Positions 1 through 32,000 of a DNA stretch of 32,000 nucleotides are shown here, piece after piece. The position numbers and the translations under genes were made by a program. A model generated the notes under the pieces. That model was given only the letters and a program-made list of their open reading frames with translations. It searched no databases and was not told where the DNA came from. The DNA is taken from positions 600,001 to 632,000 of the forward strand of contig NC_009776.1 of assembly GCF_000017945.1 (NCBI RefSeq). The letters run 5' to 3'. The number at the start of each line of letters is the position of its first letter. Within the stretch, counting starts at the first letter, position 1. The stretch is from Ignicoccus hospitalis KIN4/I (GTDB lineage: Archaea; Thermoproteota; Thermoprotei_A; Sulfolobales; Ignicoccaceae).

Positions 1-797
1 CCGCCGCGGGGCGGGCGAACGGTTAGCTCGGTCACGTCGGTGCTGACCACTATCTTGAGGTCCTCTAAGGGGACGTTCAACGACGGGCACCAGAGCAAGA
101 GAGTATAAGTGCCCTTATAGAGCCTTACGGACTTGAAGGGGACCGCGTAGAGCCAGTCCGTACCGTTGTATAGGACCCTCTCCGGAGCGCCCAACCTCTC
201 TTGAAACTCCAAAGTCCCCGTGGAGTTGCTCAAACGGGTTTCGCACTTAACGCTTCCCAGCGGAATGAAGGAAGGGACGAAGGTTCCTACCGTAGCCCAG
301 GGCGGGGCGCCCTCGGGCGAGTACCACCCGTTGTCCACCTCCAAGACGCTTATCGCCTTGACCGGTTTGTCACAGCCCACCTTGAAGTACAAGGCCCCGG
401 GGCAGAGGGCGTCGTAGTCGTCTGCTTGGCCTTCGAGCTGGCCGTAGTAGCCCGCGGGGACTAAGGCCTCGCAGCCGTACTGGTCCGCGACCGGAGAGCT
501 CGAGGAGAGCACGAAGTGGTCGAAGCTACAGACCAACTCCTCGCCGTAGTAAACCCTTACGCCGGTCAGCGTTACGGGGTTCTTAACTCGGAGGACCAGC
601 GCCAAAACTTTCCCGTTGGTCGAATCGTAGGCTGGCATTAGGTCGTAAACTCCCGCGGGCGTCGGCAGCTGGGTCGGCAAGGCTAAGCTCGCGACCCTCC
701 CTACGGTGGTATTAACCACTCCCACCACTACCGCTATCAGAGCCACCGATATCGCTATGAGTAACAGCTCGGCCACTATTGAGCTCTGTGCCTTCAC
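1..797 (-). CDS. Partial CDS (3' end runs off the window start): secreted Cys-rich protein with an archaeal class III (prepilin-like) signal peptide
   Basis: Absent from the supplied ORF track because it is open at the window edge. My minus-strand translation from GTG (797-795) reads VKAQSSIVAELLLIAISVALIAVVVGVVNTTVGRVASLALPTQ... and stays open to base 3 (about 265 codons, 6 Cys). GGAGGA lies 4 nt upstream of the GTG, and an in-frame TAG 14 codons upstream limits extension. A short charged N-terminus, KA/Q and about 22 hydrophobic residues fit the PibD/FlaK substrate pattern. Confidence 0.55.
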   Translation of the reverse strand, partial: MKAQSSIVAELLLIAISVALIAVVVGVVNTTVGRVASLALPTQLPTPAGVYDLMPAYDSTNGKVLALVLRVKNPVTLTGVRVYYGEELVCSFDHFVLSSSSPVADQYGCEALVPAGYYGQLEGQADDYDALCPGALYFKVGCDKPVKAISVLEVDNGWYSPEGAPPWATVGTFVPSFIPLGSVKCETRLSNSTGTLEFQERLGAPERVLYNGTDWLYAVPFKSVRLYKGTYTLLLWCPSLNVPLEDLKIVVSTDVTELTVRPPRG

Positions 798-2358
798 TTC
801 GTCCTCCGGGCTTAACGAACTTAGAGGCAATATAAGTCGCTAAGAGCGTGAGCGCCCCCAACGCCGGGTAGAGGTAGGCGAACCCAGCCAAGGGGGCGCA
901 CTTGAGCGCGGGCAGAGGCGAGGGCCTCAAGCTCACCGCGCAGCTGCGCAAGCCTTCCCAACGGGGGACCGACCAGCTGAAGAAGGCCGGTTCGTTGGGA
1001 GGTATGTACTTACCCATAAATACGTTTATAGAGCTCTTCACTTCGTAACGCGACCCGCTGGCGTTCAAGAGCAAGAGCTGCTCGAAGGCCGTCAAGTTGC
1101 CCCGGTAGGTGTAGGTCGCTACGGTCTTCGCCCCCATAACCTTGACTTCGCTCGGGGGTTGGAAGAAATAAGCGTGGACCCACGAGGCGTAAATTAAGGA
1201 AGCGGCGAAGGTCATTGACGTTAACACCATTAAGGAACTGACCGCCTTCCTGTTCTTCCAGAAGTCCGCCAAGGCGAGGGCGAAGGGGGCTACGGCTGTC
1301 GACTCGGGCCTGAGCAACGATGCCGGGCCCAGCAGCCCTAACTTGCTCTTGTCCTTGAGGTACAGTACCAAAGAGAAGTTGAGAGCGCTTAGCGCTTGTG
1401 ACGCGAGGAGGGCCCAGAGCAAGGCTTTCGAGGTCAAGACGTTGGCGAGCGTGTAGTTGTCTATTAGATCTAGGACCGTAACGGCGGTTAAAATTATGAC
1501 TGAAGCGTAGTGGAGGACGAACCGCTTGTCCGCTAGGGGCCCTTCCTTTATTGCCTTAGAGAGGGAGTAAAGGTACACTAACGTTAACGTCGCCGCCACG
1601 GGGGTTTGGATGCCGAAGTAGGGGTTGGGCAAGCCCCCGGCCGGGACGGGGTAAAAGCGGAGCAGCGCAAAGGCCACGTACGCGTTCAAGAAAGCGACTA
1701 CCTTGGACGCCTTGTCGTTGGTATGGAAGAGCAGCGCGAGCGACGCCGGGAGCAAGGCGAGCGAGAGGTGGAACGAGTTAGGCGGTATGGGCAAGCCGTA
1801 AGTTGTGTGGCCGTGGGCGATTGAGGAAAACGCCGTTAGGAAAGCTAAAAACGTGGAGAGCTTCGCGTAAAGCTCATTGAATGTCAGAAAATACGCCAAG
1901 AGCAGCGCAGAAGCGATGGCTAAGAGGGGGTACAGCGAGAAGAACCAGTACCCCCTGAGTACGGAGAAGCCCAACGGAGGAAGCTTGGGAGGGGCGGAGA
2001 CCATGGGGTAGTTCAAGTTCAAGTAGTTTGACCAAACGAACAAGAGGGAAAGCAGAGAGGCCGCGGAGAGCGCGAAGAACCTCCTGTCCCCCTCTTTCAA
2101 CCCTACTAACGCCAACACGAACGCGAACGCGGATATTGTGAAGAAAGGCGTAGTCATCGCAGTTATGACGTTGTGGAAGCTCGGTAGACCGCAGTTGAGC
2201 CAGTACCAGCTCGCTAAGCTCGTCGGCTTGCACGAGAAAGCTTCGTACAAGACGAATGCCGCCGGAAGGACGCTCGAGAGGGAGAGCGCGGCGAGACGTG
2301 GGACCGCGAAGGCTACTATATTCATAACTGCTGATATTATGATTGAGATGTACAACAT
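712..2358 (-). CDS. Polytopic integral membrane protein (about 13-14 predicted TM helices, ~100-aa extracytoplasmic domain before the last helix), function unknown
   Basis: 548-aa ORF with an ATG start (cat at 2356-2358). Hydrophobic segments are near-continuous through residue ~400, followed by a soluble stretch (FFQPPSEVKVMGAKTVATYTYRGNLT...) and a final helix (LAGFAYLYPALGALTLLATYIA). I saw no WWDYG (AglB) or T2SS-F/FlaJ-type cytoplasmic domains. The G/S-rich tail is encoded in the 86-nt overlap with the next gene. Confidence 0.7.
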   Translation of the reverse strand: MLYISIIISAVMNIVAFAVPRLAALSLSSVLPAAFVLYEAFSCKPTSLASWYWLNCGLPSFHNVITAMTTPFFTISAFAFVLALVGLKEGDRRFFALSAASLLSLLFVWSNYLNLNYPMVSAPPKLPPLGFSVLRGYWFFSLYPLLAIASALLLAYFLTFNELYAKLSTFLAFLTAFSSIAHGHTTYGLPIPPNSFHLSLALLPASLALLFHTNDKASKVVAFLNAYVAFALLRFYPVPAGGLPNPYFGIQTPVAATLTLVYLYSLSKAIKEGPLADKRFVLHYASVIILTAVTVLDLIDNYTLANVLTSKALLWALLASQALSALNFSLVLYLKDKSKLGLLGPASLLRPESTAVAPFALALADFWKNRKAVSSLMVLTSMTFAASLIYASWVHAYFFQPPSEVKVMGAKTVATYTYRGNLTAFEQLLLLNASGSRYEVKSSINVFMGKYIPPNEPAFFSWSVPRWEGLRSCAVSLRPSPLPALKCAPLAGFAYLYPALGALTLLATYIASKFVKPGGRSEGTELNSGRAVTHSDIGGSDSGSGGSG

Positions 2359-2438
2359 CTTGAAGCCCCAGAGAGGGACAAAAAGAGAGGTAAATAGGAG
2401 TTAACGAGCTTAAGGTTAGTCTAAGAGGAAAGATCGAG

Positions 2439-2444
2439 AAAAAA
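2439..2444 (-). terminator. Oligo-T (T6 on the minus strand) archaeal-type terminator after the fibre gene
   Basis: A6 on the plus strand at 2439-2444 gives TTTTTT on the coding strand about 10 nt after the TAA stop at 2454-2456. A TATA-like TAAATAGG at 2391-2398 follows, about 33 nt before the membrane-protein ATG. Confidence 0.4.
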
Positions 2445-2453
2445 CAATTGTTG

Positions 2454-3386
2454 TTACGTTATGCTGAGAGGTACGCTGGCCTCCCAGGTGCTGCCGTCGC
2501 TGAAGACCATCTTGACGTCAACGCTCTGCATCACGTTGGGGTTGACGTTGGGGCACCATATCACTACGGCGAAGTTGCTCTGGCTGGCGCTGGCGACGTC
2601 GAAGATGGGCACTCCGTTGTTGTTCTGGGTATCAGGGCTGTAATGAGTATTCACGAACCTGTCGAACTTTATCACGGCACTAGTGTTCCTGAAGTTGGTC
2701 TCCACATAGTTGGTGCTGACGTAGTTGACCTCCCAAGTGCCGGCCAGTATGGTGGCGAAGGGGTACTGGTCATCGAACGATAGTAGTATATCGGGCTTAT
2801 ATTTCTCGCCCGGATGAACTTCACCAGTAACTCCCTTATCGCCACCCAAGTAGCCGCGCGCCGCCGGCTGCGTAGCGAGGTCGCTCTTACCGTGTATGAT
2901 GCCTCCCGGTACTAGGGTCTCGTTATGCGCGTCGAAGTCACTAAGAGTTGAACCGACGAAGCCCCAGAAGACTAGACCGAACGCAGTCAAGCCGCCTATA
3001 GTTTGGCCTATGTGATACTTATCGTCAGCGGTCATAGGGAAGCTGTCGTAGTGGCAGACCACCCTACCTTGGTAGAGCACATCTATGGCGTCTATGGTAA
3101 TAGCTTGGCCACCTTGCAACACTTGAGCAGGCGGCTGGAAGCTGAGTATCAGGACGGCCTTAGAGCGGTCGAAGCTATCCTTGCTTATGGTAGTACCGAC
3201 GTTAGTGGCCGGCCTGGCCCAAGTGGCTTGGATGAGTGTTAAGCTCTTGCCGGTGACTTGAGTGCCAGCCACGTTGGCGCTCAGCCCGCTGACCCAAGTG
3301 TAGAGGAGCACGGCAGCGGCTACGGCGATCAGTATCAGCAGCAAGGTCGCTATTACGGGGGAGACACCCTTCCTCGCGATCTTCAT
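2454..3386 (-). CDS. Iho670-type cell-surface fibre protein (archaeal type IV pilin/archaellin-like, class III signal peptide)
   Basis: 310-aa ORF with an ATG start. The N-terminus MKIARKG/VSPVIATLLLILIAVAAAVLLYTWVSGL is a textbook archaeal pilin N-terminal domain (PF07790-like) with a KG-V prepilin peptidase site. From memory it matches the Iho670 fibre subunit of Ignicoccus hospitalis. The C-terminal ~270 aa are beta-rich and contain 2 Cys. Confidence 0.9.
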   Translation of the reverse strand: MKIARKGVSPVIATLLLILIAVAAAVLLYTWVSGLSANVAGTQVTGKSLTLIQATWARPATNVGTTISKDSFDRSKAVLILSFQPPAQVLQGGQAITIDAIDVLYQGRVVCHYDSFPMTADDKYHIGQTIGGLTAFGLVFWGFVGSTLSDFDAHNETLVPGGIIHGKSDLATQPAARGYLGGDKGVTGEVHPGEKYKPDILLSFDDQYPFATILAGTWEVNYVSTNYVETNFRNTSAVIKFDRFVNTHYSPDTQNNNGVPIFDVASASQSNFAVVIWCPNVNPNVMQSVDVKMVFSDGSTWEASVPLSIT

Positions 3387-3423
3387 GTTCTCACTCTCTC
3401 GATGACAACGGCGGGGTAGCGGG

Positions 3424-3433
3424 TTTTAAGATA
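3424..3433 (-). promoter_or_regulatory. Candidate TATA box for the fibre gene
   Basis: The minus strand reads TATCTTAAAA, ending 37 nt upstream of the ATG. The predicted short leader carries GAGAGAGTGAG (partial SD). Confidence 0.35.
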
Positions 3434-3452
3434 GGGAGTTGCTCTGGTATGC

Positions 3453-3457
3453 AAAAA
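3453..3457 (-). terminator. Oligo-T (T5) tract after the CoADR-like gene
   Basis: The minus strand reads CCAATTTTTGC about 14 nt after the stop at 3471-3473. Confidence 0.3.
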
Positions 3458-3470
3458 TTGGATAAAGAGA

Positions 3471-4823
3471 TTAGCGCAGTTCCGAATACAAGAGCCTCGC
3501 CGCGGTGACCAAGGGGTCCCACACGGGGGCCAAGGGAGGGACGTAGCCTATGTCAGAGAAGAACAAGTCCCTAACGGTCCCCCTCTTAGTTAGCAACGTC
3601 GCAACGGCGTCCACCCTCCCCTTGACCCCCTCTGGGCCCACCACTTGAACGCCCAACACGGTGCCGTCCTCGGCGGCCACCAGCTTGACGTGGGTGAACT
3701 GGGAGCCGGGGTAGTAGTGGGCCCTCGTCCTAGCCTTCACGAACGAGGACTTAACCTTAAAGCCTAAGGCCTTCGCCTCCTCCTCGGTCAGGCCCGTCCG
3801 GCCGATCTCCAGGCCCGAGGCGACCGTGATCCCGGTACAAGCCACTCCCGGAAACGGGACCCTTTTGCCGCTGGCGCTGAGGCCGGCGACGAGCCCCATC
3901 TTGTTGGCCGGGGGAGCGAAGGGACACCAAGCCTCGGTCCCCGTGTGGACGAGCCAGCTCTCCGCCACGTCCCCGGCGGCGTAGACGTCGGGCAAGTTGG
4001 TCTCCATGTACTCGTTCACTTTGATTCCCCCGAACTTACCCAACTTCACGCCCAACCTCTTAGCGAGCTCTGCGTTGGGCTCTACCCCCACTGCCACCAC
4101 TACCGCTTGAGCCTTTATCACCTCTCCGTCGCTCAGCTCCACGCCTTCGACCCGGTCCTTCCCGAGTATCTTGGTTACAGTTACGCCCTTGTGGAGCCTT
4201 ATCCCTACGTTCTTAAGGTGCTCCTCCACGAGCTCGCTCATCTCCGGGTCCAAGCTCTTGCGAAGGGCGCGCGAGCGGACCACCAAGTGCACCTCGCGCT
4301 CGGAGTCCCTCAGCTCCGCAGCGACCTCTACGCCGGTGAACCCCGCGCCCACCACCACTACCTCCTTCGCGTCCTTCAGCTCCTCCCTAGCGGCTATCCC
4401 GCTCTCTACCGTGTGAAGCTTTATGACTCCTCTGAGGTCCTCGCCTTCGACGCCCAACGACTTGGGTCGCGCCCCGGTGGCCAATATGAGCTTGTCCCAC
4501 TTGTACTCCTTCTTTTCCCCGTTCTCAATGACGGTTACCGTTCTCTTGTGGTAATCGGCGTCCACGACCTTAGCGTGCGTGTGTACGTCTATACCCCTCT
4601 TTTCCCTGAACACTTCGACAGGATAGTAAACCAAGTCGTCGGGTTCCTTTACCTTGCCCACGATGAAGTACGGGAGGCCGCAAGGGGCGTAGGAGACGTA
4701 ACCTGAGGCCTCGAAAACCCTAACCGTCCAGTCCTTGTGTATCCTTTTCACGCGGGAAGCAGCGCTCATGCCCGCGGCGCCGCCGCCTACGACTACGACC
4801 TCCACGTGGGGCACCGGGCCCAC
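3471..4823 (-). CDS. Pyridine nucleotide-disulfide oxidoreductase of the CoA-disulfide reductase / NADH oxidase / NAD(P)H sulfur oxidoreductase family
   Basis: 450 aa. It has an N-terminal FAD Rossmann motif (VVVVGGGAAG), the family redox-Cys motif SYAPCGLPY (compare SFANCGLPY in CoADR), a second GxGxxG (VVVGAGFTGVE) and AAGD. There is no rhodanese extension. The start is uncertain: GTG at 4823, 4814 or 4805. A TATA-like TAAATTATTTT (minus strand, 4834-4845) favours a leaderless start at 4814 or 4805. Confidence 0.85.
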   Translation of the reverse strand: MGPVPHVEVVVVGGGAAGMSAASRVKRIHKDWTVRVFEASGYVSYAPCGLPYFIVGKVKEPDDLVYYPVEVFREKRGIDVHTHAKVVDADYHKRTVTVIENGEKKEYKWDKLILATGARPKSLGVEGEDLRGVIKLHTVESGIAAREELKDAKEVVVVGAGFTGVEVAAELRDSEREVHLVVRSRALRKSLDPEMSELVEEHLKNVGIRLHKGVTVTKILGKDRVEGVELSDGEVIKAQAVVVAVGVEPNAELAKRLGVKLGKFGGIKVNEYMETNLPDVYAAGDVAESWLVHTGTEAWCPFAPPANKMGLVAGLSASGKRVPFPGVACTGITVASGLEIGRTGLTEEEAKALGFKVKSSFVKARTRAHYYPGSQFTHVKLVAAEDGTVLGVQVVGPEGVKGRVDAVATLLTKRGTVRDLFFSDIGYVPPLAPVWDPLVTAARLLYSELR

Positions 4824-4862
4824 GAGCGCGCGGAAAATAATTTACGCGTTTTTACTAAACGG

Positions 4863-5318
4863 TTAGGATTGCTCCATCTTCTGTCTCAAGCAAGAGCCCA
4901 TGACCTTGGCTAAGTACAGCATCACTCCGAGGCCCGCAGTTATGTCTGGATCTTTCATCACCTTCAGTAGGCCCAAGAGGCCCACAGGCTTGGCGTGCTT
5001 TAAGAAGTCCGGAGAATTCAAGGCCTTCATTGTACACTCCGACATGGCTTCTACGTTCTCCTTGAACACTATAGGATCTACGTCTTCAAGGGCGTTTAAT
5101 GCGGCGTCCGCGGCCGCCATCGCGTGGTGCATCCTTCTGTCGTTAGCCCCTAGCTCCAGCACCTCCTCGCCCTTCTCGGCCAAAGCGACTGCTATCCCCA
5201 GCAGGCCGGTCTCTTGGAGCTTTGCTATCGCGTCCGCCAACCTTTCTATAGCCTTCGCCAGCTCCTCTATTTTCTCCGCCTCTAACTTTTCCAACACCTT
5301 AGACAGCTCCTCACTCAC
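4863..5318 (-). CDS. DUF1641-family protein (accessory partner of SQR/NDH-II-like flavoproteins)
   Basis: 151 aa with a GTG start. The N-terminus is helical and the C-terminal GLLGLLKVMKDPDITAGLGVMLYLAKVMG matches the DUF1641 signature as I remember it. AGGTGA overlaps the upstream gene's stop 6 nt before the GTG, suggesting translational coupling. Confidence 0.7.
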   Translation of the reverse strand: MSEELSKVLEKLEAEKIEELAKAIERLADAIAKLQETGLLGIAVALAEKGEEVLELGANDRRMHHAMAAADAALNALEDVDPIVFKENVEAMSECTMKALNSPDFLKHAKPVGLLGLLKVMKDPDITAGLGVMLYLAKVMGSCLRQKMEQS

Positions 5319-5324
5319 GTCCTA

Positions 5325-6482
5325 TCACCTCAGGGCGTCTATCCAGCCCAAGTAAAAGGCTAATTTCATGAACTTGATCATTGGGCTCTGGGCCGTTACG
5401 TACATCTTCTGAGTAGGTCCGTTGTGATCTATGTCGAAGGTGACCATCATTCCGGTGGGGCCGAAGTCCGCCACTGCGACTATCTCGTCGGGGAAGAGCA
5501 CGGTGCCCCTTACGCCGGTTAGGTCGGATATGAGCGCGTCGGCCGCCGAGACCGCAGCGGCGTGGGAGAATATGCCAGCTATGGGGAAGTTCACACAAGG
5601 CATAGCGGCGTCGGTCGGCACGAAGACGTTCCTATACTTCGGGTTGCGGAACTCCGGGTAGGTAGTGGCCAACACCTTCTTGTTGTTCGGACAGACCAGC
5701 TCTGGCCTGTTCTTTGCGAACTCCGGCACCTTAACTGGAGGCACGTATATCAATAGGTCATACTTGAGTGTGCTACCGTCTGTAAACACAATCTCTTTCT
5801 CTCTGACCTCCTTGGCCTCCTTGCCCGGGTGGTAAATTATTCCCAGCTTGTTGTGTATCCTCCGGAACTGCCTAAAGACGTCCTTGAACATCTGGCCCAT
5901 CTGCTTCTCGTCGAATACCGTAACCAAGTGGACCTCCGAGCGGGGGTCCTTCCTCATTGCGAAGTACTTCAACTTGCCGGCCATCTCGAACGGGTAACAC
6001 CCGCACCGGAAGGGGAGGCCCGGGACGAGCATCACCACCCTTCCGCCCTTGAACTTGCTGAGGGCCTCTCTCATCCTCTTGGCGCCTTCCAAGCTGTAGT
6101 TGTGGTAGCCGTAGCGACTGAGGCCGGGGACCGCTTCGTGATCGTAGCTGACCCCAGAACCTATGAACAAGTAGTCGTATTCTATTGTCTTCCCACCTTT
6201 AGTCTTGAGCTGCTGCTTGGCGGGGTCTACGTCTACGACCTCATCTATGATCAGCTCGGCGCCGTACCTCTTAGCGATGTTAGCGACGGGGGCCTTGAGC
6301 TGGTCTTCCCTAACTTCGCCCAAGGCGAAGTCCGCGAAGAGGGGAGGCATGTAGTGCCACTCGTCTCTGTTTATTATCGTAATTTGGAGCTTGTCTTGCA
6401 GTTCCGGCGGCCCCTCTCGGAGCCGCCTCAGGGCGACGAGGGTCGACACTCCCCCGCCGAGGAACACCACGCGTTCGGGCAA
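5325..6482 (-). CDS. Sulfide:quinone oxidoreductase-like / type II NADH dehydrogenase-like FAD flavoprotein
   Basis: 385 aa with a TTG start directly before the Rossmann motif (MPERVVFLGGGVSTL). WHYMPPLF resembles the SQR H-Y-x-Q-P motif. Candidate redox Cys lie in PFRCGCYPFE and AAMPCVNFP. The size and the DUF1641 neighbour are typical of archaeal SQR-like enzymes. Confidence 0.75.
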   Translation of the reverse strand: MPERVVFLGGGVSTLVALRRLREGPPELQDKLQITIINRDEWHYMPPLFADFALGEVREDQLKAPVANIAKRYGAELIIDEVVDVDPAKQQLKTKGGKTIEYDYLFIGSGVSYDHEAVPGLSRYGYHNYSLEGAKRMREALSKFKGGRVVMLVPGLPFRCGCYPFEMAGKLKYFAMRKDPRSEVHLVTVFDEKQMGQMFKDVFRQFRRIHNKLGIIYHPGKEAKEVREKEIVFTDGSTLKYDLLIYVPPVKVPEFAKNRPELVCPNNKKVLATTYPEFRNPKYRNVFVPTDAAMPCVNFPIAGIFSHAAAVSAADALISDLTGVRGTVLFPDEIVAVADFGPTGMMVTFDIDHNGPTQKMYVTAQSPMIKFMKLAFYLGWIDALR

Positions 6483-6550
6483 AGCCTCACTCCGTTCCTT
6501 AGAGACCGTTTACCGCTATAATGACTTTCTTTACTAAGTGGACGGTGAAA

Positions 6551-8761
6551 CTACTTCAGCTTCCTAGACGCTATTATCAGCTGGCCCAAGGCTATCCCCC
6601 CGTCCCCCGGGGGGACCTTGTGTGGCAAGAGGGGTTTCACTACTTCTTTGACGCCCAACAAGAAGGGCTCGTTAACTGCGGCGCCGCCGGAAACCACCAC
6701 CGGGAGTCCGAGCTCCGCCGCCTTAAGGGCCATGTTGTAGCCCAGGTTGTACTGGATTGTAAACGCTACGTCCCTTAACTTTTTGCCGCTATCAAGGGCC
6801 TCGACGGCCCACCTCAGAAGCTCAGTCACCTTGATAACGTTTCCATCGATTAAGTCTAGCTTTGTTAATGGTTTGCCCCCGAGGGAGGCCGCCTCCAAGA
6901 GCATCGCGGGCTCGCCCTCGTAACTCCTCTCGTAGGCGACCCCGAGGAGGGCCGCGAACGCGTCCAAGGTCCTACCTAAGGAGGAGGTTAGCACGCTCCT
7001 CCCGAGAACCTTGCGAGCCACCTCGAACTCTCCCTCCCCTCCCGGGAGGGCCCTCGCGAGCTTGCCTTTCCACTTCTCTAAGTCCTCGCCGGCTGCATAC
7101 AAGAGGCCCATTAAAGCCCTCGCCGGGTACTTGACCGCCCTGTCTCCGCCCGGCAAGGGGAAGTACTCTAAGTGGGCAACCCTCTCGAAGTCCTCCCTGT
7201 TTACCCTCAAGACCTCCCCTCCCCAAGAGTTCCCGTCCAAGCCATAGCCCGTGCCGTCCACCACTATTGCGGCCGCCTCCTCCAAGCGCGCCTCCGCCAT
7301 GACCGAGGCCGCGTGGGCGTGGTGGTGTTGGACCTCTACCAGCTCTGCTCCGAACTCCTCCGCCAAGCTCAGCGCTAGGAGCTTGCTGCTGTAGCGGGGG
7401 TGGAGGTCCGCCGCTACGAACTCCGGGGTAACGGAATATTGTTTCAATAACCACCTCAACTCTTCTTCCATAAATCTCAAGTTATCGTATTCGTCGGTGT
7501 CGCCGATGTATTGGGTTAAGACCACTTTGTTGGAAAAGGAAATTCCTCCCGCGTTCTGAAGCTCCGCACCCACTGAGGCGCCGCTGAGCAGCTCTTCATC
7601 CGCCTCCAGCCAAGCGGGGGCATAGCCCCTGCTCCTCCTCAAGAAGAGCCTCTCGCCGGCGCTCCTCCTAACTACGCTGTCGTCCACCCGGTGGACTATT
7701 TCCCTATCGTGCTCTAAGACGTAGTCTGCCATCCCTAGTGCGCACTCCTTCGTTATACACGTGGGCTTCCCCGAGGGGTTTGCTGAAGTCATAATGGAAA
7801 ACTTGTCGGCAGTGTAGTTGAGCAGCAAGTAATGGAGGCCGGTGTAGGCCCTCATGACCCCCACTAAGGCGTGGCCGGGCGCCACCAGCTCGCTCAAGGG
7901 GCCGTCCTCTCTCTTGCGGAAGAGGACTATGGGGGCTTCCGGAGAGTTGAAGAGCTCTTCGTCGTCAACTACGACTATTCTATTCGCTACCTCGGAATTA
8001 AGGGCCATCAGCGCGAAGGGCTTCCTAGGCCTCCCCTTCCTCCTCCGCAGCTCCGCCACCACTTCGTCCTCCGTCGCCTTGGCGGCCAAGTGGTAGCCGC
8101 CCATGCCCTTGACCGCTATTATGAAACCCTCGTCCAGAAGCTTCGCAGCCTCCTTTATTGGATCTCTGACCAACACCGTACGGCCCTCAGAGTCCAAGAG
8201 CCTCACTTTCGGGCCGCACTTGGCGCAAGCGAACCCCTGCACGTGGTATCTAGGGTCCCACGGGTCCCGGTACTCCCTTTCGCACTCTGCGCAGAACGGG
8301 AACTCGGCCATCGAGGTGTTCTCTCTATCGTAGGGCAGAGAACGGATCATAGAAAACCTCGGGCCACACTTGGCGCATGAGATCAACGGGTACATGTACC
8401 TTCTCGAGAAGGGGTTGAGCATTTCCCTCAAGCAGTCCTCACATATCCCCAAGTCCGGAGGTATCTGGGAGTGTTTGTAGGAGCTTTTGTCGCTTTTCAA
8501 TATAATGAAGTCATCAAAACTCATCTCCTCGGCATCCTCCGCTTGGAGGTCCTCTACTCTAATGGGGGGAGGTAACTTCTTGAGCAAATTAATGAACTTG
8601 GAGATTTTCTCATCCTCACCAATTACGTATATCTCAGCTGCACCTCCAGCCACGTTCTTCACGTAGCCCTTCAACTTCAAGCCGCGGGCCAGGCGGGCGA
8701 CTTGGGGCCTGAAGCCAACCCCTTGGACGAGGCCTCTGACTACGATCCTCTTCGCCGGCAA
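6551..8761 (-). CDS. hypF: [NiFe]-hydrogenase maturation carbamoyltransferase HypF
   Basis: 736 aa with a TTG start. It has an acylphosphatase domain (VRGLVQGVGFRP), two CxxC-x18-CxxC zinc fingers (CEDC...CAKC, CAEC...CAKC), a YrdC-like domain (KGMGGYHLA) and a Kae1-like domain with HHHAH. Confidence 0.95.
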   Translation of the reverse strand: MPAKRIVVRGLVQGVGFRPQVARLARGLKLKGYVKNVAGGAAEIYVIGEDEKISKFINLLKKLPPPIRVEDLQAEDAEEMSFDDFIILKSDKSSYKHSQIPPDLGICEDCLREMLNPFSRRYMYPLISCAKCGPRFSMIRSLPYDRENTSMAEFPFCAECEREYRDPWDPRYHVQGFACAKCGPKVRLLDSEGRTVLVRDPIKEAAKLLDEGFIIAVKGMGGYHLAAKATEDEVVAELRRRKGRPRKPFALMALNSEVANRIVVVDDEELFNSPEAPIVLFRKREDGPLSELVAPGHALVGVMRAYTGLHYLLLNYTADKFSIMTSANPSGKPTCITKECALGMADYVLEHDREIVHRVDDSVVRRSAGERLFLRRSRGYAPAWLEADEELLSGASVGAELQNAGGISFSNKVVLTQYIGDTDEYDNLRFMEEELRWLLKQYSVTPEFVAADLHPRYSSKLLALSLAEEFGAELVEVQHHHAHAASVMAEARLEEAAAIVVDGTGYGLDGNSWGGEVLRVNREDFERVAHLEYFPLPGGDRAVKYPARALMGLLYAAGEDLEKWKGKLARALPGGEGEFEVARKVLGRSVLTSSLGRTLDAFAALLGVAYERSYEGEPAMLLEAASLGGKPLTKLDLIDGNVIKVTELLRWAVEALDSGKKLRDVAFTIQYNLGYNMALKAAELGLPVVVSGGAAVNEPFLLGVKEVVKPLLPHKVPPGDGGIALGQLIIASRKLK

Positions 8762-8800
8762 AGGCGCTCTCCGGGAGTTCGCGCAGAAGGGGTAATGAAG

Positions 8801-8810
8801 TTTAAATAAA
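8801..8810 (-). promoter_or_regulatory. Candidate TATA box for hypF
   Basis: The minus strand reads TTTATTTAAA, ending 39 nt upstream of the TTG start at 8761. Confidence 0.35.
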
Positions 8811-8833
8811 TGTTAGAGAAACTGTACTCGGGC

Positions 8834-9781
8834 TCACTCTAAGCCCGTTATTCGCGCGTACATCTCAGCGGCGCTCGGGACCTCTACGCCTACGGAAGAG
8901 AAGAACCGGCGTATCTGCTGTATGTCGTGCATCAAGAAGTCGTGGGCGTAGGGGTGGTTTATGGGGACGGCTTGACTCACGTCTATAATTACCGGCTCGC
9001 CCTTCCAGTACATTATGTTGTACTCGTTAAGGTCCGCGTGGACGAGCCTAGCCTTTTGGTACATCTTAACCATGTAGTCGTATACGGTCTCGAATATCTT
9101 CTTCCACTCCTCTACGTCGAGCTGGTTGACGGGCTTCGCCAGCTCCACCAATAAGGGGGCCCTCTTGCAGTTCTCGCCTATGAATTCCATAACTAGCACG
9201 TTCCGGTACACAGCGATGGGGGAGGGCACCCTAACTCCGGCTTGCTCCAGCCTCTTCAAGTTTCTGAACTCCTTCCTCGCCCACGCGTAGATCAAGTGAC
9301 GAAGCCCTCTGTTGGCTATCTGTTCGAAGCGGGGGTCCCCTATGATGTACTTCCTTATGCTCTTGCGGAACTCCGCAGTTGTAGTTAAGTATATCTTGAC
9401 GGCTATGTCGTCGCCTTGCGGGCTCTTGCCGCAGTAGACCCTAGCCTCCTTGCCGGCCGATATGACGCCCTTCAGCTCACCTATGACACCTCTTCTAATG
9501 AGTTCATAGACGGCCATCTGCGTGGCCATGTCGAAGACTTCTTCGACAGTCTCAAACAAGTCCTTGTCCTTGTACCTCTTCAAGTATTTCCTTCTCTGGA
9601 CGACCTCTTTCGGAATGGGTTCTTCTACTTCCTCTTCTAACTCCTCTCCCTCTTCGAGTTCCTCTTCCTCTTCAAGTTGTTCTTCTACCTCTTCTTCCTT
9701 TTGGGGGGCCTTGACTTCTTCCTCTACTTTTTTCATGACGTCCTCTACCTTCTCAGCCTTGGTAACCTCCTCCTCGCTCAC
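8834..9781 (-). CDS. rio1: RIO-type serine/threonine protein kinase Rio1 with an acidic N-terminal extension
   Basis: 315 aa. RIO motifs present: ISAGKEARVY (STGKEA-like P-loop), VHADLNEYNIMY and IIDVSQAV. There is no N-terminal wHTH, so it is Rio1 rather than Rio2. The GTG start overlaps the aIF1A stop (GTGA). Confidence 0.9.
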   Translation of the reverse strand: MSEEEVTKAEKVEDVMKKVEEEVKAPQKEEEVEEQLEEEEELEEGEELEEEVEEPIPKEVVQRRKYLKRYKDKDLFETVEEVFDMATQMAVYELIRRGVIGELKGVISAGKEARVYCGKSPQGDDIAVKIYLTTTAEFRKSIRKYIIGDPRFEQIANRGLRHLIYAWARKEFRNLKRLEQAGVRVPSPIAVYRNVLVMEFIGENCKRAPLLVELAKPVNQLDVEEWKKIFETVYDYMVKMYQKARLVHADLNEYNIMYWKGEPVIIDVSQAVPINHPYAHDFLMHDIQQIRRFFSSVGVEVPSAAEMYARITGLE

Positions 9782-10176
9782 GCCTCCTCACCCTCCGCTT
9801 CTTCTTGTGCCATTTGTTGGGCAGTCAAGGCTATTTCTTCTTCTGTTATGCCCGCGAGTTCGGCTATCTCCTTAGGCAACAAGCCTTTTACTATCAGCCT
9901 CTTTAGCTCGTCTCGAGAATATCTGTACACTATGTCCGCCTTTTTGGGCTGGAAGTCCCAAACGGTTGCAATCACTATATCTCCTTCCCTTATCCAGACC
10001 CTCCTCCTCAACTTGCCCGGGATCCTGCCGTCCCTGACCAACTCGGGGTTGTCCAAACAGCGTATCAGCGCGTGGTCCGCCCCCACTATCCTCTCTACTA
10101 CGCAGAGTACCTCGCCTTCGCCCGGTAACACCACTTCTTTACTCTTCTCGCTTCGAGTCCCTTTCCTCTTTGCCAA
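9778..10176 (-). CDS. eif1A: Translation initiation factor aIF-1A
   Basis: 132 aa with a TTG start. It has a basic N-terminal tail and an S1/OB core (GRIPGKLRRRVWIREGDIVIATVWDFQPKKADIVYRY) that aligns to archaeal aIF1A. The aIF1A-Rio1 adjacency is a conserved archaeal neighbourhood. Confidence 0.9.
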   Translation of the reverse strand: MAKRKGTRSEKSKEVVLPGEGEVLCVVERIVGADHALIRCLDNPELVRDGRIPGKLRRRVWIREGDIVIATVWDFQPKKADIVYRYSRDELKRLIVKGLLPKEIAELAGITEEEIALTAQQMAQEEAEGEEA

Positions 10177-10237
10177 CGTGACACCACTAAGAGGACGTGG
10201 AGTGAAGGTTAAATGTGCCTCAGTGGGCTCGGACCTT

Positions 10238-10915
10238 TCACTGCTTGACTATTTTGGTGTTTATCTGAACTATGTCCTCGCTTATGGTGTTGCCCCTCAC
10301 GGTCTTCCTCCTCCTCTCTCCCTTCTCGCGCGGCCAGAAGCCCGGCGGTCCGCTGAGCAGAGCCCTCTTCTTGACGGGGCCCGGTATGTCGGGTCTCATC
10401 GGGAACCCGCTCTCGTCGGAGCCTCCCCTTATCTCAAGCTGAAGGCCCTTGAGGGTCTCTATGCCTAAGATGGAAGCTGGGACGGTCTCCCCTATCCTCT
10501 TGCCTATAAACTTCCTCGCGTTCTCCCCTTCAATAGTTATCTGGAACGCCTTAGTTCTGAAAACTTCTCCCTCAAAGCTCTCTTCGCCAAATACGTTTAC
10601 TGCTAGGTCCTTGTTTATCCATACCTCTCCCTCGGGCACGTTTTCGTCGACTGCGGCGACGACGTGGACGGTTTTCTTCTTTACTTCATCTCCCTCCTTC
10701 ACCTTTCTCCTTATCGTTATTATCTTGTACTCGGCCTTTGCCGCCTCCAGCAGCCTCGCGTTAACGCGGGCCACCGGGAGGCGGGTCCTTCGGTCGAGCT
10801 CTGCCTCCTTATCGAAGGGGATATCTTCCTTACCAACTACTTTCACTTTTACCCCGAGGGGGCGGGGCTCCGCCTCGGGGTCGTTCACTACTACCTTGAA
10901 CTCTAGCTTAGCCAC
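10238..10915 (-). CDS. rps6e: 30S ribosomal protein S6e
   Basis: The C-terminal [51 protein letters not shown] is the S6e signature. The ORF track extends to a TTG at 10948. I prefer the GTG at 10915, giving [14 protein letters not shown] (compare MATFKLVISDPK in other archaea), because GGTGAGG lies 5 nt upstream and the TATA spacing fits. Confidence 0.88.
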
Positions 10916-10948
10916 CTCAAACCTCACCGGGCGCGCGACGTTTGGCAA

Positions 10949-10958
10949 GTTATTAACG
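10949..10958. promoter_or_regulatory. Single near-palindromic TATA-like element (GTTATTAACG) between divergent rps6e and the fumarase gene
   Basis: This is the only AT-rich element in the short divergent spacer. It lies about 34 nt from the preferred rps6e start (10915) and about 32 nt from the fumarase TTG (10990). Confidence 0.35.
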
Positions 10959-10989
10959 ATCTCTCGCGCCCCCTCGAGGTGTACACAGC

Positions 10990-12468
10990 TTGCTTAGGGA
11001 TGAGGTCGTAAACGCTGTGGTAGAGGCCATAAGGCTCGCCGAAACCGCGCTGCCCAAGTGGGTTTATGAAAAGCTGCTGGACGCTTACGAGCGCTCAGAG
11101 GGGTTGGGGAAGGCCCAGCTGGCGGCCATTTTGAACAACATAGAGTTGGCCGTCAAGGAGAAGAAGCCCATGTGTCAAGATACGGGCTTGATGACCTTTG
11201 ATGTTATAGTTGGTGACGAGTTCCCAATAAAGCCTTACGAAATTGAGGAGCTTCTGAAGGAAGCCGTGAGGAGGGCCACGCGAGAGGTCCCCATAAGGCC
11301 CAACAGCGTGGACCCGCTAAGCGGCCACAACCCCGGCGACAACGTCGGGAAGGGCGTGCCAGTCACAAATATTAAGGTAGTCCCGGGCAACACGCTCCTA
11401 ATAAAAGTAAGGCCTAAGGGAGGGGGGAGCGAGTACCCCTCCAATTTGTGCATGATACCGCCTTCCAAGGGGTTGGAAGGCGTTAGGGAGTGTGTGCTCA
11501 AGGCCGTCTTCGAGGCCGGGGGCAAGCCTTGTCCTCCGGGCATAGTCGGCGTCGCCTTCGGAGGGACCGTGGAAGAGACCGCTAAGCTCGCAAAAGAGGC
11601 CCTCTACAGGCCGGAGGCCCACGAGGAGGAGAGGGTTGCGAGGATCGAAAAAGAGCTGCTGGACGAAGTGAACTCCTTGGGCTTGGGTCCAATGGGCTTG
11701 GGCGGGGGGCCCACGGCGCTCGCGGTGAGGGCGGACTACGCTTACCGGCACCCGGCCTCGTTCCCGGTTGCGGTTAGGTTCAACTGCTGGGCCGCGCGCG
11801 AGGCCGTAGTTGAGGTTAACGCCGACGGGAGCTGGAAATTGGTAAGCGACAACGTAACTCCGGAGGACTTGAAGACCCCGCCGTTGGAGGCGGAGGACGG
11901 CGTTGAGATAAAGTTACCCGTTGAAGAGGAAGAAGTGAGGAAGTTGAAGGCCGGAGACGTGGTTTACTTGACGGGCACCGTGGTTACTGCGAGGGACGAG
12001 GCTCACAAGAAGATAATTGAGGAGGGGGCCCCGCTCGACCTAAAAGGTCTAGCCATATACCATTGTGGACCCGTCGTGACGAAGGAGGAGGGCCGGTGGA
12101 AGGTGGTGGCGGCCGGCCCCACTACCAGCGCGAGGATGAACGCCCTCCAAGCTCAAGTGCTGGAAAAGACCGGGGCCAGGCTAGTAATAGGTAAGGGCGG
12201 TATGAAAGAAGACCTCTTGGACTTCTTTAAGAGGTTCGGGGCGGCCTACTTGGCCTTCCCTGGCGGCGCCGCGCTCTTGGCCGCCAAGGCGATAAAGGCT
12301 GTCAGGGGGGTATACTGGTTAGAGGAGCTCGGGATACCAGAAGCCATGTGGGTTTTCGAGGTAGAGAAGTTCGGGCCCTTAGTGGTGGCCATGGACTCCC
12401 ACGGAAGGAGCTTATACAAGGAAGTCTCTGAGAGAGCCAAGACTAAACTAGAGGAGCTTCTGAAGTGA
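10990..12468 (+). CDS. Class I (Fe-S) fumarate hydratase, fused alpha+beta domains
   Basis: 492 aa with a TTG start. The N-terminal hydro-lyase alpha domain has the hallmark PMCQDTG. The C-terminal beta domain has [17 protein letters not shown] and GKGGM. The two halves are separate genes in many archaea. Confidence 0.9.
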
Positions 12469-12490
12469 CCGCGCCGCACGCCGAAAATTC

Positions 12491-12500
12491 AAAATTTAAG
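12491..12500 (+). promoter_or_regulatory. Candidate TATA box (AAAATTTAAG) plus SD (GGGAGGT, 12522-12528) for atpB
   Basis: The TATA-like element ends 34 nt before the TTG at 12535. The SD sits 6 nt upstream of the start. Confidence 0.4.
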
Positions 12501-12534
12501 CAGTCCTTCTCGTCTCTTCAAGGGAGGTCTCACT

Positions 12535-13950
12535 TTGGCAGTACCGTCGGTTAAGGGCAAGGAGTACGAGTCCGTAAGCGAGATCAGAGGTCAGCTGTTG
12601 GTGGTCGAAGGCGTAAGCGACGCGGGCTACGGCGAGCTGGTAGACATAGAGATGCCGAGCGGCGAGAAGAGGAGGGGAATAGTCCTAGAGACCGGGAAGG
12701 GGCTAGCGGTGGTCCAAGTCTTCGAAGGGACCACCGGCATATCGCCCGCCGGCACGAAGGTCCGCTTCACCGGTAGGATACTCGAGATGGGCGTTTCCGA
12801 GGACATGTTGGGCCGAATAATGAACGCCTTAGGAGAGCCCATCGACGGAGGAGCTCCGATAAAGGCAGTAGAAAAGAGGAACGTGTGGGGCGAGCCCATT
12901 AACCCTTACGCTAGGGAGTACCCAGACGAGTTCATCGAAACTGGAATAAGCGCAATAGACGGTATGAACTCCCTGGTAAGGGGCCAGAAGCTGCCCATAT
13001 TCTCCGGCTCCGGTCTCCCCCACAACAAGCTGGCGGCCCAGATAGCTAGGCAAGCCACGGTGAGGGGAGAGGAGGAGTCCTTCGCCGTGGTCTTCGCTGC
13101 GGTGGGCATCCAGTACGACGAGCTCTTGTTCTTCAAAAAGGCGTTCGAAGAGACCGGGGCCATATCTAGGACTGCCATGTTCGTCAGCTTGGCCAACGAG
13201 CCCGCAATGATGAAGATAGTCACGCCCAGGGCCGCGCTCACCCTCGCCGAGTACTTGGCCTTCCAAAAGGACATGCACGTCTTGGTTATAATAACTGACA
13301 TGACCAACTACTGTGAGGCCCTAAGGGAGATCTCCGCGAGCAGGGAGGAGGTGCCGAGCAGGCAAGGTTACCCCGGTTACATGTACACCGACTTGGCGAC
13401 GATATACGAAAGGGCTGGAAGGGTTAAGGGAAGCAAGGGTTCAATAACCCAAATGCCCATACTCACGATGCCTAACGACGACATAACCCACCCCATACCG
13501 GACCTCACGGGCTACATCACCGAAGGTCAGATAGTCCTCTCGAGGGACTTGCACAACAAGGGCATATACCCGCCGATAAACGTACTAATGAGCTTGTCAA
13601 GGCTCATGAGGGACGGAATAGGCAAGGGTAAGACTAGGGAAGACCACCCGGACGTGGCCAACCAGCTGTTCGCGGCCTACTCGAGGGCCGTAGAGCTGAG
13701 GGGCTTAGCCGCGATAGTCGGCGAGGAGAGCCTGAGCGAGGTCGACCGCAAGTACTTGAGGTTCGGTGAGGCGTTCGAGCAGAAGTTCTTAAAGCAAGAT
13801 TACTACGAGAGGAGGACCATAGAGCAGACCCTAGACTTGGCGTGGGAGGTTCTCTCAATACTGCCGGAGGAGGAGCTGACCAAGATAAGGCCAGAGTACA
13901 TAAAGAAGTACCACCCCAAGTACAGAGTGAAGGCCGCGTCCCAGAAGTAA
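12535..13950 (+). CDS. atpB: A-type (A1AO) ATP synthase subunit B
   Basis: 471 aa with a TTG start. Typical B-subunit blocks are present: [57 protein letters not shown] and [12 protein letters not shown]. Confidence 0.95.
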
Positions 13951-13966
13951 CGTGAGGTGCTAAGCT

Positions 13967-14611
13967 TTGAGCTTCCCCGGCAGCAGGAGGGTTTTACCCA
14001 CAAAGATAAACCTCATCCGCTTGAAGCAGAGAAAGAAGGTAGTAGAGAGGATCAGAAAGCTCCTAGAGGACAAAAGGGACATTCTCTTAATGTACTTGCG
14101 CAAGGCCGTCGCCGATTACCAGAAGTACTACGACGCCTACTCCGAACACCTAGAGAGGGCTTACAGCTACTTAATTATGGCTGAGGTTCAGAGCGGCGAG
14201 TCAGCACTCAAACAAGAAGTGGCCTACGTACCGGAAGACTTGACCGCGAAGATCTACGCGCGCACGGCCTTCGGGGTCAAGATACCGGTCGTGGAGTTCG
14301 CCAGAACGGAAGTTAAGGGCGGGGCCATCTCTAACCTCTACTCTTCGCCCTATTTAGACAAAGCAGCGAAGGAGTTCGAAGAGGCTATGAAGTACTTAAA
14401 CAAGGCTATAAACTCCGAGATGAGTATATACAGAATAATGAACGAGTTACGGAGGACCCAGAGACTCATAAACGCAGTCAAGTATTCCATCTTGCCAGAA
14501 ATAGAAAACAACATAAAGTTCATCAAGAGGTCGCTGGACGACCAACAAAGAGAGGAGTTCGTAAGGTTGAAGCTGATAAGGAGTAAGTTGCAGAGCAGGA
14601 GGGTGGCATAA
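13967..14611 (+). CDS. atpD: A-type ATP synthase subunit D (central stalk)
   Basis: 214 aa with a TTG start and GTGAGGTG 7 nt upstream. VLPTKINLIRLKQRKKVVERIRKLLEDKRDILL is the V/A-ATPase D N-terminal helix, and the C-terminus is coiled-coil. Confidence 0.9.
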   Translation: MSFPGSRRVLPTKINLIRLKQRKKVVERIRKLLEDKRDILLMYLRKAVADYQKYYDAYSEHLERAYSYLIMAEVQSGESALKQEVAYVPEDLTAKIYARTAFGVKIPVVEFARTEVKGGAISNLYSSPYLDKAAKEFEEAMKYLNKAINSEMSIYRIMNELRRTQRLINAVKYSILPEIENNIKFIKRSLDDQQREEFVRLKLIRSKLQSRRVA

Positions 14612-14775
14612 TGAGCGCGGCGTTCCCCTCGAAGGAGGAGTTGTTGAAGGAGCTCCAAGCGACCGTAGAAGGCGCGTTCGCTAACTCGACTAACAAAGTA
14701 AAGAAGAAAGCAGAAGAGGTAAAGACGAAGTACCTTGCTAAGGTAAGTGAGCTCTGTCGTTCGGTCTCTCTCTAA
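14611..14775 (+). CDS. Unlisted 54-aa ORF, candidate small A-ATPase-associated subunit
   Basis: Read by eye. The ATG at 14611 overlaps the atpD stop (ATAATG) and the TAA is at 14773-14775. Translation: MSAAFPSKEELLKELQATVEGAFANSTNKVKKKAEEVKTKYLAKVSELCRSVSL, which is helical and charged. It falls below the ORF-track length cutoff. Confidence 0.45.
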   Translation: MSAAFPSKEELLKELQATVEGAFANSTNKVKKKAEEVKTKYLAKVSELCRSVSL

Positions 14776-14784
14776 CCTTTAGAA

Positions 14785-14795
14785 GTATTTTTAAG
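14785..14795 (+). promoter_or_regulatory. Candidate internal TATA box (GTATTTTTAAG) ahead of the proteolipid gene
   Basis: It lies about 38 nt upstream of the GTG at 14833. GGAGGG (14819-14824) is 8 nt before that GTG. Confidence 0.35.
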
Positions 14796-14832
14796 TTCAA
14801 ACAGTACGTTGCTCGAACGGAGGGATCAGAGC

Positions 14833-15174
14833 GTGAAGGCCGAATTGATGCCCAAAAGAGCGATAAGGAGCGTCCTACTGTCCATACTCTTCGTAACGCT
14901 CGTAGGCGCGAGCGCAGCCCTCGCCGCCGAGATGGGCGAGACGTCCCTAGGAACGGGCATGATGACCGGCCTCAAGGCCGTCGGCGCCGGCCTCGCCTTG
15001 CTCGGAGGCACTATCGGCGCCGGCTACGCCCTGGGCGCCACCGGCGCCGCCGGCATCGCCGTGATAAGCGAGAAGCCCGAAGAGTTCGGTAGGGTCCTGC
15101 TCTTCATAGGTATCGCAGAGACGCCGGCTATCTACGGAATAGCTATCGCGATAGTCATACTCTTCGCAATATAA
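14833..15174 (+). CDS. atpK: A-type ATP synthase proteolipid subunit c (K)
   Basis: A Gly/Ala-rich hairpin (GLKAVGAGLALLGGTIGAGYALGATGAAGIAVISEKPE, then LLFIGIAETPAIYGIAIAIVILFAI) carries the ion-binding Glu in IAETPAIYG. Possible starts are TTG 14809 (track), GTG 14833 (best SD) and ATG 14848. Confidence 0.85.
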   Translation: MKAELMPKRAIRSVLLSILFVTLVGASAALAAEMGETSLGTGMMTGLKAVGAGLALLGGTIGAGYALGATGAAGIAVISEKPEEFGRVLLFIGIAETPAIYGIAIAIVILFAI

Positions 15175-15178
15175 CAGC

Positions 15179-15184
15179 TTTTTT
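15179..15184 (+). terminator. Oligo-T (T6) terminator after atpK
   Basis: TTTTTT begins 5 nt after the TAA at 15172-15174. A TATA-like GAAAATTAAC (15194-15203) follows, 20 nt before the hemL GTG, suggesting a leaderless transcript. Confidence 0.4.
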
Positions 15185-15222
15185 AGACACAGCGAAAATT
15201 AACGTCCCTTTGTTCGAGATCC

Positions 15223-16506
15223 GTGGGTAAAAGCGTGGACCGGTCGCTCGAGCTCTTCCAAATTGCAAAGAACTTGTTCCCGGGAGGGGTGAACAGCCCC
15301 ATAAGGGCTGCTGTAAAACCGTATCCGTTTTACGTAAAGAAGGCCAGCGGCGCCACTTTAGTGACTGTCGACGGCGTAGAACTAATTGACTACGTACTGG
15401 GTTACGGCCCCTTAATACTAGGTCACATGCACCCTAAGGTCTTGGAAGCGGTGGAAGAGCAACTGAACAGAGGCTGGTTGTACGGTACCCCCCACGAACT
15501 CGAGATAGAGCTAGCAAAGAAGATAGTGAGCCATTACCCCTCTATTGATATGGTTAGGTTCGTGAATTCGGGGACTGAAGCGACGATGACCGCCATAAGG
15601 CTGGCCAGGGGTTTCACTAAGAAGAACAAAATAATCAAGTTCGACGGCTGCTACCACGGAGCACACGACTCCGTCTTAGTCAAGGCCGGCTCGGCCGTCT
15701 CGCACTTCGGGGTCCCCGGCTCCGCCGGCGTCCCAGAGGAGGTGAGCAAGCTAACCTTGGTGGTGCCCTTCAACGACGTTGAAGCGGTAGAGAAGGTGGC
15801 CAAGGAGAATCAAGACGACTTGGCCGCTATAATTGTTGAACCGGTGATGGGGAATGCCGGCGTAATCCCTCCCAAGGAGGGCTTCCTCAAGGAGTTGAGG
15901 AGGATCGCCGATGAGACCGGCGCGCTCTTGATCTTCGACGAAGTGATCACCGGGTACAGGCTGGGCTTGGGTGGCGCCCAAGCGAAGTTCGGCGTAGTAC
16001 CGGATCTAACTACCTTAGGCAAGATAGTTGGCGGAGGCTTCCCGGTAGGCGTCGTCGGAGGTAAGAGGGAGATCATGGAATACCTAACCCCCTCTGGCCC
16101 AGTGTTTAACGCCGGCACGTTCAACGCGCACCCCGTAACTATGGCAGCGGGGCTCGCGACTATCAACGAACTCGAGAGGGGGTACGTCTACGAGGTCGCC
16201 AACAGCGCGGCAGAAAAGGTGGCCAAGGCGTTGGAACAAGAAGCGGTGGCCAAGTTCGGGGGCGTAGTGCACAGAGTGGCCAGCATGTTCCAGTGGTTCC
16301 CCGGGGTGGAAGAAGTTAACAACTACGCCGACGCCTTGAAGGCCAACAAGGAAATCTCGTTAAGGCTGCACGAGGAACTTCTGAAGAGAGGAGTATTCAT
16401 AGCGCCGAGCTTGTTCGAAGCGTGGTTCACCTCCGCGGCTCACGGGGAGGACGTGGTCAACAAGACGTTGGAGGCCTTATCCGAAGCGCTAAAGGTGATA
16501 TCTTGA
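15223..16506 (+). CDS. hemL: Glutamate-1-semialdehyde 2,1-aminomutase
   Basis: 427 aa with a GTG start. Motifs: GGVNSPIRA near the N-terminus, a class III aminotransferase fold, and the PLP-lysine block [13 protein letters not shown]. Confidence 0.95.
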
Positions 16507-17417
16507 AAATCAAGATAGCCGCGCGCGGGAGCAAACTCAGCTTAAAGCAAGTATCCATGTTCACCTCCTACCTCCTCAAGTTCTTTCCCGACTTGGAGTA
16601 CGAAGTGATAACAGTCAAAACCACCGGGGACAAGGCCAACGCCCCTTTCGAGGAGCTCGCCAAAAGGGGCCTCACCGGCCTCTTCGAGAAGGAAGTTAAC
16701 AAGGCCGTATTGGAGGGGAAGGCCGACGTGGCGGTCCACTCACTCAAGGACTTACCCACAGAACTGGACCCTAGGTTAGAAATAGCGGCCTTCTTGCCCC
16801 GCGACCCCCCTTACGACGTCTTGATCTCCAGGGCCGGCAACTACGACATATTTGACCTCCCCAAAGGCTCCGTGGTGGGGACCTCCTCGGCCCGCAGGAA
16901 GGCTTTAATCAAGAACTTGAGACCCGATCTCGTAGTAAAGGACTTGAGGGGCAACGTGGACACGCGCTTGGAAAAGCTGAGGAGGGGAGAGTACGACGCC
17001 ATAGTTCTGGCCGAGGCGGGGGTGTCTAGGTTGGGACTTAATGTCGATTACGTTAGGCTCGATTGGAGGCTCTTCCCTCCCTCGCCCGGCCAAGGGATAA
17101 TTGTAGCTGTAACTAGAAAGGGTAGCGAAATATCTGACCTGTTGAAGTCCATAAGCGACGTGAAAAGCGAGAAGCTCGCAACCGCCGAAAGGACCGTGTT
17201 GAAAGAGTTCGGTGGGGGTTGTTTCGTAGCGTTGGGGGCCATAGCTTTCGAAGAGGGAAGTTTGATTAGGCTGAGGGCTACGGTCTTAAGCCCCAGCGGG
17301 AGGGAGAGGGTAGACGTGGAGCTGATAGGCAAGGGCCCGGAGGAGGTAGGGATGAGGGCAGCAGAACGCTTGAAGGCCCTAAACCCGATGAAGACTACGG
17401 TGGGTTCCGAGGAGTGA
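16503..17417 (+). CDS. hemC: Porphobilinogen deaminase (hydroxymethylbilane synthase)
   Basis: The homology begins at [16 protein letters not shown], which is the TTG at 16503 overlapping the hemL stop (TTGA). The 81-nt upstream extension in the ORF track (16422) lies inside hemL and is R/G-rich. [10 protein letters not shown] and the cofactor-Cys block [10 protein letters not shown] are present. Confidence 0.9.
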
Positions 17418-17477
17418 CGAAGTTCGCTAGGGCTGAGGCTCCTCGCTTTGGCCCCTCTTCACCCCAAACAGTCGGGA

Positions 17478-17503
17478 GGCCCGGTCCGAGGTTAGACCGG
17501 GCC
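17478..17503. other. Perfect 9-bp GC-rich inverted repeat (GGCCCGGTC-8 nt-GACCGGGCC) in the largest intergenic gap
   Basis: Read directly from the sequence. It lies 61 nt after the hemC stop and is followed by CGTTTCC. Its function is unknown; it could be a terminator-like structure or part of a small RNA. Confidence 0.3.
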
Positions 17504-17570
17504 CGTTTCCAGTCATCGCCGGGTGGAGGCCTTGGGTGGGGAGAGAAAAAAGTTCCTAGGAAGGCATCTA

Positions 17571-18116
17571 ATGGTAAAGGGTAAGTACGTAGATTTAATA
17601 TTAAGTGGTAAGAAGACCGCCACTATAAGGAAAGGTTACTGGGTTCCAAAGTATAAGGAAATAATTTTGCACGGGGGAGGGAGACCGTTCGCGGTGGCCG
17701 AAATCACGGAGGTCAAGCACAAGAAGCTGAAAGAGCTCACGCCCAACGAGGTCCGCGCGGACGGCTTCGAGAGTTTGGCCGAACTCAAGGAGGCGTTGAG
17801 GGGCGCCTACGGCGACATCAGCGACGAAGATACAATAACTGTAATTTCATTCAAAATAAAGAAGAAGTTGACCGAATTGGACGTCAAAGATCCGTACATG
17901 GGGTTGAAGCCAACCGAAGTAGCCAGGTTGGCCCTCAGGTACTTGGACCTCAGCGAGGAAGAGAGGAAGATACTGAAGACCCTAGTAGACACGGGGAGCT
18001 TGAGGGAGGCCGCTATAAGACTCTTCGGTGACATAGGCGCGCGCTGGAGGATTAGGAAGGTGTTAAAGAGGTCGCTCGCGGAGTTAGTCAAGAGAGGTTA
18101 CATAGGGCCTAGGTAG
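17571..18116 (+). CDS. ASCH (PUA-like) domain protein fused to a C-terminal helix-turn-helix region
   Basis: YVDLILSGKKTATIRKGYW ... ELTPNEVRADGFESLAELKEAL fits the ASCH pattern. The C-terminal LSEEERKILKTLVDTGSLREAAIRLFG ... LAELVKRGYI looks like an HTH. I prefer the ATG at 17571 (AGGAAGG 7 nt upstream); the ORF track starts at a GTG at 17523. Confidence 0.65.
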   Translation: MVKGKYVDLILSGKKTATIRKGYWVPKYKEIILHGGGRPFAVAEITEVKHKKLKELTPNEVRADGFESLAELKEALRGAYGDISDEDTITVISFKIKKKLTELDVKDPYMGLKPTEVARLALRYLDLSEEERKILKTLVDTGSLREAAIRLFGDIGARWRIRKVLKRSLAELVKRGYIGPR

Positions 18117-18170
18117 CTCGGTTAGTAAAGCCTTAAATCCCCCGTTCCCGCAGCGGCCCCGGTAGGAGAG

Positions 18171-18605
18171 GTGAAGACCGTAGAGCTTACAAACGGGTCG
18201 AAGAAAAAGGTTGAAGACAGGATTGTGGGGCGGCACGTCTACGGTAACTTGTACGGCGTCGACCCGGCGAAGCTCTGGGACGAGGAGGGGTTGAAAGAAC
18301 TCGTAAGGGAGGCTGCAGAGGTAGCAAACATGAAGTTGGTAGAGGTGAGGTCGTGGAAGTTCACCGGGTACCACGGGGGCGTATCAGTGATGGCACTAGT
18401 TCTAGAAAGCCACATAACTATACATACTTGGCCGGATTACGAGTACGCGACCGTCGACGTGTACACTTGCGGCGAGAGGAGCGACCCGTGGAGGGCGTTC
18501 GAACTAATCGTCGAGAGGTTAGAGCCGGAGGACTACGTGGTCCACTACAGCGACCGCAGTAGCCCTAAGAGGCCCTTGGGGGGCACAGCGGGTCGAATCC
18601 AGTAG
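18171..18605 (+). CDS. speH: Pyruvoyl-dependent decarboxylase of the archaeal S-adenosylmethionine decarboxylase (SpeH) family
   Basis: 144 aa with a GTG start and AGGAG upstream. The self-cleavage and active-site block LVLESHITIHTWPDYEYATVDVYTCG is present. An alternative start at GTG 18225 would give MGRHVYGNLYG. Confidence 0.85.
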   Translation: MKTVELTNGSKKKVEDRIVGRHVYGNLYGVDPAKLWDEEGLKELVREAAEVANMKLVEVRSWKFTGYHGGVSVMALVLESHITIHTWPDYEYATVDVYTCGERSDPWRAFELIVERLEPEDYVVHYSDRSSPKRPLGGTAGRIQ

Positions 18606-19192
18606 TTTTTCAAAGTACTCACTGTGTGTAGGTAAGCGTCTAAGACCTCTTCCAGCGGGGCGAGCCTTATGTTGCGCCACGAGTACCTCACCTCGAGCTG
18701 AAAGGGCACGTGAGATACGGTGACCGCGTAAACCAAAGGCCTCCCGAAAGCCTCTTCCCAAGCCTCTCCTAAGTCCACCACGTCCCCTCCTAGTTCCCTC
18801 GCCTCGTCGCCTATCAGAACGAGCGCGTCAGCGTTCTTCGGGTCTTCCACGAAAGCGAAGTCCATACCTCTGTTCGTTAGGAACCAAACCGCTAAGGCCC
18901 TTCCCGTATATGATTGAGGTGTGACCCAAAGTTTGACCTTGTTGCCCCTTCTCAGAAACTTTAGCTTGACGTTTTCTATAGGTCCGGAGCCGTATATCGC
19001 CGGACACTTGAAACAAGGCTCGAGGCTCAACGAGGCAGCCGCTACGGAAGAAACCACGGCCAAGTCTACGTACTTATTAAGAAACATGTACAAACTCCTT
19101 TCCGGGGTGGTCCTAACTACCTCCCACCCCCTCACGTCAAAATGCTCCGTCAAAGGTTCCATGTACTTGATGCTCAAGAGCGCCGCCCTCAT
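18545..19192 (-). CDS. MqnA/MqnD-family (PF02621, periplasmic-binding-fold) protein, short form
   Basis: 215 aa with an ATG start. The blocks DLAVVSS, IYGSGPIENVKL, TPQSYTGRALAVWFL, ADALVLIGDEA and VVDLGEAWEEAFGRPLVYAV align by eye with the chorismate dehydratase MqnA pattern. The 3' end overlaps convergent speH by 61 nt. Confidence 0.55.
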   Translation of the reverse strand: MRAALLSIKYMEPLTEHFDVRGWEVVRTTPERSLYMFLNKYVDLAVVSSVAAASLSLEPCFKCPAIYGSGPIENVKLKFLRRGNKVKLWVTPQSYTGRALAVWFLTNRGMDFAFVEDPKNADALVLIGDEARELGGDVVDLGEAWEEAFGRPLVYAVTVSHVPFQLEVRYSWRNIRLAPLEEVLDAYLHTVSTLKNYWIRPAVPPKGLLGLLRSL

Positions 19193-19222
19193 TCCGGTGC
19201 TCCAGAAAGTGTGGAAAGCATA

Positions 19223-19233
19223 GTTTATTTAAC
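19223..19233. promoter_or_regulatory. TATA-like GTTTATTTAAC in the divergent spacer
   Basis: It ends 18 nt before the GTG at 19252 (leaderless spacing) and lies about 31 nt from the ATG at 19192 on the other strand. Confidence 0.3.
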
Positions 19234-19251
19234 AAGGTTGTTGGGCATTAA

Positions 19252-20373
19252 GTGGGCGACGAGACCTTGAGGAGCGCAGTAGCGCTGCTGGCGCTATCGG
19301 CCATGGCGTTGGCCGCCGCTACGATAACCCTTACAGTAAACGACGGCAAGGTCGCCCTCTCTAAGATCGTCGTAGAAGCTGAGCGGGAAAAGTTCCCGTT
19401 CCAGTACGGAGAGAGTTTAGTGTCAAGCCAGCTGGTCGCGGTCGACAAGCTCTGGGGTGAGGGCTCGAGCGTCAAGGAGTCCTTTTCAACCAACAGCGCA
19501 CTCACCCTCAGCTCTTCGCCCTTGAAGAAGGGACGCGCCGAAATAACGCTGAGTATAACGTCCGACCCGACGACTGTGAGCTTACACAGCAGGATTAAGG
19601 GTTCCGTCCTAGTATTGTTCTTTTATATACGCAACATGGACATAGTCCTTAACTCTGTTATAAACAAGCAAGACAACTCAGGGAACTTGACGATAGACGG
19701 CTTCGCCGAGCTCCCGTCTCCTAAGGTAACAGTGGAGAAGATGTTAAACACAATGATACCTAAGATAAAAGCTGGTATCGAGGATTTGGGACTAAAGGTA
19801 GTGGAGTTGAAGTACGAAGTTACTGGCAAGTCCCTACCTCCCACTAGCAAGGTCAAAATGTACGTAATCTTGAAAGGAGAAAGGGATAAGATAGTTGAAT
19901 CGTTGAACAGTCTAGGGATACCAACATCGGAACTGTTGAACTTAATAAACATGAACGATACTGTAGTCAGAAAGGTTAACGCCCAAGCAAACCTGGAACT
20001 GTCCCTTAAGAGGTCCGGAAAAGAGCTCTTCACAGAAATAAGGGCCAAAGTGAGGGGAGAAGGCGTCTACCTTAACGATACCGTCCGTTACGAGCTCCGG
20101 AGCCGCTTGGAGCCCGTACTGAAGGCCCTCAACGTTACGGAGCTAGAGGGCTACTTGCTGCCTACCAATAACGTGACCAGCTCCCTCACGGTCAACGTTA
20201 CAGGCAATAAAGTTAAAGCCAACTTCGTGTTCACGAACGTATACTTTAACAACACCGAGGAGTTGTGGAAGACGCTGAAAAGAATTGAAGATGAACTGGG
20301 CGTGAACTTCGAGGTCCTCTGTAGCGGAAAGGTATATGACATAGAAAGGGCTGCGTCCTCTTGCAAGGGCTGA
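19252..20373 (+). CDS. Secreted or membrane-anchored hypothetical protein, rich in N-glycosylation sequons
   Basis: 373 aa with a GTG start. The N-terminus LRSAVALLALSAMALAAATITL is signal-peptide-like. There are 7 N-x-S/T sequons, 5 of them in the last ~110 aa, and a C-terminal Cys pair (LCSG...ASSC). I recognise no family. A T5 tract follows directly after the stop (20374-20378). Confidence 0.6.
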   Translation: MGDETLRSAVALLALSAMALAAATITLTVNDGKVALSKIVVEAEREKFPFQYGESLVSSQLVAVDKLWGEGSSVKESFSTNSALTLSSSPLKKGRAEITLSITSDPTTVSLHSRIKGSVLVLFFYIRNMDIVLNSVINKQDNSGNLTIDGFAELPSPKVTVEKMLNTMIPKIKAGIEDLGLKVVELKYEVTGKSLPPTSKVKMYVILKGERDKIVESLNSLGIPTSELLNLINMNDTVVRKVNAQANLELSLKRSGKELFTEIRAKVRGEGVYLNDTVRYELRSRLEPVLKALNVTELEGYLLPTNNVTSSLTVNVTGNKVKANFVFTNVYFNNTEELWKTLKRIEDELGVNFEVLCSGKVYDIERAASSCKG

Positions 20374-20407
20374 TTTTTGTCTAAAGGCCCCACATAACTC
20401 TGGGAGG

Positions 20408-21172
20408 GTGACTAAAACCTTGGGAAGGGTCTACGATTTAGCAAAGGTCCCTATGTCAAGGGTAGAAAGGTTAGACTTGGTAATCTTGCCTATAGGCTCT
20501 ATCGAACGCCACGGAAACCACTTGCCGTTGGGTACGGACACGTTGATAGCGGAAGAGGTAGCGCGCAGGGTGGCGAAGAAGCTCTCGGAGAAGGGCTACC
20601 ACGTCGGCCTCTTGCCCCCCATTTGGTACGGCTACACTTGGTCTCTGAGACACCTAGACGGTACGGTTAGCGTGGAAGCGGAGAACTTAGCCAAGTTCGT
20701 AGAAGACATACTGGTTACTTTGCCTTCTCCGAGGATTCCCCGGATCCTAATAATCAACGGACACGGAGGCAACAAAGAGCCCTTGGAAGTCGCCGTGAAA
20801 GAGGCCTTGAACAGGCTGAGCCCGGGAATAAAGATAGGCGCCGTCTCTTGGTGGGACATGGTCCCTAAGGAGGCGTTCCTACAAGCGTTCGGGACCTTGC
20901 CCTCCCACGCGTGCGAGATAGAGACGAGTATGGTAATGGCCATATGTGAAGAATGCGTTGACTTAGGCGACGTGGAGCCCGTGCCGCCGGCAGAGAGGAA
21001 GCTGTTGCGCTCCCTCTCGGAAACGCGAAGGGCGTTCTCCAGGGGGTACATGGGCGATCCGAAGAGGGCCAAGAAGGAGGAAGGCGAGAGACTCCTCGAA
21101 GTGGCTGCCGAAGAGCTGGCTAGGAGGCTGTTACGCGAGCTCGAGAGCGAGGAGGAAGTCGGAATAGAATAA
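20408..21172 (+). CDS. Creatininase-family amidohydrolase (ArfB/creatinine amidohydrolase superfamily)
   Basis: 254 aa with a GTG start. ILPIGSIERHGNHLPLGTDTLIAEEVA and INGHGGN are the family's metal-binding blocks. Confidence 0.85.
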   Translation: MTKTLGRVYDLAKVPMSRVERLDLVILPIGSIERHGNHLPLGTDTLIAEEVARRVAKKLSEKGYHVGLLPPIWYGYTWSLRHLDGTVSVEAENLAKFVEDILVTLPSPRIPRILIINGHGGNKEPLEVAVKEALNRLSPGIKIGAVSWWDMVPKEAFLQAFGTLPSHACEIETSMVMAICEECVDLGDVEPVPPAERKLLRSLSETRRAFSRGYMGDPKRAKKEEGERLLEVAAEELARRLLRELESEEEVGIE

Positions 21173-21174
21173 AC

Positions 21175-21180
21175 TTTTTT
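21175..21180. terminator. T6 tract in the 11-nt gap between convergent genes
   Basis: AAACTTTTTTCTC lies between the stop at 21172 (+) and the stop at 21184 (-). It is oligo-T only on the plus strand. Confidence 0.35.
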
Positions 21181-21183
21181 CTC

Positions 21184-23928
21184 TTATTTGTTCAAGAACG
21201 CCATCAACTTGGTCGTCCCGCTCAATGAAGCCGCGTCCAAGCTGAACGCCTTCAGTATCTGTCCTAGCGTGGACTCTATCGCTTCGTAGTACTTCTCCAC
21301 GTCGACCTCCGGTAGCTTGGCCAGCTGCACGGGCTTCACGCCTTCTGCGCCCTTCACCTTAACGAAGGATACCACGTCACCTTGGTTGACGTGTATGCCG
21401 AACTTGGCTAGCATCTTCGCCGCCTTCACGTGCTGCGGCATGTTCTTAGTGTAAGACTCTATGGGCTTAGTAAGTTGCATGTGGAACGCCAACTCGTCCA
21501 AGTCGTAGTACTGCCTCTTGAGGTTCATATACAACTCTTTCACTAAGTTCTTGACTTCTTCGCGCGTCTTCACTACCTCTTCCGGGCTCTGGGAGTTCCT
21601 GATCATTTCTATCATTTTTATGAACGCCTCTTTGACGAACTGCGGGGTATTCCTCTTCTTCCCCAACAACCCCTTGACGTCTATCTCCCCTCCCGGGTAC
21701 ACACCTATGTAGTTCTTCTTTAGACCTGTGAACGCTACGAACCTATAGGTCTTATCTATTTCTATTTCTAAGCCGAAGTTGTTCTTGACCCACTCTATGA
21801 TGTCGTCTAACAAGTTCTGCGGAGGGTCCCAAAGGAACATCGAGTCGGTATCTCCGTATAGAACGGCGATCTTGTTTTTCTTAGCATAATCCATAGTACT
21901 CTTTATGGCGAACCTCCCGTAAGCGGTGATGCTCTCGGCCGCCGGAGGGCAGTAAAGCTCGAAGCTCTCCGCGCCCAAGACGCCGTAGGACGCGTTTATG
22001 TATACCTTCATTGCTGACTGAACGGTGTCGTACCACATTTTCATCTTGTCGTCCAAGCTTTTGTCCTTCGCTTTTTTCTTGTATATTTTAACTCTGTAAT
22101 CTCTTAACAACCCGACTATCTGGGAGGTTATGCCCTCGACGTCCTTGCATATCCTGTGCCCCACCTCCGGAACCTCGTAGTAGTTCTTACACTTCGGGGC
22201 GTTCACCGTCTCGTAACTTATGTTATATTGCTTAATTATGGTTGGATACAGCGACGCGAAGTCCAATACAACTACATTGAAGAATATACCGGCGCTGGGC
22301 TCGAAGACGAAGGCTCCTTGGTAGCTCTTCCCCTTTATTATCGCCGAACTCTTCACGGTCCCTTTCATCGAAATTATATCCTCTTTGTTAGGGATGAGGT
22401 ACTTCCTCCTGCGGTGCTCCCAGAAGAACAAGTTCTTGATCCACGCGGACACTTGCTTCCTAGTTAGGTCTTCTATCCCGAGCTTGGAAATTCGGGCTAT
22501 CAGTACCATCAACTTCCACGGCAAGTAGTCGTTAAAGGTGAAGAGTTTCAGCGTGAGGTTGGCGTCGCGGAAGTTGTAATGGGCCAGCTCGTAATAGTTA
22601 AGCTCGCTTATCGACTTGGTCAGTTGGACCTTGTGCTCGCCGAGGAGCGCGCCCGCGACGGCGTCCAAGTTAACTTCCTTATACTTGTTCCCGAATGCGT
22701 AGGTCTTTATCGCCGCTATGTCGTAGAAGCGGTAGAGGTCTATGTGTATTCCGTGTTTTATCTCGAACTTGTCAGAACCCTTCTTAAATATTATCATCTC
22801 CTTGGGTATTCCGAGCTTGAGCGCCCTGTTGTAAAGGTAGGCGAGGTCGAAGTTGTCGCCGTTGTAAGTGAGCAGTACCGGGTAATCCCTTATAATTCTC
22901 ATAACCTCTATCAACATACTTTTCTCAGAGTCGTAGAACTCCACCTCGTAGTCCTCTTCGGCGAGCTCCTTGAGCTGATCTTCGGTGAGCTTAAGGTTTT
23001 CTCTAATTAGTACGAGGACTTTCTTAAGGCCGTCGTTAGAGGAGAGGGCCACCGAGATGACCGGGTACTGAGCGGTCTCGGGGTCCGGTATCCTGCCTAT
23101 GGCGGGCGTAAACACCTCTATGTCTATTGCTATCGCTTTGACCGTCGGAGGCGGGGCCTCGAAGATGGGTATCCAAGATATGGCTAGGCGCTTGAACTCG
23201 TCGCTCTCCTCCTCGAAGGCCTTTAATACCTTCTCCACTTCTCCCTCGCTGACCTTGTAAGGAACGGGGAAGAGCTTGTTATTCTTAATTTTGTACTTCA
23301 AGGTGGGGACTAGGCCTATGTCGTAAGTGTAGTTGTCGTGGTACTTTATCTTGGCCTCCCAAGCCTTGGGCACCTTCTCCCTGAGTTCCCTCACCGCCAG
23401 GGGGTCTGTCGTGTAGATCTTCGTCAACTTCCTATTCTCAAAATGGAGTAAGTCGTAGCGGTAGACCACCTCCATCCCCGCGAAGTTCTGGTGCTTGTGC
23501 AGCCCCAGCTTCCTGATCTCCTCTGGGGTCAAGTTGGTTAGGAAGTACGGCTTGTGACCGAAGGCATCTACCCACTCCACGACCTCGTGGCGTTCCTCGT
23601 CATATAACAAGAGGACAGCCTTGTTCCTCTTACCGTCGTAGACCACTTGCAGTAGGTAGTACTCGCCGTCCCCGGCCTCCCGTCTAGGCTGCGCCAGCGC
23701 CGCGTACCTCCGGTCTCCGGAGTTGACGAACTTCTGGAACTGTGGATCTACCTTCTTCGAGACGATTAGATTGACTATCTTGTTTTCTATCTTCTCCGCG
23801 CCCTCAAGGGGCCTCTTCGGAGCCTTCTCCTCTACTGGCTTGGGGGCCTTTAAGGCCTTAGACCCGTCGTTGGCTTGTTTCTGCTTGAGGAAGTCTAGGA
23901 GCGTCGGTCCCCTTCGGGGTTTCTTCAC
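21184..23928 (-). CDS. polB: Family B DNA polymerase (PolB1/Dpo1-like replicative polymerase)
   Basis: 914 aa with a GTG start. Exonuclease motifs: IAIDIEV and YNGDNFDLAYL. Polymerase motifs: A (DFASLYPTII) and C (LYGDTDS). There is no intein-sized insertion. Confidence 0.95.
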   Translation of the reverse strand: MKKPRRGPTLLDFLKQKQANDGSKALKAPKPVEEKAPKRPLEGAEKIENKIVNLIVSKKVDPQFQKFVNSGDRRYAALAQPRREAGDGEYYLLQVVYDGKRNKAVLLLYDEERHEVVEWVDAFGHKPYFLTNLTPEEIRKLGLHKHQNFAGMEVVYRYDLLHFENRKLTKIYTTDPLAVRELREKVPKAWEAKIKYHDNYTYDIGLVPTLKYKIKNNKLFPVPYKVSEGEVEKVLKAFEEESDEFKRLAISWIPIFEAPPPTVKAIAIDIEVFTPAIGRIPDPETAQYPVISVALSSNDGLKKVLVLIRENLKLTEDQLKELAEEDYEVEFYDSEKSMLIEVMRIIRDYPVLLTYNGDNFDLAYLYNRALKLGIPKEMIIFKKGSDKFEIKHGIHIDLYRFYDIAAIKTYAFGNKYKEVNLDAVAGALLGEHKVQLTKSISELNYYELAHYNFRDANLTLKLFTFNDYLPWKLMVLIARISKLGIEDLTRKQVSAWIKNLFFWEHRRRKYLIPNKEDIISMKGTVKSSAIIKGKSYQGAFVFEPSAGIFFNVVVLDFASLYPTIIKQYNISYETVNAPKCKNYYEVPEVGHRICKDVEGITSQIVGLLRDYRVKIYKKKAKDKSLDDKMKMWYDTVQSAMKVYINASYGVLGAESFELYCPPAAESITAYGRFAIKSTMDYAKKNKIAVLYGDTDSMFLWDPPQNLLDDIIEWVKNNFGLEIEIDKTYRFVAFTGLKKNYIGVYPGGEIDVKGLLGKKRNTPQFVKEAFIKMIEMIRNSQSPEEVVKTREEVKNLVKELYMNLKRQYYDLDELAFHMQLTKPIESYTKNMPQHVKAAKMLAKFGIHVNQGDVVSFVKVKGAEGVKPVQLAKLPEVDVEKYYEAIESTLGQILKAFSLDAASLSGTTKLMAFLNK

Positions 23929-24001
23929 TACTTTAGCCCCGGCCTAGCCTTAGGGGGGAGATGGGTTGATAAGCCCGCGGTACTCCCGAGGGCTCTAAGC
24001 C

Positions 24002-25054
24002 TCAACGCTTTTTAAAGAACATGTCCAACGTGCTCTGCTTAGTGCTGAGCTTTTCCTTCCAGGCCTTCATTAAGCGCTCTATCGCCTTTCTCACGCGCTC
24101 CTCGTTGAAGTCGTGTTCGTACACTAGGATTTCAATTATCTTTTGGGGGTCGGGCCTCCTCCACACGAGCTCGTAGTCGTCGGTCACCTGGGGGTTCAAG
24201 AAGAAATTATACGCCTCCAAGTACAACTCCTTGTCATCGACGCCTAGGGCAGTAAGCACCCTCTCTAAGTCACCATAGCTCTTCACGTACCTTAAGGCGG
24301 TCTTCGGCCCGACGCCCTTCACCCCGGGCGTGTAGTCGGTCCCTATCAAGACGGCTATTGCAACGAGCTGCTCTCGGGTTATGCCCAACTCCTCCAGCAC
24401 ACACTTCAAAGTTATTTCCTCGGGCTTCACTTCGACGTACACGTTCTTGTTAGGGAGCTTCCTGCGCCCACTCACGGCCAAGTTCCTAACCAAGCGAGGA
24501 GAGCCGAAGAGCAAGGAGTCGTAATCTTGACTAGCAGACGCCCAGACGTCTCCCTTAGCGGCCATGTAGGCCGCTTGGGCCTCTCCCTCGCTGGGGGCTT
24601 GTACCCACGGGACCCCCATAGCCTCGAGCAACCTCTTAGCTTCTTCTACCATCTCCTTCGTCAGCTTTGCGCTCATCTGGGCGTACTTCCTAGCTTCCTC
24701 GACGTCCCCCCTCCTAACTGCCTCCTCGTACTTCTTCTCGGCCTCTTGCTTGAGTTTCTGCCTCCTCTCTATCTCGCGCGTCTTGAGCTTGGGAGGGGCG
24801 CCGTCGAAGACGTAGGCTACCTTTATTCCGTTTTCCAACATGTTGATTGTTCTGTAGAAAAGTCCGGAGAGGTGGCTGGTCACGCGCCCTTTGGAGTCCA
24901 TGAGGGGCCTGCCGTCTTCGCCCCTTATGGCAGCTAAGAACTGATACAAGGTGTTGTAAGCGTCGAGGGCCACGCTCTTGTTCGACAAGGACTTTAGCTC
25001 TAAGGTCTTCTTGCACTTGCTGGGGATGAGTTCCCTTAGGGCTGTAACGCCCAA
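24002..25054 (-). CDS. fen: Flap endonuclease 1
   Basis: 350 aa with a TTG start giving [15 protein letters not shown] and XPG-I blocks are present, along with a C-terminal PIP box QSTLDMFF (24014-24037). Confidence 0.95.
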
Positions 25055-25089
25055 GACACTTCCCTAAGCGATTTCGACGACGAGAGGGT

Positions 25090-25386
25090 TTATCGCTCGT
25101 TCTGGATAAGGGCTACGCTCAGTCGGCTCACGTCTTCTCCATTACTCATAGTCTTGACTAGGCCGTTGAGCTCTAAAATCATTACGGCTTTAACCACGTC
25201 TCTCAAACTGACGTCGGTATTCTTGTAACTCATGTCGCTTTTTATTGCTTCCAAGATCTCTTCAACAGTAAAGTAGATCTCCTTGCCGCCCCCTTGTAGT
25301 ATGGTAAGGGTCTTGAGTATGTTGTACACGGAAAGGTAAAGCGGTCTGGATTTCCAAACGCTCTGACCCTTCCTCATCGAGCCCAC
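25090..25386 (-). CDS. Small hypothetical protein, winged-helix-like, coupled to cdc48
   Basis: 98 aa. Its GTG start is 1 nt after the cdc48 TGA. Predicted pattern of helices and wing: LYLSVYNILKTL / FTVEEILEAIK / VSLRDVVKAVMILELNGLV / KTMSNGEDVSRLSVAL. I recognise no family. Confidence 0.5.
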   Translation of the reverse strand: MGSMRKGQSVWKSRPLYLSVYNILKTLTILQGGGKEIYFTVEEILEAIKSDMSYKNTDVSLRDVVKAVMILELNGLVKTMSNGEDVSRLSVALIQNER

Positions 25387-25387
25387 C

Positions 25388-27595
<2,208 letters not shown>

Positions 27596-28054
27596 CTATG
27601 ACCCTTCCGCAGTCCTATTCGAGGTTTTTAGGTCAACACCCCCGACCTTCAAGATACAGCCCTTCCCTTCGGTAAACCGGAGGAGGACCTCGTCCCCGTC
27701 CCGCAGCCCGAGGGGGCCGGTTTTGTCGACTAAGGGGAGCTTGGCCATAACGCACCCGGCGACCGCTATCGGGTCCGCCTCGCCCTCAACGACTATCGCG
27801 AGGGGGGCGTTGTTGTAATACCTCAAGGCGTAGATTACGTAGGAGCCTACCGTGGACCCTCTGACCCCCTTAACGACCAGCACTTTGTTTTTGATCGACC
27901 TCCCGTCGTAAAGCGTCCCCTTTAGAGGGTCCACCTCGCCCAAGAAGCTTAAGGGGTGCTCCACCTTTACTACGACGCCTACGACGTCTCCTCCCCCTAC
28001 TAGCGCGCGGCCGCACGCTAGGCGCTTGCTACGTCCCTCAACCTCACCAACCAT
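27596..28054 (-). CDS. Aconitase X swivel-domain protein (DUF126), putative small subunit of phosphomevalonate dehydratase
   Basis: 152 aa. PLSFLGEVDPLKGTL, GVRGSTVGSYVIYALRYYNNAPLAIV and PIAVAGCVMAKLPLVD match the DUF126 pattern. It overlaps the upstream gene by 37 nt. Confidence 0.75.
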   Translation of the reverse strand: MVGEVEGRSKRLACGRALVGGGDVVGVVVKVEHPLSFLGEVDPLKGTLYDGRSIKNKVLVVKGVRGSTVGSYVIYALRYYNNAPLAIVVEGEADPIAVAGCVMAKLPLVDKTGPLGLRDGDEVLLRFTEGKGCILKVGGVDLKTSNRTAEGS

Positions 28055-29163
28055 ACGTCCAACCCCCTCCTCTTCAAGTAGAAATAAGTCTTAGCGCTGG
28101 TGGTCGCCACCTTCCTTATCCCCATTTTGTCTATAGGCGAAACGACCAAACACGTACCTCTGACGAACTTAACTCCCTTCTTGGATAGGCTCTTGATCAC
28201 GTCGTTGGCCCTCTCGTAAAGCCTAGGAGCCACGGCGACCCAAACCTCTTTTTCCACTTTTTCCTTTATCAAGTTGTCCAACTCGACCAATTCCTTTAAG
28301 GAGGCGTGGGGGCAGCCGTGGAACACGAGGTCCGCGTCCTCTACGCTGCCGAACATGTGCTCCACATCCTCGCGCCCGATCTCGACCTTCTCCTCCTCGC
28401 CCAAGAGGTAGGTCTTGGGAGGGGTCACCCCTTCTATTACCATCATCGCCAAGCCGCCGGAGGCCGCGGAGGCCGCGAGCATGTACTTTAGGTGATCTCG
28501 CGGGGGCGGCGGGACCTCGAGGCGCGGTATGCCTTGTCCTATCCTCTCGCCTATAGCGTAGCCCACCGCGGACCACTCCGCCGCGTCCGTCGGTCGGAAA
28601 CCTAACCTTATGCGGGAGTCGGTCCTCCTGTTCTCGAGCACTTGGAGCCCGGCCTCGTATATCTTCCCGGCGATGGCCGCTGCCACGGCGACCGGGCCTC
28701 CCTCCCTATTAGTGAAGGCGCCCAGTACGGTGTTAGCGTAGATGACCGCGCTGCTCTCCCCCCAAGCGAGCCTTTCAAAGGGCTTGGGCTCCCTCAAGTA
28801 GTACGGCGTACACGTCAGCGAGGTGTCGAATCCCATCTTTTCAAAGGCTTCCAGTATTCTTATTTGACCTTTAACGAAGTTCTCGTCTACCTTTATGATG
28901 TCGGAGTATGGGTCAAAGCCTATTGGGTTGACCGTAGAATAGACGCTAACCTTGGCTCCGCCCTTCACGAGGCTCTCAAGCCAGTGGACGCCGGGCTCGC
29001 CTATAGTGGCGTAGCTGACCCCGGAGGCGTGGGCGTGGGATATGGGGACCAACCTCTCCGCGCCCAGGACCTCCCCCACCTTGACGAGTATCCTCATAGC
29101 TTGGGACAAGGCCTCGCCATACTCCCCCGAGAGGGCCCTCTCTTCCTCTTTTGTGAGCATCAT
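28018..29163 (-). CDS. Aconitase X catalytic-domain protein (DUF521), putative large subunit of phosphomevalonate dehydratase
   Basis: 381 aa. LSGEYGEALSQAMRILVKVGEVLGAERLVPISHAHASG is the typical DUF521 N-terminus. It is paired with DUF126 downstream. Its ATG overlaps the tpiA stop (ATGA). Confidence 0.75.
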   Translation of the reverse strand: MMLTKEEERALSGEYGEALSQAMRILVKVGEVLGAERLVPISHAHASGVSYATIGEPGVHWLESLVKGGAKVSVYSTVNPIGFDPYSDIIKVDENFVKGQIRILEAFEKMGFDTSLTCTPYYLREPKPFERLAWGESSAVIYANTVLGAFTNREGGPVAVAAAIAGKIYEAGLQVLENRRTDSRIRLGFRPTDAAEWSAVGYAIGERIGQGIPRLEVPPPPRDHLKYMLAASAASGGLAMMVIEGVTPPKTYLLGEEEKVEIGREDVEHMFGSVEDADLVFHGCPHASLKELVELDNLIKEKVEKEVWVAVAPRLYERANDVIKSLSKKGVKFVRGTCLVVSPIDKMGIRKVATTSAKTYFYLKRRGLDVWLVRLRDVASA

Positions 29164-29828
29164 CTTACCATTGCCTCCGCGAACTCCTTAAGTTTTACGT
29201 ATGGATCGTCAGCCTTCACTACGGCTGAAGCGACCAAGACTCCATCAGCACCTAGCTCGATGGCCTTTCTGACGTCCTCGCCGCTGGAGATCCCGGCCCC
29301 CACTAGGACCGGGCCCGCGAAGCCGGTCCCCTTAACGGCTCTTACCGTCTCCACCACCGTCTCCGGCCTCGCGCGCGAGACCGAGACCCCGGTGCCTATC
29401 AGTTCCGGAGGCTCCATCGCTATCATTGAAGGCCTCAGGGCGGCGACCGCGGCCGCAGTGTTAGGGGTGGGGGCGCACACCAAGCTCTCTTTTCCCGCAC
29501 GCCTTAACTTAGAGACCACGAGCTCTATCTCGTCAAGCCTCATCCTCTTCTCGCTGTGATTAATTATGCTTCCATCTATTATCTCCTTTATGCCCTCTAA
29601 TATGACGGAACCCGTGTGGGCCCCAGGCTCCACTGGGTCTAGGTGTTGAGCGTATACCTTAGTAACTTCAACAATGTCCTTCACTTCCTTCAGCTCTGTA
29701 TGAGGGGGCGCTATTATCGTAGTAATCGAGTATTCCTTGGCTACCTTGTCTATAGCCCTAGCTAACCTCAGTAGACGTGCGCCGAAGGAATATGGGTAAT
29801 ATACCTTCGCGTTGACGGCCAGTATCAT
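29160..29828 (-). CDS. tpiA: Triosephosphate isomerase (short archaeal type)
   Basis: 222 aa with an ATG start. Archaeal TIM blocks are present: IINHSEKR, VCAP, IAMEPPELIGTG and VGAGISSGEDV. Confidence 0.9.
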   Translation of the reverse strand: MILAVNAKVYYPYSFGARLLRLARAIDKVAKEYSITTIIAPPHTELKEVKDIVEVTKVYAQHLDPVEPGAHTGSVILEGIKEIIDGSIINHSEKRMRLDEIELVVSKLRRAGKESLVCAPTPNTAAAVAALRPSMIAMEPPELIGTGVSVSRARPETVVETVRAVKGTGFAGPVLVGAGISSGEDVRKAIELGADGVLVASAVVKADDPYVKLKEFAEAMVR

Positions 29829-29844
29829 TCATACCTACCCCTTC

Positions 29845-30540
29845 TTAAGATGTGTACAGCACTTTAACCTCAGCTTCCCCCTTTGTCATCTTCGCGAGCT
29901 TATCCATTATCTCGCCTTGCAAACCGGCCGGTATCTCTATTTCAGCGACCAAGCTTCCGTCCGACTTCCAATCCATCGACTTGATCTCCCCTAGCTTCTT
30001 GAGTTCAGAGTAAGCGCGGCCCGAGTACTTGGGAGGTATTTTAACTTGAATAATGGCCTTCGCTATCTTGATTGGAATTATTCTAGATATGGCCCTGACT
30101 ATCTGCATAGCTTGTTCTTCCACGCTCTTGTAGGGGTCTACGCCGACCTTGGCCCTCTCCATGGCCGCCTCTATCCTCGCCGGAGGAATCGGGAGTTTGG
30201 TCTGGGGATCTATCGCGTTCTTGGCAATGTAGTTAATTATTTGACGTTTCTTCTGCTCTATAATTTTCCTCCTCTGTTCGGCCGTGAGCTGTATCTCGCC
30301 TTTAGTGATTATCTCTAAAGCAACCTTCTTCACGTCGTCCGTTCCAAACACCTTCTTTAAAGTCTCTGGGGAGACTCTGTCGCCGCTGCCCACGTCCTTG
30401 TATATCGTATCAGCAATTAGAACCTCTTCTATCGGTATTTGCTTACCGGACTTGAGTTCTAGAGCTTTATCGGGGTCCACCAAGATTTCGAACTTGTGGC
30501 CCTTGTACTCGTACCGGGCGACCACGTAATTACGCTTCAA
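29845..30540 (-). CDS. sdo1: SBDS-family ribosome maturation protein (Sdo1 orthologue)
   Basis: 231 aa with a TTG start. The N-terminal FYSH domain reads ARYEYKGHKFEILVDPDKALELKSGK, and the three-domain length is typical. Confidence 0.9.
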   Translation of the reverse strand: MKRNYVVARYEYKGHKFEILVDPDKALELKSGKQIPIEEVLIADTIYKDVGSGDRVSPETLKKVFGTDDVKKVALEIITKGEIQLTAEQRRKIIEQKKRQIINYIAKNAIDPQTKLPIPPARIEAAMERAKVGVDPYKSVEEQAMQIVRAISRIIPIKIAKAIIQVKIPPKYSGRAYSELKKLGEIKSMDWKSDGSLVAEIEIPAGLQGEIMDKLAKMTKGEAEVKVLYTS

Positions 30541-31588
30541 GAGGTCTTCCCTCTCTTACCCTCGCCGAGCGGAATTGAAGTTTAGCCCTCTTCGGCAGCC
30601 CGATCCTGCCTACTTGGATCCCCTTTTTAACCATCAAACCTTTAGCCTCGAAGTCTAAGTTCCACATGTAGTATGGTCTCCTCTTATCGTTGAGTTCTAG
30701 AATGCCCTCTATTATTTTCATTATTTTAATTTCCCTAGACTCGCCGGATCGTAACACTCTGGAAGCGTCAAAATGCGTTTGGTAAACGTTTATACAAGGG
30801 TAGAACTTACCGTCCGCGCTCAACCTCAGTCGCGTGCACCCCGCGCAGAAGTAAGGGTTGCCGACGGGCTCTATCAGCTCGACGAAGTTCTTGCCCAAGT
30901 AATACCTAGGCCTATTGTGTAGTTCTCTGACTTCCTTTTTATCAGCAACCTCCTCGAGCCACTTCTTCAACCGCTCTATGGGCTCTCTTGAGTGGCGCTC
31001 GCGGAATATGTGGGCCCCGTTGCCTACTGGGTGCAACTCGATCACGTGAACGGAGGCTCCCTTTCCTATGGCGTACTTCACTATCTCTTCCACCTCGTCC
31101 TCGTTTATCCCCCTCAAAACGACCACATTTACCCTGACCTCTATGCCGTTTTCTAAAGCCTTTTCTATCCCGTTCAACACGCGGTTAAGGGCGTCGACGC
31201 CCGTTATCCTTCTAAATCGCTGCCTCTTGAGGCTGTGTAAACTAACGTTTATCCAACTCACGCCGGCCTCCTTGAGGCCCTCTGTCCTCTCCGGCAGCAA
31301 GAAGCCGTTGGTAGTGATGGATATCTCCTCGAACCCGTGTTCTTTAAATGAATGAATTATTTCTTCTAGGTCGCTTCGGAGCAACGGCTCGCCCCCGGTG
31401 AACTTGACGTACTTTAATCCGAGCCTCGAGGTGGCTTCCGCTATCATGTCGTAATCGTTGACGGAGAGCTCGTCAAACGAGCCTCTACCCGCGCCTTCGG
31501 AGTGGCAGAATATGCAATTGAAGTTACACCTCTCCGTAACGGACACCCTTAAGGTCGCCAGGCTTCTGCCGTAGGCGTCGCGGATCAT
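30530..31588 (-). CDS. moaA: GTP 3',8-cyclase MoaA (radical SAM, molybdenum cofactor biosynthesis)
   Basis: 352 aa with an ATG start. The radical SAM cluster is CNFNCIFC, FTGGEPLL is present, and the C-terminal auxiliary cluster is CAGCTRLRLSADGKFYPC. The last 11 nt overlap the SBDS start. Confidence 0.9.
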   Translation of the reverse strand: MIRDAYGRSLATLRVSVTERCNFNCIFCHSEGAGRGSFDELSVNDYDMIAEATSRLGLKYVKFTGGEPLLRSDLEEIIHSFKEHGFEEISITTNGFLLPERTEGLKEAGVSWINVSLHSLKRQRFRRITGVDALNRVLNGIEKALENGIEVRVNVVVLRGINEDEVEEIVKYAIGKGASVHVIELHPVGNGAHIFRERHSREPIERLKKWLEEVADKKEVRELHNRPRYYLGKNFVELIEPVGNPYFCAGCTRLRLSADGKFYPCINVYQTHFDASRVLRSGESREIKIMKIIEGILELNDKRRPYYMWNLDFEAKGLMVKKGIQVGRIGLPKRAKLQFRSARVREGRPLEA

Positions 31589-31625
31589 AGCCCGACATCT
31601 CTGGATCTCTAAAGCGACTAGAGCG

Positions 31626-32000
31626 TTAGAAACGTATTGCCGTTACCTCGAAGGCGGCAGCGACCAAGAGGTACAGTACTGATTTAACCAGATCCGGTTT
31701 CCTCCGCGTCGTCGCTAAAGCGTATGCATAGAGTTCCAGAAGCGTGTGGGCGCCGAGTACTACATTTAGGGGGTAACCTCGGGAGAGCGAGGAGCCTACG
31801 AGGGCCGTGTAGCTGACCGCGAAGCCGTAGTACCCCTTCCCCAAAAGGGCGCTCAATATCAGAATCAATATATTATGTTGGAAGATCCTCGCGATAGCCA
31901 AGAGGGGGTCCGAGCGCCTCGCAAAGTCAGCTATTTCCACTATTTCCCTTTTAATTGCGGAAGGGACGTCACACTTGAACAAAGAAACCAGCGCGACCGT
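31626..32000 (-). CDS. Partial CDS: DUF95/SpoIIM-like integral membrane protein (5' end probably beyond the window)
   Basis: The frame is still open at base 32000 (upstream codons read TVALVS). The TTG at 31982 is only the first in-window start. IFQHNILILILSALLG ... AHTLLELYAYALA resembles the DUF95 pattern. Confidence 0.5.
   Translation of the reverse strand, partial: TVALVSLFKCDVPSAIKREIVEIADFARRSDPLLAIARIFQHNILILILSALLGKGYYGFAVSYTALVGSSLSRGYPLNVVLGAHTLLELYAYALATTRRKPDLVKSVLYLLVAAAFEVTAIRF

What the first reader, a model, noticed from the sequence alone, without database searches (positions are those of the whole stretch)
1..3470. Fibre gene sits in a three-gene cell-surface module with no recognisable pilus/archaellum assembly genes nearby
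Three co-directional minus-strand genes sit together: the Iho670-type fibre subunit (3386-2454), a ~14-TM membrane protein of unknown family (2358-712) and a second protein with a prepilin-like signal peptide (797 to beyond base 1). Type IV-pilus-like filaments normally need a PilB/FlaI ATPase, a PilC/FlaJ platform and a prepilin peptidase, and none of these lies in the visible flank. The fibre gene appears to have its own TATA box and a T6 terminator, which would allow high monocistronic expression. The two downstream genes overlap each other and have a separate TATA-like element. Together they could be an uncharacterised anchor, minor-subunit or modification module for the fibre. That would be relevant in an organism with an outer cellular membrane the fibre must cross.
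Basis: partly seen in the sequence, partly recalled or inferred. Interest (0 to 1): 0.7.

Follow-up and report, generated by a model that had tools for sequence, protein, structure and literature searches.

The report
Ignicoccus fibre gene and partner genes
The gene for the known adhesion fibre of Ignicoccus is followed in almost all relatives by a gene for a many-pass membrane protein unlike any known protein, and often by a hidden second fibre-like subunit, which makes these two the first concrete candidates for helpers that build or anchor the fibre.

Summary
The window is Ignicoccus hospitalis. Gene 2454-3386(-) is Iho670, identical to PDB 5KYH.

- **Igni_0669, 712-2358(-):** a polytopic membrane protein. 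It belongs to an orphan family with only 10 representatives among 1.84 billion proteins. It has no Pfam, NCBIfam or PDB sequence hit. A confident AlphaFold model (pLDDT 86) finds no Foldseek match.
- **Igni_0668, 797 to past base 1 (-):** a full-length but distant paralogue of Iho670 (hhalign 99.8%, E 1e-29). It has a class III (prepilin) N-terminus that the 2011 annotation (242 aa) cut off.
- **Assembly genes:** no pilus ATPase, platform or prepilin peptidase lies in the 32 kb window or in 10 kb beyond it. This is normal for archaeal pilins, which often work in trans.
- **Conservation:** the fibre-to-membrane gene pair is adjacent and co-directional in 10 distinct loci, including all three cultured Ignicoccus species, despite rearranged flanks. 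It is unlinked in two MAGs. The third gene is adjacent in 4 lineages.
- **Expression signals:** a TATA box, a Shine-Dalgarno motif and a T6 run after the fibre stop codon are conserved.

Best reading: a lineage-specific accessory module made of a minor pilin and an outward-facing membrane cofactor. This function is inferred and has not been shown.

The parts
2454..3386 (-). Igni_0670 (Iho670), the major subunit of the adhesion fibre. [quoted passage not shown]
   Evidence: Residues 8-310 are 100% identical to the 5KYH chain. TIGR02537 arch_flag_Nterm scores 39.8 bits against a cutoff of 20. About 27 full-length homologues were found, all Ignicoccus-like.
3423..3430 (-). TATA-box-like element CTTAAAAC, about 40 nt upstream of the fibre ATG.
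   Evidence: Positionally conserved as CTTATAAG, CTTAAAAC or CTTTTAAC in 8 related loci. Promoter function is inferred.
3391..3396 (-). Shine-Dalgarno-like GAGTGA upstream of the fibre ATG.
   Evidence: GAGGTGA or GAGTGA is conserved at -12 to -5 in 8 loci.
2439..2444 (-). T6 run 10 nt after the fibre stop codon, a candidate archaeal oligo-T terminator.
   Evidence: A run of six or more T lies in the spacer within 40 nt of the stop in 8 of 10 fibre loci, against 0.5% of random 60-nt windows. Terminator function is inferred from general knowledge of archaeal termination.
2390..2397 (-). TATA-like CTATTTAC, about 35 nt upstream of the membrane-protein start. It may be a second, weaker promoter.
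   Evidence: Read from the sequence. A/T-rich elements sit at similar distances in most relatives but are not clearly conserved. I. islandicus has only a 33-nt spacer.
712..2358 (-). Igni_0669, an orphan polytopic membrane protein of 548 aa. It has 13 TM helices, a re-entrant hairpin and a beta ectodomain at 405-488. All conserved motifs lie on the predicted outer face.
   Evidence: No Pfam, NCBIfam or PDB hit. The family has 10 members among 1.84 billion representatives. AlphaFold pLDDT 86.4 and pTM 0.87. No Foldseek hit below E 0.2. Topology.
712..797 (-). 86-nt overlap of Igni_0669 and Igni_0668. It encodes most of the unconserved, low-confidence C-terminal tail of Igni_0669 (about residues 514-548).
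   Evidence: The tail is absent from homologues and has pLDDT below 50. In I. pacificus the two genes do not overlap.
803..807 (-). GGAGG Shine-Dalgarno motif, 5 nt before GTG 797.
   Evidence: Read from the sequence.
1..797 (-). Igni_0668, an Iho670 paralogue of 268 aa (the last 3 codons and the stop lie beyond base 1). It has a class III signal-like N-terminus MKA|QSSIVAE and is a candidate minor pilin.
   Evidence: BLASTP against Iho670 E 1e-7. hhalign family against family 99.8%, E 1e-29, covering residues 1-243 of the first member, the I. hospitalis Igni_0668 protein (profile positions 1-252). All 4 family members hit TIGR02537, best E 3.7e-7. The 2011 annotation lists 242 aa, which omits the N-terminal helix, and 3 spectra.

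Best explanation
The three genes are a lineage-specific accessory module of the Iho670 fibre, which is an archaeal type IV pilus-like filament.

1. Iho670 is the major subunit. It is transcribed at high level from its own TATA promoter and mostly terminated at the T6 run.
2. Low-level read-through, or a weak second promoter, supplies the two downstream genes.
3. Igni_0668 is a pilin-like paralogue. It is inserted in the membrane, cut by the cell's single prepilin peptidase (Igni_1405) and built into the fibre in small amounts as a minor subunit, for example as a primer/tip or as a basal unit.
4. Igni_0669 is a membrane protein whose conserved, disulfide-stapled loops and small beta domain face away from the cytoplasm. 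It most likely binds the outer (Ig-like) domains of membrane-held pilins, or the growing fibre. It would then act as a fibre-specific docking, assembly or anchoring cofactor.
5. The ATPase and TadC-like platform encoded elsewhere do the polymerisation in trans.

Shown here: gene identities, the paralogy, the conserved adjacency, the orphan status of Igni_0669 and the conserved signals. Inferred: the topology, the expression pattern and every functional step.
For: - Fibre identity.
- Adjacency: the pair is adjacent and co-directional in 10 distinct loci. These are I. hospitalis, I. pacificus L007, I. islandicus L018, and the MAG or metagenome loci L003, L004, L006=L020, L005=L023, L021, L028 and L029. 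Fibre identity across them is 43-65% and membrane-protein identity 25-38%. Flanks differ between loci.
- I. islandicus has only a 33-nt spacer without a T-run, which implies co-transcription there.
- The Igni_0668 family is homologous to Iho670 over its whole length and carries the archaellin/pilin N-terminal domain. It is adjacent in 4 lineages.
- Spectral counts of 241 (Igni_0670), 0 (Igni_0669) and 3 (Igni_0668) fit a major subunit with minor components.
- A TATA box, a Shine-Dalgarno motif and a T6 run are conserved around the fibre gene.
- In Igni_0669, conserved residues cluster in the predicted outer loops. These include the W51/W53/N55/C56/G57 loop, PPLG130, R135, R234 to Q251, C473/C487 and a conserved NxT sequon at 421-423. 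Cytoplasmic loops are at most 8 residues.
- Family-wide Lys/Arg enrichment in the predicted cytoplasmic loops fits this orientation.
- Trans-acting ATPase/TadC modules are established for archaeal pilins (PMC4858521).
Against: - There is no experimental link of either downstream protein to fibres.
- Purified fibres were reported as a single 33-kDa protein (review PMC4187195).
- Igni_0669 was not detected in proteomics.
- The membrane gene is unlinked from the fibre gene in MAG GCA_054016895.1 (L022 and L024) and stands alone in L026.
- A second fibre copy in I. pacificus has no partner.
- The third gene is missing next to the pair in I. islandicus, L003, L006/L020 and L028.
- Part of the adjacency could be inherited synteny within one narrow clade.
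- The I. hospitalis Igni_0668 N-terminus scores below the TIGR02537 cutoff (7.4 against 20 bits).
Confidence: 0.5

Rival explanations
1. Igni_0669 is a pilin-modifying enzyme, for example a glycosyl or lipid transferase acting on the outer face. This would be analogous to the polytopic TfpO/PilO or TfpW genes that sit directly downstream of pilA in Pseudomonas aeruginosa.
For: The gene order is the same: a major pilin, a terminator, then a polytopic membrane protein. Conserved arginines (R135, R234, R478) and aromatic residues lie on the predicted outer face. This would suit binding of a phosphorylated lipid carrier. The Pseudomonas arrangement is quoted from general knowledge and was not tested here.
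Against: No hit to Wzy_C, PMT, STT3 or any other Pfam or NCBIfam model in any of the 10 members. No Foldseek match to WaaL, OST or GT-C structures; STT3 appears only at E 1.4 or higher with TM 0.16. The family has no invariant Asp, Glu or His. Iho670 was PAS-negative according to the review PMC4187195.
Confidence: 0.15
2. The adjacency is only inherited gene order in a narrow clade. Igni_0669 would then be an unrelated membrane protein, such as a transporter or envelope component, with no role in the fibre.
For: All known members come from one lineage. The membrane homologue lies apart from the fibre gene in L024 and stands alone in L026. The upstream NSR gene is also conserved next to the fibre in 4 loci, so some plain synteny exists. 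Igni_0669 gave 0 spectra.
Against: The pair survives where both flanks have changed, as in I. islandicus, L003, L004 and L028. It stays on the same strand and separated by 33-240 nt. No conserved polar residues typical of transporters lie inside the TM helices; conservation is concentrated in the outer loops.
Confidence: 0.2
3. Igni_0668 is not a minor subunit of the Iho670 fibre. It would instead be the subunit of a separate, rarely made filament, or a pilin-like surface protein of the bindosome type.
For: It shares only about 20-23% identity with Iho670. It has a distinct N-terminal helix with a conserved Glu at +7. It is absent next to the pair in several genomes.
Against: It stays next to the fibre/membrane pair in 4 lineages, even when inverted. 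Its abundance is very low. Only one fibre type has been described for I. hospitalis in the reviews read.
Confidence: 0.1

Closest known systems
Archaeal type IV pilus and archaellum loci (Aap, Ups and Epd pili; fla/arl operons)
   Same: They have class III signal-peptide subunits cut by an A24 peptidase. They encode a major subunit plus paralogous minor subunits. The major-subunit gene has its own strong expression signals. Pilins can use ATPase/TadC modules in trans (PMC4858521).
   Different: No ATPase or TadC/FlaJ gene lies in cis. The associated polytopic protein has no T2SSF domain, and its cytoplasmic loops of at most 8 residues could not engage an ATPase. It belongs to an orphan family with no fold match.
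Pseudomonas aeruginosa pilA-tfpO/tfpW type accessory genes (from general knowledge, not tested here)
   Same: A polytopic inner-membrane protein gene lies immediately downstream of the major pilin gene. Its conserved residues sit in periplasm-facing loops.
   Different: No sequence or structural similarity to the O-antigen ligase or GT-C families. The family has no invariant acidic or histidine residue. There is no evidence that Iho670 is glycosylated.
Minor pilins and minor archaellins (for example M. maripaludis EpdD/EpdE, PMC3875500; FlaB3)
   Same: Igni_0668 is a low-abundance paralogue of the major subunit. It has a class III signal-like N-terminus and is encoded close to the major subunit gene.
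   Different: Incorporation into the fibre and processing have not been shown. The original start-codon call hid the N-terminal helix. The family has a conserved Glu at +7 that the major subunit lacks.

Membership tests
Iho670 fibre subunit (PDB 5KYH) | Sequence identity to the solved Iho670 chain | tested here: met
   Gene 2454-3386: residues 8-310 are 100% identical to the 303 residues of the 5KYH chain, E 2.7e-204.
Archaellin / archaeal type IV pilin N-terminal domain (TIGR02537; class III signal peptide) | A short positively charged leader, a [KR][GA] cleavage motif and a hydrophobic helix of about 20 residues that score above the model cutoff | tested here: met
   Iho670 scores 39.8 bits against a cutoff of 20. 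Cleavage after G7 is consistent with the 5KYH chain starting at V8.
Archaellin / archaeal type IV pilin N-terminal domain (TIGR02537), applied to Igni_0668 | The same N-terminal domain | tested here: inconclusive
   All 4 family members hit the model, best E 3.7e-7. The I. hospitalis protein scores only 7.4 bits, below the cutoff of 20. The motif KA|QS fits the class III pattern, and hhalign aligns the helix to that of Iho670. Cleavage was not tested.
Iho670-type pilin family (N-helix plus Ig-like outer domain), applied to Igni_0668 | Full-length homology to the Iho670 family, including the conserved Cys pair (Iho670 C111/C278) | tested here: met
   hhalign 99.8%, E 1.1e-29, 248 aligned columns. 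The VC... and WCP motifs are aligned. BLASTP E 1e-7.
PilC / FlaJ / TadC platform proteins (T2SSF, PF00482), applied to Igni_0669 | T2SSF domain repeats with sizeable cytoplasmic domains | tested here: not met
   No Pfam hit at E up to 10 in any of the 10 members. Predicted cytoplasmic loops are at most 8 residues. No Foldseek match.
GT-C glycosyltransferases, oligosaccharyltransferases and O-antigen-ligase-like enzymes (STT3/AglB, PMT, Wzy_C), applied to Igni_0669 | The family HMM or fold, plus conserved catalytic acidic or His residues in the outer loops | tested here: not met
   No HMM hit. Yeast STT3 is the only such match, at E 1.4-1.7 and TM 0.16. There is no invariant D, E or H among the 10 members.
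Prepilin peptidase (Peptidase_A24) or secretion ATPase (T2SSE) encoded in cis | Presence of such a gene in the neighbourhood | tested here: not met
   None in the window ORFs or in L001, which covers about 10 kb on each side of the module.

The most novel reading that the evidence does not exclude
The Igni_0669 family is a previously unseen fold. On this reading it is the lineage-specific piece that lets a type IV pilus-like fibre be anchored in, or guided through, the unique two-membrane envelope of Ignicoccus. It might be part of the basal anchoring body, or of the cylindrical complex seen where the fibre leaves the cell (as cited in PMC5468417). Igni_0668 would be the matching adaptor or primer subunit. 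My evidence does not exclude this. The family is confined to the fibre-bearing lineage, it is almost always encoded right after the fibre gene, its conserved surface faces outward, and it matches nothing known.
Probability: 0.15. Interest if true: 0.8.

Novelty: new variant of a known kind. Interest (0 to 1): 0.55.

Why it matters
Iho670 fibres are structurally solved. How they are assembled, anchored and passed through the inner membrane, the wide intermembrane compartment and the outer cellular membrane of Ignicoccus is still unknown. Reviews have pointed to this gap (PMC2910488; PMC5468417).

No paper in the searchable library mentions Igni_0669 or Igni_0668. This work names two specific, conserved candidates:
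- an orphan membrane protein with a confident model and no known fold relative;
- a cryptic second pilin hidden by a wrong start codon.

Both can be tested directly with antibodies, mass spectrometry of purified fibres and in vitro peptidase assays. The work also corrects the annotation of Igni_0668. If the functional link fails, the result is still a small, tidy case of conserved synteny around a known gene.

Tried and rejected
- Pfam and NCBIfam scans of Igni_0669, alone and for all 10 family members at E up to 10, gave nothing consistent.
- A profile search of PDB sequences gave 0 hits at E up to 10.
- Foldseek of the confident model against the PDB and BFVD gave best E 0.2 and TM at most 0.2.
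- The first AlphaFold run, with 3 sequences, was poor (pLDDT 55). It was replaced by the 10-sequence run.
- A test for an internal repeat between the two halves of the TM domain was negative.
- A word-indexed protein search with the 10-member profile returned only the 3 proteins already known.
It was repeated with 6 sequences and gave 1 new locus.
- I tried to read Müller 2009, Meyer 2014 and Yu 2012 for statements on the neighbouring genes. None of them is held.
- The 2026 preprint has no supplementary files held.
- Igni_0667, beyond the window, looks cytoplasmic and unrelated.
- The sigma-70 promoter and intrinsic-terminator scanner was not used, because it does not model archaeal signals.
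- Rejected: Igni_0669 as a divergent FlaJ/PilC, because it has no T2SSF domain and only tiny cytoplasmic loops.
- Rejected: the missing assembly genes as something remarkable, because trans-acting modules are the norm.

Full report
**1. The observation**

The window carries three co-directional minus-strand ORFs at the stated positions. Their identities are as follows.

- **Fibre gene, 2454-3386.** Residues 8-310 of its product are identical to the 303-residue chain of PDB 5KYH, 'Iho670'. The window is therefore Ignicoccus hospitalis and the gene is Igni_0670. The protein carries the archaellin/type IV pilin N-terminal domain (TIGR02537, 39.8 bits against a cutoff of 20).
- **Igni_0669, 712-2358.** This is the downstream 548-aa ORF.
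- **Igni_0668, 797 to beyond base 1.** The supplementary proteome table of PMC3149612 lists both downstream genes as 'hypothetical'. It gives 0 spectra for Igni_0669 and 3 for Igni_0668, against 241 for Iho670. It gives Igni_0668 a length of only 242 aa.

**2. No assembly genes nearby, and why that is ordinary**

- Pfam scans of the other window ORFs find the following: A1A0 ATP synthase subunits, aminotransferase, porphobilinogen deaminase, PolB, FEN1, CDC48, AcnX, TIM, SBDS and MoaA-like proteins.
- Precomputed Pfam for the I. hospitalis contig L001, which reaches 10 kb past window base 1, finds NSR, DUF1641, HypF, RIO1, eIF1A, S6e, fumarase, Cas_APE2256 and others.
- None of these is a T2SSE ATPase, a T2SSF platform or an A24 peptidase.
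- This is correct as an observation but unremarkable. The archaeal T4P census describes stand-alone pilins served in trans by ATPase/TadC pairs (PMC4858521).
- The census lists one clade-4 ATPase for I. hospitalis. The peptidase is Igni_1405 (PMC4187195).

**3. The third gene is a hidden pilin paralogue**

- Read from GTG 797, which lies 5 nt after a GGAGG motif, the product is 268 aa. It begins MKA|QSSIVAELLLIAISVALIAVVV.
- BLASTP against Iho670 gives 23% identity, E 1e-7.
- Homologues recovered from I. pacificus (L007) and from MAGs (L005/L023, L021) begin RKLG|ISSIIAE, MKAG|ISNIVTE and MGRG|ISNLVTE.
- All four family members hit TIGR02537, best E 3.7e-7. The I. hospitalis member alone scores 7.4 bits, below the cutoff.
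- Profile-profile comparison of this family with the Iho670 family gives 99.8% probability and E 1.1e-29 over 248 columns. The alignment includes the N-helix and the shared Cys-containing motifs.
- The older start calls (242 and 251 aa) cut off the helix. That is why the protein carried no signal or TM flag in the 2011 table.

**4. The membrane protein is an orphan**

- HMMER against 1.84 billion cluster representatives finds only 10 family members.
- There is no Pfam, NCBIfam or PDB-sequence hit for any member.
- With the 10-sequence alignment, AlphaFold gives pLDDT 86.4 and pTM 0.87.
- Foldseek finds nothing better than E 0.2 and TM 0.2 in the PDB or BFVD.
- The model helices and the family-wide Lys/Arg distribution suggest this topology:
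  - the N-terminus lies outside;
  - there are 13 TM helices;
  - a re-entrant hairpin spans 339-369;
  - a beta domain at 405-488 lies outside;
  - a last TM helix spans 491-514;
  - the tail lies in the cytoplasm.
- The conserved positions all fall in predicted outer segments. They are C43, the W51/W53/N55/C56/G57 loop, PPLG130, R135, G188, R234, P246, Q251, an NxT sequon at 421-423, and C473/C487/P489/L490.
- Cytoplasmic loops are at most 8 residues. There is no invariant acidic or His residue.
- This argues against a PilC/FlaJ-like platform and against a GT-C or ligase-type enzyme. It argues for an outward-facing binding surface. The topology and that reading are inference.
- The last ~35 residues of the I. 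hospitalis protein are unconserved and of low confidence. Most of this tail is encoded by the 86-nt overlap with Igni_0668.

**5. Conservation of the arrangement**

Iho670 homologues number about 27 full-length proteins at 41-65% identity. They include I. islandicus and I. pacificus.

tblastn of the three proteins against all fetched loci shows the membrane-gene homologue directly downstream of the fibre gene, on the same strand, in 10 distinct loci:
- I. hospitalis;
- I. pacificus (L007);
- I. islandicus (L018);
- L003, L004, L006=L020, L005=L023, L021, L028 and L029.

Flanking genes differ between these loci. An NSR gene lies upstream in four of them. Shikimate dehydrogenase, RIO2 and others flank the pair elsewhere.

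There are exceptions:
- a second, stand-alone fibre copy in I. pacificus (L008);
- one MAG in which the fibre (L022) is followed by an amino-acid permease, while a divergent membrane homologue sits elsewhere (L024);
- a membrane homologue with no fibre gene beside it (L026).

The Igni_0668-like gene follows the pair on the same strand in I. hospitalis and I. pacificus. It lies convergent to the pair in L005/L023 and L021. It is absent next to the pair in I. islandicus, L003, L006/L020 and L028.

**6. Expression signals**

- A TATA-like octamer sits about 40 nt upstream of the fibre ATG, and a GAGGTGA/GAGTGA motif sits at -12 to -5. Both are positionally conserved in 8 loci.
- A run of six or more T lies in the spacer within 40 nt of the fibre stop codon in 8 of 10 loci. 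Only 0.5% of random 60-nt windows of the same loci contain such a run.
- I. islandicus lacks this T-run and has only a 33-nt spacer, which implies co-transcription there.
- The second TATA-like element (2390-2397) is plausible but unproven.

**7. Interpretation**

The best-supported explanation is a lineage-specific accessory module made of a major pilin, an outward-facing orphan membrane cofactor and a minor pilin paralogue. It would use the peptidase and the ATPase/TadC pair encoded elsewhere.

My estimates are:
- about 0.7 that Igni_0669 works in fibre biology at all;
- about 0.75 that Igni_0668 is a processed pilin-like protein;
- about 0.5 for the explanation as a whole;
- about 0.4 for the specific docking/anchoring mechanism.

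The rivals are given in the Rival explanations section with what would refute each:
- a pilin-modifying enzyme, 0.15;
- mere inherited synteny, 0.2;
- Igni_0668 as the subunit of a separate structure, 0.1.

**8. Novelty and score**

The fibre itself is well known. The absence of assembly genes in cis is ordinary.

Three things appear to be new relative to the literature I could search:
- the conserved pairing with an orphan membrane family that has a confident model and no fold match;
- the recognition of Igni_0668 as a mis-started Iho670 paralogue;
- the footprinted promoter and terminator.

Function remains untested, and the family is confined to one small lineage. I rate the finding as a new variant of a known kind, with interest 0.55.

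Noticed in passing
L001 14634-15365; L020 17775-18419; L024 7416-8222: A Cas_APE2256 (CARF-type) gene lies a few genes beyond the module in I. hospitalis and in L020. It directly abuts the divergent membrane homologue P0045, which is not linked to a fibre gene, in L024. This is probably a remnant of ancestral gene order.
   Followed up: no
L008 9995-10918: I. pacificus has a second Iho670 paralogue (46% identity). It stands alone, with no T-run after the stop and no membrane partner.
   Followed up: partly
L002 11279-12033, also 3265-5474: In one public assembly of an I. hospitalis-like strain (Logan ERR9765779), Igni_0668 is split by a frameshift. HypF is also split and RIO1 is shortened. This looks like assembly or sequencing error rather than biology.
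   Followed up: no
window 712-816: The C-terminal ~35 residues of Igni_0669 are absent from all homologues and have pLDDT below 50. Most of this tail is encoded by the overlap with the 5' end of Igni_0668, so it looks like a by-product of that overlap, which is specific to I. hospitalis.
   Followed up: yes
window 3471-6482: The NSR-type pyridine nucleotide-disulfide oxidoreductase gene just upstream of the fibre gene keeps that position in L020, L021 and L023. It does not in I. islandicus, L003 or L004. In I. hospitalis and L020 it is itself preceded by a DUF1641 gene and a second Pyr_redox_2 gene.
   Followed up: no
window 12535-15174: Genes for A1A0 ATP synthase subunits B, D and c. A T6 run follows the c-subunit gene. 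Other T5-T6 runs follow the ORFs ending at 18605, 20373 and 21172.
   Followed up: no
window 19252-20373 (+) and 31626-31982 (-): ORFs of 373 aa and 118 aa with no Pfam hit.
   Followed up: no
Iho670 family alignment A2, residues 13-32: The N-terminal helix ATLLLILIAVAAAVLLYTWV is invariant in 13 homologues that are otherwise 43-65% identical. The Igni_0668 family has a related but distinct helix, with a conserved Glu at +7 where Iho670 has Thr.
   Followed up: partly
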